Source of the DNA: an uncultured Candidatus Saccharibacteria bacterium
GTDB lineage: Bacteria > Patescibacteriota > Minisyncoccia > Phycocordibacterales > XYD1-FULL-46-19
Assembly: GCA_964510655.1 (NCBI GenBank)
Contig: CAZEAY010000003.1
Location: forward strand, 18,924-82,923
DNA: 64,000 nt
Reading direction: 5' to 3'
In this document: piece after piece, positions 1-64,000 of the stretch
How the letters are laid out: each line of letters opens with the position of its first letter
How positions within the stretch are numbered: position 1 is the stretch's first letter
Translations under genes and position numbers: made by a program
Notes under the pieces: generated by a model
Told to the model about the DNA's origin: nothing
The model's input: the letters and a program-made list of their open reading frames with translations, nothing else
Databases searched by the model: none

Positions 1-332
1 TACCTCCACTAAAAATACTCTTAGGTCTTATCCTGACCCTAACGATTCTTATTTACGGACTCTATGAAGTCCATAATCTAATTTTTGGACCAACTTTAGT
101 CGTGAGCTCACCAACAGACGGACAAACTCTAAAAGATCCCTTAGTGGAAATTAAGGGCTCAACAAAACGAATTGCTAAGATTTTTATTAACGGCCGACAA
201 GTTTTTACCCGCAACGATGGCACATTTGATGAACCATTGCTCCTGGGGTATGGCTATAATATAATTGAAATTAAAGTGCAGGATCAATTTGGACGACAAA
301 TTACCAAAACACTCCATTTAGTGCTTAATTAA
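1..332 (+). CDS. hypothetical membrane-anchored protein, 5'-truncated at window edge
   Basis: Frame is open from nt 3 to the stop at 330-332. The N-terminal part is hydrophobic ([16 protein letters not shown]). No family recognised. Confidence 0.35.
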
Positions 333-349
333 CAGTTAGAATATATTTT

Positions 350-1372
350 ATGTTAAAGAAACCCAAAAAGGAAAAGGAGGAAAAAGCCACAGGTAGTGGC
401 ATAGAAGATACTATCAAAGCTCTCCAGAGCCGTTTTGGGGATGAGGCAATAATGAAATTGGGAGATAAACCTAAGGTTGGAGTAAACGCCATTCCAACCA
501 GCTCTCTTGGTTTAGACATGGCCTTAGGAGTAGGTGGACTCCCCCGCGGACGAATAATTGAAATTTATGGACCAGAATCGTCCGGCAAAACAACTTTAGC
601 CTTACATGTTATTGCTGAGGCTCAGAAAAAAGGCGGGATCTGTGCTTTTATTGACGCTGAACATGCCTTGGATCCTGAATATTCCAAGAGACTGGGAGTA
701 AAAGTAGATGAATTATTAATTTCCCAGCCAGACTACGGAGAACAGGCTTTGGAAATTTCTGAAAGTTTGGTTCGTTCAGGCAAGGTAGATGTTGTAGTCA
801 TCGACTCGGTAGCTGCCCTTACTCCAAAAGATGAAATTGAGGGCGACGTTGGCGACTATCACGTTGGCAAACAAGCTCGCCTAATGTCTCAAGCCTTAAG
901 AAAAATGACTGGAATTGTTGATAAATCCAAAACTCTGGTAATCTTTATTAACCAACTTCGGATGCAAATTGGGGTAATGTTTGGTAATCCCGAGACCACC
1001 CCAGGAGGAAAAGCTCTTAAGTTTTACGCCTCGGTCCGATTAGACGTTCGCCGTATCGCCCAGATTAAAAAAGGCGAAGAAGTGGTTGGAGGACGGGTTC
1101 GGGTAAAGATCGCTAAAAATAAAGTAGCAGCCCCTTTTAAAACAGCTGAGTTTGATATTCTTTATAACGAAGGTATCTCCCCTGAAGGTGAAATAGTGGC
1201 TCTGGGTGAGAAATACAATATTATCCAAAAATCTGGTTCAAGCTATGCCTACGGTGATACAAAACTGGGACGTGGCTATGATGCCACCAGGACTTATCTA
1301 AAAGAAAACCCTAAGGTTCAAGCGGAGATCGTTAAGCAAGTCAAAGCCAAAATGGCCGAAGAGCAAGTCTAA
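350..1372 (+). CDS. recA: recombinase RecA
   Basis: 340 aa with Walker [13 protein letters not shown] and the RecA core blocks ([40 protein letters not shown]). No SD upstream. Confidence 0.95.
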
Positions 1373-1388
1373 ATTTTTAACAAAAAAA

Positions 1389-1413
1389 GGGCCGACGTCT
1401 GGCGTCAGGCCCC
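1389..1413. terminator. bidirectional rho-independent terminator between recA and the GC-rich small gene
   Basis: GGGCCGACG..CGTCAGGCCC stem, preceded by AAAAAAA on plus, which is a T7 run on the minus strand. Confidence 0.6.
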
Positions 1414-1430
1414 AAATTCACCGTGATGGT

Positions 1431-1661
1431 TTATTGAAAGTGGCAATTGCCACGAAGAGCTACCATGGGGCCACCACCCAAGATGGGCACCCCATCAGGC
1501 TGATGATTCAGCCTTTCGAGACTCTCCTCTCCCCGAGTGTCAAGACATTGAGGCAAAGAGAGTTCGATCTGGCGGGATAAAGACGGCGTACCATAGCCGT
1601 CTGTCATGCGGGACCCAATAGCTCTTACCACTGGAGTCCTTTTGAAAGCGTCCGGCTGCAT
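1431..1661 (-). CDS. GC-rich small protein P1 (76 aa), hypothetical; paralog of 16394..16579
   Basis: ATG at 1659-1661 is preceded by GGAGG (1670-1674) with an 8-nt spacer. The ORF runs to just before the terminator hairpin. This ~320-nt stretch is visibly GC-rich against AT-rich flanks. Its protein tail (LSLPQ...PDGVPILGGGPMVAL) resembles the tail of the 16394..16579 product. Confidence 0.5.
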   Translation of the reverse strand: MQPDAFKRTPVVRAIGSRMTDGYGTPSLSRQIELSLPQCLDTRGEESLERLNHQPDGVPILGGGPMVALRGNCHFQ

Positions 1662-1858
1662 AACAACATCCTCCATCTCCAACGTGAATATGAGAGTTTG
1701 AGGATAACTCTCATAAGACAATACCACACAATAAAATTGTACACAAATAAAAAACTTGAAATTCCAGTCCGATTGGGTTAGACTTGTGGGGTCCTTTAGA
1801 AATAATAAAAATGGAGTTTGTATCGACACGATACAAATCACCGCGATTTAAATATATC

Positions 1859-2425
1859 ATGCTTGAATACAACGAGATAAAACCAAGAAAATGTATCATT
1901 ATGGAGGGTCAACCCTATGAAGTAGTAACCTCTCATGTCTTTCGCAAACAACAGCGTAAACCCGTTAATGCTACTAAGTTAAAAAATTTGATCACTGGCA
2001 AAGTGATGGAATATTCTTTCCACCAAAGTGAGAAAGCGGAAGAAGCAGAATTAGACAGTCGAAAAATAAAATATTTATATGAAAATCGTGGCGAACTATG
2101 GTTTTCAGAAGAAAAAGACCCTAGCAAACGGTTCAAAATGACCCACGAAGAAGTCGGCGAAGATATTAAATTCGTCAAACAAAACAGTTTAGTGGAATTG
2201 GTCTCATTCCGAGATAAAATTATGGGTATCCGCGTCCCCATTAAGGTTGAGCTAAAGGTAACAGAGGCCGCCGCCGCCGTAAAAGGAAACACTATTCAAG
2301 GTGGGACAAAACAAGTAACCTTGGAAACTGGAACCACCCTGAATGTTCCGATGTTTGTTAATGAAGGAGATGTTATTTCGGTCAACACCGAAACCGGAGA
2401 ATACGTAGAGCGGGTAAATAAATAG
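1859..2425 (+). CDS. efp: translation elongation factor P
   Basis: MLEYNEIKPRKCIIMEGQPYEVV...LITGKV... aligns to the EF-P N-terminus (..DGEPYEVV..) and has the three-domain length. I chose the internal ATG at 1859 by alignment to EF-P. Confidence 0.85.
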   Translation: MLEYNEIKPRKCIIMEGQPYEVVTSHVFRKQQRKPVNATKLKNLITGKVMEYSFHQSEKAEEAELDSRKIKYLYENRGELWFSEEKDPSKRFKMTHEEVGEDIKFVKQNSLVELVSFRDKIMGIRVPIKVELKVTEAAAAVKGNTIQGGTKQVTLETGTTLNVPMFVNEGDVISVNTETGEYVERVNK

Positions 2426-2443
2426 AAAATTTATTAATAAAAT

Positions 2444-2468
2444 ACCGGGTCATCCCGGTTTTTTATTT
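2444..2468 (+). terminator. efp terminator
   Basis: ACCGGG-tcat-CCCGGT hairpin followed by TTTTTTATTTT. Confidence 0.55.
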
Positions 2469-2666
2469 TCTAAAAAATAAAAAAAGACTAACAATTAGAA
2501 AAATGACTCCAACTAATATTATTGGCTGCAATTGAGAAAAACTGGAGACATTGCTAGAGTCAAGGTGAAAATTTCTTAAAACATAGACACTCAAAAAAAG
2601 AAGCATCGATAACAAGAAAAAAACGATGGAGATAATCTTAATAAGCATGGGATTATTATATACCAA
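2463..2666 (-). CDS. possible small membrane protein (67 aa); doubtful
   Basis: Hydrophobic ORF with a TTG start directly abutting the rpsR terminator. No SD. It could be an artefact of AT-rich sequence. Confidence 0.2.
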   Translation of the reverse strand: MVYNNPMLIKIISIVFFLLSMLLFLSVYVLRNFHLDSSNVSSFSQLQPIILVGVIFLIVSLFLFFRK

Positions 2667-2669
2667 AAG

Positions 2670-2698
2670 AAAAACCGCAACTAGTTGCGGTTTTTCAT
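2670..2698. terminator. bidirectional terminator downstream of rpsR
   Basis: AACCGCAACTAGTTGCGGTT palindrome flanked by A-run and T-run. Confidence 0.55.
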
Positions 2699-2699
2699 T

Positions 2700-2912
2700 C
2701 TAGCTAATGATGAAAGGCATCAGGGCCATAAAGCGAGAACGCTTGATGGCAGTAGCCAGCTTACGTTGGTGCTTAGCACACACAGAACTTCGGCGATGAT
2801 TGACGATGCGGCCGTGAGAGTCGATGAATTGTTTTAAGACATCTACTTCCTTGTAGTCAATTTCCTTAATTCCATTGGTACAGAAATGGCATTGTTTTTT
2901 TGGTGAATTCAT
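2700..2912 (-). CDS. rpsR: 30S ribosomal protein S18
   Basis: CHFCTNGIKEIDYKEV...AKHQRKLATAIKRSRFMALMP matches the S18 signature. Confidence 0.9.
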   Translation of the reverse strand: MNSPKKQCHFCTNGIKEIDYKEVDVLKQFIDSHGRIVNHRRSSVCAKHQRKLATAIKRSRFMALMPFIIS

Positions 2913-3005
2913 ATAATAAACTTAGTGGTTAAATAATTATTTCGTTAAAAAACCATTGGCTCTTTTGTCTTGTAAAAGATTTAACGAAACTTTCCAGATG
3001 ATAAT

Positions 3006-3473
3006 CTAAAAAGGAATATCGTCTGGATTAATATCCTCTTCTGGGTACTGGATAGTATCCAGAGGTGGAGCCGGTTGCTCATCACGTTCCGAGGCCTTAG
3101 CGTTGCCCGCTGGAGTAAATGGGGTATTACCTCCCCCCTCACCATCGCGCTTAGGACCGAACTGGACAGTATCAGCGACAACCTCAGTCCGATACTTCTT
3201 TTGGCCATCGGCTGTATCCCAACTGCGGGTCTGCATCCGACCTTCAACGAAGGCGCTGGACCCCTTTTTCAAATACTGGGCAACATTGCGGGCCATTGGA
3301 CCGAAGACAACAATATTGTGATATTGAGTATCTTCCTGCCTTTGACCATCTTTGTTTTTCCAGATATTAGTCGTCGCAAGACTAAAGCTAGTAACAGGCA
3401 CCCCCGACGGTAAGGATTTAAGCTCAGGATCCCGAGTGAGGTTCCCATAGATGAATGCCTTGTTTAAGTACAT
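3006..3473 (-). CDS. ssb: single-stranded DNA-binding protein
   Basis: OB-fold N-terminus (IYGNLTRDPEL), Gly-rich linker and acidic C-terminal DDIPF tail. Confidence 0.9.
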   Translation of the reverse strand: MYLNKAFIYGNLTRDPELKSLPSGVPVTSFSLATTNIWKNKDGQRQEDTQYHNIVVFGPMARNVAQYLKKGSSAFVEGRMQTRSWDTADGQKKYRTEVVADTVQFGPKRDGEGGGNTPFTPAGNAKASERDEQPAPPLDTIQYPEEDINPDDIPF

Positions 3474-3515
3474 ATATTTAGTTCTTAAAAACCTAGTTAC
3501 TAATTTATCCTCCTA

Positions 3516-4010
3516 CTAGCCTTGAGTTTCGAGAAGACCTTCAATCTCTTTATCGATTTCCTCGTTAGTCATCTCCTCCCCTTTTTCTACCACCTCCTCT
3601 TTCGACACCTCAGAATTAGCTCGCTTAGAAACTACTCCGCGAGGAATAATTACTCGCTCTGAATTCTTAGGAATCGCAACAATCAAAAACCTAACGACAT
3701 TGTTGTCTTTTTCTAAAACCTCCTTAATGGTCCGGATTTTCTCCGGGGAGATTTGAAATTTGACGGCACCGAAGTAAGCTTCTCTTACGGTGCTTTTTTT
3801 ATTACTAATAAATTTTGAAACAGGATAAGCCAAAGATCGCATTTTAGGGGCGGTTTTGACAATTATCAAACCACCTAAATCGTCGATCAAGGTCTTATAC
3901 ATAGCCTCTACCGTCTCTTCAACCTTTTCAGCTTGAAGAAATGGGGTCAGAAGGTAACCTATCTCGTAGGTCTTGGCTTCCTTCACTTCAGTTTCTGTTA
4001 CATTTTCCAC
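3516..4010 (-). CDS. rpsF: 30S ribosomal protein S6 with acidic C-terminal extension
   Basis: S6-like N-terminus (YEIGYLL..) in the conserved rpsF-ssb-rpsR order. GTG start. Confidence 0.8.
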   Translation of the reverse strand: MENVTETEVKEAKTYEIGYLLTPFLQAEKVEETVEAMYKTLIDDLGGLIIVKTAPKMRSLAYPVSKFISNKKSTVREAYFGAVKFQISPEKIRTIKEVLEKDNNVVRFLIVAIPKNSERVIIPRGVVSKRANSEVSKEEVVEKGEEMTNEEIDKEIEGLLETQG

Positions 4011-4026
4011 GTGGTTATCTTAACAG

Positions 4027-4061
4027 GACTAACGCCAAAAGTCAAAACCATAAATTTTGAC
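4027..4061. promoter_or_regulatory. 14-bp perfect stem-loop between tatD stop and rpsF start
   Basis: GCCAAAAGTCAAAA-ccataaa-TTTTGACTTTTGGC. It could be a tatD terminator and/or an rpsF leader structure. Confidence 0.4.
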
Positions 4062-4091
4062 TTTTGGCAATTGCTAATTGGAGACCAAAAA

Positions 4092-4904
4092 TTAGACAGA
4101 AAACAGCCTTCGGGCATTTTTAATGATTATTTCCCCTATCTCTAACTCAGGAACATTTCGGAGTTCAGCCATCTTTTTAACCACTAGAGAAACATACAGG
4201 GGTTCACAACGCTTACCTCGATAAGGGACGGGGGCGACATAAGGAGCATCGGTTTCGGCTAAAAGACGGTTTAGGGGCATCTTTTGGATAACCTCATCGT
4301 AATCACGAGCAAAAGTAATAACTCCAGTAAATGAAAGATAAAAACCAAGTTCCAGACATTTTTGAGCGATAATCCAATCGCCAGCAAAAAAATGAAAATC
4401 TCCTCGAAGTTTGTCGCCCCACTCTTTTTTATATTCACCCAAAATTAAAGTAGCATCTTCATAAGCGTCCTGACTTCCCTTGCTTGGACGACAGTGGATC
4501 ATCAATGGTTTATTAAGGGCGAGGGCCAGATCAATATGTTTACGGAAAATTATTTTTTGTTGCTCTCTGACATCCTCCGAAATTTCTTCATCTCCATGAG
4601 AATAGTATTCCAATCCACATTCACCAATCGCTATCACCTTAAGATCTTCTGCCAAAGAACACATTTCTTCCCAATCAGTATCAGAAACAGACCCTGAATC
4701 AGTGGGATGGCATCCGACCGTCGCCCACGCACCAACCTCTCTTTGTTGGGCAATTTTGACAGCCACCCTAGACGTAACCAAATCAACTCCAACATTAGTT
4801 AGCCAGCATCCACCAGTCAACGTTCGAGATAAAACTTCTTCTTTATCTAAATCAAACTCTGGGACATTTAAATGACAATGAATATCAAAAAATTTTGGCT
4901 CCAT
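4092..4904 (-). CDS. tatD: TatD-family metal-dependent DNase/hydrolase
   Basis: FDIHCHL, IGECGLEY, HCR, LETDAPY motifs of the TatD/YcfH family. Confidence 0.85.
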   Translation of the reverse strand: MEPKFFDIHCHLNVPEFDLDKEEVLSRTLTGGCWLTNVGVDLVTSRVAVKIAQQREVGAWATVGCHPTDSGSVSDTDWEEMCSLAEDLKVIAIGECGLEYYSHGDEEISEDVREQQKIIFRKHIDLALALNKPLMIHCRPSKGSQDAYEDATLILGEYKKEWGDKLRGDFHFFAGDWIIAQKCLELGFYLSFTGVITFARDYDEVIQKMPLNRLLAETDAPYVAPVPYRGKRCEPLYVSLVVKKMAELRNVPELEIGEIIIKNARRLFSV

Positions 4905-4908
4905 GACT

Positions 4909-6363
4909 TTAGTCTTTGCGCATAAAAAGAGGAGCTGACAACTCTTTCATTTTAATTGCCTCCTGAATCTTTTTAGCCGTAACTGGCATAATGGGTTCCA
5001 AAGCCACAGCAATTCTCCAAAGAGACCCCACTAAATAAGCAACATGTATGCGTGCCTCTTCGGGTTTGTCTTTGTAAAGTTTAAACGGTTGAGTATTTTG
5101 GATGTATAAATCAGCTTCCCCGATTTGTTTCCAAATAAAATCAGCGGCTTTACTTATTTCATAATTATTTAAATTTTCACAATATTCTTGATAAAAATCA
5201 TCAGCCAGCCACTCACGAGACGATTTTAACTCACTGGTAGGTTCTGCAACTTCATAACTCTGATACATTTTTATAATCCGACTAGTCAAATTCCCTAACC
5301 CATTTGCCAGATTAGCATTATAAGATTCCTTAAATTTATCCTCAGTAAAATCACCGTCTTCAAAAGGAGTGATTTCGCGAGCCAAATAATAGCGCAAAGC
5401 TTCCGCCCCATAGTCCTTGACGACCGCGAGCGGATCCACAACATTACCAAGGCTTTTAGACATCTTCTGCCCACCAGAAGTAATAAAACCATGGATAATA
5501 ATTTGTTTAGAGGGTTCTAAGCCAGCTGACAATAACATGGCCTGCCACATCGCTGACTGCTGCCTCAGATTATCTTTACCAGCAAACTGAATTCCCGGCC
5601 ACCACTTACTAAAATTAGACTCATTTTCTGGCCAACCAAGAGCCGAGATATAATTTACCAAAGCATCAAACCAGACGTACATCACCTGCTCACTATCGCC
5701 AGGAACCTCTATCCCCCAAGGCATCTTACTCTTCAAACGAGAAATGCTAAAATCTTGTAGACCGCCAGCTACGAAATTTTTAATTTCATTCAGACGACCA
5801 GCCGGTAAAACAAAAGCTGGGGTTTCATACAAATTCAAAAGGGCTTGTTGGTATTTAGAGAAACGAAAAAAATAATTTTCTTCATCAATCATTTCAATCT
5901 CCATATTAGGATGAAGTGGACATCTGCCATCAGCTAATTCTGAATCGGTTTTTTCGAGTTCACAACCAGCACAATATTTTACCTTATAAGCCTTTTTGTA
6001 GATATCGCCAGACGCTAAACAGCGTGCCCAAAATTCCTGGGCCGCCTTTTTATGATGCTCATCGGTTGTCCGAATAAAATTAAAATTCGGATTGTCGACA
6101 TCAACAGCCAAAACACCAGCCAGCTCTTTGAATTTAGCCGAGTACTCATCAACATAAGTTTGAACTTCTATCCCCCGGCTTTCGGCAATACGTAAAATCT
6201 TAACCCCATGTTCATCAGTACCGGTGTTAAAAAAAACTTCTTGTCCCAAGAGTCTTCGATATCGAGCGATAATATCGGCCTGAATGATCTCTAAAGCAAA
6301 ACCGATATGAGGATCGGCATTTACGTAAGGTAACGTCGTCGTGAAGTAAAATTGATCAGCCAT
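4909..6363 (-). CDS. metG: methionyl-tRNA synthetase
   Basis: PYVNADPHIGFA (HIGH) and KMSKSLGN motifs. Start taken at MADQF (ATG 6361-6363), just after the stop of the upstream gene. Confidence 0.9.
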   Translation of the reverse strand: MADQFYFTTTLPYVNADPHIGFALEIIQADIIARYRRLLGQEVFFNTGTDEHGVKILRIAESRGIEVQTYVDEYSAKFKELAGVLAVDVDNPNFNFIRTTDEHHKKAAQEFWARCLASGDIYKKAYKVKYCAGCELEKTDSELADGRCPLHPNMEIEMIDEENYFFRFSKYQQALLNLYETPAFVLPAGRLNEIKNFVAGGLQDFSISRLKSKMPWGIEVPGDSEQVMYVWFDALVNYISALGWPENESNFSKWWPGIQFAGKDNLRQQSAMWQAMLLSAGLEPSKQIIIHGFITSGGQKMSKSLGNVVDPLAVVKDYGAEALRYYLAREITPFEDGDFTEDKFKESYNANLANGLGNLTSRIIKMYQSYEVAEPTSELKSSREWLADDFYQEYCENLNNYEISKAADFIWKQIGEADLYIQNTQPFKLYKDKPEEARIHVAYLVGSLWRIAVALEPIMPVTAKKIQEAIKMKELSAPLFMRKD

Positions 6364-6364
6364 A

Positions 6365-7423
6365 TTATTTACTTTTAGCGCGAATAGAAATTTTATGTTT
6401 CTCCATATCATCAGCCAATTCCATAATAACCGTCGCTAGTGGCACCGCCACCACCATTCCCAAAAAACCATAAAGTTCGGCCCCGGCCAAAAAAGACAGG
6501 ATAACAATCAATGGCGGAACTCCAATTACTTTTTTGGATACAAGTGGATAAATAACATGACTCTCCAGCTGTTGGATAACAATATAAAAAGCTAGGACAA
6601 TTAGACCCAGACCAGTACTTGTCGAAAAACCCAACAATACTCCCGGTACAGCAAAAAGGATTGGACCGAAGAATGGAATAATTTCAAAGACAGCTGACAT
6701 CAAACCTAAAGTGAGCGCAAATTTGACTCCTAGAATAGATAGGCCAAGCCAAACAGTCAGACCAACCAGTACCCCCAAAAGAACCTGCCCCTGAAACCAC
6801 AGACCAATTTTATTCTCAGTTCGATTCCATAAATTTAATAAATAGTCTTCATATTTCAAAGGGGTAACAATTCTTAAGAAATTCTCAATACCCTTCTCTT
6901 GGACAGCTAAATAGAAAGAAATGACTAAAATTAAAACGAAACTAAAAACGCCTCCAAAAATCACACTAGCGGTACTAAAAAGACTATCCGATAGTTGTAA
7001 AATAAATTTCTGGGCTTGAACAATGAGATCGCTAAGGGAAAAACTAGTCGCTAATCCGCCAGTAATAGAGGACAGTGGGTCAACCGTAGTACTAACCTGA
7101 GTAATGGCATTTAAACGCGCCGGCAAACCATTGGCTAGATCAGTAAGGTCGTTAAAAAGCGGGGGGAGAAGAAAAGAGAAACCAACAAAGATAACAGCAA
7201 AAAAACCAACATACAAAAGGAGAACAGCCCAAATTCGAGAGATCCGATATTTAGCCAAGAATTTCACCCCCTGTCCAACCGCCGTAGCAATAATTACTGC
7301 CACTAAAACAATCAGGATTAAACTTTGAAGTTTGTAGGCGGCCACCAAAACCAAGCCAATAATAATGGCTTTAATAATTGTGCCGGTGGTAATATTTACC
7401 GCTAAAGTCTTAGTGTTATCCAT
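6365..7423 (-). CDS. AI-2E family transporter (PerM/UPF0118)
   Basis: Eight-TM topology with the conserved LNL..R and VLLG... blocks typical of AI-2E/YhhT. Confidence 0.75.
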   Translation of the reverse strand: MDNTKTLAVNITTGTIIKAIIIGLVLVAAYKLQSLILIVLVAVIIATAVGQGVKFLAKYRISRIWAVLLLYVGFFAVIFVGFSFLLPPLFNDLTDLANGLPARLNAITQVSTTVDPLSSITGGLATSFSLSDLIVQAQKFILQLSDSLFSTASVIFGGVFSFVLILVISFYLAVQEKGIENFLRIVTPLKYEDYLLNLWNRTENKIGLWFQGQVLLGVLVGLTVWLGLSILGVKFALTLGLMSAVFEIIPFFGPILFAVPGVLLGFSTSTGLGLIVLAFYIVIQQLESHVIYPLVSKKVIGVPPLIVILSFLAGAELYGFLGMVVAVPLATVIMELADDMEKHKISIRAKSK

Positions 7424-7455
7424 AAAATAGATTAATTTTCCTTATCTAAATACTA

Positions 7456-8721
7456 CTACAGAGTCAAAATATCCACAAACTCTTGTTGATTATCATGAGG
7501 ACCTAAAATAACCAAGTTTATCCCTTTGGTCACAAATATTTTTTGCGCTAAAGTCTTAACATCTTGAGCTGTCACGGCTTTTATTTTTTTGCCAAGATCT
7601 TCAGGAGATAAGATTGTCTCTCCCCTAATTTCTTGAATACCATAAAAGGCAGCTAAATCTGATGGAGTTTCTAGGTTTAAATAAGTTGTCCCAATAAGAC
7701 TGTCTTTAACTCTAGCCAGCTCTTTTTCTGGAACCAATTCCCGCGTTAGTAAAATTATCTCATTAAGAATTGCCTTAAGGACTTCTTTCAATCTCAAACT
7801 TTGAACACCTCCAGAAATACTTAAATAACCATAGTCAGCAAAACTGGTTTGATAGGCGTTAATTGAGTAGGCCGCCCCCATCTCTTCTCGAACCTTTTGA
7901 AACAGACGAGAACTCATTGTTCCACCCAAAATTCCAGCTAATACTTCCGCGGTATAGTAATCGGGGTGACAAGAGCCAAAAGTTTTAAATCCTAAGACAA
8001 TGTTCGTCTGGGCTCCAAGTCGTTTTTTCAAAGAAAGCCTTGGGCCATTAGAAAGATTTTCTGTTTTTTCTACAGAAATGACCTCACCTTTTGCCACTGA
8101 GGAAAAATATTTTTCAATAATGTTCGGCAAATAATCTTGATCAAAATTACCCGCCACAACCACTAAAGTATTTTTTGCGTGATGGAACCTTTTTTGATAG
8201 TCTAAAAAAGCAGAACGATTTATTTTTTTTAAAGTAGACTCTGTTCCTAGAGTATTCCAACCATAAGGAGTATCTCCATACAGAAGCTCCACAAATAAGT
8301 CTTGGGCAACTCGACTAGGGTTATCAGCCGAACGATTTATTTCTTCTTCAATAACTCCACGCTCCTTTTCTATTTCGGACTCACTAAAAGAGGGGTTCAA
8401 ATACATGTCCGCCAAGATATCAAGAGCAGGCTCCAATTTGTCTGGCAAACAACTAACGTAATAGCCAGTATATTCCCGCCCAGTAAAAGCATTGTACTCC
8501 GCCCCCAAAGCATCCAACTCTGCCGACAAATCAATGGCCCGAGGACGTTTTGTCGTCCCCTTAAAACACATGTGCTCCATAAAATGAGAGATGCCATTAA
8601 GCTCTTTTGTTTCGTAATTTGAGCCAACCCCCACCAAGACTAACAAATTTACCGATAAACTATCGGGTCGAGGAACCATTATGAGCCGTAGATCATTATC
8701 TAAAGTAATTTTTTTGTACAT
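7456..8721 (-). CDS. M16 family zinc peptidase (insulinase-like)
   Basis: Inverted zinc motif HFMEHMCFKGT (HxxEH) near the N-terminus. Confidence 0.8.
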   Translation of the reverse strand: MYKKITLDNDLRLIMVPRPDSLSVNLLVLVGVGSNYETKELNGISHFMEHMCFKGTTKRPRAIDLSAELDALGAEYNAFTGREYTGYYVSCLPDKLEPALDILADMYLNPSFSESEIEKERGVIEEEINRSADNPSRVAQDLFVELLYGDTPYGWNTLGTESTLKKINRSAFLDYQKRFHHAKNTLVVVAGNFDQDYLPNIIEKYFSSVAKGEVISVEKTENLSNGPRLSLKKRLGAQTNIVLGFKTFGSCHPDYYTAEVLAGILGGTMSSRLFQKVREEMGAAYSINAYQTSFADYGYLSISGGVQSLRLKEVLKAILNEIILLTRELVPEKELARVKDSLIGTTYLNLETPSDLAAFYGIQEIRGETILSPEDLGKKIKAVTAQDVKTLAQKIFVTKGINLVILGPHDNQQEFVDILTL

Positions 8722-8751
8722 CAGTCAAAAACTAAAAAACGGAAATAAATT

Positions 8752-10056
8752 TTATTTACTTTTTAGCTCAGTCTCTAGTTCAGTTATTTTTACTCTTTTT
8801 TGTTCACCAGTATCTCGGTCGCGCAAAGTAACAGTGTCGTCAGCTAAACTGTCAAAATCAATTGTCACACAATAAGGAGTACCAATTTCATCCTGTCGAC
8901 GATAACGTTTACCAATGTTTCCATTATCATCAAAAGTTACCTGAGGAATTATTTTTTTTATTTGATCATAAACCTCTCGAGCTTTGATCACCAATTCTGG
9001 TTTATTTTTTAACAGTGGAAAGACGGCAACCTTAACAGGAGCAACATCATAGTTAAACTTCAAATAGGAACGCACTTCCCCGTTCATCTCATCTTCGGTA
9101 TAAGCACTAGTGAGAAGAGCTAAGACTAATCGGTCAACACCAAATGATGGTTCAATCACATGGGGAATAAATTTTTCCTTAGTTTCTTCATCCAAATAGA
9201 ACAATTCCGTTCCACTAAATTTAGAATGTTGACTTAAGTCATAGTTTGTCCTGTATGCCATTCCTAAAAGTTCTTTTTTCCCAAAAGGAAATTCAAATTC
9301 GAAATCAATAGTTTTCTTGGAATAATGGGCCAATTCGTCTTCCGGAACATGAAGTTCGCTAACATTTTCTCGAGAAAAGCCCATAGACTCCAAAAATTTC
9401 CAAACAGCTAGTCGCCAGTCTTCAAAATATTTTTCCCATTCTTCCCCACGAATAAAATATTCAATTTCCATTTGTTCAAACTCCCGAGTTCGGAAAATAA
9501 AATCGCGTGGAGTAATTTCATTACGAAAAGCTTTACCGATTTGCCCCACCCCGAAAGGCAACTTGGGATGAAACGAATCCATGATATTTTTAAAGTTAGC
9601 AAAAATTCCCTGAGCCGTTTCAGGTCGCAAATAAGCAACTGAAGATGAGTCCTCCATCGCTCCTAACTCTGTCTTTAGCATCATATTAAACTGTCGCTCC
9701 TGTCCCATTTTACCGCCACATTCTGGACATTTAAGACGATCTTCCAGCTGATCGGAACGGAAGCGTCTTTTGCACTTTTCACATTCAGACAGTGGGTCAA
9801 CAAAAGTATCAACGTGACCAGACGCCTTCCAAACATTTGGATTCATGATAATCGCCGCATCCAAACCATACATATCATCCCGCCCATCCACAAACATCTT
9901 CCACCAAAGACTTTTTATATTATTCTTTAGAGAAACACCTAGTGGGCCGTAGTCCCAAGTTCCAGCCAGTCCCCCATACAGTTCAGAACCTTGATAAATA
10001 AAGCCTCGCCGTTTAGCCAGGGAAGTAATCTTTTCCATTAAATCTTTCTGTTCCAT
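8752..10056 (-). CDS. glyQS: glycyl-tRNA synthetase (class II, alpha2 type)
   Basis: RGFIYQGSELYGGLAGTWDYGPLG N-terminus, class-II motifs and a C-terminal anticodon-binding domain. Start at MEQKDL (ATG 10054-10056). Confidence 0.9.
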   Translation of the reverse strand: MEQKDLMEKITSLAKRRGFIYQGSELYGGLAGTWDYGPLGVSLKNNIKSLWWKMFVDGRDDMYGLDAAIIMNPNVWKASGHVDTFVDPLSECEKCKRRFRSDQLEDRLKCPECGGKMGQERQFNMMLKTELGAMEDSSSVAYLRPETAQGIFANFKNIMDSFHPKLPFGVGQIGKAFRNEITPRDFIFRTREFEQMEIEYFIRGEEWEKYFEDWRLAVWKFLESMGFSRENVSELHVPEDELAHYSKKTIDFEFEFPFGKKELLGMAYRTNYDLSQHSKFSGTELFYLDEETKEKFIPHVIEPSFGVDRLVLALLTSAYTEDEMNGEVRSYLKFNYDVAPVKVAVFPLLKNKPELVIKAREVYDQIKKIIPQVTFDDNGNIGKRYRRQDEIGTPYCVTIDFDSLADDTVTLRDRDTGEQKRVKITELETELKSK

Positions 10057-10133
10057 CTTGATAGGACTATGTGCATAATAATACCAACCACTATACCTCA
10101 AAAAGCGGTTTATTGTCTACAAACAAATTAACC

Positions 10134-12056
10134 CTAATTAACAATCAAATCATCACGATCCCCTCGTTCACGGTCACTTAAACCGGTGGTCATCGAATTA
10201 TCTTCAACAACCAAACTGGAACCGCTAAAAGTATCAACGCCGCGGAAAACCACATTTCTTGTCAACTTAGCCATCGCACCAACTTGATTTATTGAGGGAG
10301 TAAATGATACCTGGAAATTAACCGTCCGAGGATCAGTAGCCACACCCGTTCCAGCCTTGAGATAACCTAAGTCCCACACAACCTTACGCTGTTGCTTATC
10401 ATAACTAATGTTCTCATCGGGAGGAGAAGTCACTCCAACCCACTCTACCCCTAATGGTAAAGTTGTCTCGACAATTCCATTATTGACATCGTTTGATGAA
10501 TTTAGAAGAGACCACTTTAGAGTGTAGGTGGTTTTATTATCTACTTTTGGAGGCAGAGGCCCAGTATTGGACAACGGACCATCGCGGTAAAAAGTTTGAG
10601 TATTTATCTTAACAACAGAATCTATCTTTATAACACGAGACAAATCAGTCTGAACTTTTTCATTAGAAAATCCCTCCGACACTCGGAAACCGGTAATAGT
10701 AATGTCAGTATAAATTCTTGGCCCTCTCAAATTTTTAGCTTCTCCTAAAAGTGGTAACGAAGAAAAACTAAAACCCAGACGACCTGTCGCTCCCGGTTCG
10801 ACAAAAGCTAACTCAGTTTTAGTATGCTTATCCCAGGTAATAGTATTATCAACTGATGAATAATACCCACCTTGAACTCGAACACTCCTTTTGTCGAGAG
10901 CCTCTCCCGTTAGGTGAACAATTACCTGGACATCTCTGAGTTTAATTGGTAAATTATTTACCCATTCAAGATTATACTGGCCATCTTTTTCATTTTTTAA
11001 AGTTAGCGACGCTGATCCTGTCGAAAGATTACCTTCGACAAAAGTAATGCCCAGAAAAGGTTTTTTAATCGTTAAGGTCTTAAAAAAATCGTTGTACAAA
11101 AGAGCAATATTTTTTTCTTGATCAGGATCCTTTATGCCTGCTCGAACCTGAAAAGATTTTAGTTCTTCTGTCTGACCCTCAATCACACCAGTAATATTAA
11201 TAACCCTCTCCACCCCAGGAAGTAAATCACCTAACAACCACTTGCGGGAATCGTAAGTAGGAGGAACATTAGAATTTTTAAACTGAAAACCGGGTGGATA
11301 AATCACTTCAACTAAAACATTATTCAGGGGTTTATCAGAATTAGAAGTAACTTTCAAATTAAGGTTTAATTCTTGATTAGAATTTATCTCTGAGGGAATA
11401 ACCACACTAAGATCAACCGGCGAAGCATTTATTTTAAGACGATAAATAGCCTCTTTTTCAAATAAAGTATTAGAATCTGTCAGATGATAACCTAAATTAA
11501 GCTTTACCTCTAATTCGTCGTTTTCTTTCCCAAAAACAATCGCTCGAGCAACCACATTAACGGTTTCACCAGATTTTATTACTCCAATTTTTTGATTAGT
11601 ATAAGTAAATTGCTTAGCCGTATTATCGGGATCACGCGAACCGTCGGGCCACACCACAGACAACTCGGCTTGATCAATTGCCACCGGATTTTTATTAGTT
11701 AAGGCAATTTGTAAATCAAGTTCATCCCCCGCCTTAAGAGAAACAGGGCCCTTAACCGCGATCTCAATGTTTTTATCCGATACTACATTTTTCCCTTGAG
11801 AAAAAACGTACCAAGCCGCCCCTAGGGCTAGTAAAAAAAACACAAAAGAAATACCAAGAATCTTAAGCCAAATATTACCAGCTCTTTTAGTCCCAGAGAC
11901 ATTAGGTTGAGTGGTCCAAGTTTTATTGACGGACTTATAATAAGGATTTAAATTACTCCGCCTAACCTGAAAATTGCCTCCATCACGTTCGTATAGTTTC
12001 TTTTTTAATTCTTCAATCCCCCGATTGTTAGGTGTCGGATTATTAGTTGATTCCAT
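10134..12056 (-). CDS. large N-terminally membrane-anchored extracellular protein, hypothetical
   Basis: 640 aa with a single TM (ILGISFVFFLLALGAAWYVF) followed by ~540 aa rich in beta-strand (T/S/N/V) residues. No family recognised. Confidence 0.5.
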   Translation of the reverse strand: MESTNNPTPNNRGIEELKKKLYERDGGNFQVRRSNLNPYYKSVNKTWTTQPNVSGTKRAGNIWLKILGISFVFFLLALGAAWYVFSQGKNVVSDKNIEIAVKGPVSLKAGDELDLQIALTNKNPVAIDQAELSVVWPDGSRDPDNTAKQFTYTNQKIGVIKSGETVNVVARAIVFGKENDELEVKLNLGYHLTDSNTLFEKEAIYRLKINASPVDLSVVIPSEINSNQELNLNLKVTSNSDKPLNNVLVEVIYPPGFQFKNSNVPPTYDSRKWLLGDLLPGVERVINITGVIEGQTEELKSFQVRAGIKDPDQEKNIALLYNDFFKTLTIKKPFLGITFVEGNLSTGSASLTLKNEKDGQYNLEWVNNLPIKLRDVQVIVHLTGEALDKRSVRVQGGYYSSVDNTITWDKHTKTELAFVEPGATGRLGFSFSSLPLLGEAKNLRGPRIYTDITITGFRVSEGFSNEKVQTDLSRVIKIDSVVKINTQTFYRDGPLSNTGPLPPKVDNKTTYTLKWSLLNSSNDVNNGIVETTLPLGVEWVGVTSPPDENISYDKQQRKVVWDLGYLKAGTGVATDPRTVNFQVSFTPSINQVGAMAKLTRNVVFRGVDTFSGSSLVVEDNSMTTGLSDRERGDRDDLIVN

Positions 12057-12109
12057 TAGCCATAATTATACCACAGCTAAAAAAAGAGGAAATAAATAAT
12101 TAAAACCTA

Positions 12110-12709
12110 CTAAATATGACTAATCTCTATCGCTTCATTGATCACTGTTATTAAGAAACTTTGGTTAATATTAGCTTCCGAGAGTAGTCCCAAATTCCAA
12201 TCAGAAAAAGAGAGAAATGGAGTTAGTTTGGGGTTCTCTTTGATATAGCCTAGAAAGGCAAGCAACCTTAAGACGGTCACCTGTTCCCAGCCAGATAAAT
12301 ATTTCTGGTCACCCGGTGGTAAGATTAGCCCAGACAAAAAGTTTAAGGACTTTTTTAAATCTTCAAATAATACCTTTTGAGCAATTTCACCCTGAATAAA
12401 TCGACGTAAAAGAGAAAAAATCTTTGCCGCAAATTTAAGTTTAGAAGAGTTTTGATACACACTTTCAAATTCTCCTGTCTTCTCAGCTCCAATTAGACGC
12501 CAAGTTTCTTTTCCGCGAACCAAGACTACTCGTACGTGACTGTAATTACTTAAGTTGAAACGCAATTTTGATTTAAGTAAACGCACCCCTTGAGCCGTGG
12601 CAGTAACCAATCCAAGATCGGGCGTTAATAGAGAATAAACCTTATTAGCTTCACCAAAAACCCGTTCGTCTAAAACGAACGCTTCAGTTTGATAAAGATG
12701 ATAAGCCAT
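12110..12709 (-). CDS. recO: DNA repair protein RecO (probable)
   Basis: N-terminal pattern YQTEAFVLDERVFGEANKVYSLLT..GLVTATAQGVRLLKS resembles the RecO OB-fold region. Start at MAYHLY (ATG 12707-12709). Confidence 0.55.
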   Translation of the reverse strand: MAYHLYQTEAFVLDERVFGEANKVYSLLTPDLGLVTATAQGVRLLKSKLRFNLSNYSHVRVVLVRGKETWRLIGAEKTGEFESVYQNSSKLKFAAKIFSLLRRFIQGEIAQKVLFEDLKKSLNFLSGLILPPGDQKYLSGWEQVTVLRLLAFLGYIKENPKLTPFLSFSDWNLGLLSEANINQSFLITVINEAIEISHI

Positions 12710-12716
12710 AAAACAA

Positions 12717-15700
12717 TTACAAATTATGAATTGAGATCCCAAAGAAAAGATCCCCGATCTTGGTCTCGCCCACACCGGTTTCTAATTCAATTTCAGCCGT
12801 ACCAGTCCCCCGTTTGATTTCCTCAATAAATTTCTTAACCAAGGTTTGTCCTGTTTCGTCGGTTATTATCTTTAAATTAATGATATCTCCCGGATTTAAA
12901 CCTGTTTTTTTACGCAGTTCCTGAATATTACGCATCAATTCGCGCATATCGCCTTCTTCTTTTAATTCTTGAGTAATACTCGTATCTAACCTAACTCCCG
13001 GAAGATCAGGGTCGGCATTTTTTTCAAAAATAACATTTTTAACATTGACTTCGTCTTTAATCAGCTCTTTCAAATGATTCCAATAATTTGGTTCATTCCC
13101 GTCATGTTTTATAATCAAGGCTGACAGTGGTTGTCGAACTTTTATACCATCCACATCTCTCGCCATAAGTCCCATTGAGGCAAATGATCGGGCAAAGCTC
13201 ATTCCAACAATAATATCTTGATCAAATTTCTCGGTGATTGGCCAGCTTTCCAAGTGTACGCTTTCCTTAACTCCCTCAGTTTTACGATAGATATCCTCGG
13301 CAATAAACGGAGTAAATGGCGCCATCATCTTAGCCAAACTATTTAAAATAGTTTTCATTGTAAAAATCGCCCAATTTTTGTCATCAATATCACCTGATTT
13401 AAAACGATCACGTGATCGACGTAAGTACCAATTAGATAAGTCATCGATAAATTCATCAATCGGACGTACAGCACGATCAATTTCATATTTATCCATTGCC
13501 TCCGTTACTTTAGTTACAAGCTCGCCGAATCTGGCATTAATCCAAATATCTAAAACGTTTTCAGATTGACCTTGAACGTCGGCTAATGTTTTTGGGGCAT
13601 ACATCTCATAAAAAGAGTACACATTATTGAGACGCATAATAATTTTACGATAAATTTCTCCTACCCCTTTTTCGGAAAAATTCAAATCCTCTGCTCTCAT
13701 AACTGGAGAGGCCAATAAATAAAAACGTAAGGCATCGGCTCCAAATTTTTCCACCACACTCATTGGATCAGGGTAATTTTTGAGACTCTTAGACATCTTC
13801 TGGCCATCCTCAGCCAAAACCAGTCCATTGACGACTACATTCTTATAACTAGTTTTACCGAACAGAGCGGTGGACAAAACCAACATAGAATAAAACCAAC
13901 CCCGAGTTTGATCGAGACCCTCGGCAATAAAATCGGCTGGAAACCCATTCCCATCACTAGGATCAAAATCTTTCAAATCACTAAAGGGATAATGAGCCTG
14001 ACCATAAGGCATGGAGCCAGATTCAAACCAACAATCAAAAACATCGGGTACTCTAGTCATTTCCCCACCACAACCACAAGCAAACTTTATTTGATCAATA
14101 TACGGACGATGTAGATCAAGATCATAGAGAGTATTGTGTGGTAAAAAAGAAAAATCTAATGACTGAATTTCTGCATTCTTGAAACGTGACCCCCAATGAG
14201 ACATTTTTTCAATCTCTCGACTATTATTACCCGCAGCAGCTGTCATCATAAAAAACAAAGGCAAGCTGTGGCTAACAATCAAAATGTTTTTACCAGTATA
14301 TTTTTCATTCAACTCATACAAGACTTCCCCCATTCGTTTCTTAACCTCTAAACAAGATTCTCCGTTGGTTTGAGATTTAAACAATTTTTCATGTTTAGAG
14401 TTAAAATGCTTATCATACTCTACCCAATTTCCCTCATCAGCATCACCAACATTATATTCTCCCAGGCGGGCATCAAAAATAATTTTATCTTGAGACAAAC
14501 CAATTGTTTGAGCGACGAGCTCAGCCGTTTCTTTGGTTCGAACAAAAGGCGAAGAAATGATTACTTCAATGTTAGATCCCTTTAGACTTTCGGCAGAAGA
14601 AATAACCTGTTCTTTGCCCTCAGTCGTAAGATGATAGTTTTTGCCTAACTTACAATCAATTGTATCGGTCAAATTATTCTCAGACTGACCGTGACGCATT
14701 AAGAAGTAACGATTATTTTTTGTCTGCAAATTATCCTTCAATTCTTGAATGCTCCCAACCACCTTAATTTGTTTACAATCTTCACAGCGCCAAACTGGAA
14801 TTGGAGCGCCCCAAAAACGAGTCCGAGAAATCGCCCAATCACGAGCTCCTTCTAGCCATTTACCAAAACGACCCTCTTTAATATGTTCTGGGACCCAAGA
14901 AATAGTTTTATTGTTCGCCACCAAATCATCACGAAATTTAGTCACCTCAACAAACCACGAAGAAGCGGCGTAATTTAACAATGGAGTACCACAACGCCAA
15001 CAGTGCGGGTAAGAATGAGAAATTTTTTCTTTCGCAAATAAAATTCCTTTAGCCGCCAGGTATTTAATAATTTTTACATCCATCGCTTGGTTTTCCACCG
15101 TAGATGGTCCATCATCTTCTAATCCCGGAGCACTTTTAGGTTTTACTAATTCCCCCACCCAATCGATAACTTCCGGTTTAAACCGGCCATCCATTCCGAC
15201 ATGCTGAATAAATGGTAGTTTTTCTTTTTGACCCAACTTCATATCATCTTCTCCAAAAGCGGGAGCAATGTGTACTACCCCCGTACCATCTTCAGTCGTC
15301 ACAAAATCAGCACCATAAATTTTCCAACCATTTTCCCGATTTTTTATTGTCTCATCAGTAAGGTAATAATCAAAAGCAGGTTGATATTTTTTACCCACTA
15401 AAGTACTACCCTTAAAAGTATCCTCAATAGTATAATCAGAGGCATTACTAAAATTTTTCTCCAAAAGATCTTTAGCGAGAATATAAGAAAGATGATCGTC
15501 GCTATTATTCATTCCAATTTTGACGTAATCAATCTCAGGGTTAACAGCCAAAGCCACATTACCCGGCAAAGTCCAAGGAGTAGTTGTCCAAGCTAAAATC
15601 GAAGTTCCCGGCTCATCAACTAGACCAAACTTAACCACCACCGAGAGATCGGTGATATCTTTATACCCCTGATTCACTTCAAAATTAGATAGAGTAGTCT

Positions 15701-16256
15701 CACAGCGCGGACAAATCTGCATTGATTTATAGCCTTCATAAATCAGACCTTTGTTGTGGAGGTTTTTAAAGATATTCATTACCGACTCGGAATAAGAAGC
15801 ATCCATCGTCCGATAATCGTTTTCCATATCAATGAAACGACCCAATCGTGGCACAATTTGTTTCCAGTCCTCTACATACTCTTGGACCATCTCACGAGCC
15901 TTTTCGTTAAACTTTTCAATACCGTAATCTTCAATATCTTTTTTGGATTTCAAACCGAGTTCTTTTTCCACTAGGTTTTCGGCTGGCAAACCATGACAAT
16001 CCCAGCCCCAACGTCGGCGGACAAAATTACCCTTCATCGTCCAATAGCGAGGAATCACATCTTTCATTGTTCCCCCAACAATATGTCCATAGTGAGGAGT
16101 GCCAGTCGCAAAAGGTGGTCCATCATAAAAGACGTATTCTTTTGCCCCTTTAGTCGTCTCCAGAGTTTTTTCAAAAATTTTATTATCTTGCCAAAACTTT
16201 AAAATTTCTTCCTCTTTCCGAGAGACATCACTTTTATTATTTTTCTCCTCTGTCAT
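12717..16256 (-). CDS. ileS: isoleucyl-tRNA synthetase (type 2) with an inserted histidine-phosphatase domain
   Basis: PHYGH (HIGH), the editing-domain block TTPWTLPGN and KMSKS are present. An extra ~190 aa block (aa ~515-705) carries the RHG..R..E..H histidine-phosphatase signature. Confidence 0.95.
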   Translation of the reverse strand: MTEEKNNKSDVSRKEEEILKFWQDNKIFEKTLETTKGAKEYVFYDGPPFATGTPHYGHIVGGTMKDVIPRYWTMKGNFVRRRWGWDCHGLPAENLVEKELGLKSKKDIEDYGIEKFNEKAREMVQEYVEDWKQIVPRLGRFIDMENDYRTMDASYSESVMNIFKNLHNKGLIYEGYKSMQICPRCETTLSNFEVNQGYKDITDLSVVVKFGLVDEPGTSILAWTTTPWTLPGNVALAVNPEIDYVKIGMNNSDDHLSYILAKDLLEKNFSNASDYTIEDTFKGSTLVGKKYQPAFDYYLTDETIKNRENGWKIYGADFVTTEDGTGVVHIAPAFGEDDMKLGQKEKLPFIQHVGMDGRFKPEVIDWVGELVKPKSAPGLEDDGPSTVENQAMDVKIIKYLAAKGILFAKEKISHSYPHCWRCGTPLLNYAASSWFVEVTKFRDDLVANNKTISWVPEHIKEGRFGKWLEGARDWAISRTRFWGAPIPVWRCEDCKQIKVVGSIQELKDNLQTKNNRYFLMRHGQSENNLTDTIDCKLGKNYHLTTEGKEQVISSAESLKGSNIEVIISSPFVRTKETAELVAQTIGLSQDKIIFDARLGEYNVGDADEGNWVEYDKHFNSKHEKLFKSQTNGESCLEVKKRMGEVLYELNEKYTGKNILIVSHSLPLFFMMTAAAGNNSREIEKMSHWGSRFKNAEIQSLDFSFLPHNTLYDLDLHRPYIDQIKFACGCGGEMTRVPDVFDCWFESGSMPYGQAHYPFSDLKDFDPSDGNGFPADFIAEGLDQTRGWFYSMLVLSTALFGKTSYKNVVVNGLVLAEDGQKMSKSLKNYPDPMSVVEKFGADALRFYLLASPVMRAEDLNFSEKGVGEIYRKIIMRLNNVYSFYEMYAPKTLADVQGQSENVLDIWINARFGELVTKVTEAMDKYEIDRAVRPIDEFIDDLSNWYLRRSRDRFKSGDIDDKNWAIFTMKTILNSLAKMMAPFTPFIAEDIYRKTEGVKESVHLESWPITEKFDQDIIVGMSFARSFASMGLMARDVDGIKVRQPLSALIIKHDGNEPNYWNHLKELIKDEVNVKNVIFEKNADPDLPGVRLDTSITQELKEEGDMRELMRNIQELRKKTGLNPGDIINLKIITDETGQTLVKKFIEEIKRGTGTAEIELETGVGETKIGDLFFGISIHNL

Positions 16257-16309
16257 TTAAGTACTTTATCGTAAATTAGGTCTTTCCGCAATAAAAATGA
16301 TTATTTTCA

Positions 16310-16338
16310 TTGACAGATAAAATAAAAGAGGCTAAAGT
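16310..16338 (+). promoter_or_regulatory. sigma70-like promoter for the GC-rich small gene P2
   Basis: TTGACA (16310-16315), 17-nt spacer, TAAAGT (16333-16338). Confidence 0.4.
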
Positions 16339-16393
16339 TATAAAGGATTAATTACATCCAAACTATTGTAGGTAGTAGCAGGAGGCTCTTTCC

Positions 16394-16579
16394 ATGTTGC
16401 GCAACGCTCAAGCAGGACAGAAGAAGGCGGCGATAAAACCACTCGAATTCAAACCACGCAGACCAGACCCCTTTGGTTGGGGTGATCCGAGACCAGCCAT
16501 CAAATTGGGGCTCCCCAATGAAGACGGCATCCCCGTAAATTCTGGCCGGCAAATGCAGGCCATTGAAATCGATTACTAA
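16394..16579 (+). CDS. GC-rich small protein P2 (61 aa), hypothetical; paralog of 1431..1661
   Basis: AGGAGG (16380-16385) + 8 nt + ATG. The ORF stops 20 nt before a GC-rich hairpin and T-run. Composition is foreign to the surrounding sequence. Shares the I-[EK]-L-x-L-P and DG[IV]P[IV]..G..M.A[LI] motifs with P1. Confidence 0.5.
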   Translation: MLRNAQAGQKKAAIKPLEFKPRRPDPFGWGDPRPAIKLGLPNEDGIPVNSGRQMQAIEIDY

Positions 16580-16599
16580 AACAACAACGCAACACAAAA

Positions 16600-16639
16600 G
16601 CCCCGTGATCCTGTAAGGATCCCGGGGCCTTACTTTTTT
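16600..16639. terminator. bidirectional terminator (P2 and argS)
   Basis: GCCCCGTGATCC-tgta-GGATCCCGGGGC hairpin followed by CTTACTTTTTT on plus. A U-rich tract also follows on the minus strand. Confidence 0.6.
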
Positions 16640-16641
16640 AG

Positions 16642-18330
16642 CTACATCTTTGACAGCGGTTTAAGACCCAACAATACTAGTCCATTTCTTAAAACTTGAC
16701 CAACAGCCCGAGTTAATCCAACTCGATAAGGAGAGCTAGCCTCCAGACTTACAACTTGATGTTCAATATAATAAAAACTGAAAGCACTCGCTAACTCATA
16801 TAAATAAGTAGCAATATGATGGGGAGCATATTCCAAACAGGCATATTCCACGACCTCGGGGAAACGATAAAGAAGTTTTTCGACTGTAGTCATTTCATCT
16901 TCTGGTCGAGACAAATTGGATTTTATCCCCTCTTTTTCCGCTTTAGCTAAAATAGATTGAGTGCGTGCAAAAGCATACTGTAGATATGGACCAGAGTTAC
17001 CAGATAAATTTAATGTCTCATCCCAATCAAAAACAATATTAGCCCGACTATCACGTTTTAAATCGTTATATTTAAGTGCCCCAATACCAATATCGGAAGC
17101 TGTTTCAAGATTAAACTTTCCAGCTCGCGTCACCGCTTCAGCAATAACATCTTCCAACCAAATGACATTACCTTTGCGGGTACTCATTTTCCCATCGAGA
17201 AAGCGATATAAACCATGTGAGACATGAACTCGTTGTCCATCTTTAAACCAACCGAGCATTTTCTCAGTCTCATAAAGTTGCCTCATGTAAGTTTCTTGTT
17301 CAGAACCAACCTCATTAACAATAATCAAATTGTCACCATATTTTTCTTTCCGCTCAAGATCGGCCCCCAGATCACGAGTAGCATAAATCGAAGTTCCGTC
17401 ACCCTTACGAACAATCATTGGTGGCAATTTTTTTTCATCAGCAAAAAAGACCACTTCTGCCCCCTCACTCTCCTTCATCAAACCCTTATCAGTTAATTCC
17501 TGATAAACTCGAGAAACTTTGGGAATATAGGTACTCTCCCCTAAAGTGGTGTCAAAAGTTATTCCCAGCTGTTGATAAATTTTATTGAATTCAAACAATG
17601 ATAAATTGACGCAGCTTTGCCAAAGTTCTTTAGCGGAAGAATCACCTTTCTCTAATTTTAAAAACTCTGCCCGTGCCTCTTCTTCAAGTTCTGGATTCTT
17701 TTCCGCCTCGTCATGGAATTTCACATACAAAGAAACAAGTTCTTTCACTGGGTTCTCGCTTTTTCCAATCTGATTGATGTCCCCCCACTTTTTAATGGCC
17801 ACCATTTGTTTACCAAACTGTGTCCCCCAATCCCCGAGATGGTTATCGCGAATAACCTCAAACCCTGAAAAAGATAAAATATTGGCCACCGCATCACCAA
17901 TAATCGTTGATCTTAAGTGTCCAATTGAAAAAGGTTTAGCAATATTAGGAGAAGAATATTCGACTAATACTTTTTGATCTTTTTTATCTCCGCGACCAAA
18001 GTTATCACCCTGATCAAGAATAAAACCAATTTGTTTAACAAAAAACTCTCTACTTAAATAAAAATTTAAAAAACCTGGTCCAGCCACTTCCACCCGATCA
18101 ATTTTTTCATTTTTCAATTTCAAAAGCTCCTCTTTCATCTTTAGAGCAAGGTCCTTAGCTGACAAACCATTAGCTGGTCCAAACTTTAGCGCAAAGTTAC
18201 TGGAATAATCCCCAAAATTTAAATCAGTAGGATGTTCTAAAGAAATATTTTCCACCAAAAAACTAAGGTTTAAAGCCTTAGCCGCCTGTCCAAGCAGACT
18301 CCGTAATTCGTTCCTAATATCATTAGCCAT
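16642..18330 (-). CDS. argS: arginyl-tRNA synthetase
   Basis: N-terminal Arg_tRNA_synt_N-like region, class-I catalytic core and C-terminal DALR-type anticodon-binding region. Confidence 0.9.
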   Translation of the reverse strand: MANDIRNELRSLLGQAAKALNLSFLVENISLEHPTDLNFGDYSSNFALKFGPANGLSAKDLALKMKEELLKLKNEKIDRVEVAGPGFLNFYLSREFFVKQIGFILDQGDNFGRGDKKDQKVLVEYSSPNIAKPFSIGHLRSTIIGDAVANILSFSGFEVIRDNHLGDWGTQFGKQMVAIKKWGDINQIGKSENPVKELVSLYVKFHDEAEKNPELEEEARAEFLKLEKGDSSAKELWQSCVNLSLFEFNKIYQQLGITFDTTLGESTYIPKVSRVYQELTDKGLMKESEGAEVVFFADEKKLPPMIVRKGDGTSIYATRDLGADLERKEKYGDNLIIVNEVGSEQETYMRQLYETEKMLGWFKDGQRVHVSHGLYRFLDGKMSTRKGNVIWLEDVIAEAVTRAGKFNLETASDIGIGALKYNDLKRDSRANIVFDWDETLNLSGNSGPYLQYAFARTQSILAKAEKEGIKSNLSRPEDEMTTVEKLLYRFPEVVEYACLEYAPHHIATYLYELASAFSFYYIEHQVVSLEASSPYRVGLTRAVGQVLRNGLVLLGLKPLSKM

Positions 18331-18373
18331 TATGGTTATCTTACCACATTTAAGAGAAAATTCACCTGGAAAA

Positions 18374-19360
18374 TTACTTAGTTAAAAAATCTAAAATAGA
18401 GTCTACGGCAGTCTTATTAGTAACAAGCTCAACTCCATGACTATCCCCCGGAACAATCATCAATGCCGATAGCGGCTCCCCAACCATCTCCTGTATTTTT
18501 TTACTCGATTGATAACTATAATCATCATCTTTGGCGGTCAAAAGAAGAAGAAAGGGAGCGGAAGCAAAACGATAAATTTCTTCTCCATCCTGTTTTTGGT
18601 AATATTCAGACTTAATATTGTTGGCTGACAATTCAGTTCCAATGCCCTTAAAATTTAAACCTGGACTAAGAGCAACAACCTTGTCTGGTTTGCCTGAGGG
18701 ATCAATTTTTAGAGGATTAAAATTTGAGGAGCCAGTGGGATTATTTGGGTTATAACCTTTTAGACTGGCCGGATCAGCAGGTTCGGTATGCATGGCTAAA
18801 TCAATAATAGCCAAATTGGCTCCAGTACTAGCCCCAACAATAGACTGCTTGGTTTTACCTTTCTCGGTTAAAAACTTTCTCGCCGCGACCACATCAAAGG
18901 TCATAGCAGGAAAATAATCTTGGTCAGAAAACTCTTTATAATCATAGATTTTTGTTTGACCAGTCGTAATTTCTATCCCAGTTGTACTTTCACCATGACC
19001 ACGTAGATCAACAGCTAAAACCGCAAAACCTCGAGACTGGAGAATTTTAGGAAGTTCACCCCAGGCATCCTTATTCATCCCATTTTGGTGAATCAATAAT
19101 ACCGCCTCGGAACCAGAAGAACCATAATAATCACCAAAAATTTTGACTCCGTCTGTAGTAGAGAAAGAAACCTTTTGTTTTTCTACTAAAAAGTCATTAG
19201 TCTTTTTTCCAATATCCATATTTTTCTGATTAATCGCTTGATTAAAAGAAACTTTTTCGGAAACGTTTTTATTAAAACGAGAAATTGGGTTAAATTTAAA
19301 AAATGACAATAAAACCAAAACAATCACTCCTAAAAATAGCAGAAAAAATATTTTTTTCAT
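18374..19360 (-). CDS. membrane-anchored alpha/beta-hydrolase
   Basis: N-terminal TM, nucleophile elbow GASTGAN, and HGxE/D...H pattern. Start at MKKIFF (ATG 19358-19360). Confidence 0.55.
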   Translation of the reverse strand: MKKIFFLLFLGVIVLVLLSFFKFNPISRFNKNVSEKVSFNQAINQKNMDIGKKTNDFLVEKQKVSFSTTDGVKIFGDYYGSSGSEAVLLIHQNGMNKDAWGELPKILQSRGFAVLAVDLRGHGESTTGIEITTGQTKIYDYKEFSDQDYFPAMTFDVVAARKFLTEKGKTKQSIVGASTGANLAIIDLAMHTEPADPASLKGYNPNNPTGSSNFNPLKIDPSGKPDKVVALSPGLNFKGIGTELSANNIKSEYYQKQDGEEIYRFASAPFLLLLTAKDDDYSYQSSKKIQEMVGEPLSALMIVPGDSHGVELVTNKTAVDSILDFLTK

Positions 19361-19390
19361 TGTAAACATCATACCACAATTCGGTGACAA

Positions 19391-19813
19391 CTAATGTCCA
19401 CTACTTCCAAAACCGCGCTCCCCCCGATGAGTTTCTTCCAATGATTCGCTCTCCTCAATGTCTACCGATAAAAATGGCTGGATTACTATTTGAGCAATTT
19501 TGTCTCCCTTTTTTATTTCTTGGTCTTCCCTGTCTAAGTTAACCAAACAAACCATTATTTCCCCCCGATAGCCAGAGTCCACTACTCCCCCCATAGACTT
19601 AAGCCCTCGTTTAAAAGCAATTCCACTCTTATCCCAAACCAAACCCACACAACCCTCGGGGATAGCCATTTTGATCCCTGTCGGAATAGACACTCGTTCG
19701 CCCGGTCTAAGGACAAAATCACCATAAGAATAGAGATCCAAACCAGCATCACCCTGATAGGCATTTACTGGAAGCTTAGCGTCGGGATGAATTTTTTGAA
19801 TTTTAATTTTCAT
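19391..19813 (-). CDS. dut: dUTP diphosphatase
   Basis: GDAGLDLY, RSGIAFK-like and VVDSGYRGEI dUTPase motifs. Confidence 0.9.
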   Translation of the reverse strand: MKIKIQKIHPDAKLPVNAYQGDAGLDLYSYGDFVLRPGERVSIPTGIKMAIPEGCVGLVWDKSGIAFKRGLKSMGGVVDSGYRGEIMVCLVNLDREDQEIKKGDKIAQIVIQPFLSVDIEESESLEETHRGERGFGSSGH

Positions 19814-20066
19814 TTTCTACCGAATGCAATCCTTTCTGAATAAATTCTACTGCCGCGGCAATGTTTCCCTTGCCAATCAGCGAACGACAGGTACTATCTA
19901 AACTCAGTAAACGTAAATCGGCTGAGTTTTCATCATACCAGGAATCAAAATCCTGAGACAAAGAACTAGTTATTTTTTCTTTTTCGAAAGTTTGTTTTAA
20001 AACCTCCTGATAATTGCGGCTCCACTCTACCAAGGCGGGGTCAACTGATTCTGGTCCTGTTTCCAT
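19803..20066 (-). CDS. hypothetical protein (87 aa)
   Basis: ORF with native composition, 11-nt overlap with the dut start, inside the nucleotide-metabolism operon. Confidence 0.35.
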   Translation of the reverse strand: METGPESVDPALVEWSRNYQEVLKQTFEKEKITSSLSQDFDSWYDENSADLRLLSLDSTCRSLIGKGNIAAAVEFIQKGLHSVENEN

Positions 20067-20121
20067 ATTGTTTTAAGATATTAAATTAATACTAATATTT
20101 TTATTGCCATCCAAAAAATAT

Positions 20122-20403
20122 CTAGACGTCTTCGTGGATTTCTGAATTAGAATTTTTATTTAATTGTTTAAAAATAAGCTCTGCTGATTCTTGATATTGA
20201 CCGTTTAAGGCCAGTTCCCTAATTTCAGAATTGTCTTCTTCAAAAATTATTTTTCTAACCTGTTCGCTATATTCGTCTATCCACTTTAGTTTTTCATTTT
20301 GTGAAGCATCTTTTCCAATCATCTTATTCATAAGTTCCACTTCTAAAGCCAGGCGGTGTTTAAGGTCAATTGATTGATTTACTTCAGGTGATTCAATAGG
20401 CAT
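20122..20403 (-). CDS. hypothetical protein (93 aa)
   Basis: ORF with native composition, ending 2 nt after the glyA stop. No family recognised. Confidence 0.35.
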   Translation of the reverse strand: MPIESPEVNQSIDLKHRLALEVELMNKMIGKDASQNEKLKWIDEYSEQVRKIIFEEDNSEIRELALNGQYQESAELIFKQLNKNSNSEIHEDV

Positions 20404-20404
20404 G

Positions 20405-21577
20405 TTATTTTCTTAATACTCCATCTATCAATTGAGCTAATTTTATCATATCTTTTTCCTTTTTCCCTCGAGTGGTTTCCCCGGCCGTGCCAATACGCAA
20501 ACCAGATGGGTCAAACGGACTACGAGTATCAAAAGGAATAGTGTTCATATTTACAATAATTCCCGCTTTCTCTAACTTACCACTCGCTTCCTTACCACTG
20601 ATCCCCTTCCCCTCCATCCAAGTATCCATTAGAAACAAATGAGAATCTGTTCCTCCAGAAATTATTCTCCAGCCAATTTTTTTTAGTTCAGCCGCTAAGG
20701 TTTTTGTATTAACGATAATTTGTTTGGCGTATTTTTTAAACTCTGGCTTAGTGGCTTCATTTAGAGCGACGGCCACTGCCGCAATTTGATTCATATGGGG
20801 TCCACCCTGCAACCCCGGGAAAATTGCTTTATCAATCTTCTTACCCAATTCCCGTTGATCTATTTTTGAAAAAATTAGAGCCGACCGTGGTCCACGAAGT
20901 GTTTTATGAGTGGTAGTGGTCACAATATCGGCATAAGGAAAGGGCGATGGATAAACACCCCCAGCAATTAGCCCAGCCAGATGAGACATATCTACCATCA
21001 GATACGCCCCTACTGCATCAGCAATCGCCCGAAACTTTTTCCAATCAATCTTTCGGGGATAAGCGGTAAAACCCGCCACAATTATATTTGGTTTTTCCTT
21101 TTTTGCTTGAGTCATTAGAGCGTCATAGTCTAACATTTCGGTTTTTTTATCTACCTCATATAAAACAGATTCCCAAAATTTGCCAGTCGCCGAAACTTTT
21201 TGACCATGAGTCAGATGCCCGCCATGAGGCAAACTCATGCCCATAATTTTCCCACCCAACGGGACCAAGCCCAGATAAACGGCCAAATTGGCTGGTGATC
21301 CAGACAAGGCTTGAACATTCACCTGCCATTTAGCAGGAGATAATTTAAAAGCCTTAAGAGCGCGCTTCTGGCACAATAATTCAACTTTGTCAGTCACTTC
21401 ATTACCGCCATAATAGCGCTTGGCTGGGTACCCTTCAGAATATTTATTGACGAGTTTCGTTCCCAGGGCTTTTAAAACGTCATCGGAAACATAGTTTTCT
21501 GAAGCAATAAGATTTATCACCTTTTTTTGTCGAGCATCCTCAAGTTTAATCAATTTTTCAATTTCTTTGTCTTTCAT
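20405..21577 (-). CDS. glyA: serine hydroxymethyltransferase
   Basis: PLP-lysine block VTTTTHKTLRGPR and the SHMT N-terminal region. Confidence 0.95.
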   Translation of the reverse strand: MKDKEIEKLIKLEDARQKKVINLIASENYVSDDVLKALGTKLVNKYSEGYPAKRYYGGNEVTDKVELLCQKRALKAFKLSPAKWQVNVQALSGSPANLAVYLGLVPLGGKIMGMSLPHGGHLTHGQKVSATGKFWESVLYEVDKKTEMLDYDALMTQAKKEKPNIIVAGFTAYPRKIDWKKFRAIADAVGAYLMVDMSHLAGLIAGGVYPSPFPYADIVTTTTHKTLRGPRSALIFSKIDQRELGKKIDKAIFPGLQGGPHMNQIAAVAVALNEATKPEFKKYAKQIIVNTKTLAAELKKIGWRIISGGTDSHLFLMDTWMEGKGISGKEASGKLEKAGIIVNMNTIPFDTRSPFDPSGLRIGTAGETTRGKKEKDMIKLAQLIDGVLRK

Positions 21578-21581
21578 GTTT

Positions 21582-22271
21582 TTACCTAATTACCTTTTTA
21601 ATTACCTGGTAGACCAACTCATGAATTTTTTCTTTCGGTAAAATATTGCCAGACAAAGAACAATCGATTTTCTTCCAACGATTCCCTTTTTGCACAATCT
21701 CAATAGCGTTGGCCCGAGATTTTTCCAAATGGAGACGATCATTTTCCGCCTGATCTTTTTTTCCTTTTAAATATTTTTTCTTTTTAGCTTGATCTTTTAA
21801 TATTAATAGCTTCTGAGTAATTTCAATGGGGACGTCTAAAAACACAATCAAATTTGGCCTAGGAATATCAAACACTCCATATTCCATTTTATCCAACCAC
21901 CGTAAAAACTCTTTTCTCTTAATAAGATTAGAGATCTTACTCCCCTGATGAATTTGATTAGAACTTACGTAACGATCAGCCAGAACGATATAGCCTTCCG
22001 TAAGCCACTTTTTTATTTCTTTAGACGATTCAAAGCGATCAGCGGCATATAAAACAGAAGCGATATGTGGATCCAGGGCGATAAAATCACCATAATCCCC
22101 CACTAAACACTCTCCGATTAATTTCCCAAAAAAGTTTTTATCATAACGGGGAAAATCGATCTTTTTGACTTTATACCCATCTTTTTTTAAACGCTTCTCA
22201 AGTAATGACGTTTGAGTTGCCTTTCCAGAACCATCAGTACCATCTATTACAATAAATTTTCCCTTAATCAT
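21582..22271 (-). CDS. tmk: thymidylate kinase
   Basis: FIVIDGTDGSGKATQ P-loop and LADRY motif. Confidence 0.85.
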   Translation of the reverse strand: MIKGKFIVIDGTDGSGKATQTSLLEKRLKKDGYKVKKIDFPRYDKNFFGKLIGECLVGDYGDFIALDPHIASVLYAADRFESSKEIKKWLTEGYIVLADRYVSSNQIHQGSKISNLIKRKEFLRWLDKMEYGVFDIPRPNLIVFLDVPIEITQKLLILKDQAKKKKYLKGKKDQAENDRLHLEKSRANAIEIVQKGNRWKKIDCSLSGNILPKEKIHELVYQVIKKVIR

Positions 22272-22277
22272 GTTTAT

Positions 22278-23570
22278 TTATTTCTTCTCTAAAAGAGTTT
22301 GCATACCTCTTCGGACGTCCCAGTCATCTAGAGAACGATCAACATGAACAACTATATCAGGTAATAATTTTTTTAGTTTGTCGGCCATCTTATGCGCAAT
22401 TTTCCGTAGTGTCGGATGAACCATTTTACCAGACCGAAGTTCTATCACATAAACAGCGGCAGGTAGACCATAAGAAACTTTGCAGGTAACATTAAAGCCC
22501 ATCGCAATATAATATTGCAATTCTTCTTTTGTTGCCTTAAGCTTTTTTATCGCCGAAATTTGTTCTCTAATAAGTTTCTCGGCCTCCCCCCTCACCTTAG
22601 CAGGCAACTGTTCCAAATACCATTCATTAAAGCCATATTTGGTGGTAAGTAATGGCATCCGACAAACTCCATTTCGGTGTCTTTGAACATCACGAAAAGA
22701 ACCGAAATCAAGCAAAAACTCAAAAGAAACATTACCTAATTCCGACAAAAAATGCGGCAAACCAATTTTTTGTGGACGTTTTTTAATAACAGTCAGATAT
22801 TTTTTTAATTCTTCTTTTTTAATATTAGTCTTACCAAAAAAATCTCCGGCATAGTTTTTATCCAAAAAGTAATTATATTTTTCCAATAAAAATTTCCGAT
22901 AATTTTCCTGTTCGGGAACAGAAACATGACTAAAGCTTTGTGGATATTTTGTCCTGAGTTCAGCTAAAATTTTCTCTGCCTCCATCCTAATTTCTTTTAA
23001 TGGATGATGTTTTAATAAGACCAATTTATCATGAGCCTGTCTGAGGTTAGTATGCCAACTGTGTTGAGTGGTAATACCAGCCGGGAGAAACCCGCGCAAA
23101 GAATCAAATACTCGTGCCTTGATTGCTCGCCCATACATCCCCTCATCTTCATCAGGTTTCTTGGGGTATTTAGCCATCAAATGTTCCTCCATGGCCGATT
23201 GACTACCGATATAAAACTTCATCCATTTATCCAAAATCCCTTTAGATTCTTTTGTTTTGACCGGATCAATCACGGGCTGTTTAGAATAATCTATATAACG
23301 AGAGCTCGTCTCCTGACCAGAAAAAAGCGGCCAATCTTCAACCGCTTTAGCCGCCAGCATCGAGACACCCTCTAAAAAAATGGTGGTACTTCCACAGTCG
23401 GCAATACTCGCATGACCATAACCAACATAAAATTTTTCCATAAATTTACCGGACCCCGAAGCTCGAACCTTTTGAGCGTGTTCCTCGACACTGGCTCCAC
23501 TACGTGAATACAAGGCTTGCATCATAGCGGTATCTTGAGGACTAAATTCGTCGTAAATAAATACTTTCAT
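22278..23570 (-). CDS. thyX: FAD-dependent thymidylate synthase ThyX, tandem two-domain form
   Basis: The second half has the RHR motif (VQRHRNG). Both halves end with the ThyX C-terminal pattern (R.FLP...T..W.TN.R....L..L...P.KEI..EA..I...L...P and ELRSGKMVHPTLRKIAHKMADKLKKLLP). Confidence 0.7.
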   Translation of the reverse strand: MKVFIYDEFSPQDTAMMQALYSRSGASVEEHAQKVRASGSGKFMEKFYVGYGHASIADCGSTTIFLEGVSMLAAKAVEDWPLFSGQETSSRYIDYSKQPVIDPVKTKESKGILDKWMKFYIGSQSAMEEHLMAKYPKKPDEDEGMYGRAIKARVFDSLRGFLPAGITTQHSWHTNLRQAHDKLVLLKHHPLKEIRMEAEKILAELRTKYPQSFSHVSVPEQENYRKFLLEKYNYFLDKNYAGDFFGKTNIKKEELKKYLTVIKKRPQKIGLPHFLSELGNVSFEFLLDFGSFRDVQRHRNGVCRMPLLTTKYGFNEWYLEQLPAKVRGEAEKLIREQISAIKKLKATKEELQYYIAMGFNVTCKVSYGLPAAVYVIELRSGKMVHPTLRKIAHKMADKLKKLLPDIVVHVDRSLDDWDVRRGMQTLLEKK

Positions 23571-23576
23571 AGAAAA

Positions 23577-24134
23577 CTATTTAGCTAATAAGGAATTAAC
23601 AACTTTATCAACTTGAGAATAAAGAGAATCCAAACCAAAACTATTGTCTATTGTCAAATTGGTTTCTTTCATAACAATCGGAACTTCTCGATCGGCTTCA
23701 GCTTCATGATCAGCTAAAAACTGTTCATAACTCTTATCTTCATCTCCCTCATTTTCCCGACGAGAAACAAGGCGTTCGTAGCGGATTTTTGGGAGAGCAT
23801 CAATTGCGACCAAATAAAAATTTGACATGTCCTTTAAATATTTAATGTCCGCCAAACGTCGAACCCCATCAATGACAACAATCTCGGCTTCCAAATTTTT
23901 TGCATCCCCAACAATTACTCGAGCCAATAAATCTTCCCCAAAAGTCTGACGCAAGACAGTAGAAACCTTTTGCAGGTTTTCTCGATTAATAGGAGTCTCA
24001 ATTCTGGTCAAAACATCGCGCAAAATGGTTGAAAAACGACAATCTTTAGCCTGATATTGGTCTTCAATATATTTCTTCACTGTCCCCTTTCCACTAGCGA
24101 TTGGTCCTACGAGACCAAGAATAATTTTGGCCAT
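23577..24134 (-). CDS. P-loop nucleoside/nucleotide kinase, possibly (d)NMP kinase
   Basis: GLVGPIASGKGT Walker A, ~185 aa, sitting between thyX and dCMP deaminase. Confidence 0.5.
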   Translation of the reverse strand: MAKIILGLVGPIASGKGTVKKYIEDQYQAKDCRFSTILRDVLTRIETPINRENLQKVSTVLRQTFGEDLLARVIVGDAKNLEAEIVVIDGVRRLADIKYLKDMSNFYLVAIDALPKIRYERLVSRRENEGDEDKSYEQFLADHEAEADREVPIVMKETNLTIDNSFGLDSLYSQVDKVVNSLLAK

Positions 24135-24136
24135 TG

Positions 24137-24625
24137 TTATTTTTCTCGAACAAAAGAAGCTGATAAATACTGCCTCATTTTAACTCCCGCTAGTTTTAAT
24201 AGTCGCCGTCCAGACCGAAAGGCTGGCAAGTCAGCATACTTATCACTTTCATAAATCACTTCTTTAATCCCCGTCTGAATAATTGTTTTAGCACACTCAT
24301 TACATGGGAAAAGAGTGCAGTATAGCTTATCACCCTTTGTCTCTCGATTAGAATTATAAATGGCATTTTCTTCCGCATGACAAACATAAGCATACTTTGT
24401 TTTGTCAAAGTCACCCTCTCTTTCCCAAGGAAGTTCATCAGCATTGATTCCTCGCGGCCAACCATTGTAACCCAAACCAACTACCACATTATCAGGAGTA
24501 GCCACCACCGCTCCATTTTGAGTCGAGGGATCCTTAGAGCGCAGAGCGATGACGTGAGCCATCCGCATAAAACATTCATCCCAAGAAATAACATCTGATC
24601 GGGGTTTTATTCTTGTATTTTTCAT
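24137..24625 (-). CDS. dCMP deaminase (ComEB-like)
   Basis: Zinc-binding HAEENAI and PCNECAK motifs. Confidence 0.85.
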   Translation of the reverse strand: MKNTRIKPRSDVISWDECFMRMAHVIALRSKDPSTQNGAVVATPDNVVVGLGYNGWPRGINADELPWEREGDFDKTKYAYVCHAEENAIYNSNRETKGDKLYCTLFPCNECAKTIIQTGIKEVIYESDKYADLPAFRSGRRLLKLAGVKMRQYLSASFVREK

Positions 24626-24715
24626 ATAATTAGTAAAATTATATCTTAACTACCATTAAACAAAAAGTAGCGACAAAAACGATCTTTCGTGTCAAAATTT
24701 AGATTTTTTACACAA

Positions 24716-24745
24716 AAAAACCGCCTTCTTGGCGGTTTTTTGTTG
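24716..24745. terminator. bidirectional terminator downstream of rplK
   Basis: AACCGCCTTCTTGGCGGTT hairpin with T-runs on both strands. Confidence 0.6.
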
Positions 24746-24756
24746 TCTTAGGTTTC

Positions 24757-25179
24757 TTATTTCACCTCTACCCCCATCGATCGAGCAGTGCCTTCAACGG
24801 TCTTCATCGCGGCCTCAACCGAAGCTGCATTTAAATCAGGCATTTTGCGCTCGGCAATTTCTTTCACTTGAGCCTTAGTAATTTTACCAACCTTAGAGGT
24901 TAAGTTTTTACCGGAACCCTTCTCAATTCCCACCGCCTTCATAATCAAGTTAGCCACTGGTGGAGTCTTTAGAATAAAATCAAAGGTGCGATCGGCATAA
25001 ACAGAAATTTCGACAGGAATAATATCCCCCATCATCGAGGCGGTAGCGGCATTGAATTTCTGAACGAAATCACCAATGTTCACTCCAGCCTGACCCAAAG
25101 CAGGACCAATAGGAGGAGCTGGATTAGCCTTACCTCCGGGAATTTGTAATTTAATTTTCTTTTCTACTTTTTTTGCCAT
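24757..25179 (-). CDS. rplK: 50S ribosomal protein L11
   Basis: [26 protein letters not shown] signature. Confidence 0.95.
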
Positions 25180-25238
25180 ATTGTTTATTTATTGAATTGC
25201 GGTCCTTAAGAAGCTTCGTCCCGCCCTGATATCCTACC

Positions 25239-25784
25239 TTAGATCTTCTTTACCTGCAAGAAATCTAGCTCTACCGGTGTCTCGCGACCAAACATTGAAA
25301 CCAATACTTTAACCTTGCCTCGCTCATCATCAATTTCATTAACCTTACCCTCAAAATCCTTAAATGGTCCATCGACGATAGTAACAGATTCTCCGGAAGC
25401 CAAATCAATCTTGTGCTTAACGGTATCCTCACCCATTCGTTTGAATAATTCGCGAATTTCCGATTCATCGAGAGGAACTGGGATTACTCCCGCCCCAATA
25501 AATCCCGTTACACGTGGTGTGTTACGGACAACATACCAAGAATCATCGGTAACAATCATATCAACCAACACATAACCGGGATAAATTTTTTCTTCAGTCA
25601 TTACCCGTTTACCGGCTTTAATTTTTACCTTCTTCTCAATCGGAACGATTACATTAAAAATCTTATCCTCCATTCCTAAGGACTCAATACGCTGTTTTAG
25701 GTTTCTAGCTACTGCATTTTCATAGCCCGAATAAGTATGAATTGCATACCAATTTCGGCCCTGATCTAGTTCTTGTCTTGCCAT
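25239..25784 (-). CDS. nusG: transcription termination/antitermination factor NusG
   Basis: WYAIHTYSGYEN NGN domain and a C-terminal KOW (GESVTIVDGPFKDFEGKV). Confidence 0.9.
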   Translation of the reverse strand: MARQELDQGRNWYAIHTYSGYENAVARNLKQRIESLGMEDKIFNVIVPIEKKVKIKAGKRVMTEEKIYPGYVLVDMIVTDDSWYVVRNTPRVTGFIGAGVIPVPLDESEIRELFKRMGEDTVKHKIDLASGESVTIVDGPFKDFEGKVNEIDDERGKVKVLVSMFGRETPVELDFLQVKKI

Positions 25785-25803
25785 AATGTTTTATAACGAG
25801 GAA

Positions 25804-25983
25804 TTAAATGACAAACATTTTTAATAGTGAAGTGAAGATAAAGTCAAAAAAGCCCAACATCACACCCACAAAGACAGCCAGACAAACAACGACAATAGTG
25901 AAATTTATCGTCTGCTGCTTACTTGGCCAAGTAACATGTTTCAACTCTCCTTTAGTGTCTTTAATGTATGTTTCCAAACTCAT
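25804..25983 (-). CDS. secE: preprotein translocase subunit SecE
   Basis: ELKHVTWPSKQQT followed by a single TM, in the conserved secE-nusG-rplK order. ATG at 25981-25983 chosen because the upstream GTG lies inside a hairpin. Confidence 0.7.
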   Translation of the reverse strand: MSLETYIKDTKGELKHVTWPSKQQTINFTIVVVCLAVFVGVMLGFFDFIFTSLLKMFVI

Positions 25984-26098
25984 ATGATTAGTTTTAATTT
26001 TATCTCCTCTAAAAAAAGCCCCGAGGGGCACTTGTTATAATCATAGGCTAAAAGACCTATTTTGTCAATGTGAAAATTATGAATTTATTTAAACCCTT
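25984..26098 (-). promoter_or_regulatory. secE upstream region: sigma70-like promoter followed by a GC hairpin and U-run
   Basis: On the minus strand: TTGACA, 17-nt spacer, TATGAT, then GCCCCTCGGGGC TTTTTTT, about 35 nt before the secE ATG. Confidence 0.35.
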
Positions 26099-27250
26099 TT
26101 ATTTAATAACCTCGGCGATCTTAGACACGATATTTTTATCAAAAGGGTTAGGGAGAACATGTTCAGGACTAAGTTCTTCGACACAGGCCGCCAAACTCTC
26201 GGCCGCCCGCAAAAACATCTCATCAGTAAACTGCTTAATATGATTATCCAGCGCTCCTCGAAAAATGCCGGGAAAAGCTAAGACATTGTTTATTTGGTTA
26301 GGAAAATCTGACCGCCCCGTCGCCACTACAAAGGCCCCGGCCTTTTTTGCTAAGTCAGGCATAATTTCCGGAATAGGGTTAGCTAAAGCAAAAACAATCG
26401 GTCGCTCATTCATCGACCGAACCATATCTTCATCCACCAAATTACCTTTAGAGACTCCGATAAAAATATCTTTCCCCACCATCGCCTCTCTTAGAGTACC
26501 GGCTTCGGCTTGATAATCACCAACTTTCGATTCTAAATATGAAATTAATTTCAATTTTTCCTCATTCAAATCTCCCCTACTTTTACTAATGACTCCACCA
26601 CTATCACACAAGGTAAAAAACTTAAAACCATAGTCTGCCAAAATTTTTACAATCGCTGTCCCGGCAGCTCCCGCCCCATTTATGACAATTTTTGCTTCTT
26701 CTTTCTTTAAACCCCGCAACTTCAGTGAATTGATCAGACCGGCTAAAACAACAGTGGCCGTACCATGTTGATCATCATGCATGACAGGAATATTTAGTTC
26801 AGCCCGCAAACGGTCTTCTATTTCAAAGCAACGAGGCGCCGCAAAATCCTCCAAATTAATTCCTCCAAAAACTGGGGCAATATTTTTTATTGTCTGGATA
26901 ATCTCTTCATTGTTTTGAGTATCTAAACAAAGCGGAAAAGCATCAAGATCAGCAAACTCTTTAAAAAGAATCGCTTTACCCTCCATCACTGGAATCGCCC
27001 CCAAAGGACCAAGATTTCCTAAGCCTAAAACCGCTGAGCCATCAGAAATCACGGCAACCGTATTACTCTTCAAAGTCAGATTATAGGCCTCCTTAGGCTC
27101 GCGAGCGACTAGCTCGCTAGCCGCTCCAACCCCTGGTGTATAAGCCAGAGATAAATCATGCCGGTCTTTAACCAATACTTTGCTTTTTATTTCTAATTTT
27201 CCACGCCTCTCTCGATGTAAATCAATTGATTCTTGTTTAATGTCAGACAT
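26099..27250 (-). CDS. NAD(P)-dependent malic enzyme (short form)
   Basis: Malic-enzyme blocks GNLGPLGAIPVMEGK, FGGINLEDFAAPRCF and NGAGAAGTA. Confidence 0.85.
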   Translation of the reverse strand: MSDIKQESIDLHRERRGKLEIKSKVLVKDRHDLSLAYTPGVGAASELVAREPKEAYNLTLKSNTVAVISDGSAVLGLGNLGPLGAIPVMEGKAILFKEFADLDAFPLCLDTQNNEEIIQTIKNIAPVFGGINLEDFAAPRCFEIEDRLRAELNIPVMHDDQHGTATVVLAGLINSLKLRGLKKEEAKIVINGAGAAGTAIVKILADYGFKFFTLCDSGGVISKSRGDLNEEKLKLISYLESKVGDYQAEAGTLREAMVGKDIFIGVSKGNLVDEDMVRSMNERPIVFALANPIPEIMPDLAKKAGAFVVATGRSDFPNQINNVLAFPGIFRGALDNHIKQFTDEMFLRAAESLAACVEELSPEHVLPNPFDKNIVSKIAEVIK

Positions 27251-27418
27251 AAAAGCTATTTTATCACAAAACTCCTAAGAAACATTGAATAAAGACCATC
27301 AATAACCCGCTCTTTTTGGTGTGGATATCTTCAATGCTTTTAATTAGTGATGATAATATAATTAAATAGGACTGGAGGTTTTACCCTCCACTCCGATCTT
27401 TGACAAGGAGAGAGGACA

Positions 27419-27808
27419 ATGAAAAAGACCAAGGCCGTGGTTGTTGGTGTTTCGGCCCTAAATAAACACCTCCAAGCCCTGCAGGACTCGAGAAACCACG
27501 ATTACGAAAAAAATCGTCAGCGTGGTGAAGTTATCATCCGAGCCGCCACGGGCAATCCCCTCGTCTGGCGAGAACTCAAGGTGAACCAAGAGGCTCTCAC
27601 ACGACTAATCAGGGAGACCGCCAAAAGACGAGTCATCGGACTTTTGAGCTATTTGGAAACGAACAATAACATTCCAGCTGAATACCGCCAAGCGGACAGC
27701 CGTGAGATTTTACATATTATGGAAATGGAGAAACTAACCTATGGTGATGTCGGAAAAACCGAAGCAAGTTTCCTGGCTGTGGTTCGACACAAGATCCACC
27801 ACCAATAA
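27419..27808 (+). CDS. GC-richer hypothetical protein (129 aa) with strong SD
   Basis: AAGGAGAGAGGA just upstream of the ATG, and an ORF visibly more GC-rich than its neighbours. Followed by a 7-bp stem hairpin and T-run (27826-27870). Confidence 0.45.
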   Translation: MKKTKAVVVGVSALNKHLQALQDSRNHDYEKNRQRGEVIIRAATGNPLVWRELKVNQEALTRLIRETAKRRVIGLLSYLETNNNIPAEYRQADSREILHIMEMEKLTYGDVGKTEASFLAVVRHKIHHQ

Positions 27809-27939
27809 CAACCAAACTCCTCTCACCAAATTGCTGGCCCTAATATCCAAAAAGGCCAGCATTTTTTATTTTTATAATTTTATAACTAAGCCTCAATATT
27901 TAGCCACATAAAAACCGGCATTTGCCGGTTTTTATTTTC

Positions 27940-28014
27940 TGGGTGTCCAGAGAGAATCGAACTCTCGTTATCGCTTCCACAAAGCGATGTCCTAACCGCT
28001 GGACGATGGACACC
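27940..28014 (-). tRNA. tRNA-His (anticodon GTG)
   Basis: Cloverleaf with anticodon loop CTTGTGGA and an extra 5' G(-1) opposite the discriminator C. T-loop TTCGATT. Confidence 0.85.
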
Positions 28015-28020
28015 ATATTT

Positions 28021-28527
28021 TTAAACAGAACCAACTGTAACCCGAAACCTCTCACTTTCCACCTTATCATGATGAACAAGATGATGACAATTATGGCACA
28101 GCCAAGCTAAATTATCAATTTTGTTATTTTTGTGATCCTTATCGATATGGTGGACCGCCAAGACCCTTTTATCTTTAAGACCACAAAGTTTGCAGACGGC
28201 AGGTATTTTATTCCTCAGTAATATACTCTTATATACATAGCCACCATTCTTCCAATTACCATGTTTTTCTCCAACAAATTCGGTATTTCTCCACTTTGTT
28301 TGACAACTCTTACTACAAAAAAATTTTCCACTTTTCGACCGTCCAAGCTGTTTAACTGTCTTATATGATATCTTGCCACAAACAAAACAGGGTTTTTCTT
28401 GTCCTGTCCGACTAGAAATATGCTGACATTTAGCTGAACAATACTTCCCTTTTCCGATTTTTACCCAATAAGGCTTGGTGTGAAATTCTTTAGAACAAAC
28501 ACTGCATAAAACACTGAGCATAAACAA
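28021..28527 (-). CDS. HNH endonuclease with zinc-ribbon repeats
   Basis: HHIDKDHKNNKIDNLAWLCHNCHHLVH HNH motif plus several CxxC pairs. Starts 7 nt from tRNA-His. Confidence 0.7.
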   Translation of the reverse strand: MFMLSVLCSVCSKEFHTKPYWVKIGKGKYCSAKCQHISSRTGQEKPCFVCGKISYKTVKQLGRSKSGKFFCSKSCQTKWRNTEFVGEKHGNWKNGGYVYKSILLRNKIPAVCKLCGLKDKRVLAVHHIDKDHKNNKIDNLAWLCHNCHHLVHHDKVESERFRVTVGSV

Positions 28528-28556
28528 ATCATACCAAAAATCAACTCAAGGTAAAA

Positions 28557-28592
28557 CCCAGCGACTGTGGATATATATCCACAGTCGCTGGG
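28557..28592. repeat. 36-nt perfect palindrome containing inverted DnaA-box-like half-sites
   Basis: CCCAGCGACTGTGGATAT/ATATCCACAGTCGCTGGG. TGTGGATAT matches 8 of 9 positions of the reverse-complemented TTATCCACA. Confidence 0.5.
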
Positions 28593-28604
28593 TAGATGTA
28601 ATGT

Positions 28605-29162
28605 TTAATAATGGGGATTCTCTTCTTTTACTCCCTTCTTGGTATTGGCAATTCGAGCCAAGGCATACAAGACTGATGACAAACGATTAAGATAAGACAG
28701 GGCCTCAGGTGAAACTACCAAATTCTCAGTCTGAGCTCTTACTACCGCCCGCTCGGTTCGTCTCGCAATTGTTCGAACGACATCAAAAAGAGAAGAGAGT
28801 TCAGTCCCACCGGGGATAATAAAACTCTTAATTGGTGGAATTTGCTTTTCAACACTATCAGTGACTAGCTCCAAAAAAGTTACCCGGGAAGCGGAAATTT
28901 TTTTATCAGCTCCCGCCAATTCAGCCTGGATAATAAAAAGATCCTGCTGAATTTCTGCCACTAAATCAGAAACAAGATTATCTTTATCGCCGACGAGAAA
29001 GGAAACTTCGTCAGTCCGACTTTTAGCTTTGCACAAACCCAAAAAAGAGTTGACTTCATCCATCGAACCAAGAGCTTCGGTCACCAAGGAGCTTTTAACA
29101 ATCCGGTTAGCACAACCAAAGGTCTTAGTTGTTCCGTCATCCCCTTTTCTCGTATAAAGCAT
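28605..29162 (-). CDS. ATP:cob(I)alamin adenosyltransferase, PduO/MMAB type
   Basis: YTRKGDDGTT N-terminus and a helical-bundle length of ~185 aa. Start at MLYTRKG (ATG 29160-29162). Confidence 0.7.
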   Translation of the reverse strand: MLYTRKGDDGTTKTFGCANRIVKSSLVTEALGSMDEVNSFLGLCKAKSRTDEVSFLVGDKDNLVSDLVAEIQQDLFIIQAELAGADKKISASRVTFLELVTDSVEKQIPPIKSFIIPGGTELSSLFDVVRTIARRTERAVVRAQTENLVVSPEALSYLNRLSSVLYALARIANTKKGVKEENPHY

Positions 29163-29224
29163 AGGGGTAATATACCATAGTCCAAAAAAAATTCCACCCA
29201 AAGTATGGATGGAGATTAGTGGGC

Positions 29225-29536
29225 TCACCGATGACGATGTTTGCCAAAGAAATCTTGTGAATAAAGATCAGGTGCAGGCACCAATCCTCGCAAGAAATCC
29301 GGCTGAGAAGTCTCGATGCGGTGGTGGGGCTGAGGAGCCACAAGAATGGCAGTCCCTTTAGGTAAAGCAGCAGCCTTGGAAGAGGCACGGAATGTTCCGA
29401 GACTGTCTGCTGGCCGGGTTCCCCAATGCCGAAAACGTACCATGTTACAGGCCTGGGCCTCAGACACCGCCTGAGCCTGACCAATAAAAACATCATTCAA
29501 GTACACCTCCCAAGTCAAAACCGGGCGCTTGGCCAT
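29225..29536 (-). CDS. GC-rich hypothetical protein (103 aa) with consensus SD and promoter
   Basis: AAGGAGG + 5 nt + ATG (29534-29536). The ORF is visibly GC-rich. No family recognised. Confidence 0.5.
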   Translation of the reverse strand: MAKRPVLTWEVYLNDVFIGQAQAVSEAQACNMVRFRHWGTRPADSLGTFRASSKAAALPKGTAILVAPQPHHRIETSQPDFLRGLVPAPDLYSQDFFGKHRHR

Positions 29537-29575
29537 GGAGACCTCCTTGGGAAAGATGACAGAATCCCTATCTGG

Positions 29576-29604
29576 ATAATAAGATTAATTCTATAGACTG
29601 TCAA
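29576..29604 (-). promoter_or_regulatory. near-consensus sigma70 promoter for the 29225..29536 gene
   Basis: Minus strand TTGACA (29599-29604), 17-nt spacer, TATTAT (29576-29581). Confidence 0.5.
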
Positions 29605-29630
29605 TATCTTATCTGTCTCTATCTATTAAA

Positions 29631-30293
29631 CTAAATCAGACTAGTTTGCCATAGCCAATACAAGACCGGTAGAATGATATAGAAAGAATAATGAATAATA
29701 TAGCTCCAGAGAAAACCATAACGATTCCTGACAATTAAGTAGGAAAAAATTTCTCCAGCAAAGAAAGAGGTAGAAATAAAAACAGCTGACAGCCAAGTGG
29801 TTGAAATATACAAAAGTGGCAAATGAAGGATCAAAACATAGAGACCAAAAAAACCAACATCTTTTCTTTGAGGCAATCCATTTTCAAAAAGATAATCAAT
29901 CGCTACGATAAAAAAAGCTTGTTGAAACATAATTTCGAAAGCTTTAGAGATTAAGAAGGTATTATTAACCTGAAGAGCCCAGTGCAAAGAGGACCGAAAC
30001 TCATTAAATTGAGTCGGAATAATAAAGTGGTCTAAAAAATAATAAATGGCTAGTCCTAAAACAAGAGAAATGGAAGCAATCCCAATTTCTTCAGAGGAAA
30101 AATGGTTGGCATGAGCCTTAATCCTTGTCCCTAAAAAAGTATAGAGAATAGCAATAATTAAGGCGAAATAACCACAAGTCAAGAGGTAGTTATTTACATA
30201 ATCAATTCCGTTTTGTTCCAACAATAAAACAAAAACAGCCCAAGAAGCAAACCAGGCTAAGGAAATAAGAGAAATATTTTTTAGCGTACGCAC
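29631..30293 (-). CDS. polytopic membrane protein, hypothetical (possibly CPBP-like)
   Basis: Six to seven predicted TM segments. The weak FxxxH and HxxxxF patterns are not diagnostic. Confidence 0.45.
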   Translation of the reverse strand: MRTLKNISLISLAWFASWAVFVLLLEQNGIDYVNNYLLTCGYFALIIAILYTFLGTRIKAHANHFSSEEIGIASISLVLGLAIYYFLDHFIIPTQFNEFRSSLHWALQVNNTFLISKAFEIMFQQAFFIVAIDYLFENGLPQRKDVGFFGLYVLILHLPLLYISTTWLSAVFISTSFFAGEIFSYLIVRNRYGFLWSYIIHYSFYIILPVLYWLWQTSLI

Positions 30294-30334
30294 AGACTAA
30301 GAATAACAAAGATTAGAAAAAATAAAAATCCGAT

Positions 30335-30517
30335 TTAAATCGGACTTTTATTTTTTGTGCGCGGGAGAAGAGTTTCACTGCTCGCTTCGCTGCGCTTTAG
30401 AAACCAACGGTTTCTAATTTTTTCCTCCACGATCTTCGTCTTGTGTTTTTTAACAAAAACATCCGCAACGCGAATTAATGCTTTTTTATAAATGAACGTT
30501 TCTCTTGTAAAAAACAT
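30335..30517 (-). CDS. possible 30S ribosomal protein S21-like ORF whose 3' end runs through a tRNA-Leu fragment
   Basis: KKALIRV...VEEKIRNRWFLKRS loosely resembles the S21 blocks ALRRFKR...EARKREFYEKPS. The last ~17 codons are encoded by the duplicated tRNA-Leu 3' segment and a terminator hairpin. No SD, as for native genes. Confidence 0.25.
   Translation of the reverse strand: MFFTRETFIYKKALIRVADVFVKKHKTKIVEEKIRNRWFLKRSEASSETLLPRTKNKSPI
30357..30377 (-). repeat. direct repeat of the tRNA-Leu 3' end (att-like scar)
   Basis: The 15-nt GTGCGCGGGAGAAGA matches 30609-30623 of tRNA-Leu exactly. It is preceded by a hairpin of the same architecture as the one next to the tRNA (AAAAATCCGATTTAAATCGGA vs AAAAATCCAGTTTTAGCTGGA). 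Confidence 0.5.
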
Positions 30518-30605
30518 TAATTCGACCGTTGCCCGACCCCTTCCCAGTTCAAGTTTTACTTTTTTCCCAAATAAAAAAATCCAGTTTTAGCTGGATTTTT
30601 TTATT

Positions 30606-30695
30606 TGGTGCGCGGGAGAAGACTTGAACTTCCATGCCTTGTTAAAGGGCGCTACCACCTCAAGGTAGTGCGTCTACCAATTTCGCCACCCGCGC
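30606..30695 (-). tRNA. tRNA-Leu (anticodon GAG), CCA encoded
   Basis: GCGCGGG acceptor stem, anticodon loop CTTGAGGT, long variable arm, T-loop TTCAAGT, 3' CCCGCGCACCA. Confidence 0.85.
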
Positions 30696-30743
30696 ATTGC
30701 AATTTCCCTATTATACGCAAAATCGTCTAGTTTACAATAAAAA

Positions 30744-30770
30744 AATCCGGACTTAACCGGATTTTTTCTT
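30744..30770. terminator. rplS terminator
   Basis: AAAAATCCGGACTTAACCGGATTTTTT. Confidence 0.55.
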
Positions 30771-30776
30771 TATTAT

Positions 30777-31268
30777 TTATTTTGCTTCTTCAGAGGTTTC
30801 CTCAATAATCTCTTCTCCCTGCATCAGTTCTGGTGAGATATCCCCAGTCTCAATCCCTTCCACCACTTGAGCGACCAATTCATCAACCTCCCTATCAGCC
30901 ACTGGTTTACCAGCAATTTTGCGCATTCGACGACGAATTTCCTTGGCGGCCTTATCACGAATATAGTAAAGCTTAGCCTTAGAAACCTTAGCCCGTCTCA
31001 ATACTTCTACTTTATCAATGTTAGGAGAATAAATTGGAAAAACCTTTTCCATACCAACCCCACTAGCTACCTTACGAACAGTAAAAGTAGCGCCGGCTTC
31101 GGTGCCGTGTTTATGAGCAATAATCAAACCTTCATAAGCCTGAAGACGAACTTTGCCTTTTTCTTGAATTTTTTGCCAAACCTTAACTGTATTACCCGGA
31201 CGAAGATCAAGCTTTTTACGCTTTTCCATGTCGACAGGAGAAATTTTTATTGATGTCTTAGTTGCCAT
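30777..31268 (-). CDS. rplS: 50S ribosomal protein L19 with acidic C-terminal extension
   Basis: PGNTVKVWQKIQEKGKVRLQAYEGLIIA..HGTEAGATFTVRK matches the L19 core. Confidence 0.9.
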   Translation of the reverse strand: MATKTSIKISPVDMEKRKKLDLRPGNTVKVWQKIQEKGKVRLQAYEGLIIAHKHGTEAGATFTVRKVASGVGMEKVFPIYSPNIDKVEVLRRAKVSKAKLYYIRDKAAKEIRRRMRKIAGKPVADREVDELVAQVVEGIETGDISPELMQGEEIIEETSEEAK

Positions 31269-31280
31269 AATGGGAAAAGC

Positions 31281-32012
31281 TTAGCATAAGTTTTCAATAC
31301 TTTCAAGGGCAGACCGAAAATCAGCCGGCAAAGGAGACTCTATTTTAAATAGCTTATCCTGGTAGAAAAACTCAATACTGTGAGCATGGAGAGCTTGACG
31401 AGAAAGGCCCGGCAAACAAGGCAAATTAGGGGCATACAAAGCATCACAAACAATAGGATGGCTAATGGCTTTAAAATGGACACGAATTTGATGCGTCCGG
31501 CCAGTTTTTGGATAAGCTTCTATATAAGTAACATTTTTAAACTTTTTTAAAATTTTATAATCTGTTACAGCTTCTCGCAATTTCCCGGGGGATTTCAGTC
31601 GAGCCACCCTCACTCGAGGATCTTTTTTACTTCGACCAATCGGTAGGTCAATAGTCGCCTCTGTCCCCTCTTCTTGCTTAAATTCGCCACTAACTAAAAG
31701 GCGGTATGTTTTTTTAATTGTATGATTTTGAAACTGCTCTTTTAAAGACAAATAAGTTGTCTGATTTTTTGCTATCAATAAAACCCCACTCGTATCTTTG
31801 TCTAATCGGTGAACTATCCCTGGTTTAAGAATTTTTTCTCCATTTAAACCAAGTATTGGTTCTCCAACGTCGGATAAAGCTAGGTATTTTTCTATCAACC
31901 AACTAGCAATAGTCTCTTCCTCCTTTCTCCCGTCTCCGTGAACAGAAATACCTGCCGGCTTATCTAAAACCAGCAAGTTTTTATCTTCATACAAAATCGG
32001 TATGTCAATCAT
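31281..32012 (-). CDS. RluA-family pseudouridine synthase
   Basis: HRLDKDTSGVLLIAKN catalytic-Asp motif. Confidence 0.85.
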   Translation of the reverse strand: MIDIPILYEDKNLLVLDKPAGISVHGDGRKEEETIASWLIEKYLALSDVGEPILGLNGEKILKPGIVHRLDKDTSGVLLIAKNQTTYLSLKEQFQNHTIKKTYRLLVSGEFKQEEGTEATIDLPIGRSKKDPRVRVARLKSPGKLREAVTDYKILKKFKNVTYIEAYPKTGRTHQIRVHFKAISHPIVCDALYAPNLPCLPGLSRQALHAHSIEFFYQDKLFKIESPLPADFRSALESIENLC

Positions 32013-32048
32013 AAAACCATCTTAACTTAAAATTAGCAAAAAACAATT

Positions 32049-32077
32049 TTTGCAAAGACTCTGGCTTTGTGTTATAA
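32049..32077 (+). promoter_or_regulatory. promoter for the tRNA-Val/tRNA-Arg cluster
   Basis: TTGCAA, 17-nt spacer, TATAAA, 10 nt before the tRNA-Val 5' end. Confidence 0.4.
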
Positions 32078-32087
32078 ATGAAGAACT

Positions 32088-32160
32088 TGCGCGGTTAGCT
32101 CAGTTGGTAGAGCAACCCGTTTACACCGGGAAGGTCGGGGGTTCAAGTCCCTCACCGCGC
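32088..32160 (+). tRNA. tRNA-Val (anticodon TAC)
   Basis: GCGCGGT acceptor, D-loop AGTTGGTA, anticodon loop TTTACAC, T-loop TTCAAGT. Confidence 0.85.
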
Positions 32161-32285
32161 ACAGCGAGCAAAGCGAGATGGCCGGGAAAAAGGCAATTTT
32201 TTGCCTTTTGAGAGGGACTTGAAAAGGTTGAGCTTATCGCACGGAGCAAAGCGAGTACGATACGAAACCTGTACCGAATCTGTAA

Positions 32286-32306
32286 GATTCAAGTCCCACA
32301 CCACCA
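32286..32306 (+). repeat. degenerate direct repeat of the tRNA-Val 3' end
   Basis: GATTCAAGTCCCACACCACCA vs tRNA-Val GGTTCAAGTCCCTCACCGCGCA. Two copies of GAGCAAAGCGAG (32163-32176 and 32254-32266) and an A5GGCAAT6GCC hairpin lie between the tRNA and the repeat. Confidence 0.45.
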
Positions 32307-32315
32307 ACCCCTTCT

Positions 32316-32390
32316 GCCCTTGTAGTTCAATGGATAGAACAGCGGACTTCTAAGCCGTTAATGTTGGTTCGATTCCAACCGGGGGCACCA
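32316..32390 (+). tRNA. tRNA-Arg (anticodon TCT), CCA encoded
   Basis: Anticodon loop CTTCTAA, T-loop TTCGATT, acceptor GCCCTTG/CGGGGGC with two G-U pairs. Confidence 0.8.
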
Positions 32391-32403
32391 ATATTATATT
32401 TTC

Positions 32404-32733
32404 TTAAAGACCGGGATCGGAAACAGCTGGTTTAATATTAGATAGGGTTTCCAACTCAAACTCCCTTTTAGAACGATCTATTAAAATAGATTTCATTTTA
32501 GTCTCATCTAATGTCTCTATGGCCGAAGTAGAGCTTGCAACAATGGAAACCTCCCGCCTGGAAAGCTCCATTTTTAAAAAAAATAAAACACTAAACACAA
32601 CCGCCAACCCGACAAAAAATATCACCACCAAAACAGACCAGATATAGGCTGGCTTAATAGACAGTTTTTCTGTATCGTAATCACGTAGAGCGCTTAGCGA
32701 CCGCAAACATTTTTTAAATTGAATAAAGTGCAT
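32404..32733 (-). CDS. hypothetical single-TM protein at the distal end of the pilMNO operon
   Basis: 109 aa with one TM (IWSVLVVIFFVGLAVVFSVLFFL). Confidence 0.35.
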   Translation of the reverse strand: MHFIQFKKCLRSLSALRDYDTEKLSIKPAYIWSVLVVIFFVGLAVVFSVLFFLKMELSRREVSIVASSTSAIETLDETKMKSILIDRSKREFELETLSNIKPAVSDPGL

Positions 32734-32754
32734 AAGTTCTAATAGTTAGTCTAT

Positions 32755-33282
32755 TTATTCTGTAGTGGGAATACCTACTACCAGACTCCCCGACCAAGCG
32801 CCAGCCGCCTTCAATTCAACACCACGAGACAGTGAAATTTTTTCAAAAGAGACCCAGTAATCACTATTTTCCAAAAGTTTAATAAAATAATAAATATTAC
32901 CATAACTACCCTTAACACTAATATCAAGCATCACCCGTTCCCCGTCCGTAGCATTATTTAAAGTATAATTAATTCCACTCTTGCTCGCTAACTTTTCTAA
33001 AGCATCAAGAGCTAAGACTTTTTCCTCAGAAGAGATAAAATATTTGTTTAAAATTTCCACCGACTCAGCTGACCGATCTGCCGCCACTTTATTAAGAGAT
33101 ACTTTACTTTTTTTAGCGGTCAACTCTTCTAGTTTGCCGAGAATCTGAGCATTTTGGTCAGACAGACTGATTAGTTGGCCTAAACACCAAAACAAAAATA
33201 TCACCAAAATAATATCGGCTAAAATAATCAAAGCAGCAGTATAATATTTTGTCTTAAGGTGTAACATTTTTTTGTAAATCAA
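32755..33282 (-). CDS. pilO: type IV pilus assembly protein PilO-like
   Basis: Single N-terminal TM, a coiled-coil-prone segment and a periplasmic domain. Its position after pilM and pilN supports the call. Confidence 0.5.
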   Translation of the reverse strand: MIYKKMLHLKTKYYTAALIILADIILVIFLFWCLGQLISLSDQNAQILGKLEELTAKKSKVSLNKVAADRSAESVEILNKYFISSEEKVLALDALEKLASKSGINYTLNNATDGERVMLDISVKGSYGNIYYFIKLLENSDYWVSFEKISLSRGVELKAAGAWSGSLVVGIPTTE

Positions 33283-33817
33283 CCAAAGTAATCACAATAG
33301 AAAAATCACTCTCCCCACCCTTAATCAGATTAGCGAAGGGAGAATCAACAGACGCAAATAACGGGTCTTTTTTAAGATTGTTAATGAAATTAAGTAAATC
33401 ATTCCTTTGTCTAGACATCCCAGATAAAGTTAATTTCCAGTCACTGGACTCAACTTTTCCAATATCAATATTTTTTAATTTTATACCGACAGGCTTTGCC
33501 ACCATTATCCGATCAAAAATTTCAGAGGGAATATGAAGTGAGGAACGTTCCATCGTGAGTGTTTTAATCATCTTATTAGCCTTAACCATTTGGGATGAAT
33601 AATAATCAAACTCTTTTATCTCACCCCCCAGATTTTCAATCTTTAGAGCCTCAGTTAATGAATTATTATTAATATTTAACGCCACATAAAAAGAAACCAA
33701 ACCAACTGCCAAAAAAAACAACAACAGGCCGATAGCTATCCCCAAACTAATAATGACCCGAGAACGATATTCGGTGGAGATTATTTTTTTATCTGTTGGC
33801 AAAAGTAAGTTAATCAT
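33254..33817 (-). CDS. pilN: type IV pilus assembly protein PilN-like
   Basis: Short cytoplasmic N-terminus (INLLP), a single TM, and a position directly after pilM. Confidence 0.55.
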   Translation of the reverse strand: MINLLLPTDKKIISTEYRSRVIISLGIAIGLLLFFLAVGLVSFYVALNINNNSLTEALKIENLGGEIKEFDYYSSQMVKANKMIKTLTMERSSLHIPSEIFDRIMVAKPVGIKLKNIDIGKVESSDWKLTLSGMSRQRNDLLNFINNLKKDPLFASVDSPFANLIKGGESDFSIVITLVDLQKNVTP

Positions 33818-34917
33818 AAATGAATAGCTTCCTGGGTAATTCCTCTTAGAGCCAAACCAATCGCCGTCACATAGCGCAAAGAATTATTAAAATCCAAAGG
33901 TGGAATTTCCTGACTAATATCCATAAAGGAAGACCAGGGATTACCGATTTCTACTGGGGCATAAAAGTTTACGGAAAGATATTCTGTCATGCCAGGAAGA
34001 GTCGCTTGGCCACCGTAAAATAATATCTTGCTTATCCCAACACCAACCTCATGACTTTCTCTCATGTTTTGCCAATAAATATAGAGTCGACCCATTTCAT
34101 CCTTAAGGGCGGAAATAGCAGGAATAAGAGCGTCAAATACCGTTTTATTATTAGGGGAATATAATAAACCCTTTTTTATTTTCAATTGCTCAGCTTCTTC
34201 ATAACTTACATTCAAAGATTTTTCGATAGCCCGAGTCAAACTATCACCACTAACACTCTTAATGGTTGAAGCGAACAAAACGGCCCCCTGGCTAACAATA
34301 GAAAAACCGGTCCGAGTTTTCCCGATATCTACCACCATGTAAGTCCCCCCATCATTTGAGGAAACAAGCGCCCTGGAAGCTGATTGAACTTCAACCTCCA
34401 AACCAGCCACCTGAAAACCAGCCATTTGTAAAACGGAGGTGTAATCAGCCGCTAAGTTTTTGGGAGAAATAAAGACACCTAAAATATAATTTTCTTGGGG
34501 GGTTTTTGGTTCGTGATATATTTCATAATCAAAAATTACCTGGTCGACAGGAAGAGGAATATACTCCTCCAATAAAAGTTCAATGCTTCCATGCAACTCA
34601 CTTTTCTTTACCCATGGGACACTCATTCTAACCACAAAAGTCTCTTCTTCTGGCAATGAAGCATAAACATAAGTAAAATTATTATCTTTTCTTATTTTAC
34701 TCAGCGTATCAATAAGAGCTTCTTTATTTACAATTTTACCAGACACAATTATGCCGGCCGCCAGACTCACATCACCACACTTAGACAGACGATAGCCCTT
34801 TACCGAAGGAGACAACTCGGCAAATTTAATTGAAGTATCAGAAATATCAATTCCCACAGTAGATAACTCTAGGTATTTAGGGATAGGAAATAGTTTAAAA
34901 AAACGAGATAGGTGCAT
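33814..34917 (-). CDS. pilM: type IV pilus assembly ATPase-fold protein PilM
   Basis: Actin-like fold blocks (VGIDISDTSIKFAEL, GGTYMVVDIGKTRTGFSIV, ILFYGGQATLPG). Confidence 0.75.
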   Translation of the reverse strand: MHLSRFFKLFPIPKYLELSTVGIDISDTSIKFAELSPSVKGYRLSKCGDVSLAAGIIVSGKIVNKEALIDTLSKIRKDNNFTYVYASLPEEETFVVRMSVPWVKKSELHGSIELLLEEYIPLPVDQVIFDYEIYHEPKTPQENYILGVFISPKNLAADYTSVLQMAGFQVAGLEVEVQSASRALVSSNDGGTYMVVDIGKTRTGFSIVSQGAVLFASTIKSVSGDSLTRAIEKSLNVSYEEAEQLKIKKGLLYSPNNKTVFDALIPAISALKDEMGRLYIYWQNMRESHEVGVGISKILFYGGQATLPGMTEYLSVNFYAPVEIGNPWSSFMDISQEIPPLDFNNSLRYVTAIGLALRGITQEAIHL

Positions 34918-34967
34918 ATCTCATTTATTATACCGTGAAGATCTTTTTAAATGAATAGGAAAAGTGT

Positions 34968-35348
34968 CTATCGGCGAGAAGCTAAATAGCTTTCTAAAAT
35001 AATTGCCGCCGCCCGAGCATCAAGATTATCATCGTCACCAACGATTCTGGCCGCCTCACGACTAGAATAAGTTTCTATTTGAAAATTTACCGGTAGTCCT
35101 GTTTCTTTTTTTAAACTTTGACCAAAAATCTGAGAGGATTCCAAAATAGGATTTGGTTGACCTTTAAAATCTCGCGACTCTCCAATAACTATTTCGGCCA
35201 CTCCCTCCTTAAGACAAATATTCTTAACTAAAGAAACGACATCTTTTCCATTAGAAACCACCGAGTATGGATAAACAAAATTACCCACCTCATCTGAGAG
35301 GGCTAGACCAATATTTTTATGTCCATAATCTATTCCCAGATAACGCAT
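34968..35348 (-). CDS. ruvX: Holliday-junction resolvase-like RNase YqgF/RuvX
   Basis: MRYLGIDYGHKNIGLALSDE N-terminus. The ATG at 35346-35348 directly abuts the tRNA-Ser 3' end. Confidence 0.8.
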   Translation of the reverse strand: MRYLGIDYGHKNIGLALSDEVGNFVYPYSVVSNGKDVVSLVKNICLKEGVAEIVIGESRDFKGQPNPILESSQIFGQSLKKETGLPVNFQIETYSSREAARIVGDDDNLDARAAAIILESYLASRR

Positions 35349-35439
35349 TGGCGGAGGGGGCGAGATTCGAACTCGCGATACCCTTTCGGATATGACGGTT
35401 TTCAAGACCGTTCCTTTAAACCACTCAGGCACCCCTCCT
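35349..35439 (-). tRNA. tRNA-Ser (anticodon TGA), CCA encoded
   Basis: GGAGGGG acceptor, anticodon loop CTTGAAA, long variable arm, T-loop TTCGAAT. Confidence 0.85.
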
Positions 35440-35519
35440 CACCAATACATCCTAACAAATCAAGAGTCAAAATCAAACATCTTATTATTCTCATTTTTAA
35501 CTTATAATTAATTATCTAT

Positions 35520-36062
35520 TTGTCCCCTTTTGCTACACTTGAGGCGATGTTACAATATTTACTAATGGAAGAAGACTTAACACAAGAAGACCAACCAATA
35601 AAAAAAGAAGTGGGTGAAGAAATTTATTGGGAATATTACGAATATGAATTTCAAGAAAAAACAGCCGATTGGTTTTGGATTTTTGGGACAATTGCATTAT
35701 TACTAATAATTATTGCCCTGATCCTAAAAAACTTTCTTTTGGCCTTAATTATTTTACTAAGTGCCTTTATTTTAGGCACTTATGCCAAACGACCACCAAG
35801 TCTTATTACTTATGGACTCGGCCGACACGGAATAAAACACGGATCAGACACTTTCCGTTATGAGACAATAAAATCTTTTTGGATAAACAAACAAAGCAAT
35901 CACTTAATAATAGAATCGACCCGAATGATCAAACCCCATATTTCTATCCCCCTAGGAGAAACTGACCCCGAACTTATTCGCAAAAAACTACTACCCATTA
36001 TTAAAGAACAAGAATACCGCGGTTCAATTTCGGATTTTATCAGTGATTTTTTTGGATTTTAA
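35520..36062 (+). CDS. hypothetical two-TM membrane protein
   Basis: Acidic N-terminus followed by two TM segments. Native composition. Confidence 0.4.
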   Translation: MSPFATLEAMLQYLLMEEDLTQEDQPIKKEVGEEIYWEYYEYEFQEKTADWFWIFGTIALLLIIIALILKNFLLALIILLSAFILGTYAKRPPSLITYGLGRHGIKHGSDTFRYETIKSFWINKQSNHLIIESTRMIKPHISIPLGETDPELIRKKLLPIIKEQEYRGSISDFISDFFGF

Positions 36063-36069
36063 AAAAAGA

Positions 36070-36086
36070 AAACTCGACAGGAATCT
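36070..36086 (-). repeat. direct repeat of the tRNA-Arg 3' end (att-like scar)
   Basis: CTCGACAGGAATC is identical to 36253-36265 inside the tRNA-Arg T-arm/acceptor. A further inverted copy of TTCGATTCCTGT lies at ~36164-36175. A 15-bp perfect hairpin TTAACAAAAGCCACT/AGTGGCTTTTGTTAA sits between the repeat and the tRNA. Confidence 0.5.
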
Positions 36087-36248
36087 TCCATTACATGGAC
36101 GATACAGCTTTCCCATTTGTTCAGATGGGTACATCCTCACAAATAAGGGAGAAGCTCTTCGATTCCTGTACGCAAGGTGCGCAGACACCTTGCTCGAGGT
36201 CACAAAATTAACAAAAGCCACTTTAAACAGTGGCTTTTGTTAATTTTG

Positions 36249-36320
36249 TGACCTCGACAGGAATCGAACCTGTATCGTGGGATCCGCAATCCCATATTCT
36301 ATCCGTTGAACTACGAGGCC
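36249..36320 (-). tRNA. tRNA-Arg (anticodon read as GCG)
   Basis: Acceptor GGCCTCG/CGAGGTC, D-loop AACGGATA, anticodon stem TGGGA/TCCCA with loop TTGCGGA, T-loop TTCGATT. The anticodon assignment depends on my stem choice. Confidence 0.65.
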
Positions 36321-36462
36321 CTAAAACATTTTTTAAAAAAATGTTCGGGCGAACCTCTTTTGCCAAAAAGAGGTTTTAGCCTCTTTATAGACAAAGATAT
36401 CTTAACATAAAATGCCTAAAAATAAAGGGTAAAGAAAAACCCGCTTCTAGCGGGTTTTTCTT

Positions 36463-36726
36463 TTAGCTAACTTTTTTAATTTGAGCCGTCAGTCGAGATT
36501 TTTTTCGAGCCGCCGTGTTTTTCTTAATCACCCCCTTCTTAACTGCCTTGTCAATTGCTTGATAGGCCTTAGATAAAGCTGATTTAGCCTCACTGGCTTT
36601 TTTGTCAACCAGAAGTTTTTTAACCTCCTTAACGGTTGATTTCATGGCCTCTTTGCGTTTCAAATTGAAAACTTGTTTTCTCTTTGAACCGCGTAGAGCT
36701 TTTTTGGCTGATGTGGTAATAGGCAT
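36463..36726 (-). CDS. rpsT: 30S ribosomal protein S20
   Basis: MPITTSAKKALRGSKRKQVFNLKRK... basic helical protein matching S20. Confidence 0.9.
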   Translation of the reverse strand: MPITTSAKKALRGSKRKQVFNLKRKEAMKSTVKEVKKLLVDKKASEAKSALSKAYQAIDKAVKKGVIKKNTAARKKSRLTAQIKKVS

Positions 36727-36810
36727 AGAACCAAATATAACAGGGTTTATTTATAAAATCAAGGGTTGTAAAAACTAGTCGACATTAGGACCTTTTGCTA
36801 TGATGAGAAG

Positions 36811-37386
36811 ATGATTGGACAACTTATTGGTAATATTACCTATAGCGGAGATAAGTTTATAATATTAAATGTTGGCGGAGTAGGATACAAAATATTTACA
36901 ACAGCCGAATCTAAGCTCTTTCTAAGTAAAAACCAAGAGGGTTCTACCCTATGGACACATTTGGTAGTCAAAGAAGACGCCTTGGATTTGTATGGATTTA
37001 CCACCCAAATTGAATTAGACTTCTTTGAGCTCCTGATTACCGTTTCTGGGATAGGTCCTAAAAGCGCCTTAGGAATTCTGTCTTTGGCGGGAATCGAGAC
37101 TCTCCGCAAATCAATCTCATCAAACAATACCGAATATTTGATTAAAATAGCTGGCATCGGCAAGAAAAGTGCCGAAAAAATTGTCCTGGAGCTAAAAGAT
37201 AAAATTGGCAAACTTGGTGAGACACTACCAGGCCAAGATCTCGACAAGGAAGCTGATGTCTTAAACGCTCTCCAGGCATTGGGCTACTCAACCAAAGAAG
37301 CTCACGAGGCGCTCAAAAAGATACCAAGTGAAATAACTGACGTTAGTGAAAAAATCAAACAAGCCCTTAAACAATTAGGAAAATAA
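36811..37386 (+). CDS. ruvA: Holliday junction helicase subunit RuvA
   Basis: MIGQLIGNI..GVGYKI OB-fold domain I, LITVSGIGPKSAL HhH, and a C-terminal domain III. Confidence 0.9.
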   Translation: MIGQLIGNITYSGDKFIILNVGGVGYKIFTTAESKLFLSKNQEGSTLWTHLVVKEDALDLYGFTTQIELDFFELLITVSGIGPKSALGILSLAGIETLRKSISSNNTEYLIKIAGIGKKSAEKIVLELKDKIGKLGETLPGQDLDKEADVLNALQALGYSTKEAHEALKKIPSEITDVSEKIKQALKQLGK

Positions 37387-37390
37387 TTTT

Positions 37391-38668
37391 ATGGTTAAAT
37401 TAATAAAAAAAATTATTCCCGCCCGAATTTATGAAAAACTCTTACCTATTTACCATTTAACGGTAGCCTTCCTAAGTGCCTTCTGGTATCGTTTTCCATC
37501 ACACGACATAAAAGTGATTGCCATAACTGGAACAAAAGGTAAAACTACCACCACCGAACTAGTTAGTGCTCTACTTGAAGCTGGTGGACATAAAACCGCT
37601 CTTATCTCCACCCTCCGATTTAAAATTGGAGACGGGACAAAACGCAACCTATTAAAAATGACCACTCCGGGCAGAGGAATGATTCAAAAAATCCTGCGTG
37701 AAGCAGTGGATACTGGCTGTGATTATGCTGTTCTAGAATTAAGTTCCGAGGGAGCAAAACAATATCGCAATGCTTTTATCTCACTTGATGCGCTAATATT
37801 TACCAACCTATCCCCTGAGCATATAGAATCTCATGGCTCCTACGACAACTATGTGCGAGCCAAACTATCAATCGCTCGAGCCTTAGCTAAATCTCCTAAA
37901 GATGAAAAGATTTTAATCGTAAATGGTGACGATCCAGAATCTAAAAAATTCTTAGCTTTCAATATTGAAAATAAAATTATTTTTTCCCTTAAAGAGGCTG
38001 AGCCTTACCACCTATCAGAAAACGGTTTATCTATCACTTGGAAGGGTCAAAAAATAGAAACAAAGATGGTTGGACTATTTAATATTTACAATATTTTGGC
38101 TGCGGCTACCTACGCCAGCTCTCAAGGGGTAGGAATAGATAAAATCAAAGAAGGTCTAGAGAAATTTGGCGGAGTGCTTGGGCGAATGCAAAAAGTGTAT
38201 TCCCCTACTTATAGAGATAAGCAAACTTTTGATGTGGTTGTGGATTACGCTCACACTGCCGAATCCCTGAAGGCCGCTTACGGAGTTTATGCGGGAAAGA
38301 AAAGAATGATTTGTGTTTTAGGAAGTACTGGTGGTGGCCGAGATAAATGGAAAAGACCCGCCATGGGTAAAGTAGCCAATGACTACTGTGACAAAATTAT
38401 TTTAACCAATGATGACCCCTACGAAGAAGATCCCGATCAAATCGTTTGCGAAATGGCTCGGGGGATAGAAAAAAATTATGATATTATCATTGATCGTCGG
38501 GAGGCCATCAAGGAAGCGATATCTCGAGCCCAACCTGGCGACGTCGTAATGTTGACCGGTAAAGGTACTGATCCTTATTTAATGGAAGCTGGCGGCAAAA
38601 AAACTCCCTGGAGTGATGCTGGGGTAGCCGAAGAAGAATTAGACCTTTTATTCTCCCAACAAAAATAG
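37391..38668 (+). CDS. Mur-ligase family protein (MurT/MurE-like, short N-terminus)
   Basis: ITGTKGKTTTT P-loop and C-terminal DYAHTAESL block. Only ~40 aa precede the P-loop. Confidence 0.6.
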   Translation: MVKLIKKIIPARIYEKLLPIYHLTVAFLSAFWYRFPSHDIKVIAITGTKGKTTTTELVSALLEAGGHKTALISTLRFKIGDGTKRNLLKMTTPGRGMIQKILREAVDTGCDYAVLELSSEGAKQYRNAFISLDALIFTNLSPEHIESHGSYDNYVRAKLSIARALAKSPKDEKILIVNGDDPESKKFLAFNIENKIIFSLKEAEPYHLSENGLSITWKGQKIETKMVGLFNIYNILAAATYASSQGVGIDKIKEGLEKFGGVLGRMQKVYSPTYRDKQTFDVVVDYAHTAESLKAAYGVYAGKKRMICVLGSTGGGRDKWKRPAMGKVANDYCDKIILTNDDPYEEDPDQIVCEMARGIEKNYDIIIDRREAIKEAISRAQPGDVVMLTGKGTDPYLMEAGGKKTPWSDAGVAEEELDLLFSQQK

Positions 38669-38724
38669 CTCTAAATTACCAACAAAAAAATTCGCCAGTG
38701 GCGAATTTTTAGCCTCCTATAATT

Positions 38725-39591
38725 ATGCCAGAATTACCTGAAGTAGAGACCCTTCGTCGAGAATTAAACCTCGCCATAAAAAATAAAAAAATCAAAAAAG
38801 CTCAAGTCTTATGGCCTAAAACGATCGCTCCCTTAAGCGTCAAAGTTTTTGAGAAAGAAGTGGTCAATAAAAAAGTCGAGGAAGTGGGCCGTGAAGCCAA
38901 AATTTTAATTATCAACTTTACTGACACTACTGCTCTCGCCTTTCACTTAAAAATGACCGGACAACTTATCTTCCAACCAACCAAAGGCAGAGCGGTTATC
39001 GGTGGACATCCAGCTCCAAAGGACGAAAGCAATTTACCAAATAATCACACTCGATTAGTCCTAACTTTTTCTGATAACTCTATTCTTTATTTCAACGACT
39101 TGAGAAAATTCGGCTGGGCAAGACTCGTCGACGATTCCCAGTTAAAAAGTTTAACAAAACATCTTGGTGTTGAGCCCCTAACAAAACTTTTTACTGATCA
39201 GTTTCTCATCGATCTTTTTAAAAAATACCCCAACAAAACGGTGAAACAAATTCTAATGGATCAAACTTTGATTGCCGGCATTGGTAACATCTACGCCGAT
39301 GAGAGCGCCTTTTTAACTAAAATTTTACCTGACCGCAGAGTATCTACCCTCAAAGGAGTCCAAATTAAAAAACTTCAACAGGCGATTGTTGGAGTTTTAA
39401 AACTATCAATAAAAAAGAAGGGCACATCTTCCAAAAACTATCGCCGTTCTGACGGCAGTCTCGGAGGCTTTGTTCCTCATCTCTATGTCTATGGTCGAGC
39501 CGGCCAACCCTGCAAAATATGTCAGGCTTCAATCAAAAAGACTCGCCATAATGGTCGAGGAACGGCTTTTTGTCCAAAATGCCAAAAATAA
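38725..39591 (+). CDS. mutM: formamidopyrimidine-DNA glycosylase
   Basis: MPELPEVE N-terminus (catalytic Pro2/Glu3), H2TH region and a C-terminal zinc finger CKIC...CPKC. Confidence 0.9.
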   Translation: MPELPEVETLRRELNLAIKNKKIKKAQVLWPKTIAPLSVKVFEKEVVNKKVEEVGREAKILIINFTDTTALAFHLKMTGQLIFQPTKGRAVIGGHPAPKDESNLPNNHTRLVLTFSDNSILYFNDLRKFGWARLVDDSQLKSLTKHLGVEPLTKLFTDQFLIDLFKKYPNKTVKQILMDQTLIAGIGNIYADESAFLTKILPDRRVSTLKGVQIKKLQQAIVGVLKLSIKKKGTSSKNYRRSDGSLGGFVPHLYVYGRAGQPCKICQASIKKTRHNGRGTAFCPKCQK

Positions 39592-39593
39592 AT

Positions 39594-40067
39594 CTAAACA
39601 TTTAAAATCCTGAACAAAGCGACTCCAGTGGCCACTGAAACATTGAGAGATTCTTTCTCTCCCCTCATTGGTATCTCAGCAATCAAATCACATTTATTTA
39701 AAACAGCCTTTTTCATCCCCCTAACTTCTTCACCTAAAATAATTGCACAAGGAAATTTTGGTTTTATTTTTTTATAATCAACTGAATTTTCTGACTGCTC
39801 TAGAGCAATAATCTGTACTCCGTCTTTTTTTAATCTATTTAGCACAGAAGATATACTTTTAACTTTTTCCCAGGAAACCACCTTCTCCGCCCCCAAAGCT
39901 GTTTTAGTGATCCCCTTATCCACCCGATGAAAATCGTCGACTGGCGCCGGAGTATAACCAGTTAAGTATATTTTACTTACTCCACAAGCATCAGCAGTAC
40001 GAAAAATTGCCCCCACGTTGTAGGTGCTACGGATATTATCAAGGACAAGATAAACCTCTTTGGTCAT
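39594..40067 (-). CDS. SpoU/TrmH-family RNA 2'-O-methyltransferase
   Basis: YNVGAIFRTADACGV, IALEQSENS and LNVSVATGVALF SPOUT motifs. Start at MTKEVY. Confidence 0.75.
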   Translation of the reverse strand: MTKEVYLVLDNIRSTYNVGAIFRTADACGVSKIYLTGYTPAPVDDFHRVDKGITKTALGAEKVVSWEKVKSISSVLNRLKKDGVQIIALEQSENSVDYKKIKPKFPCAIILGEEVRGMKKAVLNKCDLIAEIPMRGEKESLNVSVATGVALFRILNV

Positions 40068-40180
40068 GGGGCAAATATAGCAAAATATGGTTTTGTCCAC
40101 AAATTAGACATTCCCCCCAAAGTTCCTATATACTTAAGCTGTAAGTCGCCATTTATCAATTATTTTAATAAAGAAATAAT

Positions 40181-40369
40181 ATGTCTATGGAGAATTTTGG
40201 ATCGATGGAAAAAACATCCGATCAAATGCTAGAAGAAATTTTAGCCCACTATGAGGGTGACAGTGATATGTCGGCCAACTTTAAGAAGGAGTGGGACGGG
40301 TACTCCCCAGAACAACAGAGGTCTCTCCATGAACAATTTATGAGGGATCACGGAAAAGAAGTTGTGTAG
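40181..40369 (+). CDS. hypothetical small acidic protein (62 aa)
   Basis: Native composition, no SD, no family recognised. Confidence 0.3.
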   Translation: MSMENFGSMEKTSDQMLEEILAHYEGDSDMSANFKKEWDGYSPEQQRSLHEQFMRDHGKEVV

Positions 40370-40405
40370 ATATAATGCCCCTTGTGTGGGTATTTTTTAT
40401 TTATG

Positions 40406-40477
40406 TGCCCTCGACAGGAATCGAACCTGTATCTCCAGCTTCGGAGGCCGGTGTTCTATCCATTAGACTACGAGGAC
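40406..40477 (-). tRNA. tRNA-Arg (anticodon CCG)
   Basis: Acceptor GTCCTCG/CGAGGGC, anticodon loop CTCCGAA, T-arm ACAGGTTCGATTCCTGT identical to the other Arg tRNA. Confidence 0.8.
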
Positions 40478-40579
40478 TTGGGATAGTAACTGCATAATAA
40501 CAGGTTGAAGTGTTTTTTCAATTAAAAAGATAGACAAAGCAAGGTTTTTTTTGTATGATTTCCTTGTCTTATAAGTGTC

Positions 40580-40652
40580 GCCCTGTTAGCTCAGCTGGTA
40601 GAGCAGCTCCCTTTTAAGGAGACGGTCGGGGGTTCGATTCCCTCACAGGGCA
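40580..40652 (+). tRNA. tRNA-Lys (anticodon TTT)
   Basis: GCCCTGT acceptor, D-loop AGCTGGTA, anticodon loop CTTTTAA, T-loop TTCGATT. Confidence 0.85.
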
Positions 40653-40660
40653 CAAAAAAA

Positions 40661-40700
40661 AGAATGGCTCACCTACTCTACTGTTTCCAGTTGTTGGTGA
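40661..40700 (-). terminator. terminator of the GC-rich gene 40713..41096
   Basis: 8-bp stem GGCTCACC/GGTGAGCC with a 22-nt loop, followed on the minus strand by TTCTTTTTTTTT. Confidence 0.45.
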
Positions 40701-40712
40701 GCCCAATTGATT

Positions 40713-41096
40713 TCAGAAAATCAAGATGGGTGGTTCGTGGCGATTTCTGAATTTTCTTAAACGCGCCAATCTTTCCCACCTCTTTTTTTCTCGAAACTTC
40801 TCCTTTGATGTGCGTGGAAATCTGTCTTCCATCACCATAAGTTGTGGCCAAACGGCCCGAGTGGAATAAAGGCGAAACTTTGCCATATTCCACTGACGAC
40901 GGTTAACAATAAAGCACAGGGTAAGAGCAGAGAGCTTTTCTGCTTCAGATTCATCTGGATTGAGACTTCCTCTGATCGGTGGCTTCGGCCTGCCCGCATA
41001 ATAACAGCAACAGGGACAGATTTTTTTGTCGTCAGAGGTTATCTTCTTAAGTTCCCTAAGGACTTCAAAAAAAGAGTCCTTTCTTAACTCTTCCAT
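40713..41096 (-). CDS. GC-richer hypothetical Cys-cluster protein (127 aa) with strong SD
   Basis: AAGGAGG + 5 nt + ATG (41094-41096). Contains CPCCC and a basic C-terminus. Lies immediately downstream of tRNA-Lys. Confidence 0.45.
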   Translation of the reverse strand: MEELRKDSFFEVLRELKKITSDDKKICPCCCYYAGRPKPPIRGSLNPDESEAEKLSALTLCFIVNRRQWNMAKFRLYSTRAVWPQLMVMEDRFPRTSKEKFREKKRWERLARLRKFRNRHEPPILIF

Positions 41097-41174
41097 ACTA
41101 GCCTCCTTAGATTAGTCTCTCCCAAAGATAACGCTAAAAAGTCAGAATAGCAAGAGTGCTAACTATTTTTATAT

Positions 41175-41888
41175 TTAAATAGTAAATATCACCTTCTCCA
41201 ACTCCGTTTCCATCTCGCCTTCACTGCGACGGACAGAATGAAACAAATCTACGAGTTGAGTGGAAAGATTTTCTAGCTCTTCAGTTTGATAATTTCGAGC
41301 ATAACGTTCAATTTTAGATTTCACAAAACCCTTAAGTTCAGACTTGTTTGCCTCAGTTGTTTTTTTAAAAAACAACATATGCTTAACCATCCATTGGAAT
41401 TTCCAAAAAATTTCTTCACCCTCAATACCTGCCCGCAAGGCTTCTTGACACAAGACCCATAATCTTTTTCGATTCCTCTCCCCTAAAGCATCCGTGACAG
41501 CAAAAATATTAAACCTCTTTTCTTCCCCGATTTTTTTATCAAAACTTAAATCTTTTTCCGTATGTTTTTTAACTTGAGTTAAGATCTTTGATTCCAAAGA
41601 ATCTTCTAGAATGATAAAAATGTTAGCCGAATCTTTGATCTCTTTTAGATTATCTAACATAAATTCCTGCGATTTTTTATCTCCAATCAGATGATCACAG
41701 CCCACAATATATTTGTGAGCAAATAAATCTTGGGAGACAATTAACTCTCGCATTTTTTCTTCCGAAAAATTTTCACTATCAATTTTCCAAGCCAAAGAAT
41801 CAAGTTTGCGAGCCAACAAAGACTCAATCAGGGCGTCGTATTTATGCCGAGTCTTAATACTGTCGGAGCCTTGAATGAGATAGATCAT
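41175..41888 (-). CDS. DNA polymerase III delta subunit (HolA)-like
   Basis: MIYLIQGSD... N-terminus and overall pattern resemble the HolA N-terminal and middle domains. 4-nt overlap with the xth stop. Confidence 0.45.
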   Translation of the reverse strand: MIYLIQGSDSIKTRHKYDALIESLLARKLDSLAWKIDSENFSEEKMRELIVSQDLFAHKYIVGCDHLIGDKKSQEFMLDNLKEIKDSANIFIILEDSLESKILTQVKKHTEKDLSFDKKIGEEKRFNIFAVTDALGERNRKRLWVLCQEALRAGIEGEEIFWKFQWMVKHMLFFKKTTEANKSELKGFVKSKIERYARNYQTEELENLSTQLVDLFHSVRRSEGEMETELEKVIFTI

Positions 41889-42652
41889 ATTTTTAAAGTA
41901 ATTCCCACCGGACAATGATCGGAACCAAACACCTCTCCTAAAATAAAAGCTTTTTTTATGTTTTTCTTAAGAGCCTCACTGGCCAAAAAATAATCAATCC
42001 GCCAACCGATATTTTTATCCCGAGCAAAAAAACGATAGCTCCACCAAGAATATTCTATTTTATCTTTATTGATAAAGCGGTAAGTATCAATCAAACCAGA
42101 AGACAAGAAGGTGGTCATATCCCCCCTCTCCTCGTCGGTAAAGCCCGAGTGTCCACGATTATCTCTAGGACGAGCAATATCAATCTCTTCGTGAGCCACA
42201 TTAAAATCACCACAAGCGATAACCGGCTTTTTCTTTTCTAATTTTTTTACATAGGCCAAAAAAACCTTATTGAATTTTTGTTTAAAATCAATCCGAGATA
42301 AGTCATCTTTAGCGTTCGGGAAATAAATATTAAGAAAATAAAAACTTTCAAACTCCATGGTTTGCGTCCGTCCTTCGGAATCAAATTCTGCCACCCCAAT
42401 TCCCTCCCGGTAAGACAGGGGTTCAATTTTGGTTAAGATAGCCGTACCACTATAACCCGGTTTTTGTGCTGGATACCAGTATTCATTGTAGCCAGTCCAG
42501 TCAAAAGTTTCTTTGGCACGGGCCTCATTAGAAATTTTAATTTCTTGCAAGCCAATAATGTCGGGGCGTTCTGTCAGCAAGAAGTTGTCAAAACCATTTT
42601 TAACAGCGGCCCTAATACCATTCACATTCCACGAGATAAGTTTTATTTCCAT
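41885..42652 (-). CDS. xth: exodeoxyribonuclease III
   Basis: ISWNVNGIRA, GLQEIK and C-terminal SDHCPV EEP-nuclease motifs. Confidence 0.9.
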   Translation of the reverse strand: MEIKLISWNVNGIRAAVKNGFDNFLLTERPDIIGLQEIKISNEARAKETFDWTGYNEYWYPAQKPGYSGTAILTKIEPLSYREGIGVAEFDSEGRTQTMEFESFYFLNIYFPNAKDDLSRIDFKQKFNKVFLAYVKKLEKKKPVIACGDFNVAHEEIDIARPRDNRGHSGFTDEERGDMTTFLSSGLIDTYRFINKDKIEYSWWSYRFFARDKNIGWRIDYFLASEALKKNIKKAFILGEVFGSDHCPVGITLKI

Positions 42653-42659
42653 AGAGTTA

Positions 42660-43259
42660 TTATACTTGGTCGAGAGCCCCCTTAAAATCGTTGACTAAAA
42701 CCGGGAACATGTGGGAATTATATACTGCCACCGCCGGATGGTACAAGATCACTAATTTTATTGGACCATAAGAACTTTTTACTGAAAATACCCGGCCATG
42801 CAACTTACTAATCGGGTCACTTTTCTCCTTAACTCCATATTTATTCATTAGATAGGCCATAGAATAACGACCTAAGGTTACCAGGATTTTAGGTTTAATC
42901 GCCCCAATTTGTCTATCCAGAAAGGTGCTGTAAAGAGCAATTTCTTCCGGAGTAGGATCACGATTTTCGGGCGGACGATCTTTAACCAGATTAGTTATAT
43001 AAACATCTTCTCTCCTTAGTCCCGCCGATAAAAGTAGGCGATCAAGAACTTTTCCCGCTGTTCCACAAAAAGGTCGAGCGGTTTTTGCCTCTGTTTTTCC
43101 TGGAGCTTCACCAACAAACATAATTTGAGCCGAATGATTTCCTTCGCCAATCACCGGGAAATAATTATTATCTTGCCGATACTGATAAAGTGGCGAGTTC
43201 TTCAAGCTTAAAATTTCATCTTTTATTTTTCTTAGCTCTTCAGTTTGTTCCAATGACAT
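42660..43259 (-). CDS. uracil-DNA glycosylase, family 4
   Basis: GEGNHSAQIMFVGEAPG and HP..AV family-4 UDG motifs. Confidence 0.85.
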   Translation of the reverse strand: MSLEQTEELRKIKDEILSLKNSPLYQYRQDNNYFPVIGEGNHSAQIMFVGEAPGKTEAKTARPFCGTAGKVLDRLLLSAGLRREDVYITNLVKDRPPENRDPTPEEIALYSTFLDRQIGAIKPKILVTLGRYSMAYLMNKYGVKEKSDPISKLHGRVFSVKSSYGPIKLVILYHPAVAVYNSHMFPVLVNDFKGALDQV

Positions 43260-43300
43260 AATTACCGTATTTAAAACTAAGATGGAAAATTGTTGCGGTG

Positions 43301-43774
43301 CTAGTGACCAGAGTTCTCCGACTCTTCGTCCTTACTATAGTTTTTCAAAACCTTTTCCTCTAGTGTCCAAAAAACAGTAAAGATTAGCAAAGCCAAAAGA
43401 CCGGCAATAAGAGCTTCAACATAAAGACCGAAACCAGCCGACATACCCAACCCCGCAGCTACCCACAAGCCAGCAGCGGTGGTCAAACCCTGAATCTTAG
43501 ACTGTTGAAAAATAACCATACCCGCCCCCAAAAAACCCACTCCAACAACAATTTGTGAGGCCATCATGATTGGGTTAAAACCAGAAAAAGAGGCAAAAGC
43601 TGGAATCATTTCCAAAGAAATAAGAACAAACAAGGCAGAACCCAAACTCACTAAGGAGTAAGTCTTAAGACCGGCGTTCCGACCGACAATCGTCCTCTCT
43701 ATCCCCAAGACCCCACCCAAGATAACAGCAACAAATAATCTAAGAGCAATTTCAATAGTTGTAGATAAATCCAT
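43301..43774 (-). CDS. MgtC/SapB family membrane protein
   Basis: Four TM N-terminal MgtC domain (ALRLFVAVILGGVLGIER). Confidence 0.75.
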   Translation of the reverse strand: MDLSTTIEIALRLFVAVILGGVLGIERTIVGRNAGLKTYSLVSLGSALFVLISLEMIPAFASFSGFNPIMMASQIVVGVGFLGAGMVIFQQSKIQGLTTAAGLWVAAGLGMSAGFGLYVEALIAGLLALLIFTVFWTLEEKVLKNYSKDEESENSGH

Positions 43775-43980
43775 CCCGTTAGAAATAGGAAACCTGGCCT
43801 ATTTGGCAAGATAGCCTATAAAATTAATTTATAATATTTATTGTCAACCTCTTTTAATTATACCAATGTTTCCGTTTCATTTCTAACGGGATCCATAAAA
43901 TTTAAATTTTATCAAAAAAAACAAACCCAGGGCATAACCTGAGTTTGTTTCGTCTCGAGACTAAATAAAAATTTTAAAGT

Positions 43981-44163
43981 CTATTGAGCAACAGTTGTGG
44001 TTCCGGCATCGGTAGAGGTTGATACTGGAGCAACATCAGTAACCACGTCGGTAGTAGTAGCTACATCGGAAGTATCTACAGGAGTAGCATTGTTTCCTTT
44101 GTACCAAACGATTCCGCCAATGATCAAAATGATAACAACAGCGGCAATAACGTAATTCTTCAT
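43981..44163 (-). CDS. small N-terminally anchored Thr/Val-rich protein (60 aa)
   Basis: One TM followed by a low-complexity T/V/D-rich tail. Confidence 0.3.
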   Translation of the reverse strand: MKNYVIAAVVIILIIGGIVWYKGNNATPVDTSDVATTTDVVTDVAPVSTSTDAGTTTVAQ

Positions 44164-44459
44164 AGTAATTTAGGTGAATTTGCTAATTTTTTAGAAATCG
44201 ACCTTTTAAATTCCAATTAATGGTACCCCCATCTTATCGTCAAAGCTCTAAAAAAGCAAGTCCAGGCACCAATTTTAAGCTTTTTGAGCACTGACAAATG
44301 CCCATAGACAGTGACCTTAGCCAAATAATACCCCTAATAACATAAAGTTTTACAAGATTAAGGCCCTTGAAAATAGGGATAAAACTAACAAAAATCGCAA
44401 TCTATATGTGCAAAACCTGTGGATAACATGGTCTATTTTATGTCGGGATTAAAAAAGTC

Positions 44460-46847
44460 TTATTTATCAAGCTCTCCCCAGCGATCTCCCGCTCCCCAAT
44501 TAACAGTTAGAGGAACCTTCATTTGACTGACTTTCTCCATGGCCTTCTTAATAACTGGCGAGACCTCCTCTACCACCCCCTTCTCTATCTCAAAAATAAG
44601 CTCATCATGAATCTGCAACAGGAGGTGAACTCGGTCCAGCATCTTTATTTTTTTAAGTTCGTCATTAACTTTAATAATAGCCAACTTCACAAAATCGGCT
44701 CCACTACCCTGGATAGGAGCATTCATCGCCATTCGTTCGGCACTAGCCCTGATAAAAGGTAGCCGAGATTTTAACTCCGGGAAATATCGACGGCGGCCAA
44801 ACAATGTTTCCGTATAACCAATCTTATACGCTCCGGAAATTACATTGTCAAAATATTCGCGAATTTTCGGAAAAGTAGCAAAATAATTATCATAAAATTT
44901 TTGAGCTTCTTCTCGGGTCGTATTAAGGTTCATCTTAAGAGCATTCACCCCCATCCCATAAACAATCCCAAAATTTAAAACTTTGGCTTGTCTTCGCATG
45001 TCTTTAGTCACCTCACTATCGGAAACATTAAAAACTCGAGCGGCCACGGCCGTATGAATATCTTTTTCTTCTTTAAAAATTTTAATCAAATCTTCATCAC
45101 CAGACATTTCAGCCAAAATACGCATTTCCATTTGCGAGTAATCAAAAGAAACTAACCTATGCCCTTTGTCGGCAATAAAAGCTTTACGAATTCTTTCTCC
45201 ACTTCCCTCGCGTACCGGGATATTCTGCAGATTAGGATTAGAACTAGACATTCGGCCAGTGGTTGTTCCGGCTTGATTTAAGCTGGTATGCAGGCGATCT
45301 TCCTCATCAGTCATCTTGGGGATATTATCAATATAAGTTGAGAGGAGTTTTTGATATTCGCGATATTCCAAGATTGGCGGAATAATAGGGTGTTCATCTT
45401 TCATTTTTAATAATTCCGACTCTTTGGTGCTACGAGCTCCACCGGCCGTTTTCTTTAAACCCTTAACGGAAATTTTTAGCTCATCAAAAAGTATTTCACC
45501 AAGCTGTTTAGGTGAATTGATATTAAATTCTCGACCAGCTTCGGTGTAAATCTTTTTTTCTAGTTTAGAAAGAAGTAAGTGATACTCCTTCGATAAATCA
45601 GCCAAATATTTTCGATCAATCAAGATCCCCCGTTTCTCAGCCTTATCAATAATCGGAATAAGAGGAAGTTCGATGTCGGTATAAATCTTTTCTAAGCCAA
45701 GATCTTTTAGTTGTTTTAAAATAAGTTTTTCGGCCAAAGATAAATCTTTAGTATCGGCGTAATCCAAAATGTCATCGATTGTCGGCGTTGTTTTAGAAGA
45801 ATCAATCAGCCACAAAGCAATGCCTACTCTTTTTACTTGTAAGGGGTCATACTGGGGAACCAAAGGGGTGGGTTCAATTTGATCATCAGCGGAATCCGCA
45901 AAATTAGGTAACAGGTTACGCGCCCGAGGAATCAAACTCCGAAACTCAAAAAGACTAAAAGTTTTTTCGACCTTCTTAAGGTCACAATTTTCAGTCCAAT
46001 GACTACCTGGCAAATCAAAAGTAATCGGCACATCTCGCCTAATCGTAGCCAACATTTTAGAAAATAAAGCCTCATCCTCATTATTTTTTAAAATCTCAAT
46101 CATCCGTTCTTTAATTCCTGCTTTTTTAAAAACGGCTTCATCTTTCTTTAGTTGATTGTAAATTTTTTCAATTGTCCCAAAATTAATAATTAAATCGGTG
46201 GCGGTTTTTTCTCCCACCCCTGGAACCCCAATAATATTATCTGAGGGATCTCCCCGTAAGCCCTTGTAATCTGGTAAAAATTCCGGCCCAAAACCAAAAC
46301 GACTCTCGACTTCAGATTCATTGTACAAAATAGTATCACTAATCCCCTTTTTAAGAGTATAAACCTGGACCCGCTTACCATCGATAAGTTGCATCGTATC
46401 CATATCCCCAGAAGCAATGATAATTTCCACCCCAGGAATTTTTTTTGCCTGTTCAGCAATGGTGCCAATTATGTCGTCAGCCTCAAAACCAGCCTTGTCA
46501 TAAATGGGAATATTGAAAGCGGAAAAAATTTCTCGTGACTTATCCATTTGCGCAATCAAGGCTTCATCAGTTTTTTTTCTTTGACCTTTGTAAGCATCGT
46601 AGGCCTCTTTCCTAAAAGTGGCCTCCGCCCGATCATAACAGGCGGCCATATAATCTGGATTCAGCTCGGCAATAATTTTCATCAACATGGTGGCCAAACC
46701 ATACAAACCACCAGTCGGTTGACCAGTCGAAGAAGTAAAATCTGGCAAAGCATGATAAGCCCTGTGCAAAATAGCGTGAGCATCAAATAAAACTAATTTT
46801 TTATTTTTCACTTTTCCATCTTTTGCTTTAATTGTTTTGGTGACCAT
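44460..46847 (-). CDS. polA: DNA polymerase I
   Basis: N-terminal 5'-3' exonuclease (LVLFDAHAILHRAYHA) and polymerase motifs A/B/C (DYSQMEMRILA, RRQAKVLNFGIVYG, LQIHDELIFE). Confidence 0.95.
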   Translation of the reverse strand: MVTKTIKAKDGKVKNKKLVLFDAHAILHRAYHALPDFTSSTGQPTGGLYGLATMLMKIIAELNPDYMAACYDRAEATFRKEAYDAYKGQRKKTDEALIAQMDKSREIFSAFNIPIYDKAGFEADDIIGTIAEQAKKIPGVEIIIASGDMDTMQLIDGKRVQVYTLKKGISDTILYNESEVESRFGFGPEFLPDYKGLRGDPSDNIIGVPGVGEKTATDLIINFGTIEKIYNQLKKDEAVFKKAGIKERMIEILKNNEDEALFSKMLATIRRDVPITFDLPGSHWTENCDLKKVEKTFSLFEFRSLIPRARNLLPNFADSADDQIEPTPLVPQYDPLQVKRVGIALWLIDSSKTTPTIDDILDYADTKDLSLAEKLILKQLKDLGLEKIYTDIELPLIPIIDKAEKRGILIDRKYLADLSKEYHLLLSKLEKKIYTEAGREFNINSPKQLGEILFDELKISVKGLKKTAGGARSTKESELLKMKDEHPIIPPILEYREYQKLLSTYIDNIPKMTDEEDRLHTSLNQAGTTTGRMSSSNPNLQNIPVREGSGERIRKAFIADKGHRLVSFDYSQMEMRILAEMSGDEDLIKIFKEEKDIHTAVAARVFNVSDSEVTKDMRRQAKVLNFGIVYGMGVNALKMNLNTTREEAQKFYDNYFATFPKIREYFDNVISGAYKIGYTETLFGRRRYFPELKSRLPFIRASAERMAMNAPIQGSGADFVKLAIIKVNDELKKIKMLDRVHLLLQIHDELIFEIEKGVVEEVSPVIKKAMEKVSQMKVPLTVNWGAGDRWGELDK

Positions 46848-46849
46848 GA

Positions 46850-47299
46850 TTATTTTCTTACCTCTATTCTTCTCTGACCCTCATCGACAAATTCAAAATC
46901 AATTATTTTGGTATTGGTTGGTAATATTTCACCTATCCTCTCAGGCCACTCAACAACAATTAAATTTTCCGAATTACCAACAATTTCTTCCCAACCCAAT
47001 CTAAGCATTTCTTCAGTGGAATTTAAGCGATAACAATCGATATGCACTAATTTTTTAAACTTCTGATTGGGGTCGCAAGAATATATTTTTTCGATAACAA
47101 AAGTTGGACTGGTAATCTGTTCTTTAATTCCCAATTCCTGAGCTAAAAATTGGGTAAAGGTGGTTTTACCAGAACCTAAATCCCCCTTCAAAGCCAATAC
47201 TGTAGCAAAGTCAATGTTGGGCGACAAATCCTCTAAAATTTTTTTAGCGAGGAGTGAGACTTCAGACAGATTGTAGACATTTTTAGCAGAACTTTGCAT
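46850..47299 (-). CDS. tsaE: tRNA t6A biosynthesis ATPase TsaE
   Basis: GDLGSGKTTFTQ P-loop, ~150 aa. Confidence 0.85.
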   Translation of the reverse strand: MQSSAKNVYNLSEVSLLAKKILEDLSPNIDFATVLALKGDLGSGKTTFTQFLAQELGIKEQITSPTFVIEKIYSCDPNQKFKKLVHIDCYRLNSTEEMLRLGWEEIVGNSENLIVVEWPERIGEILPTNTKIIDFEFVDEGQRRIEVRK

Positions 47300-47349
47300 T
47301 TATATTCAATCTTAGCACAAAAGAAGGTTGGTAAAATAGATATAAAAAA

Positions 47350-47392
47350 ATACCCCGAAGCCGTAAACGACTTCGGGGTAAAACATCAATAG
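47350..47392 (-). terminator. terminator of the GC-rich lipoprotein gene
   Basis: CCCCGAAG..CTTCGGGG 8-bp stem followed on the minus strand by TATTTTTTTA. Confidence 0.55.
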
Positions 47393-47405
47393 TCAACTTT
47401 CTCAA

Positions 47406-47834
47406 CTAGAACCAGCTGCTATGCCGACGCTTGGACAGGAGGCGGGTCCAACTTTTAGCCTCCCGAGAGATGCTCTGGGCAGTCCTGAGGGCATCGCGCC
47501 CCTCCGACTGAGTCTGGCGACGCAAGGCAATCTCACGGCGAACCTCGCCGTCAAGCTCATGCTGAGTCTGGCGGCGATTCTCCCGATCATCGCGCGACCA
47601 CTCTCTGTCTGCGCGATCCATTTCGATGGCCTGACGATGTGCGTCACGGGACTGTTCCCGATAGCCAGCATACACAGCGGCCGCCTGACCCCGACGCGGA
47701 GTGGTGTTGACTGCCCAGTCAGCACCATTATCGGAAGGGACATAAACTCGGCGGGCGGTAGTCTGGGGGGCTGTAACGCACCCCGTAACCATCAACAAGA
47801 CAAAGAGAAGCAGGCAAACGACAAAATTCTTCAT
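47406..47834 (-). CDS. GC-rich lipoprotein with Arg/Asp/Glu-rich repeats (142 aa)
   Basis: Signal peptide plus lipobox LMVTG|C. The body is rich in RxQ/RDD/RExRR repeats. Very GC-rich relative to its flanks. GAGG ~9 nt before the ATG. Confidence 0.55.
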   Translation of the reverse strand: MKNFVVCLLLFVLLMVTGCVTAPQTTARRVYVPSDNGADWAVNTTPRRGQAAAVYAGYREQSRDAHRQAIEMDRADREWSRDDRENRRQTQHELDGEVRREIALRRQTQSEGRDALRTAQSISREAKSWTRLLSKRRHSSWF

Positions 47835-48153
47835 GGTAAGGTACCTCGGTAGTAAATTTTAGGGGTGATTGGATTAACCAGCCCTATTTGTATTCTTCTT
47901 CTATTATAGCACTATTCATACAAAAAGTCAAGTATCAAGACATTTCCCTAAAATAAACCTTAAAATAAGGATATTTTACTAGTGGGCTAAACCTAGACCA
48001 CTTAGAGAAGGGAGTGCTTACAAAATTATCTCGAAGCAACATTTGCAGTCTTAAATCAGCGGTTTTCCGCTTTAGTGGATGCTTTATTCCAAAGTGTAAG
48101 ATTGAGGGTAATTTTGATTTATTCGTGGTTATTGGTATTATAATATAAAGCAT

Positions 48154-48420
48154 ATGGGAAACATAAAACTAGACAAAAACTATAATTTTATCGAGGATAA
48201 AAGTGTGTATAATGATGATTTTGTCGAGGCAGTTGATTTAATATCAAAAGCACAATCAGATAAGGTTATAACTGAGACCGAAGCAAACCTGCTCTTTAAG
48301 CTTGTCTTGAAAAAGGAATTTAAAAAAGAAACAAAAAAGATTGCACCCCCTACAACACAGACTCCAGAAGTTCATTCATTCTTTATGAATATGAAATCTA
48401 AGCAAATTAAACATGCTTAA
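48154..48420 (+). CDS. hypothetical protein (88 aa)
   Basis: AT-rich ORF; no homology recognised. Confidence 0.3.
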   Translation: MGNIKLDKNYNFIEDKSVYNDDFVEAVDLISKAQSDKVITETEANLLFKLVLKKEFKKETKKIAPPTTQTPEVHSFFMNMKSKQIKHA

Positions 48421-48778
48421 TGAAGAAACAAAAGAGGTGATGGCAACTAAACATCACCCTAAAGAGGAAAATACTCAAGAGATGAGTATTTTGATGCAAA
48501 AAGTGCTTGGGTCAGATAATGGTCCTGATTTTACCAAAGAACAGGTTGACGAAATACTTTCTCAAAAGAGAGAAATTACTGGATATATCCATGACGATAA
48601 AAAAATGGATTCTTGGGATAACAAATTTTATCTAGTAATAGTTCTTGTTTTTGTGCTTCTTTTTTCTTGTTTAGTTTTATGGAAAAAGCCCGAACTATTT
48701 AACGAAGTATTAAGTTTCTTAACGGGGGCATTTGGCGGAGGATTGGGTGGCTATGGCTTAGCATCAAAAAAGAAATAA
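48413..48778 (+). CDS. hypothetical single-TM protein (121 aa)
   Basis: C-terminal TM (LVIVLVFVLLFSCLVLW) followed by a Gly-rich tail. The terminator hairpin CCGCCTTCGGGCGG T6 lies at 48787-48810. Confidence 0.35.
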   Translation: MLNEETKEVMATKHHPKEENTQEMSILMQKVLGSDNGPDFTKEQVDEILSQKREITGYIHDDKKMDSWDNKFYLVIVLVFVLLFSCLVLWKKPELFNEVLSFLTGAFGGGLGGYGLASKKK

Positions 48779-48963
48779 ATGAAATTCCGCCTTCGGGCGG
48801 TTTTTTATTTACCCTCAATTATATCGTTAGGAGAGATATTTAGATATCCACTTCCCTCTTCTTTGTTTCCATGCAAGTAATGTGTTTAGGATATTAAATA
48901 ATTCTAATTTTCTCCCCTTTTTAATTTCTACTTTCCAATTTTTAATTATATAATTGATAGCGT

Positions 48964-50658
48964 ATGCTCACCTTCGACGAAGATAAACAAAATAAACGAG
49001 TCGATGAACTTCATCTTAAAGAAGCGGAAGGGTTGGCGCAAATGTTGTCACAAAAATACCGGCTACCCTACATTGATTTAACTAAATCTTCTATCAATAC
49101 CGATGCTTTGCGCTTGGTCCCCGAAGACGAAGCACGTTCGGCTGGCATTGCCCCCTTTAAACTACTGGGACGAAATGTTGATATTGCTATTATTACTCCC
49201 AACAACCCAATGATTGCTGATATTGTACGCACTCTTCAAGAAAATAAAGGTATCACCGCCCATCTTTATCTCGCCTCTCAAAGTAGTCTCGATCACGCCT
49301 GGGAACGCTACAAAGAAGCAGGAAAAAGTACTCAAACCGACGCGGGAGTCATTCAGATTTCCGACGAAGCCATTGCTAAATACCTATCAGAATTTAAAAC
49401 AATTGAAGATGTAAAAACAACTCTAGATAAAGAGATTGAAGAAAGTTTACAAATTGGTGGTATTTCAAACTTACTAGAAGTAATTCTTTCTGGCGCTCTT
49501 TCCACCAATGCCTCCGACATCCACATCGAACCAGAAGAGACAACCATCCGTCTTCGTTATCGCTTAGATGGCGTGCTTCACGACGTCGCTGATATTGATA
49601 GTCGTCTCTTCCGTCAAATTGCGGCTCGATTGAAATTAGTTTCCGGAATGAAACTAAATATTCAACAAGCAGCCCAAGATGGACGTTTCGCCATTAAAGT
49701 AGAAGGAACAGAAATAGAAATTCGTGCCTCTATTATCCCTGGTTCCTATGGCGAATCAGTAGTTATGCGTGTTCTTAATCCAAAAAGTATCAATGTGACT
49801 TTTGATAATCTTGGAGTAGATGAACAGCTTTATAAAATATTTGCCAAGGAAATTTCCCGACCAAACGGGATGATTCTTCTCACTGGTCCTACTGGATCTG
49901 GTAAAACAACCACCCTTTATTCTTTTCTTCGTAAAGTAAATTCCACCGAGTCAAAGATTATTACTATTGAAGATCCGATTGAATATCACTTGGAGGGAAT
50001 AAACCAGACTCAAGTAAATCGAACCAAGGGCTACACTTTCCTGTCCGGCTTGCGCGCTTCCCTGCGTCAGGACCCTGACATTATCATGGTGGGAGAAATC
50101 CGTGACTCTGAAACAGCTAAAATTGCCGTAAATGCGTCTTTGACTGGGCACTTGGTCTTTTCCACTCTTCACACCAACAACGCGGCTGGAGCAATTCCAC
50201 GCCTAATTGACCTGGGGGTGAATGCAAAAATCTTGACCTCGGCTCTAACCTTACCAATCGCCCAACGTCTAGTTCGTCGCTTATGCCCTGTCTGTAAAAA
50301 AGAAGATGTTCCAACTCCTGAAGAAAAAAGTTTAATTGACAACGTGGTTACCACTATTAAGAAAAAGAAACCGGAATTGGTTCTACCACAAACAGAAAAG
50401 GTTTGGCGACCAGTCGGCTGTGAGAAATGTAATAAAACTGGTTACAAAGGCCGGGTGGGTGTCTACGAAGCAATCGTTATGGATGACGCGGTCGCTAAGG
50501 TAACAATTGAAAATCCGAGTGAAAAAGAAATCAAAATTGCTGCCATTCCTCAAGGAATTTTGGATATGCGCCAAGATGGTATTCTGAAAATTTTGACAGG
50601 AATAACAGATATGTCAGAACTAGGTCGTGTGGTTGATTTAACAGAAGAGTTTATATAA
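48964..50658 (+). CDS. pilB: type IV pilus assembly ATPase PilB (GspE family), native copy
   Basis: GspII_E N-terminal domain, Walker A LTGPTGSGKTTT, Asp and His boxes, tetracysteine CPVC...CEKC. AT-rich, no SD. Confidence 0.9.
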   Translation: MLTFDEDKQNKRVDELHLKEAEGLAQMLSQKYRLPYIDLTKSSINTDALRLVPEDEARSAGIAPFKLLGRNVDIAIITPNNPMIADIVRTLQENKGITAHLYLASQSSLDHAWERYKEAGKSTQTDAGVIQISDEAIAKYLSEFKTIEDVKTTLDKEIEESLQIGGISNLLEVILSGALSTNASDIHIEPEETTIRLRYRLDGVLHDVADIDSRLFRQIAARLKLVSGMKLNIQQAAQDGRFAIKVEGTEIEIRASIIPGSYGESVVMRVLNPKSINVTFDNLGVDEQLYKIFAKEISRPNGMILLTGPTGSGKTTTLYSFLRKVNSTESKIITIEDPIEYHLEGINQTQVNRTKGYTFLSGLRASLRQDPDIIMVGEIRDSETAKIAVNASLTGHLVFSTLHTNNAAGAIPRLIDLGVNAKILTSALTLPIAQRLVRRLCPVCKKEDVPTPEEKSLIDNVVTTIKKKKPELVLPQTEKVWRPVGCEKCNKTGYKGRVGVYEAIVMDDAVAKVTIENPSEKEIKIAAIPQGILDMRQDGILKILTGITDMSELGRVVDLTEEFI

Positions 50659-50781
50659 AGTGAAATAAGAAATAAGTATCGAAAAAATAAGAATAGATTC
50701 CCTTGCTCATTAAAAATTGAATTACCCTTTTCCCAGCCACACCCTCCTTAATTCTCTCATTCAGAAAATTTTTAACCCAAA

Positions 50782-50893
50782 AAGCTCGTTGGCTACTTAA
50801 TTTAGGAAATATCGCGCAGACCGACTGGTCGAGCGTAAGAATTTTCTAGCAAGAAAATATCTGTGTTTCCTAAATTAAGTAGCCAACGAGCTT
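50782..50893. repeat. 28-bp perfect inverted repeat flanking a 56-nt spacer (MITE-like or structured element)
   Basis: AAGCTCGTTGGCTACTTAATTTAGGAAA (50782-50809) and its exact reverse complement (50866-50893). Confidence 0.5.
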
Positions 50894-50936
50894 CGCGAAC
50901 AAAAAAGTTTTTTGAACCGGAGAAATTAAGACCACA

Positions 50937-51080
50937 AACCTCTAAGCAATCCCTCAGGTCCTGCAACTTGAGTTAGAAATTCCCTCTAGGATAGTCCCAG
51001 TAGCGACTCGCAAGCGAGCCAACCAGGGCGTCCTGTTAAAAAAATCCGTAAAGCGTAAACGCTTTAATTGCTTAGAGGTT
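50937..51080. repeat. 14-bp inverted repeat enclosing a 116-nt GC-rich segment
   Basis: AACCTCTAAGCAAT (50937-50950) and ATTGCTTAGAGGTT (51067-51080). The interior is GC-rich with several short hairpins. Confidence 0.4.
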
Positions 51081-51202
51081 TATGTTCTTAATGAATGTTA
51101 AATTCACCTAAAACTTTTTCTGGAAACAAAAAAGTTTGCTTATTTGTTTCCCCAGAAGAAGCTTTTAGCAAACTAAGAGTATCTTAGCATAAAAAGGTTT
51201 CT

Positions 51203-52240
51203 ATGTCAAGTCTAGACCCTATCACCAACAATGACGAGCCAAACAATGGCTTAGATGAACGTTTTTTGGACAAATCACTCCGTCCGACTGTTTGGGATGA
51301 ATATATTGGGCAAGAGAGCATTAAGGATAATCTAAAGATTTTAATTGGAGCAGCCGCTGGGCGCAAACACCCACCAGAACATCTTCTTTTTTATGGTCCA
51401 CCAGGATTAGGCAAGACTACTCTCGCTCATTTGATTGCCAAACAAATGAATGCTCAACTAAAAGTCACCTCTGGACCGGCCGTAGAAAAAGTTGGTGACC
51501 TAGCTTCAATCCTAACCAATCTTTCTGAAGGTGATATTTTATTTATCGATGAAATTCATCGCTTAAACAAAATGATTGAAGAGGTTTTGTATCCCGCCAT
51601 GGAATCTGGGGTTTTAAATATTATTATCGGCAAAGGCCCGGGCGCGCGCGTAATCCAATTAGATTTACCACCATTTACCTTAATCGCCGCCACCACTCGC
51701 GTAGCTCTCCTCTCTTCTCCACTGCGCTCACGATTTTCCGGCGGAACTCATCGTCTAGAATTTTATACCGAAGCCGAGATTAAAAAAATTATTCTGCGTT
51801 CAGCAAAAATATTACAAATTGAAATTAGCGATGAAGCCGCTCTAGAGATTGCTCGTCGTGCTCGTTTTACTCCCCGGATTGCGAATCAACTCCTTAAACG
51901 TTGTCGCGACTACGCTCAACTTAAAAACAGTTCGATTGATTTAAAAATTGTTAAAGAGGCTCTTAATATGCTCGGTATTGATGAGATTGGTCTAACCACC
52001 CAAGATCGAAAAATTCTGGATATAATTATTTCCAAATTTAACGGTGGGCCAGTGGGTTTGGGAACAGTCGCTACCGCCATGAGCGAAGAAGATGCCACCA
52101 TTGAAGAAGTAAATGAACCCTACTTGATCCAACTAGGTTTAATGGAACGAACTCCCCGCGGTCGAGTCGCCACCAAAAAAGCTTATGAACATTTAGGGTA
52201 TGATTTCCCTAAAAACAAACAGGAAAGTTTGAGTATTTAA
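51203..52240 (+). CDS. ruvB: Holliday junction helicase RuvB
   Basis: LLFYGPPGLGKTTLA Walker A, DEIHRL Walker B, sensor and winged-helix C-terminus. Confidence 0.95.
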   Translation: MSSLDPITNNDEPNNGLDERFLDKSLRPTVWDEYIGQESIKDNLKILIGAAAGRKHPPEHLLFYGPPGLGKTTLAHLIAKQMNAQLKVTSGPAVEKVGDLASILTNLSEGDILFIDEIHRLNKMIEEVLYPAMESGVLNIIIGKGPGARVIQLDLPPFTLIAATTRVALLSSPLRSRFSGGTHRLEFYTEAEIKKIILRSAKILQIEISDEAALEIARRARFTPRIANQLLKRCRDYAQLKNSSIDLKIVKEALNMLGIDEIGLTTQDRKILDIIISKFNGGPVGLGTVATAMSEEDATIEEVNEPYLIQLGLMERTPRGRVATKKAYEHLGYDFPKNKQESLSI

Positions 52241-52284
52241 AAAAAAGAAACCCCTGGGCACATTTCTATGCACCAGGGGTTATT

Positions 52285-53916
52285 TCAAGCAATCGTCGCC
52301 CTCAAGACTTCATCCAATGAAGTTGTCCCGGCAAAAGCCTTAAGACAACCGCTCTGTCTCAGGGTTTTCATCCCCTGTTCGCAAGCGAGCTGTTTGATCG
52401 CATCTGTCGAATGACCGGCATGGATGAAAGTTTTGATTTTCTCATCGCAAACCAGGATTTCATGAATCGGGGTCACCCCCTGATATCCGTCATAACACGA
52501 CTGACAGCCCACTGGACCGCGAACTTGTTGCAAATAGTCGCCATCCTCCAAACCGAGATGTTTTACCATTTCAGTATTTGGCCGGCTAACTCTGGAACAA
52601 GCTTCGCAGAGTTTGCGAACTAATCGTTGGGCGATGATAACCTGAAGAGCATCGGCAATCATAAATCTGGGAATTCCCAAATCAACCAGACGAGAAACCG
52701 CCGACGGAGCATCGTTGGTATGCAGAGTTGAAAGGACTAGATGCCCAGTGAGAGCAGCCTGCAAAGCAACTCCAGCGGTTTCTGTATCTCGCATCTCTCC
52801 AATCATAATCACATCAGGGTTCTGCCTCAAGCAGGCCCGTAAGGAATTGGAGAAATTAAGCCCAGTTCTTTCGTTCGTCTGAGTCTGATTGATTCCCTTA
52901 ATTCGATACTCGATGGGATCCTCGATGGTGATGATCTTTTTATCACGCGTGTTCAGCTCATTAAGCAAGGCACACAACAGGGTTGTCTTGCCAGAACCCG
53001 TCGGTCCCGTCGCCAAGATCGCCCCATTAGGCTTTTGAATAAGGAGCCTTAACATTTCCACATCAGAGTCGCTCAATCCCATTTCACCCAATGTCTTTTG
53101 GGCATTCTTGGGATCAAGCAACCGAAGCGTCACCATCTCACCATATTGCGTCAAAAGAGTAGCGATCCGAATATCATAACTCTGATTACGGTATTCTACT
53201 CGAATGCTCCCATCTTGTGGATGACGACATTCTTCGATTTTCATTCCAGCCCGGCTCTTAAGGAAAGAGACCATACCGAGGAGCCAGCCCGATTTACAAG
53301 GAGGCTCAATGTCGCGCAGACACCCATCAATTCGATATCGAACCACCACACCGTCTTCCCATGGTTCGATACTGATATCTGAGGCACGCTCGCGAATTGC
53401 TCCACAAAGAATGGCCCCTACCAAGTGCTCATTCCCAACCACCTTCGGCAGAACACCTCCCTCTGGTAGGATAAGTTCTCCGGGACGCTCCCCAACAGGT
53501 GGAGGATTCTCGTTTGCTTTTACAATGACCTCCATCTGATTTCCCGCTTTGGAGTAAAACCTCTCAAGACAAATGAGAATATCTTTCTCCAAAGCGAGTA
53601 TCGGTTCGATTCCAACATCGCCAATCTCATAAGGAAGTCGATCTGTAAGCTCAAGGTTGCCCGGATCATTGGTGGCGACAGCCAAACGATTTGATTCGGA
53701 ATTGAACCTAATCGCCACGATACAATACTTCCGAGCAATCTCTTCAGGAATCATTTTGACCACAATCGGATCAAGCGATTCTGGTCTCAATTCCATTGGT
53801 TTGGGCAACAAGGATTGTTCAAAGGATGAAGAGATTGAGCCTGGATGAGCCGCATCTCCTATACGTTCCACATTCCTTGCCAATTGACCATCACCTCCAT
53901 TACCCGGTCGAGACAT
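52285..53916 (-). CDS. GspE/PilB-family secretion ATPase, GC-rich foreign-looking copy
   Basis: N-terminal GspII_E_N-like domain, ATGPTGSGKTT Walker A, and His and Asp boxes. Visibly ~50% GC. GAGGAGGG sits 7 nt before the ATG at 53914-53916. Confidence 0.85.
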   Translation of the reverse strand: MSRPGNGGDGQLARNVERIGDAAHPGSISSSFEQSLLPKPMELRPESLDPIVVKMIPEEIARKYCIVAIRFNSESNRLAVATNDPGNLELTDRLPYEIGDVGIEPILALEKDILICLERFYSKAGNQMEVIVKANENPPPVGERPGELILPEGGVLPKVVGNEHLVGAILCGAIRERASDISIEPWEDGVVVRYRIDGCLRDIEPPCKSGWLLGMVSFLKSRAGMKIEECRHPQDGSIRVEYRNQSYDIRIATLLTQYGEMVTLRLLDPKNAQKTLGEMGLSDSDVEMLRLLIQKPNGAILATGPTGSGKTTLLCALLNELNTRDKKIITIEDPIEYRIKGINQTQTNERTGLNFSNSLRACLRQNPDVIMIGEMRDTETAGVALQAALTGHLVLSTLHTNDAPSAVSRLVDLGIPRFMIADALQVIIAQRLVRKLCEACSRVSRPNTEMVKHLGLEDGDYLQQVRGPVGCQSCYDGYQGVTPIHEILVCDEKIKTFIHAGHSTDAIKQLACEQGMKTLRQSGCLKAFAGTTSLDEVLRATIA

Positions 53917-53976
53917 TTACCTGCCCTCCTCACGAATTTAGGATTTTTATCCAAAAGTTATGGGTTTAATTTACTC

Positions 53977-54008
53977 TGTCAAATATCTATATTCATGACT
54001 AGTTTTTA
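53977..54008 (-). promoter_or_regulatory. possible promoter of the GC-rich GspE-like gene
   Basis: Minus strand TTGACA (53977-53982), 16-nt spacer, TAACTT. Confidence 0.3.
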
Positions 54009-54051
54009 AACTAATCTACTGCCTTGATACTGTCATTTGAAAGAAGATAAG

Positions 54052-54576
54052 TCAAACTATTTTTAAAGCAAAAATTATTCTTTCACAAATCTCAGCAGGA
54101 GTTAAGTGTGTGGAATCAATAACTAAATCAAAAGCAGTATCGGGCGCCAATTCGTTTATTCCGTAAAATTCTTGGTAACGCAGTTCACCATCGTGTTCAC
54201 GTCTGAGAGTTTTGGCTTCCGCTTCTGAAAAAGAAAGATTGTCTCGTGTTGCGACTCTAGTTATTCTCACTTGATCAGAGCAAATTATTTTCACTTTAAA
54301 AGAATCGGGAACAAAGTACCAACCAAGACGACTCTCTAAAACAAAATTATCATTTTCCTTCCCAAGTTTTTCTGTCGCCTGGTCTATCGCCTTATCATAT
54401 TCAGAATCGGCATTGCATAGCAATTCAAATTCATACAAAGAAAGGCCCAATTCAGAGGCCTTTTGTCTAAAAATATTTCCTGTTGAGACAAACTGGTAGC
54501 CCAGTTGTTCTGCCAGCAACCTGCCTAAAGTAGTTGTGCCCGTCCCCGCTAACCCAAAAATAGTTACTTTTGCCAT
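54052..54576 (-). CDS. cytidylate-kinase-like P-loop kinase
   Basis: GLAGTGTTTLGRLLAEQLGYQFVSTGNIFRQ matches the Cmk-type N-terminal pattern. 174 aa. Confidence 0.55.
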   Translation of the reverse strand: MAKVTIFGLAGTGTTTLGRLLAEQLGYQFVSTGNIFRQKASELGLSLYEFELLCNADSEYDKAIDQATEKLGKENDNFVLESRLGWYFVPDSFKVKIICSDQVRITRVATRDNLSFSEAEAKTLRREHDGELRYQEFYGINELAPDTAFDLVIDSTHLTPAEICERIIFALKIV

Positions 54577-54682
54577 AATTAATCATAGCAGATTTTTGTT
54601 TCCTGACAATTTTTGACTTTCCCTAGTCTAATTCATATACTGGGGATAATCTTTATCCGCCAAAGTTTTTGCCAATGGCATT

Positions 54683-54952
54683 ATGCAATACGTCTATGTA
54701 ATATACAGCAAAAGTGCTGGAGAGCTTTATACAGACTGTACAAATGATCTAAAGAAAAGACTTGCATTGAATAATGCCAGAAAAGTAAAATCAATAATGG
54801 GGAAAGTTCCATTCGAGCTCGTGTTTTATGAAGCATTTTCTAATAAACATGATGGGTTCGAACGAGAGCAATATTTAAAAACTGGATGGGGAAGAAATTA
54901 TATTAAAAAAGTCGCTCGAAATTATTTTATTGGCAAAAATTTAGGAGGATAA
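54683..54952 (+). CDS. GIY-YIG nuclease-domain protein (YhbQ/UPF0213-like)
   Basis: YVYVIYS...GELYTDCTNDLKKRL...H block of GIY-YIG. Confidence 0.7.
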   Translation: MQYVYVIYSKSAGELYTDCTNDLKKRLALNNARKVKSIMGKVPFELVFYEAFSNKHDGFEREQYLKTGWGRNYIKKVARNYFIGKNLGG

Positions 54953-55489
54953 ATGTCAGGACATAATAAATGGTCACAAATTAAAGTACAAAAAGGAAAG
55001 ACCGATGCTCAAAAAAGCAAAGTTTTTACTATGTATGCCAAAATCATTACGATGGAAGCTAAAAAAGCCAAGGGCGATAAAAATGCTCCAGGACTAAAAG
55101 CGGCTATCGAGCGAGCTAAATCATTTAACGTTCCCAATGATAATATCGACCGTGCGATTAAAAAAGGTGTTGGTTCAGAAAGTAACTCACTAGAGGAGGT
55201 TATTTATGAAGGCTATGGACCAGGTGGAGTAGCTTTCCTCCTGGAAGGAATCACTGACAACAAAAACCGCACGACTCAAGAAATAAAACACATTCTTTCG
55301 CGTAATGGCGGGAATTTAGGTCTCCAGGGTTCGGTGATGTGGGCGTTTCAAAAAACGGCTGACGGCTATGAAGCAATTTCTCCGATGGATATTTCCGAAA
55401 CAGACAAAGAAGCCGTTGAAAGACTTTATGTAGAACTTGAAGACTACGAAGACATCAAAAGCATTTTTACCAATGCTAATTTAGACTAA
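54953..55489 (+). CDS. YebC/PmpR-family DNA-binding regulator (short form)
   Basis: MSGHNKWSQIKVQKGKTDAQKSKVF N-terminus, in the conserved position upstream of ruvC. Confidence 0.8.
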   Translation: MSGHNKWSQIKVQKGKTDAQKSKVFTMYAKIITMEAKKAKGDKNAPGLKAAIERAKSFNVPNDNIDRAIKKGVGSESNSLEEVIYEGYGPGGVAFLLEGITDNKNRTTQEIKHILSRNGGNLGLQGSVMWAFQKTADGYEAISPMDISETDKEAVERLYVELEDYEDIKSIFTNANLD

Positions 55490-55504
55490 TTCTAAAATCA
55501 CACT

Positions 55505-55990
55505 ATGCGAGTTTTAGGTATTGATCCAGGTTACGACCGAATGGGAGTAGCGATAATCGAAAAACAAAACGGTCAAGAAGTAGTCCTCTTCTCTGGCTGT
55601 TTATCAACCAATCCCAAAGATGATTTTTGTGATCGTCTCCTCTCTTTAGGGTTGGATCTGGAAAAAATAATTAAAGACTGGAAACCAGACGCCTTATCAA
55701 CGGAAAAATTATTTATCACAACAAATCAAAAAACGGCGACAAATGTTGCCGAAGTAAGGGGTATGGTTGGTTATATTGCCCGAAAAGCTGGATTAACGGT
55801 CACCGAATACACACCCCTGCAGATAAAAATGGCCGTTAGCGGTTATGGCAAAGCGACTAAAGCTCAAGTAACCGATATGGTCAAAAAATTAGTAAAGTTA
55901 GATAAAAAAAATCGCCTTGATGATGAATATGACGCGATGGGTATTGCCCTCACCCACCTAGCTTGTGCTAAATATAACTCAATAAAATAA
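55505..55990 (+). CDS. ruvC: Holliday junction resolvase RuvC
   Basis: MRVLGIDPGYDRMGVAII catalytic N-terminus and D...E...DA..HL pattern. Confidence 0.9.
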   Translation: MRVLGIDPGYDRMGVAIIEKQNGQEVVLFSGCLSTNPKDDFCDRLLSLGLDLEKIIKDWKPDALSTEKLFITTNQKTATNVAEVRGMVGYIARKAGLTVTEYTPLQIKMAVSGYGKATKAQVTDMVKKLVKLDKKNRLDDEYDAMGIALTHLACAKYNSIK

Positions 55991-56145
55991 GGTGTTTTTG
56001 CCACTATCCCCAATTTGAACTAAATTAGCTTGCAAAAAAATACTGATATGTTACAAATGTTAAATTGCCACAGAAAGCAGGGTTTAATCTCTCAATTCTG
56101 AGCTAAAATTAGTAGTGTATTATTAGCTTTAAATAAAATAATATA

Positions 56146-56280
56146 TGGAAGAAGATGAGATCAAGGGAGGAAGTATCCTTGACGATGACGAGGGTCCAAA
56201 AGAAGACGACCTTGATGAGCTTGATGGCGACGAACTAGATGTCGATCCAGAGCTTTTGGACGGAGAAATAGAAGAGTAAT
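56146..56280 (+). CDS. extremely acidic 44-aa peptide
   Basis: MEEDEIKGGSILDDDEGPKEDDLDELDGDELDVDPELLDGEIEE. Ends 7 nt before a strong terminator. A TTGCAA...TACAAA promoter-like pair lies ~100 nt upstream. Confidence 0.35.
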
Positions 56281-56287
56281 TAATAAA

Positions 56288-56320
56288 AAAAACACCCCAC
56301 TTTGGTGGGGTGTTTTTTTA
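56288..56320. terminator. bidirectional terminator (acidic peptide gene and tyrS)
   Basis: CACCCCAC-tttg-GTGGGGTG followed by TTTTTTTATTT. Confidence 0.6.
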
Positions 56321-56323
56321 TTT

Positions 56324-57517
56324 CTACATAACAATCTTTAAAAATCTCTTTTTACCAACCTTAAGGACTCCACCTTCTTCAAGAATAAAATTCGGATCAG
56401 ATATTTTTTCCTCGTCCATAAAACCAATCGCCCCCTCATCAACAAGACGTCTAAAATCAGTCTTAGACTTCACAATCCCCTGTTCTAACAAAACATCAAC
56501 CAATTTAGAGCCAGCTAAGACTTTAACCTCTTCCACCTCATCAGGAATTTCTTTTTTTTGAAAAGCGGTGACAAAATATTCTTCAGCCTTCTCGGCCGCT
56601 TCCGCACCATGATACATTCGCACAATCTCTTTAGCTAACTGCATTTTAGCGTCACGAGGATTTATTTTCCCAGAAGAAATGCTGTCTTCAATGTCTTTTA
56701 TTTTTTCCATCGAAACATCCGTGCAGAGCAAATAATACTTAGAAATCAATTCATCTCGCATAGACATAATTTTACCTAACATATCATTTGGGGTGTCATT
56801 TAAAGCAATTACATTGCCCCAACTAGAAGACATCTTCCGGCCGTCAGTTCCCTCCAACATTTGAAAAGTCATAATATCTTGCTCTGGTTGACCATAACAT
56901 TTTTGGATAACTCTCCCCGCTTTCATATTAAAGAGTTGGTCAAAACCACCAATCTCGATATCAGCCTTCACCTCCACCGAATCATAACCCTGTAGCAGTG
57001 GGTACAAAAATTCTCGTACTGAAATTTCTTCGCCTTTTTCATAACGGTCCTTAAAATTTCGACGAGTAAGCATCTGTTGGACCGTAAAACTTTCGGCCAG
57101 TTGAGAAATTTCAGCAAAACCTAACTTTTCTAACCATTGGGCATTATGGACAAATTCAACTTTAGACAAATCAACAATCTTACCCAACTGCTCCTTGTAA
57201 CCAGCCATATTTTTTTCAACATCGGCTTTAGTCAACATTGGACGTTTAGCGAGTTTATCAGAAGGGTCACCGATTAAAGCAGTAAAATCACCAATTAGAA
57301 GCACAATCTGATGTCCTAAGTCTTGAAGGGCCTTCAATTTACGTAAAGGTACCGCCCGACCCAAATGGACATTTGGACTTGTAGGATCAACACCAAACTT
57401 AATCCGCAACTGTTGGCCAGATAAAAGTTTAGACTTTAGGGATTGTGCCACAATCACATCCTCCACCCCCCGAGTCATAATTTCTTCAATTTTTTTAGGG
57501 TCAGTATCTATTTTCAT
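56324..57517 (-). CDS. tyrS: tyrosyl-tRNA synthetase
   Basis: Class-I core with VHLGR (HIGH-like) and KMSSS (KMSKS), plus a C-terminal S4 domain. Start at MKIDTD (ATG 57515-57517). Confidence 0.9.
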   Translation of the reverse strand: MKIDTDPKKIEEIMTRGVEDVIVAQSLKSKLLSGQQLRIKFGVDPTSPNVHLGRAVPLRKLKALQDLGHQIVLLIGDFTALIGDPSDKLAKRPMLTKADVEKNMAGYKEQLGKIVDLSKVEFVHNAQWLEKLGFAEISQLAESFTVQQMLTRRNFKDRYEKGEEISVREFLYPLLQGYDSVEVKADIEIGGFDQLFNMKAGRVIQKCYGQPEQDIMTFQMLEGTDGRKMSSSWGNVIALNDTPNDMLGKIMSMRDELISKYYLLCTDVSMEKIKDIEDSISSGKINPRDAKMQLAKEIVRMYHGAEAAEKAEEYFVTAFQKKEIPDEVEEVKVLAGSKLVDVLLEQGIVKSKTDFRRLVDEGAIGFMDEEKISDPNFILEEGGVLKVGKKRFLKIVM

Positions 57518-57615
57518 ATTAATCATAAGTATAGGGCAAACCAAAGAGAAATCAAAATTATAAACAACGACAATAAACTCCACAGCAGGACACAAAATAG
57601 CATTTTACACCAGCT

Positions 57616-60111
57616 GTGCTAAGATTATTTTATATGATTAAAAACAAAAATTACCACCCAATCATCAAGGGTATTTTTATTATTTTAATTGGTTTTTTCA
57701 TCTTTTCTGGCTTTTCTGTTGTTTGGGCAATCTCTTTACCAATTCCTGATTTCAACAACTACTTTATTGACCTTAGTAAGGCTGAGCCAACCAAAATTTA
57801 TGACCGAACTGGCAAAGTAATGCTCTACAATATGAGTGGTTTGGTTCGTCGCACCCAGGTATCCCTGCCTCAAATTTCAAAATATATTAAGGCGGGTACA
57901 GTGGCAATTGAGGACGATACTTTCTACACCCATAAAGGGGTTAAACCAACCTCTATTGCTCGCGCTTTATGGGTAGATATTACTTCCGGTTCCAAAAAGC
58001 AAGGCGCTTCTACCATTACCCAACAGGTAGTCAAAAACACTCTTTTAACCAACGAAAAAACTATCACCCGTAAGATAAAAGAAATTGTTTTAGCGGTAAA
58101 AATGGAGCAAGAGATGACCAAGGACCAGATTTTGGAACTTTATCTAAACCAGATCCCCTATGGTGGAAATATGTATGGGGTAGAAGAAGCATCAAACACT
58201 TTTTTCAAAAAACATGCGAGTGAATTAACCTTAGCCGAATCGGCTTATTTAGCAGCTATTCCTCAGGCCCCAACCACCTATTCCCCCTACGGACAACATC
58301 GCGATCTCTTAGACGCTCGCAAAAATCTAGTATTAGACCGTATGGCCTCCCTTGGCTATGTCAGTAAAGAAGAGGCTGCCCGAGCAAAAAAAGACAAGGT
58401 AGTGTTTGCTCCAGTAGAATTTCACGGTATAAATGCTCCTCATTTTGTCTTCTTTGTTAAAGAATATTTAGAAGAAAAATATGGTGGAGCCACTCAAGTA
58501 GAAAAAATGGGCTTAAAAGTTACCACCACTCTTGATTATCCAACCGAACTAAAAGCTGAGGAAATTGTTAAAAAATACGGCACAGAAAATGAGAAAAACT
58601 TTAATGCTAAAAATGCTGCCTTAGTTGCCATTGACCCAAAAACTGGACAAATTTTAGCCATGGTTGGTTCCCGTGATTATTTTGACATGAAAAATGAGGG
58701 GAATTTCAATGTTGCCCTCGCTCATCGTCAACCAGGTTCCTCCTTCAAACCTTTTGTCTATGCTGCCGCCTTCAATCAAGGATACACCCCAAACACGGTA
58801 TTATTTGACCTGCCAACAGAATTTAACCCAAGTTGTCCACCTACTGACTCTACAAATAAAGCTAAGGAGTGTTATATGCCGGTTAACTATGATGCCAAGT
58901 ACCTTGGACCAATGTCTCTTCGTAATGCTCTAGCTCAATCCCGCAACATTCCTGCCGTTAAACTCCTTTATTTAGTGGGAGTAGATAATGCCCTAACAAT
59001 GGCCAAAAATATGGGTATCACTAGTTTAAAAGATAAAAACACCTACGGATTAACACTTGTTTTAGGAGGTGGAGAAGTTTCTCTTCTAGAAATGACTAGT
59101 GCTTATGGGGTTTTTGCGAATGATGGTGTTAGAGTTCCTTACACTGGAATTTTAAAAGTAGAAGATGCTAAAGGAAATGTTTTAGAGGAATACAAACAAA
59201 CCGGTGAAAGAATTTTACCAGAAAATACCGCTCGTGAAATTTCTAGTATTCTTTCTGACAACGTCGCTCGTACCCCCGCCTATGGTGCCAACTCACCACT
59301 CTACATTCCAGGACGTGATATGGCCGCCAAAACAGGTACAACCAACGATTTCCGTGACACCTGGATTCTTGGTTATACTCCAAACTTAGTCGTTGGTGCT
59401 TGGGCTGGAAACAACGACAATAGCCCAATAGCGAAAAAAGTGGCTGGTATGGTTGTGGCTCCAATGTGGGGAGCCTTCATGCGAGAAACTTTAGCTAATC
59501 TACCAAATGAAAAATTTATTCCACCCGATCCTATTGATCCAAATTTAAAACCAGTTCTACGTGGTATTTGGCAAGGAGGAATTACTAATCAAATTGGTGG
59601 ACTAGAACAAATTACCACAAACGTTCATTCTATTCTTCATTGGGTGAATAAAAACGATCCTTTGGGACCAGTTCCAAGTAACCCAGCCAATGATGGGCAG
59701 TATAAAAACTGGGAATATCCAATTAGAATTTGGGCGGCCAGCAATGGTTATACTGATTCTTCAGTTATTTCTCAACCAATTTCAAACACTGGGACAAGAA
59801 CATCAAATAGTCAGCCTATTGTCTCAATAATTAACCCCCTCCCCCAAGCCTCTTACAAGCCAACAGACAATATTAATGTTCAGTTAAATATTCGCAGTGG
59901 TGATTCACCAATCAAAAAAACTGAATTCTATGTTAATAGAACTCTAATAAACTCATCAAATAATAGTCAAACAAAATTTGATTTTGGTTTAGCTGAACTA
60001 GAAAATGTTAAAGAGACAAACGAATTAACGGTGATTGTTTATGACCAAAAAGGAAACAAGGCAGAGAATACAGTAAACTTCACCGTCGCCACCTCAACTA
60101 ATACCAACTAG
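57616..60111 (+). CDS. penicillin-binding protein 1A (transglycosylase/transpeptidase) with C-terminal extension
   Basis: GT51 motif EDDTFYTHKG, transpeptidase SSFKP...SRN...KTGT motifs, and an N-terminal TM. Confidence 0.9.
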   Translation: MLRLFYMIKNKNYHPIIKGIFIILIGFFIFSGFSVVWAISLPIPDFNNYFIDLSKAEPTKIYDRTGKVMLYNMSGLVRRTQVSLPQISKYIKAGTVAIEDDTFYTHKGVKPTSIARALWVDITSGSKKQGASTITQQVVKNTLLTNEKTITRKIKEIVLAVKMEQEMTKDQILELYLNQIPYGGNMYGVEEASNTFFKKHASELTLAESAYLAAIPQAPTTYSPYGQHRDLLDARKNLVLDRMASLGYVSKEEAARAKKDKVVFAPVEFHGINAPHFVFFVKEYLEEKYGGATQVEKMGLKVTTTLDYPTELKAEEIVKKYGTENEKNFNAKNAALVAIDPKTGQILAMVGSRDYFDMKNEGNFNVALAHRQPGSSFKPFVYAAAFNQGYTPNTVLFDLPTEFNPSCPPTDSTNKAKECYMPVNYDAKYLGPMSLRNALAQSRNIPAVKLLYLVGVDNALTMAKNMGITSLKDKNTYGLTLVLGGGEVSLLEMTSAYGVFANDGVRVPYTGILKVEDAKGNVLEEYKQTGERILPENTAREISSILSDNVARTPAYGANSPLYIPGRDMAAKTGTTNDFRDTWILGYTPNLVVGAWAGNNDNSPIAKKVAGMVVAPMWGAFMRETLANLPNEKFIPPDPIDPNLKPVLRGIWQGGITNQIGGLEQITTNVHSILHWVNKNDPLGPVPSNPANDGQYKNWEYPIRIWAASNGYTDSSVISQPISNTGTRTSNSQPIVSIINPLPQASYKPTDNINVQLNIRSGDSPIKKTEFYVNRTLINSSNNSQTKFDFGLAELENVKETNELTVIVYDQKGNKAENTVNFTVATSTNTN

Positions 60112-60151
60112 CCACATGATAAAAAACAACGACTGAATAAGTCGTTGTTTT

Positions 60152-60409
60152 TTATCTTATATCTTGTGGGGCATTCTGTTTTAAAATCTCTTTTAAATCA
60201 CGAAGTATATCCTTTTTATGAATAAAAACTTCTGATTTTAATTTAGTAGAAGTTTTTAAAAAAATAATATTATTACTTAAAGAAATATCTTTTTTTTCTA
60301 AGTTTATCTTAAAACACTTAGAAATAACTTCAATTACTGCTTCTTTTTTTAAGGAGTCAGTAGGAACAAGATTTTTATACTTAGAAAGTAGTTCCTTAAG
60401 GATAATCAT
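60152..60409 (-). CDS. small protein downstream of dnaN (DUF721/DciA-like?)
   Basis: 85 aa, 1-nt overlap with dnaN. The family assignment rests on position only. Confidence 0.3.
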   Translation of the reverse strand: MIILKELLSKYKNLVPTDSLKKEAVIEVISKCFKINLEKKDISLSNNIIFLKTSTKLKSEVFIHKKDILRDLKEILKQNAPQDIR

Positions 60410-61512
60410 TACCGATTGATTGGCATAATAATATATTGAAAGGTAGTATCTCCAATACCAACAATTAAAAGTGGTCGATTTTTTTCATTAAATTTCATCG
60501 CCACAGTATCGGAAGAAATTGACTGAAAACAATCTAGAATATACCGGGCATTAAAACTCATCTCAATATCCTCACCCTCTAATACCGCTTGTAAAGAAAT
60601 AGTATTTTCACCCACATCTTGGTTTTTAGAATTTAATTCAAAAATTTTACTTTGAGGTGAAATTTTAACATTTATTTGGTTAAATTTATCAGAAAAAATA
60701 TTAGACAATTTTAAAGCATTCATTAATTCATCCCGAGAAATAGTAACTTCTGTCTTAAATTTTTTCGGCATTATTTGTCCGTAATCTGGGAAATTACCAT
60801 CAATCACCCTTGAGGTAAAGTGAATATTGTCTGTATAAAAAGAAATTTGGTTTTTATTAGCCTCAATCTTAACTTCTTGATCAAGATTATCAAAAACCTT
60901 AATTATTTCAGCGACATTTTTAAAAGGAATAATTACCGACTGAAAATCTTTATTCTTTTCTCTAATAACCACCCTTTTTTCCGCTAAACGAAAAGAATCC
61001 GTTGCCACAAAAACTAATTCCTTATCATCTTGATAAATATAAACACTTGATATTTCTGGTTTTATATCAGACAAAGAAGCAGAATATAAAACTGACCGCA
61101 AACCAGTAACAATATCTTTTCCATTAAAAGAAAAAGAATTTCCATCTTCCACCCTTGGAATCACTGGAAAATCTTCTGCTGAATAACTTTTTATTAAAGT
61201 CGAGCTAGAACCAGTAGAAATATGAATATTTTCTTTAATTAATTCTAATTTTACTTTATCTTCTTTATTAAGATTACCTAAAAAACCACTTAAAATATTC
61301 GCACTAACAGCCACACTACCATTTTCCGTAATTTTAGCTGGTAACTCTATTTCTAAACCAACATCGAGATTTGTGGCTTTGATTACTAAAGCATTATCTT
61401 TTGCCTCTAAAAGAATTGAACTTAGAATTGGTAAAGATAGATTTTTTCCAGATACCCGCTCAGCGATACCAACAACTTCTTTTAGCTTATCTTTGATCAA
61501 TTCTAATTTCAT
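60409..61512 (-). CDS. dnaN: DNA polymerase III beta sliding clamp
   Basis: Three-domain ~367 aa protein with MKLELIKDKLKEVVGIAERV... typical of DnaN, adjacent to dnaA. Confidence 0.9.
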   Translation of the reverse strand: MKLELIKDKLKEVVGIAERVSGKNLSLPILSSILLEAKDNALVIKATNLDVGLEIELPAKITENGSVAVSANILSGFLGNLNKEDKVKLELIKENIHISTGSSSTLIKSYSAEDFPVIPRVEDGNSFSFNGKDIVTGLRSVLYSASLSDIKPEISSVYIYQDDKELVFVATDSFRLAEKRVVIREKNKDFQSVIIPFKNVAEIIKVFDNLDQEVKIEANKNQISFYTDNIHFTSRVIDGNFPDYGQIMPKKFKTEVTISRDELMNALKLSNIFSDKFNQINVKISPQSKIFELNSKNQDVGENTISLQAVLEGEDIEMSFNARYILDCFQSISSDTVAMKFNEKNRPLLIVGIGDTTFQYIIMPINR

Positions 61513-61765
61513 AGTATTAAATTTATTTTTTTTAAAAGAAGAAAAGTTATTGTTATAGTTGTTGTTGATAAGTGTACAAGTTAAATTTATCCTTATTTTA
61601 CAACTTTTATTGGGATAAATTTTATTTAATAAACTGGGGATAAGATGGGATAAATGAGTATTTTTTAATTTTTAATTTTAAGAGAGTGTTAATTTATCCT
61701 AAATTAATTAACTCCTTATCCTTAGTTTTTTAACAGATCTATCCACAAGTTATCCAGAACTAATT
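61513..61765. promoter_or_regulatory. DnaA-box cluster between dnaA and dnaN (oriC candidate)
   Basis: TATCCACAAGTTATCCAGA (61739-61760), GGGATAAGATGGGATAAATG, TTATCCTTA and TTATCCTAA in an AT-rich spacer. Confidence 0.5.
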
Positions 61766-63127
61766 TTAATTATTGTAAAGCAAGACTCTAATTTGATCTA
61801 TTTCCTGGCTAAGTAAGTCGTCACTCTTTATATCCCCTTTTATTTTTTCATAAGCGTGGATAACAGTGGTATGGTCTCTTCCTCCCATTTTTTGTCCGAT
61901 ATAAGGATAAGAAGTATTAAAATCTTCCCGTAAAATATACATAATAATTTGCCTTGGTTTAACAACTTCTTTTCTTCGGCTTTTTTCAAATAACATTTTT
62001 TCTTCAATGTTATAGAAATTGGATATTACACTTATCACTTCTTTAGTAGAGACGGTCTTTTGAGGCTTTATACTGTTCTTAATCAAGAGTTTAACCTCGG
62101 GGACTGTTAAGTTCTTGTTTTTGGCCTGTGATTGGCATATAACCGAATTTAAAGCCCCTTCTAGCTCACGAATACTGTCTTGAACAACAGAAGCTAGATA
62201 TTCTATTACTTCATCGGAGATTTGGAGGTTATTGTTTTTTACCTTAGAACGTAAAATAGCCAAACGAGACTCATAATCTGGTCTAGCCACATCAACAATC
62301 ATCCCCCCCTCAAAACGGGAGCGTAATCTTTCCTCTAGATTTTGGATATATTTTGGTGGTTTATCGGATGAAAAGATAATTTGCTTATTGTTTTCATAAA
62401 AACTATTGAATAAGTGGAAAAGTTCCTCTTGGGTTTTATCTTTGTTTGAGAAAAATTGAACATCATCCATAATAATCACATCATATTTTCGATATTTTTC
62501 CTTAAATTGCCCAACCTTATTGTTTATTACGGAATTTATGTAATCTGTAGAGAAAGTTTCAGAGGTTAAGTAGAAAATTTTCTTATTTTCATTTTGACGC
62601 TTGATATGATTGCCAATTGATTGAATTAAGTGGGTTTTACCCAAACCCGTCCCCCCATAGATGTATAGAGGGTTGTAGTTCATTCCTGGGTTCTTAACAA
62701 CCGCTTGAGCAGCGGCATAAGCAACTTCATTGAAAGGGCCAACAATAAATGATTCAAAGGTATATTTAGGATTTAAATTACTGTCCCTATTTACATATAG
62801 TTCGTTGAGGCCTAATTGATCGGTGGTGGCCATCTTAAGACTTTGTTCTTCAGCTGCTTTAGTTTTGTTTCTGTCTTCTATTTTAGAGATGGTGTACTCC
62901 AAAGCTCTTACCTCAGGAGAAGCATCTCTTAAAGCCTTAAGAATAAATTTATGATATTTGTTTAGTAACCAGTCACGAACAAAGGTGTTTGGGACACTAA
63001 GGTAGACCACCCCTTGATCTTGTTTTGAAATGAAAGTGTTTTTAAACCAGGTTCCGAAACTTGCCTTGGAAATTGTTAACTCTATCTCGGCCAGAGCCAT
63101 GTCCCAAAGTTTTTTGTTTTCTAACAT
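61766..63127 (-). CDS. dnaA: chromosomal replication initiator DnaA
   Basis: AAA+ GGTGLGKTHL, sensor motifs and the C-terminal DNA-binding domain (DHTTVIHAYEKI). Confidence 0.95.
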   Translation of the reverse strand: MLENKKLWDMALAEIELTISKASFGTWFKNTFISKQDQGVVYLSVPNTFVRDWLLNKYHKFILKALRDASPEVRALEYTISKIEDRNKTKAAEEQSLKMATTDQLGLNELYVNRDSNLNPKYTFESFIVGPFNEVAYAAAQAVVKNPGMNYNPLYIYGGTGLGKTHLIQSIGNHIKRQNENKKIFYLTSETFSTDYINSVINNKVGQFKEKYRKYDVIIMDDVQFFSNKDKTQEELFHLFNSFYENNKQIIFSSDKPPKYIQNLEERLRSRFEGGMIVDVARPDYESRLAILRSKVKNNNLQISDEVIEYLASVVQDSIRELEGALNSVICQSQAKNKNLTVPEVKLLIKNSIKPQKTVSTKEVISVISNFYNIEEKMLFEKSRRKEVVKPRQIIMYILREDFNTSYPYIGQKMGGRDHTTVIHAYEKIKGDIKSDDLLSQEIDQIRVLLYNN

Positions 63128-63433
63128 GGTATTTAAAAAAAATTATCTCAGAGTGATTAAAAGTTTCTTAATTATACGCTTGGGGATAAGTATATCAATA
63201 TTGCGGGAGTGGTGGATAAGTTGTGGATTACGGTGGATATCTCTCGCCTTATTATTTGTGGAAGACATATATTTCCTTGTTAGGAAATTATTCACTCTCA
63301 GCGCCTTCGCGCTTCCGAGGGCATCCACAAATAATAAGGCTCGTTCTTGCTGTAAAAATCCTTCTTAGGTTGCAGGCGGCTAATTTATTAGATTAACTAT
63401 TGATTTATTGGAAAAACCTGTTATACTATCCAC
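63128..63433. promoter_or_regulatory. DnaA-box cluster upstream of dnaA (oriC/dnaA promoter region)
   Basis: TGGGGATAAG, GGTGGATAAGTTGTGGATTACGGTGGATAT, CATCCACAAAT, CTATCCACATG. Confidence 0.5.
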
Positions 63434-63568
63434 ATGTCATTTACCTATAAACCAAAAAACAGAAAGCGTAATAAAACCCACGGTTTTTTAGTTCGTACTA
63501 AAACTTCTTCTGGTAAAAAAGTAATCGCTCGACGTCGAGCTAAAGGACGAGCCAAGTTGTCTGTCTAA
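63434..63568 (+). CDS. rpmH: 50S ribosomal protein L34
   Basis: [44 protein letters not shown], 44 aa. Confidence 0.85.
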
Positions 63569-63593
63569 GACAGGCTTAATTTTAAACACTATT

Positions 63594-63935
63594 ATGCTTC
63601 CTAAAGAAAGGCGCATTTCTCAGGCCCTTTTTACTCAAATTCTAAAGAATGGACGGAGTTTTTATACCCCCTCACTGTCTTTAAGGATTATTAGTAGAAA
63701 AGACCAGCCGAAAAGCGCTTTTTCTTTTGTCATTTCTGCTAAGGAGGTAAAAAATGCCACTGGACGGAATTTTTTAAAGCGCCGAGGTCGTCATGTAATT
63801 AGTAAAAACTCAACTAGTATAAAAGAGGGTTATTTTTGCGCCTTTTTTTTGAAAAAAGAATTATCTACTCTCCCCTTTTCTCTTTTTGAACAAGAAATTT
63901 TAACTGTATTAAAGAAGGCTAATTTGCTAAGATAA
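63594..63935 (+). CDS. rnpA: RNase P protein component
   Basis: RISQALFTQILKNGRSFYTPSLSLRI... and FLKRRGRH RNR-like block, directly after rpmH. Confidence 0.85.
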   Translation: MLPKERRISQALFTQILKNGRSFYTPSLSLRIISRKDQPKSAFSFVISAKEVKNATGRNFLKRRGRHVISKNSTSIKEGYFCAFFLKKELSTLPFSLFEQEILTVLKKANLLR

Positions 63936-64000
63936 GTTCACTAACTTTAAATTTTAACTAAAACTTTATGTTCCACACTATATTTTATATTCCTCTCTAT

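Follow-up and report, generated by a model that had tools for sequence, protein, structure and literature searches.

Palindromic repeats of small size have been described in several groups of bacteria. The Correia/NEMIS elements of Neisseria, the ERIC/IRU elements of enterobacteria, the RUP and BOX elements of pneumococcus, and the RPE of Rickettsia are intergenic repeats of ~100-150 bp with long inverted arms. They occur in both orientations, are often co-transcribed, and are present in some and absent in other close relatives. The IS1397 and ISKpn1 elements insert into the loops of REP sequences. The attC sites, about 60-140 nt in length, are recognised as a folded single strand; their structure is kept while the sequence varies, with a conserved R/L core at the base, a variable apex, and extrahelical bases. 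The ITRs of the parvoviruses and AAV form T- or Y-shaped terminal hairpins, consisting of a long stem and two small hairpins at a three-way junction. REP doublets form the REPIN hairpins, which are mobilised by the RAYT (TnpA-REP) tyrosine HUH transposases. The REPINs are hairpin-forming mobile DNA, in which compensatory changes are common and the copies are clustered (PMC3116915).

The window, which is the whole 64-kb stretch of DNA that was analysed, contains a perfect inverted repeat in the pilB-ruvB spacer. The analyses suggest that this repeat, designated WIN1, is probably a REP/MITE-like palindromic DNA repeat of a new family, and of a mobile type rather than a one-off regulatory hairpin. 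The features of the locus are as follows.

48964-50658, plus strand: pilB1, encoding a PilB-type T2SSE ATPase (Pfam).
50765-50910, plus strand: the composite hairpin in full, with its imperfect outer inverted repeat (45-nt arms, 82% complementarity).
50782-50809, plus strand: left arm of the perfect inverted repeat, AAGCTCGTTGGCTACTTAATTTAGGAAA, which is the outer stem of hairpin HP1 and of the family copy WIN1.
50866-50893, plus strand: right arm of the perfect inverted repeat, the exact reverse complement of AAGCTCGTTGGCTACTTAATTTAGGAAA.
50923-51095, plus strand: HP2, a structured RNA upstream of ruvB, outside the repeat family (covariance model).
51122-51151: HP3, a small hairpin (spacer fold).
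51203-52240, plus strand: ruvB, the downstream gene (Pfam).

A sequence-only reading of the window had described a perfect 28-bp inverted repeat with a 56-nt spacer, a unit of ~112 bp in all, between pilB and ruvB. All of these points were confirmed: the arms are 28 bp, the loop is 56 nt, the whole unit is 112 nt, and Pfam supports both flanking genes. The spacer measures 544 nt (540 bp in that reading). The composite hairpin starts 107 nt (50765) and the perfect arm 123 nt (50782) past the pilB1 stop codon. A second PilB paralogue, convergent, is located after ruvB. By its RuvB relatives, the organism is a CPR bacterium of the Ca. Vogelbacteria/Paceibacterota; the best genome match has 89% RuvB identity, and an exact match to the RuvB protein of the window was not on record. 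The spacer is divided into three hairpin domains, HP1, HP2 (26-nt arms), and HP3, and its whole fold is more stable than those of shuffles on both strands (plus strand, z = -11.5; minus strand, z = -10.2). The spacer had been called unusually long, and its length is mainly due to HP2, a conserved structured RNA of ~170 nt that lies beyond the flagged repeat.

The significance of the inverted repeat was evaluated by comparison with shuffles. The 28-mer arm had no match in dinucleotide-preserving shuffles of the window. The window contains ten perfect inverted repeats with arms of at least 14 bp, one of them of 29 bp, and the shuffles contain none; therefore such palindromes are characteristic of this genome. 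The repeat had been called far longer than a terminator stem. It is real, but long perfect palindromes, including the 29-bp one, are common here. Many perfect palindromes of 14-29 bp are found at gene ends in the genome, which would fit an ordinary long terminator palindrome, or an inverted repeat that arose by chance and has no relatives. However, eight of the ten palindromes have loops of 0-7 nt, and only two are long-looped (56 and 61 nt), namely WIN1 and a second copy, WIN2. The absence from the shuffles also stands against this explanation, as does the 56-nt apex, which is conserved with covariation in at least 12 copies from different genomes and loci. The probability of an ordinary or chance palindrome is close to nil, as it is refuted by the covariance-model family described below.

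HP1 has a predicted RNA folding energy of -65.9 kcal/mol (z = -11.6). As single-stranded DNA, its two strands give -42.2 and -40.3 kcal/mol, and thus the strands fold equally well. The only ORF of at least 40 aa over WIN1 is on the minus strand (50802-50966, 54 aa), and it has no Pfam match. WIN1 is thus small and non-coding with terminal inverted repeats (98-112 nt, 21-28-bp perfect arms), as in a MITE.

WIN1 belongs to a structured, palindromic repeat family located in the gene spacers of the Paceibacterota (CPR). The copies are about 85-115 nt in size. Each has a long Watson-Crick stem and a three-way apex made of a GC-rich hairpin and an AU-rich hairpin. The stem sequence varies from copy to copy, and the apex is kept across the family. 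The apical features of WIN1 and the second copy in the window are listed below.

50810-50865, plus strand: conserved apical core of 56 nt, a three-way junction (fold and alignments).
50813-50835, plus strand: core hairpin A, with a 3-bp lower stem, a purine-rich internal loop, a 4-bp GC-rich stem (GACC/GGTC), and the tetraloop GACT.
50838-50862, plus strand: core hairpin B, AU-rich, AGAATTTTCT-AGCA-AGAAAAT[A]TCT, followed by GTG at 50863-50865.
63246-63340, minus strand: WIN2, a second, diverged copy (R1 model, 55.1 bits, E = 7e-10).

The internal loop of hairpin A is GCA/GA in WIN1 and GA/GA in several other copies, and both stems of this hairpin covary. Hairpin B has an ANYA loop in most copies and a bulged A in most copies, the bulge being absent in L011 and L005. 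WIN2 was found by a core-only profile combined with a check for closing inverted repeats. Its stem is perfect over 17 bp (GCCTTATTATTTGTGGA/TCCACAAATAATAAGGC), and its core of 61 nt is arranged like that of WIN1. It is located in the rpmH/rnpA-dnaA spacer, upstream of dnaA, amid DnaA-box-like 9-mers.

In L001, the closest genome relative, the hairpin at the HP1 position is a different one. In L011, a hairpin with the HP1 layout occupies this position, upstream of HP2. A profile HMM built at the stage of these two sequences (WIN1 and L011) identified five other copies, as follows.

L005: family copy after ruvC.
L024: family copy in the opposite orientation, between ruvC and pilB.
L061: family copy upstream of pilB.
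L033: family copy after pilB, between pilB and HP2.
L023: degenerate family copy after polA.

The covariance model R1 was built from an ungapped alignment of four orthologues, and the remaining copies were aligned by Infernal. A MAFFT alignment of six copies that included the stems misaligned the stem ends, and was not used for the model. With the R1 model, 12 copies were detected confidently in ~968 kb from relatives and the window, and WIN1 itself was matched at 50796-50879 (103.7 bits). Five further copies were found in the later relatives L084, L090, and L091, one of which is truncated at a contig end. The outer arms share only a loose inner motif (nnTTnTTTnnGAAA), and they differ both within the window and at orthologous sites. 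Full-text literature on palindromic repeats, MITEs, and structured RNAs in the CPR gave no description of such a family, and therefore it is apparently undescribed.

The sequence-only reading had proposed a search for other copies in relatives, which would argue for a MITE. Such copies were found in both orientations: two in the 64-kb window, two in 21.7 kb of L086, and three in L091. Closer relatives were collected through homologues of PilB1. Orthologues of HP1 are present at the WIN1 site in L083/84, L085, and L086 (89-92% PilB1 identity), and the element is absent from this site in L087 and L090 (87% PilB1 identity). Hence there is presence or absence at the exact WIN1 site among close relatives. 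In L091 (83% PilB1 identity), a spacer of 918 nt holds three copies: two plus-strand copies lie upstream of HP2, and the third, on the minus strand, separates HP2 from ruvB. A truncated copy, also on the minus strand, is found past HP2 in L090, at a contig end, in a position like that of the third L091 copy. The pilB-ruvB spacer of close relatives thus contains 0, 1, or 3 copies, in both orientations.

Copies were also found at different loci. The close homologue of WIN2, which lies upstream of dnaA, is the L086-2 copy upstream of pilB. The copy upstream of pilB in L090 has the same flanks as L086-2 and an unrelated stem, and the pilB-upstream spacer of the window has no family copy. The L005 and L011 copies are homologous over the full length and lie at different loci. 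Close relatives thus differ in how many copies they have, where these lie, and how they are oriented, which is how a proliferating repeat behaves. Within one genome, the copies are strongly diverged, without sign of a recent burst. Conservation in position of a single copy had been named as an argument for a regulatory hairpin over a mobile element. The position is indeed conserved in L083/84, L085, and L086, and L033 and L011 also have a copy, located between pilB and HP2 in the former and upstream of HP2 in the latter, but the repeat is not single copy.

The comparison of filled and empty sites defined the boundaries of the element at one site, which is the only clean comparison. The three parts of the window copy are given below, followed by the filled and empty sites.

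50778-50788, plus strand: A-tract and 5' half of the basal stem, CAAAAAGCTCG, homologous to AAAAAACTCC, the 5' half of the plain L090/L087 hairpin.
50789-50886, plus strand: element proper of 98 nt, with 21-bp stems and the 56-nt core (filled/empty comparison).
50887-50895, plus strand: 3' half of the basal stem, CGAGCTTCG; the empty-site relatives have the homologous GGAGTTTT.

Empty site, L090: AAAAAACTCC - CGAA - GGAGTTTT.
Empty site, L087: AATAAACTCCC - TAAC - GGGAGTTTATT.
Filled site, window: CAAAAAGCTCG - 98 nt - CGAGCTTCG.
Filled site, L083: AAAAACTCC - 99 nt - GGAGTTTGG.
Filled site, L085: AAAAAACTCC - 100 nt - GGAGTTTTT.
Filled site, L086: AAAAAATCC - 96 nt - GGATTTTT.

The empty-site hairpin consists of an A-tract, CTCC, a tetraloop, GGAG, and a T-tract, and it immediately follows the stop codon of pilB. 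Filled and empty relatives alike keep an outer inverted repeat (TCAGAAAAYT...ARTTTTCTGA). The 98-nt palindrome occupies the tetraloop position of this small A-tract/stem/T-tract hairpin. Therefore, the perfect 28-bp helix is a composite, of which 7 bp belong to the basal hairpin and 21 bp to the element. The small hairpin is probably the intrinsic terminator of pilB; a scan for consensus terminators did not call the empty-site hairpins. In the window copy, the T-tract past the stem is degenerate (CGAGCTTCGCG). Since homologous copies exist elsewhere, an insertion would be a simpler reading of the filled/empty difference than an apical deletion in L087 and L090. Another possible pair, L024 and L021, was rejected, because the spacers cannot be aligned, L021 has a different, plain 26-bp palindrome, and no boundary can be drawn.

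The flanks of seven copies were searched for TSD-like duplications, which had been suggested as a mark of a MITE. No consistent direct repeat was found in the seven. The CGAG/GCGAG flanks seen in some copies look like part of the element, since they recur at different loci. The proposal of a recent MITE is therefore supported in part: the repeat is a dispersed, multi-copy family with presence or absence between relatives, but the copies are diverged, the arms are variable, and no target-site duplication was seen.

Genes that might mobilise the repeat, and matches in mobile DNA, were also searched for. Among the window ORF translations listed, no transposase or HUH-type gene was recognised by eye, and only housekeeping genes were seen. 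No RAYT gene was seen in the loci examined (about 10-20 kb around ruvB or pilB per genome). A 20-mer of the arm had no match in viral contigs, and blastn gave no match in phage and plasmid collections. Two viral contigs matched a degenerate hairpin-B pattern, and both were rejected by the covariance model. In metagenome contigs, the arm 20-mer had two exact matches; the window's own locus was not found among these contigs, and thus the scan has no bearing on the copy number of the source genome. Both matches are in the same membrane-protein CDS without an inverted partner, and were ascribed to chance.

Covariation analysis showed that pairing is strictly kept in the family. When seven copies were aligned by hand on their structure, the 180 stem pairs (outer stem, A1, and A2) included one mismatch and no wobble pair. 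In the R1 model alignment of 12 copies, 95.7% of the cells are paired, 27 of 31 pairs have double changes, and 116 cells have a double change versus 3 with wobble. A covariation score of 0.84 was obtained, compared with 0.26 for the shuffles and at most 0.17 for slid registers; the alignment was fitted to the model and so favours the structure, and it is in agreement with both the slid controls and the manual alignment, which is independent of the model. The four orthologues alone have double changes in 18 of 31 pairs and no wobble, although some of the double changes in the outer stem come from paired indels of one base pair, which move the register. For the two small hairpins, the covariation is unambiguous (GACC/GGTC, GGCC/GGCC, and GTGC/GCAC in one; TTTTCT/AGAAAA and TTTCCC/GGGAAA in the other).

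HP2 was used as an internal control for RNA-type covariation in the same genomes. G·U pairs make up 0.8% of the cells in the repeat family and 5.4% in HP2 (Fisher p = 2.7e-5). Read on the plus versus the minus strand, the G·U counts are 3 versus 5 in the repeat family, and 65 versus 23 in HP2, which therefore behaves as a plus-strand RNA. Among the 19 non-Watson-Crick cells of the repeat family, three are G·U, about the 2 of 12 expected if G·U has no special status. The near-zero G·U share and the absence of strand bias, where the RNA-type HP2 tolerates wobble on its own strand, suggest that the pairing is kept at the DNA level. The palindromy of the family is thus probably maintained in DNA. 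Wobble frequency and strand bias, compared between the repeat and HP2, provide a practical internal test to tell a DNA palindrome from an RNA structure.

The same data bear on the alternative that the repeat is a structured RNA module acting in transcripts, that is, a recurrent cis-acting motif and not mobile DNA. Such a module would combine a dsRNA stem with a protein-binding three-way apex, and would act between pilB and the HP2-ruvB transcript, as an extended intrinsic terminator, as a stabiliser of the 3' end, or as a processing site for RNase III. The very stable RNA fold (z = -11.6) and the covariation of all four helices are consistent with this. The conserved unpaired features (the GA/GA loop, the ANYA loop, and the bulged A) are strand-specific and lie on the sense strand of the neighbour gene in most copies, suggesting that one strand matters, either as DNA or as RNA. 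Tandem GA/GA-type loops are common in RNA. Most copies are found 9-181 nt past the stop codon of a gene in the same orientation, or just ahead of such a gene. WIN1 lies inside an A-tract/stem/T-tract hairpin right after pilB, and the pairing of the orthologues is maintained in place.

However, several observations speak against an RNA module. The first is the scarcity of G·U pairs without strand asymmetry, in contrast to the strong plus-strand bias of HP2. In addition, L091 and L090 have antisense-oriented copies between co-oriented genes, the same spacer holds 0, 1, or 3 copies among close relatives, and the window copy has no T-tract directly after its stem. No Rfam family matches the repeat. 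Rfam 15 at the gathering score identified only tRNAs in the whole window; in the spacer, at E-values up to 10, there were only generic long-hairpin matches, e.g., miRNA precursor models with 33-41 bits versus gathering scores of 87-140. A small ribozyme, such as the hammerhead, was rejected for the three-way apex, as no core motifs were recognised by eye and no Rfam model matched. The RNA module is therefore considered unlikely, though worth keeping in view, and the transcribed long-hairpin RNA offered by the sequence-only reading is disfavoured by the same scarce, unbiased G·U pairs and antisense copies.

Another alternative is a structural DNA signal of the host, in which a cruciform or single-stranded hairpin is read by a replication, segregation, or nucleoid protein and is concentrated near oriC. 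The strictly Watson-Crick pairing, the equal folding of the strands, and the maintenance of pairing in place would all be expected. The GC skew puts the origin at the rpmH-dnaA spacer, where WIN2 lies within a DnaA-box cluster, and the WIN2-type copies of L086 and L090 adjoin a conserved DnaA-box-like motif upstream of pilB. All sampled copies are within the origin-proximal region. However, the sampled loci were centred on ruvB or pilB, near the replication origin, with about 10-20 kb per genome; the proximity follows from this sampling and is not evidence. The link with DnaA boxes comes from three copies (WIN2, L086-2, and L090), two of which are orthologous, and the WIN1-type copies have no adjacent DnaA box. 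Moreover, a fixed signal would be expected to keep its number, position, and orientation in close relatives, which the copies do not. A host signal is accordingly regarded as improbable, and more so than an RNA module.

DNA-level mobility is favoured as the mechanism with moderate confidence. The element may spread, or may have spread, as a whole hairpin unit in a REP/REPIN- or MITE-like manner, probably by way of a step that is structure-specific and may involve single-stranded DNA. It would tend to lodge in or beside existing hairpins. The orthologous copies keep the pairing in place over roughly 20% sequence divergence; therefore, some host-level or mechanistic maintenance must act, unlike in a purely selfish, immobile insertion. 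The palindromy might be kept by selection on the DNA hairpin, or by arm-to-arm templated correction. Arm-to-arm correction of quasi-palindromes is a mutational process known from E. coli genetics. Effects on the termination of pilB or the expression of ruvB, if any, would be secondary.

Compared with the described systems, the family might be filed as working like a REP/MITE-type palindromic repeat, outside any named family. It resembles the REPs and REPINs in being a small intergenic palindrome that forms a long hairpin in ssDNA or mRNA, in its compensatory changes, in clustering, and in its location at gene ends (PMC3116915). The hairpin is kept by compensatory changes, as in the REPINs. However, the REPINs have two conserved inverted ends (the REP 16-mers) and a variable spacer, and the pattern here is opposite: the apex is conserved and the basal stem is variable. 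REPIN copies are also numerous and similar within a genome, whereas the two copies in the window are strongly diverged. As in MITEs, the copies are dispersed with presence or absence at the sampled loci, but they share no terminal repeat.

The size, inverted arms, dispersal, orientations, and presence or absence are like those of the Correia, ERIC, RUP, BOX, and RPE elements. These known elements have conserved terminal inverted repeats, with a TA target duplication in Correia; the arms of the present family are variable, and no duplication was seen. Because its internal small hairpins covary, selection seems to act on the structure and not on the end sequence. WIN1 lies at the exact loop position of a hairpin with both stem halves intact, similar to IS1397 and ISKpn1, but these are full insertion sequences with a transposase, whereas WIN1 is a 98-nt palindrome without coding capacity.

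The family is similar to attC in length and in the priority of structure over sequence. However, the base is conserved in attC, while in this family the base is variable and the apex conserved, and there is no integron context. By inspection, no attC core sites (RYYYAAC/GTTRRRY) were found at the bases of the 12 aligned copies; an attC identity was rejected on these grounds. The likeness to the AAV ITRs is in shape only, as the family has no viral context and no viral or phage match.

The conserved apex, the variable base, and the strictly Watson-Crick covariation, which are the reverse of the MITE/REPIN pattern, suggest a folded DNA structure recognised by a hypothetical protein. As a tentative and rather doubtful extension, the family might represent a novel kind of structure-specific mobile DNA of the ultra-small CPR genomes. 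Its members would be Y-shaped ssDNA hairpins recognised through the three-way apex and not the ends, inserting in or beside hairpins (terminator loops and DnaA-box regions), kept palindromic by arm-to-arm copying, and mobilised by a hypothetical enzyme.

CPR/Patescibacteria genomes are regarded as streamlined and repeat-poor. The present repeats come and go between close relatives, are nested in a terminator-like hairpin, and occur in the origin region, showing that CPR spacers are more dynamic than assumed. The long perfect hairpins of these genomes should not be taken as regulatory RNAs by default.

The feature conserved upstream of ruvB is HP2 and not HP1, as shown by blastn and nhmmer searches of the spacer against 80 ruvB loci. 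RNAalifold found compensatory changes in 20 of the 31 pairs of HP2. Its covariance model matched 83 of 85 sources, in each case on the strand of ruvB, and in the two exceptions the upstream region is cut by a contig end. A resemblance to SRP RNA, RNase P RNA, or 6S RNA was considered, but there was no Rfam match and no identification was made; likewise, Rfam gave no family match for HP2 in 11 diverse related genomes. HP2 is thus a previously unannotated structured RNA upstream of ruvB, found in nearly all the sequences searched, and its conservation pattern makes it a candidate new RNA family. It may be the more notable by-product of the analysis.

The structured element HP2 lies between ruvB and HP1, the 28-bp inverted-repeat hairpin of the pilB-ruvB spacer, and does not belong to the family of dispersed Y-shaped palindromic repeats of which HP1 is a copy. 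A smaller hairpin, HP3, follows it.

50923-51095, plus strand, HP2, structured RNA of ~170 nt that immediately precedes ruvB on the same strand
51122-51151, HP3, small hairpin between HP2 and ruvB, stem TTTCTGGAAACA...TGTTTCCCCAGAA

In 83 of the 85 sources searched (the window and 82 related loci), HP2 was detected immediately ahead of ruvB; examples in relatives are L018:2505-2683, L013:5733-5911, and L001:5652-5823. Its architecture consists of a 5' hairpin, a long closing stem, and an invariant AGGAU/GUCCU helix, and the single-stranded motifs AGGATAGYCCCAGTA ... AACCAGRRCGTCCT are conserved. Covariation was found at 20 of the 31 base pairs, and G·U pairs are skewed to the plus strand (65 vs 23). 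HP2 has no match in Rfam and is therefore a candidate for a new RNA family. Candidate roles are a ruvB leader or riboswitch, or a co-transcribed housekeeping ncRNA.

The HP3 stem resembles that of the minus-strand copy of the repeat family that L091 (2530-2615) and L090 (9007-9074) have at this position. Speculatively, HP3 might be a remnant of such a copy that lacks the core.

In L001, the place of HP1 is taken by a different long hairpin (5520-5650; CAGGACGCACGCGTTTGAGTGAA ... TTCACCGAACGCGCGTGTCCTG). Several Yonath-/Nomurabacteria-type loci (L034, L020, L045, L032, L046, L026, L037, and L054) contain nhmmer homologues of it that precede ruvB/HP2 and lie ~250-370 nt before ruvB, and the L001-type hairpin may therefore represent a second family at this position, unrelated to that of HP1. 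The spacer between the convergent ruvC and pilB of L021 contains a plain perfect palindrome (26 bp, 3-nt loop; 7890-7945); the close relative L024 carries a family copy and other hairpins at this site. Long perfect hairpins turn over fast in the gene-end spacers of these genomes.

Two contigs terminate inside or right beside a family copy (L011:1-112 and L090:9007-9074), as one would expect if short-read assemblies break at the repeat. These contig ends hint at more family copies per genome than the fragments reveal.

The second window copy of the family, WIN2, is located in the spacer between dnaA and rpmH/rnpA, which is the probable oriC.

61766-63127, minus strand, dnaA
63128-63440, dnaA-rpmH/rnpA spacer, probable oriC
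63181-63189, 63211-63219, 63222-63230, 63232-63240, and 63426-63434, DnaA-box-like 9-mers in this spacer
63246-63340, WIN2, amid the cluster of these 9-mers

Where the window ends on the right, the cumulative GC skew is still declining. The window as a whole contains 44 occurrences of TTATCCACA with at most one mismatch, where 18 are expected. Upstream of pilB1, the T2SSE ATPase gene that precedes HP1, the box AGATATCCACTTCCCTCTT (~48850-48870) also resembles a DnaA box. It is conserved upstream of pilB in L083, L085, L087, and L090, with the variant TTATACACTT in L086; in L086 and L090, WIN2-type copies adjoin the box directly on its 5' side.

Other palindromes and inverted repeats occur in the window.

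28556-28593, loop-free perfect 19-bp palindrome, ACCCAGCGACTGTGGATAT and ATATCCACAGTCGCTGGGT
36194-36257, perfect palindrome of 29 bp, 6-nt loop
36248-36320, minus strand, tRNA-Arg(gcg)
54652-54676 and 54929-54953, 25-nt inverted repeat, 88% complementary
54683-54952, plus strand, 89-aa ORF flanked by this repeat

The centre of the 19-bp palindrome is formed by two inverted DnaA-box-like 9-mers (ATATCCACA). The right arm of the 29-bp palindrome extends into the 3' end of tRNA-Arg(gcg), so that a portion of this tRNA end also exists as an inverted duplicate. Judged by eye from its translation, the 89-aa ORF bracketed by the 25-nt inverted repeat looks like a putative small protein of the GIY-YIG nuclease family, and the segment 54652-54953 may therefore be a mini mobile cassette.

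Follow-up and report, generated by a model that had tools for sequence, protein, structure and literature searches.

The second PilB/GspE-class ATPase encoded at the analyzed locus, designated A2, is best read as an intact second extension motor that forms a rare accessory cassette and is horizontally exchanged among related CPR bacteria, an interpretation to which we assign a probability of roughly 55%. On this best reading, the gene stands outside the inherited core genome and is gained, lost, or swapped at one variable chromosomal spot, and it was probably donated by a relative of higher GC content and not by a distant phylum. The analyzed window, a 64-kb stretch of DNA, belongs to a Vogelbacteria-like Paceibacterium (CPR), and the comparisons covered these 64 kb of the source genome and up to 21.7 kb of each relative. 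CPR/Patescibacteria rely on type IV pili for host binding, movement, and probably DNA uptake, and few pilus components are normally as conserved as the motor ATPase.

The A2 gene is present in the ORF list as a single ORF of 543 aa at positions 52285..53916 (minus strand, as are all A2 features below). Pfam places the T2SSE domain (PF00437) at aa 164-539 with an E-value of 5.8e-116 (387.6 bits, cutoff 24.9) and coverage of profile positions 10-370 of 370, a region that comprises the N2 and C-terminal ATPase domains (52300..53427). The MshEN/GSPII_E domain (PF05157) was found at aa 42-125 (4.7e-12; 46.2 bits, cutoff 23.1) and represents a GSPII_E/MshEN-type N1 domain (53542..53793), in which a reading of the sequence showed no tandem MshEN motifs for c-di-GMP binding. 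The Walker A motif GPTGSGKTT (aa 304-312; 52981..53007) is invariant across the A2 family, and reading of the sequence located the Asp box IITIEDPIE (aa 328-336; 52909..52935), the Walker B motif DVIMIGEMRD (aa 368-377; 52786..52815), and the His box TGHLVLSTLHT (aa 390-400; 52717..52749). All four motifs are intact, with core residues invariant in 40 homologs. The length, N-terminal domain, Walker A, and Asp and His boxes given in the earlier note on this DNA were all confirmed. The same note held that A2 lacks the tetracysteine arrangement of the native PilB, which proved incorrect: the zinc motif C437-x2-C440 ... C471-x2-C474 (52495..52608) is present, and its four cysteines are conserved without exception in the six A2 family members and in each of 40 aligned PilB/GspE homologs. 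Only the loop between the cysteine pairs is shorter (CxxC-30-CxxC; 30 aa vs. 41 aa in native PilB), and the total cysteine count is 15, compared to four in native PilB. Two further features mark the family. The N-terminal segment that precedes N1 (aa 1-36) carries a conserved [GA]DGxLx[RK] motif, with D9 invariant in the family alignment, and a family-specific motif, [LI][ENK]PP[PCS]xx[GS]W, lies in N2 at aa 203-211 and was detected in six of the six members and in no other protein among the top-150 representatives. In sequence, A2 is an intact PilB/GspE-class ATPase.

The predicted fold of A2 matches that of the solved PilB/PilF motors. The AlphaFold2 model has a mean pLDDT of 85.6, with values of 84-92 in the N1 domain and below 50 at aa 1-32, and the N-terminus of approximately 36 aa is predicted to be disordered. 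The modeled core superposed on Thermus thermophilus PilF (5oiu) with a TM score (target) of 0.94, an rmsd of 1.8 A, and a Foldseek E-value of 9.4e-47, whereas PilT and DotB were far weaker (around 1e-24). The best PDB matches of A2 are likewise PilF and PilB (1e-103 to 1e-101; PilT, 1e-34). Among the NCBIfam profiles, PilB TIGR02538 (454.3 bits, cutoff 675.65) and GspE TIGR02533 (455.6 bits, cutoff 630.25) score A2 equally and below both equivalog cutoffs, and the native CPR PilB also falls under the TIGR02538 cutoff (489.3 vs. 675.65 bits). The PilT/PilU retraction ATPases are short proteins of about 350 aa that lack both N1 and a tetracysteine motif; A2 possesses both the four cysteines and N1, and its score with the PilT/PilU profile TIGR01420 is 186.7 bits against 319.1. 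Compared with the type IVa extension ATPases (T. thermophilus PilF and the PilB proteins of Geobacter and Myxococcus), A2 has the same order of N1, linker, N2, and C-terminal domain, shares the Walker A and B motifs, the Asp and His boxes, and the zinc tetracysteine, and is 43-45% identical to the solved cores. It differs from them in the PPxxxGW motif of N2, the shorter loop between the cysteine pairs, the 15 cysteines, the disordered N-terminus, and the lack of pilC, pilT, or pilin genes alongside.

A type II secretion (T2SS) motor, which the earlier note had offered alongside a type IV pilus motor, is not supported for A2. The protein shares the fold of GspE/EpsE and has an N1 domain, which in GspE binds GspL (4pht match), but the PilB and GspE scores are tied below their cutoffs, and among the window ORFs scanned with Pfam none has a secretin, GspL, GspF, or pseudopilin domain. 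An outer membrane is considered to be missing from CPR cells, and a classical T2SS would therefore have nothing to cross. The scan also revealed no PilC, PilT, or prepilin peptidase domains in these ORFs, and the prepilin motif G[FMYW][TS][LIV][LIVM]E is absent from every frame of the window, which bears out the remark that A2 has no cognate platform, pilin, or secretin gene there. In all six genomic contexts of the family (the window and five others), no pilC, pilT, pilM, or pilin gene is adjacent to A2, and no PilM paralog or cognate platform is linked to it. Of the resident pilMNO genes that had been proposed as partners, PilM was identified by Pfam approximately 17 kb from A2, but the two single-TM ORFs downstream of it have no Pfam match. 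A role of A2 in filament assembly is therefore a prediction from homology.

The expression signals and composition of A2 set it apart from its surroundings. A Shine-Dalgarno (SD) sequence, GAGGAGGG (53924..53931), with a perfect AGGAGG is located 8 nt upstream of the A2 ATG, as had been noticed before, and AGGAGG or AAGGAG also precedes the A2 homologs in two relatives (L001 and L162). The SD-less state of the native pilB (564 aa; 48964..50658, plus strand), which ends 1.6 kb from A2, stands as previously described, as does the distance; however, the description of this gene as AT-rich does not hold, as its GC content of 0.418 is above that of the window (0.389). The absence of an SD is the norm of this genome, with 42 of the 50 window ORFs having no SD-like motif. 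A putative promoter (53955..53992) comprises a perfect -35 box TTGACA (53977-53982), a 16-nt spacer, and TAACTT (53955-53960), and it sits in a 16-nt block, ATATAGATATTTGACA, that also occurs upstream of the L001 cassette. The promoter suggested earlier is nevertheless weak, as TAACTT agrees with TATAAT at three of six positions and a consensus scan made no call. In the 44-bp convergent gap between A2 and ruvB, the reported hairpin was recovered as an intrinsic terminator (52241..52280) with a 14-bp stem at 52250-52280 followed by the U-tract UUUCUUUUUUUU (dG -23.9 kcal/mol, z=-4.84); the L001 cassette has a similar terminator stem, AACCCCTGG...CCAGGGGTT. With its own SD, its own strong terminator, and a probable promoter, A2 is a self-contained one-gene cassette.

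A2 is also the clearest compositional outlier within the window. Its GC content is 0.482, and its GC3 is 0.460, compared to a mean of 0.334 (sd 0.041) for window ORFs of at least 150 aa (z=+3.05). It has the poorest synonymous-codon fit among the 50 window ORFs (z=-2.9) and is the sole ORF whose codon usage fits the window itself no better than it fits a higher-GC relative. The GC profile forms a plateau of 0.46-0.50 over the gene with sharp edges at about 52250 and 53900. The GC-richness claimed in the earlier note, and the atypical composition once computed, are thereby substantiated. These anomalies might be attributed to a single recent arrival from an unrelated GC-rich, SD-using phylum, either a PilB from outside or the GspE of a T2SS, new to this lineage, an origin for which one could also cite the slightly closer similarity of A2 to the PilB/GspE proteins of other phyla (37-39% identity) than to native CPR PilB (28-34%), and the location of one family member on a contig with a GC content of 0.56 and an SD before all its genes. 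We regard such an import as very unlikely. The best non-family match is 41-47% identical in every collection searched, the recognizable hosts of other family members are sister genomes with the gene in the same junction, and the window holds no secretin or T2SS genes to accompany an ATPase with tied PilB and GspE scores. Moreover, the GC content of A2 is 0.48-0.49 in every host, which is normal for higher-GC members of the clade: it equals that of ruvB and pilB in L164, L213, and L214, and genomic GC in this clade runs from 0.34 to 0.48. GC and SD anomalies should accordingly not be taken as evidence for import from a distant phylum, because here the same signature fits exchange within the clade.

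The A2 family is very rare: among about 15 billion proteins, only six members were found, all of them singletons when clustered at 90%. A word-index search, HMMER over 1.84 billion representatives, and JGI metagenomes returned no sequence above 52% identity to A2, and outside the family the ceiling was about 47%. Neither a donor nor a recombination tract was identified. High-scoring matches of 876-1047 aa were rejected as close relatives, being tandem-fused double ATPases with summed scores.

The location of A2 was examined against the gene order polA-tsaE-pilB-ruvB-yebC-ruvC-tyrS-pbp, which is kept across about 60 Paceibacteria, often with ruvB and yebC adjacent. In the window, the junction between ruvB (51203..52240, plus strand; Pfam) and yebC (54953..55489, plus strand; Pfam, with synteny in the same approximately 60 loci) contains A2, a cmk-like kinase (54052..54576, minus strand; Pfam Cytidylate_kin2) found in five of ten relatives, and a GIY-YIG element (54652..54953, plus strand). 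The latter, a small selfish element, consists of an 89-aa ORF (54683..54952; Pfam GIY-YIG, 2e-9) bracketed by 25-nt inverted repeats that are 88% complementary. Across ten close relatives (RuvB identity 81-93% on contigs that carry ruvB), the junction holds the A2 family in four cases, unrelated genes in five, and nothing in one, demonstrating a cargo hot spot. The A2 copies of L162, L164, and L001 occupy the identical ruvB|yebC slot in the identical orientation as the window copy. The window copy lies on a 94-kb contig, and the other A2-positive assemblies go back to SRR29400112, SRR19238504, and GCA_034680565.1. In contrast, the nearest relative of the window, L212, has an empty site, and A2 is absent from five other close relatives. 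Between the window and L162, the divergent block ends at the 3' ends of ruvB and cmk; there are no direct repeats flanking the cassette, and no integrase is present. The horizontal acquisition proposed in the earlier note is accordingly upheld insofar as A2 is accessory, mobile, and not a duplicate of pilB, but the picture of a one-off distant import is contradicted by the homologs in the same slot and by a GC content that matches ordinary genes of higher-GC clade members.

Sequence divergence within the family argues further for exchange. The four syntenic copies (window, L162, L164, and L001) are 40-52% identical to each other, whereas the native PilB and RuvB proteins of the same genomes are 72-89% and 81-93% identical, respectively. 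For the catalytic domain, A2 copies share 58-63% identity with each other and 60% with any PilB, compared to 89-97% among the native PilB proteins. The divergence of A2 does not scale with that of the hosts, as the window copy is 44% identical to that of L162 and 42% identical to that of L164, at PilB divergences of 13% and 28%, respectively. Synonymous sites are saturated at the distances within this family. In a neighbor-joining tree, which has a long-branched A2 clade and in which saturation could mask vertical signal, A2 and native CPR PilB each formed a clade with 100% support, with A2 outside the native one. The native pilB of the window, monophyletic with other Paceibacteria PilB, is vertically inherited. 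At 34% identity and with these separate clades, a recent duplication of native pilB was rejected as the source of A2. Within the A2 clade, the window copy pairs with that of L001 as its sister at 82% bootstrap; a grouping of the four syntenic copies without the two non-syntenic ones (P0136, and P0137 on L163) received 1% bootstrap.

Part of this evidence could also describe an old resident, that is, a gene gained or duplicated once at the base of the clade, inherited vertically at the junction, lost repeatedly, and evolving far faster than PilB under relaxed or diversifying selection. Such a history would account for the single slot and orientation that the gene has in four related genomes, of which L164 is the outgroup-most, for the monophyly of the family, and for the sister copies of the window and L001 with their shared promoter-block and terminator-stem sequences. 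We nevertheless consider it unlikely, as it demands an approximately 13-fold or greater acceleration of the catalytic domain (39% divergence between the window and L162 vs. 3% for PilB) while all A2 motifs remained invariant, and at least three independent losses. Vertical descent is also at odds with the missing correlation to host distance, with the interleaving of non-syntenic copies from contigs with a GC content of 0.56 among the syntenic ones in the tree, and with a GC3 near 0.46 that shows no amelioration in hosts with a core GC3 of 0.28-0.36.

A role outside the pilus was also considered, in which this fast-diverging protein would serve as a regulator, as a decoy, or within a conflict system, for instance by titrating away factors that phages or hosts direct at the pilus motor. 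Its GC-richness would then stem from GC-biased gene conversion at a recombination hot spot and not from the composition of a donor. The orphan state of the gene in six of six contexts, the high cysteine count, and the presence in the same junction of the GIY-YIG mini-element, together with a kinase similar to the pVip-kinase and VakA defense models, would suit such a role, and the hypervariable gene beyond pilB-ruvB is likewise GC-rich (0.594). On the other hand, conservation of the whole PilB architecture and of every catalytic residue points to a working motor, and we find the non-pilus role improbable. A defense-system component was rejected, since the PADLOC matches are weak and limited to the P-loop (best E-value 7.5e-5 at 20 bits). 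A phage- or plasmid-like origin was unsupported as well: no close viral relatives were found in IMG/VR and INPHARED, where the best matches are at most 41% identical over the full length.

Returning to A2 as an exchanged extension motor, the established behavior of PilB/GspE proteins suggests how it may act. The protein would be expected to assemble into hexamers, with a PilC-type membrane platform as docking site and a PilM/GspL-type partner contacted via N1, and ATP hydrolysis would push pilin subunits from the membrane into the growing filament. None of the six contexts encodes a second platform or pilin set nearby, so A2 probably either relies on machinery from another part of the genome or vies for the resident PilC/PilM platform to produce an alternative filament. 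As to its most likely history, deeply diverged alleles would pass among related CPR bacteria, probably by DNA uptake followed by homologous recombination through the conserved flanks, and we infer that the window copy came from a higher-GC, SD-using donor.

A second PilB has been studied in the Saccharibacteria member Nanosynbacter lyticus (TM7x), the one system tested genetically, where PilB1 and PilB2 coexist and PilB2 is required for a separate, thin, host-binding T4P-2 pilus (PMC11623550). The likeness to A2 lies in a second, dispensable-type PilB beside the core PilB of a CPR bacterium, whereas pilB2 belongs to a nearly complete locus with pilC2, pilM2N2O2, and a pilin (PMC11623550), A2 is a lone cassette, and neither hypervariability nor a patchy distribution is reported for PilB2. 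Set beside A2 by description and not by sequence, TM7x PilB2 offers the best functional analogy for a reduced genome that keeps two extension motors.

For the genomic pattern, a parallel is provided by allelic replacement islands between conserved flanks, such as the pilA/accessory-gene groups beside pilB in Pseudomonas aeruginosa and the pneumococcal capsule loci. By analogy, these share with the A2 junction deeply divergent alleles or alternative cargo at a fixed position between conserved flanks, and no integrase or attachment-site repeats; they differ in that the variable gene here encodes a cytoplasmic motor ATPase and not a surface-exposed antigen. A more speculative extension, which we put forward tentatively and regard as unlikely, is that the ruvB|yebC slot holds ancient, deeply diverged A2 allelic lineages kept circulating among related CPR bacteria by balancing or diversifying selection and shuffled by recombination, with the GC-richness of both A2 and a neighboring hypervariable lipoprotein gene arising from GC-biased gene conversion at recombination hot spots of an AT-rich genome. 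If so, a cytoplasmic motor would behave like a surface antigen, possibly driven by phage or host-cell factors that target the pilus motor, or each allele might match a different variable set of pilins and platform for host recognition.

Under the preferred reading of a horizontally exchanged cassette, a second extension motor behaves as swappable cargo in an uncultivated Paceibacteria clade: across genomes whose housekeeping proteins share about 90% identity, some carry it, some lack it, and some have a version with 40-50% identity in its place. Should the motor allele prove linked to host range or phage pressure, the junction could serve as a marker locus, its conserved flanks being usable for primers or for recruiting reads, and strain-level adaptation and gene flow could be studied in uncultured organisms.

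Outside the junction, an RNA gene was considered for a second GC-rich patch of the window at 47.4-47.85 kb and rejected, as no Rfam or tRNA match was obtained. The patch corresponds to a divergent and hypervariable lipoprotein-like ORF with a GC content of 0.594, located on the other side of pilB-ruvB.

The interval 52241-53982 holds a single ORF, at 52285..53916 on the minus strand, encoding the 543-aa protein A2, a second PilB/GspE-class ATPase in addition to the native 564-aa PilB (48964..50658, plus strand). Pfam assigned aa 164-539 to T2SSE (5.8e-116) and aa 42-125 to the GSPII_E/MshEN N-domain (4.7e-12), and the Walker A, Asp box, Walker B, and His box motifs are all intact. The closest solved structures are T. 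thermophilus PilF and the Myxococcus and Geobacter PilB proteins (1e-103 to 1e-101), followed by GspE. In an AlphaFold2 model (mean pLDDT 85.6), a disordered N-terminus (aa 1-36) is followed by the N1 domain, which is folded, and then by a flexible linker and the N2+CTD core; this core superimposes on that of PilF with a TM score of 0.94 and an rmsd of 1.8 Å. Based on these domains, motifs, structural matches, and the model, we concluded that A2 is, by sequence and predicted fold, a complete extension-type (PilB/GspE-class) motor. Assignment as a retraction ATPase was rejected since PilT matched far behind (1e-34), as was assignment as a pseudogene, since the domains and catalytic motifs are complete. 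The NCBIfam equivalogs for PilB (454 bits) and GspE (456 bits) scored about equally and below their cutoffs, as they did for the native PilB (489 and 478 bits, respectively); the suggestion of a type II secretion motor is thus without support. The tetracysteine arrangement, which the earlier note had reported as lacking, is present (C437-x2-C440 and C471-x2-C474) and its four cysteines are invariant across all aligned homologs; merely the loop between the two pairs is shorter than in the native PilB (30 vs. 41 aa).

The composition of the A2 gene (GC 0.482, GC3 0.460) departs from that of the window (GC 0.389), where the other 49 ORFs of at least 150 aa have a mean GC3 of 0.334 (sd 0.041), placing A2 at z=+3.05. 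A2 also fits the synonymous codon usage of the window worse than any other ORF (z=-2.9), and no other ORF has a codon usage that matches the higher-GC relative L001, a contig of another genome, as well as or better than it matches the window. A GC plateau of 0.46-0.50 starts and stops at the edges of the cassette, the A2 gene with its own signals. The Shine-Dalgarno sequence GAGGAGGG lies 8 nt upstream of the A2 ATG in a genome nearly free of such sites (no SD-like motif at 42 of the 50 ORFs of at least 150 aa), and a terminator hairpin at 52250-52280, with its U-tract on the A2 side (dG -23.9 kcal/mol, z=-4.8), occupies the 44-bp convergent gap between A2 and ruvB. The earlier note's description of the gene is largely right, but the native pilB, called AT-rich there, is compositionally ordinary. 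The promoter proposed for A2 is weak: its -35 element is perfect, but the -10 element is poor, and a consensus scan made no call. AGGAGG or AAGGAG also precedes several other accessory genes in this clade at the same chromosomal junction, between ruvB and yebC (a 216-aa ORF in L213, DUF5680 in L216, and small ORFs in L001).

The window as a whole carries recA, genes for ribosomal proteins and tRNA synthetases, dnaA, dnaN, rnpA, pilM with two small transmembrane ORFs, and pilB. Among named organisms, 'Candidatus Vogelbacteria' has the closest RuvB, and YebC matched Paceibacteria/Parcubacteria among GTDB species representatives at no more than 59% identity. The gene order polA(-) tsaE(-) pilB(+) ruvB(+) yebC(+) ruvC(+) tyrS(-) pbp(+) is kept across about 60 loci, where each match to A2 is an ortholog of the native pilB (34-44% identity). 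The spacing between ruvB and yebC is variable, the two genes being directly adjacent in many genomes and 0.5-7 kb apart in others. We compared this junction in six further close relatives with 86-90% identical RuvB: it is empty in L212 (113-bp gap) and carries a 216-aa ORF and cmk in L213, cmk and a Ser/Thr-rich 207-aa ORF in L214, a 404-aa ORF in L215, DUF5680 and cmk in L216, and a 190-aa ORF in L217, so that the junction is a hot spot of cargo, unrelated to A2 in five of the six. On the PilB+RuvB tree, the genome closest to the window is the empty-site L212 (90% bootstrap), and A2-positive genomes are scattered over the PilB+RuvB and YebC+RuvC trees. The nucleotide similarity between the window and the related contig L162 ends at the ruvB 3' end and returns within cmk; no direct repeats were found around the cassette.

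The window's junction also contains a cmk-like kinase (54052..54576, minus strand; Pfam Cytidylate_kin2), variably present at this site in relatives and matching the PADLOC models pVip-kinase (4e-29) and VakA (9e-13). Next to it, 25-nt inverted repeats (88% complementary) enclose an 89-aa GIY-YIG ORF (element 54652..54953, ORF 54683..54952), which looks like a small selfish element. This ORF abuts the yebC start, and the AGGAGG upstream of yebC is part of its last codons.

A word-index search returned one A2 relative above 45% identity (P0002, 52%); four more (P0134, P0136, P0137, and P0138) came from an exhaustive HMMER search against 1.84 billion cluster representatives. Each of the six family sequences is a singleton 90% cluster, and all share the N2 motif [LI][ENK]PP[PCS]xx[GS]W, which occurs in none of the other top-150 representatives; A2 is a new motif-defined variant within a well-known motor family. 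Of the five relatives, three come from contigs of related Paceibacteria, at the same junction and in the same orientation: L162 (ruvB 93%, pilB 87%, A2 44% identical to the window), L164 (ruvB 81%, pilB 72%, A2 42%, with the full dnaA..polA block syntenic), and L001 (yebC 88%, ruvC 86%, A2 52%). Their A2 copies are 40-45% identical to one another. The contigs of the other two members are short and their neighbouring genes unrelated; one of these contigs has a GC of 0.56 and SD-led genes. In L164 (GCA_034680565.1, JAXOUH010049819.1), genes were called with TGA=Trp, which added 5 residues to P0138 and read through stops in two other ORFs; under code 11, which was also used for the window, TGA is a stop and the true homolog would be 556 aa. 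L001 carries, between a promoter block shared with the window (ATATAGATATTTGACA) and its A2 homolog, a 48-aa hydrophobic ORF (2189..2335, plus strand) that has a strong SD as well as a terminator of its own and is missing from the window. Tandem-fused double PilB ATPases (~970-1050 aa, two T2SSE domains) are common among the homologs from other genomes (P0003-P0005, P0121-P0135, and P0270-P0297), several labelled Minisyncoccia or Patescibacteria; their apparent closeness to single PilBs was dismissed as a product of summed scores.

In a neighbour-joining tree (530 columns, 200 bootstraps), the A2 clade and the native CPR PilB clade each received 100% support, with A2 not nested in native PilB; A2 is 37-39% identical to PilB/GspE of other phyla vs. 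28-34% to native PilB. The window's copy groups with that of L001 (82%), and the four syntenic copies do not form a clade to the exclusion of the two non-syntenic ones (1% support). Within the catalytic domain, A2 proteins are 58-63% identical to one another, no higher than to any PilB (60%), whereas native PilB of the same genomes retains 89-97%. A2 divergence is flat with host distance (44% and 42% identity of the window to L162 and L164), while native PilB diverges by 13% and 28%. The family GC stays at 0.48-0.49 in hosts of genomic GC 0.39 to 0.46 and equals that of ordinary genes in higher-GC clade members. A purely vertical history would require, together, a more than tenfold acceleration of the domain under the strongest constraint while every motif was retained, at least three independent losses, and absence of GC3 amelioration; we therefore favour a history in which old, divergent alleles were exchanged or replaced. 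Homologous recombination through the conserved flanks could exchange the cassette at one site, which would account for its fixed position and orientation. No donor was found in any collection searched (including the 1.84 billion cluster representatives, JGI metagenomes, IMG/VR, and INPHARED), and since the GC is constant across hosts and equal to that of higher-GC clade genes, a donor within the clade is no less likely than a distant one. The horizontal acquisition proposed in the earlier note is thus supported, but not as a single arrival from a remote lineage: A2 is a one-gene cassette that is rare, associated with this clade, and swappable at a hot spot. What is unusual about it is its population behaviour.

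All catalytic and zinc-binding residues are kept across a family of just 40-52% overall identity, which indicates sustained selection for what is predicted to be a working ATPase. A2 would act as a hexameric motor that docks on a PilC-type platform and drives pilin polymerisation. Pilus genes adjoin A2 in none of the six family contexts, and neither a prepilin motif nor a PilC, PilT, or PilD domain was found in the 64-kb window, in line with the earlier remark that no cognate platform or pilin accompanies the gene. In GspE, N1 is the domain that binds GspL; for PilB, the partner is inferred to be of the PilM type. The N1 domains of A2 and the native PilB share 18% identity, a divergence compatible with a different docking partner that proves nothing by itself. 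TM7x offers the nearest functional precedent: its PilB1 is part of the T4P-1 machinery, which seems to be essential, and its PilB2 is required to make a thin pilus that binds the host (PMC11623550); however, pilB2 lies in a near-complete locus, whereas A2 is a lone gene.

A 142-aa ORF between tsaE and pilB (47406..47834, minus strand; GC 0.594) encodes a signal peptide and a lipobox (LMVTGC), with no Rfam or tRNA match in the region. The same slot in relatives holds equally GC-rich lipoprotein-like ORFs that are 35-41% identical or unalignable. The conserved pilB-ruvB pair is thus flanked by a second gene that is both hypervariable and GC-rich. The YebC/TACO1 proteins of the window and all close relatives are 177-178 aa, except one 196-aa gene call in L216, and match PF01709 over no more than its first 56 of 160 positions; because it is shared by all of them, the short form is a lineage-wide truncation. 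The 1179-aa isoleucyl-tRNA synthetase (12717..16256, minus strand) carries an inserted histidine-phosphatase domain (His_Phos_1, aa 518-702, E 6e-30).
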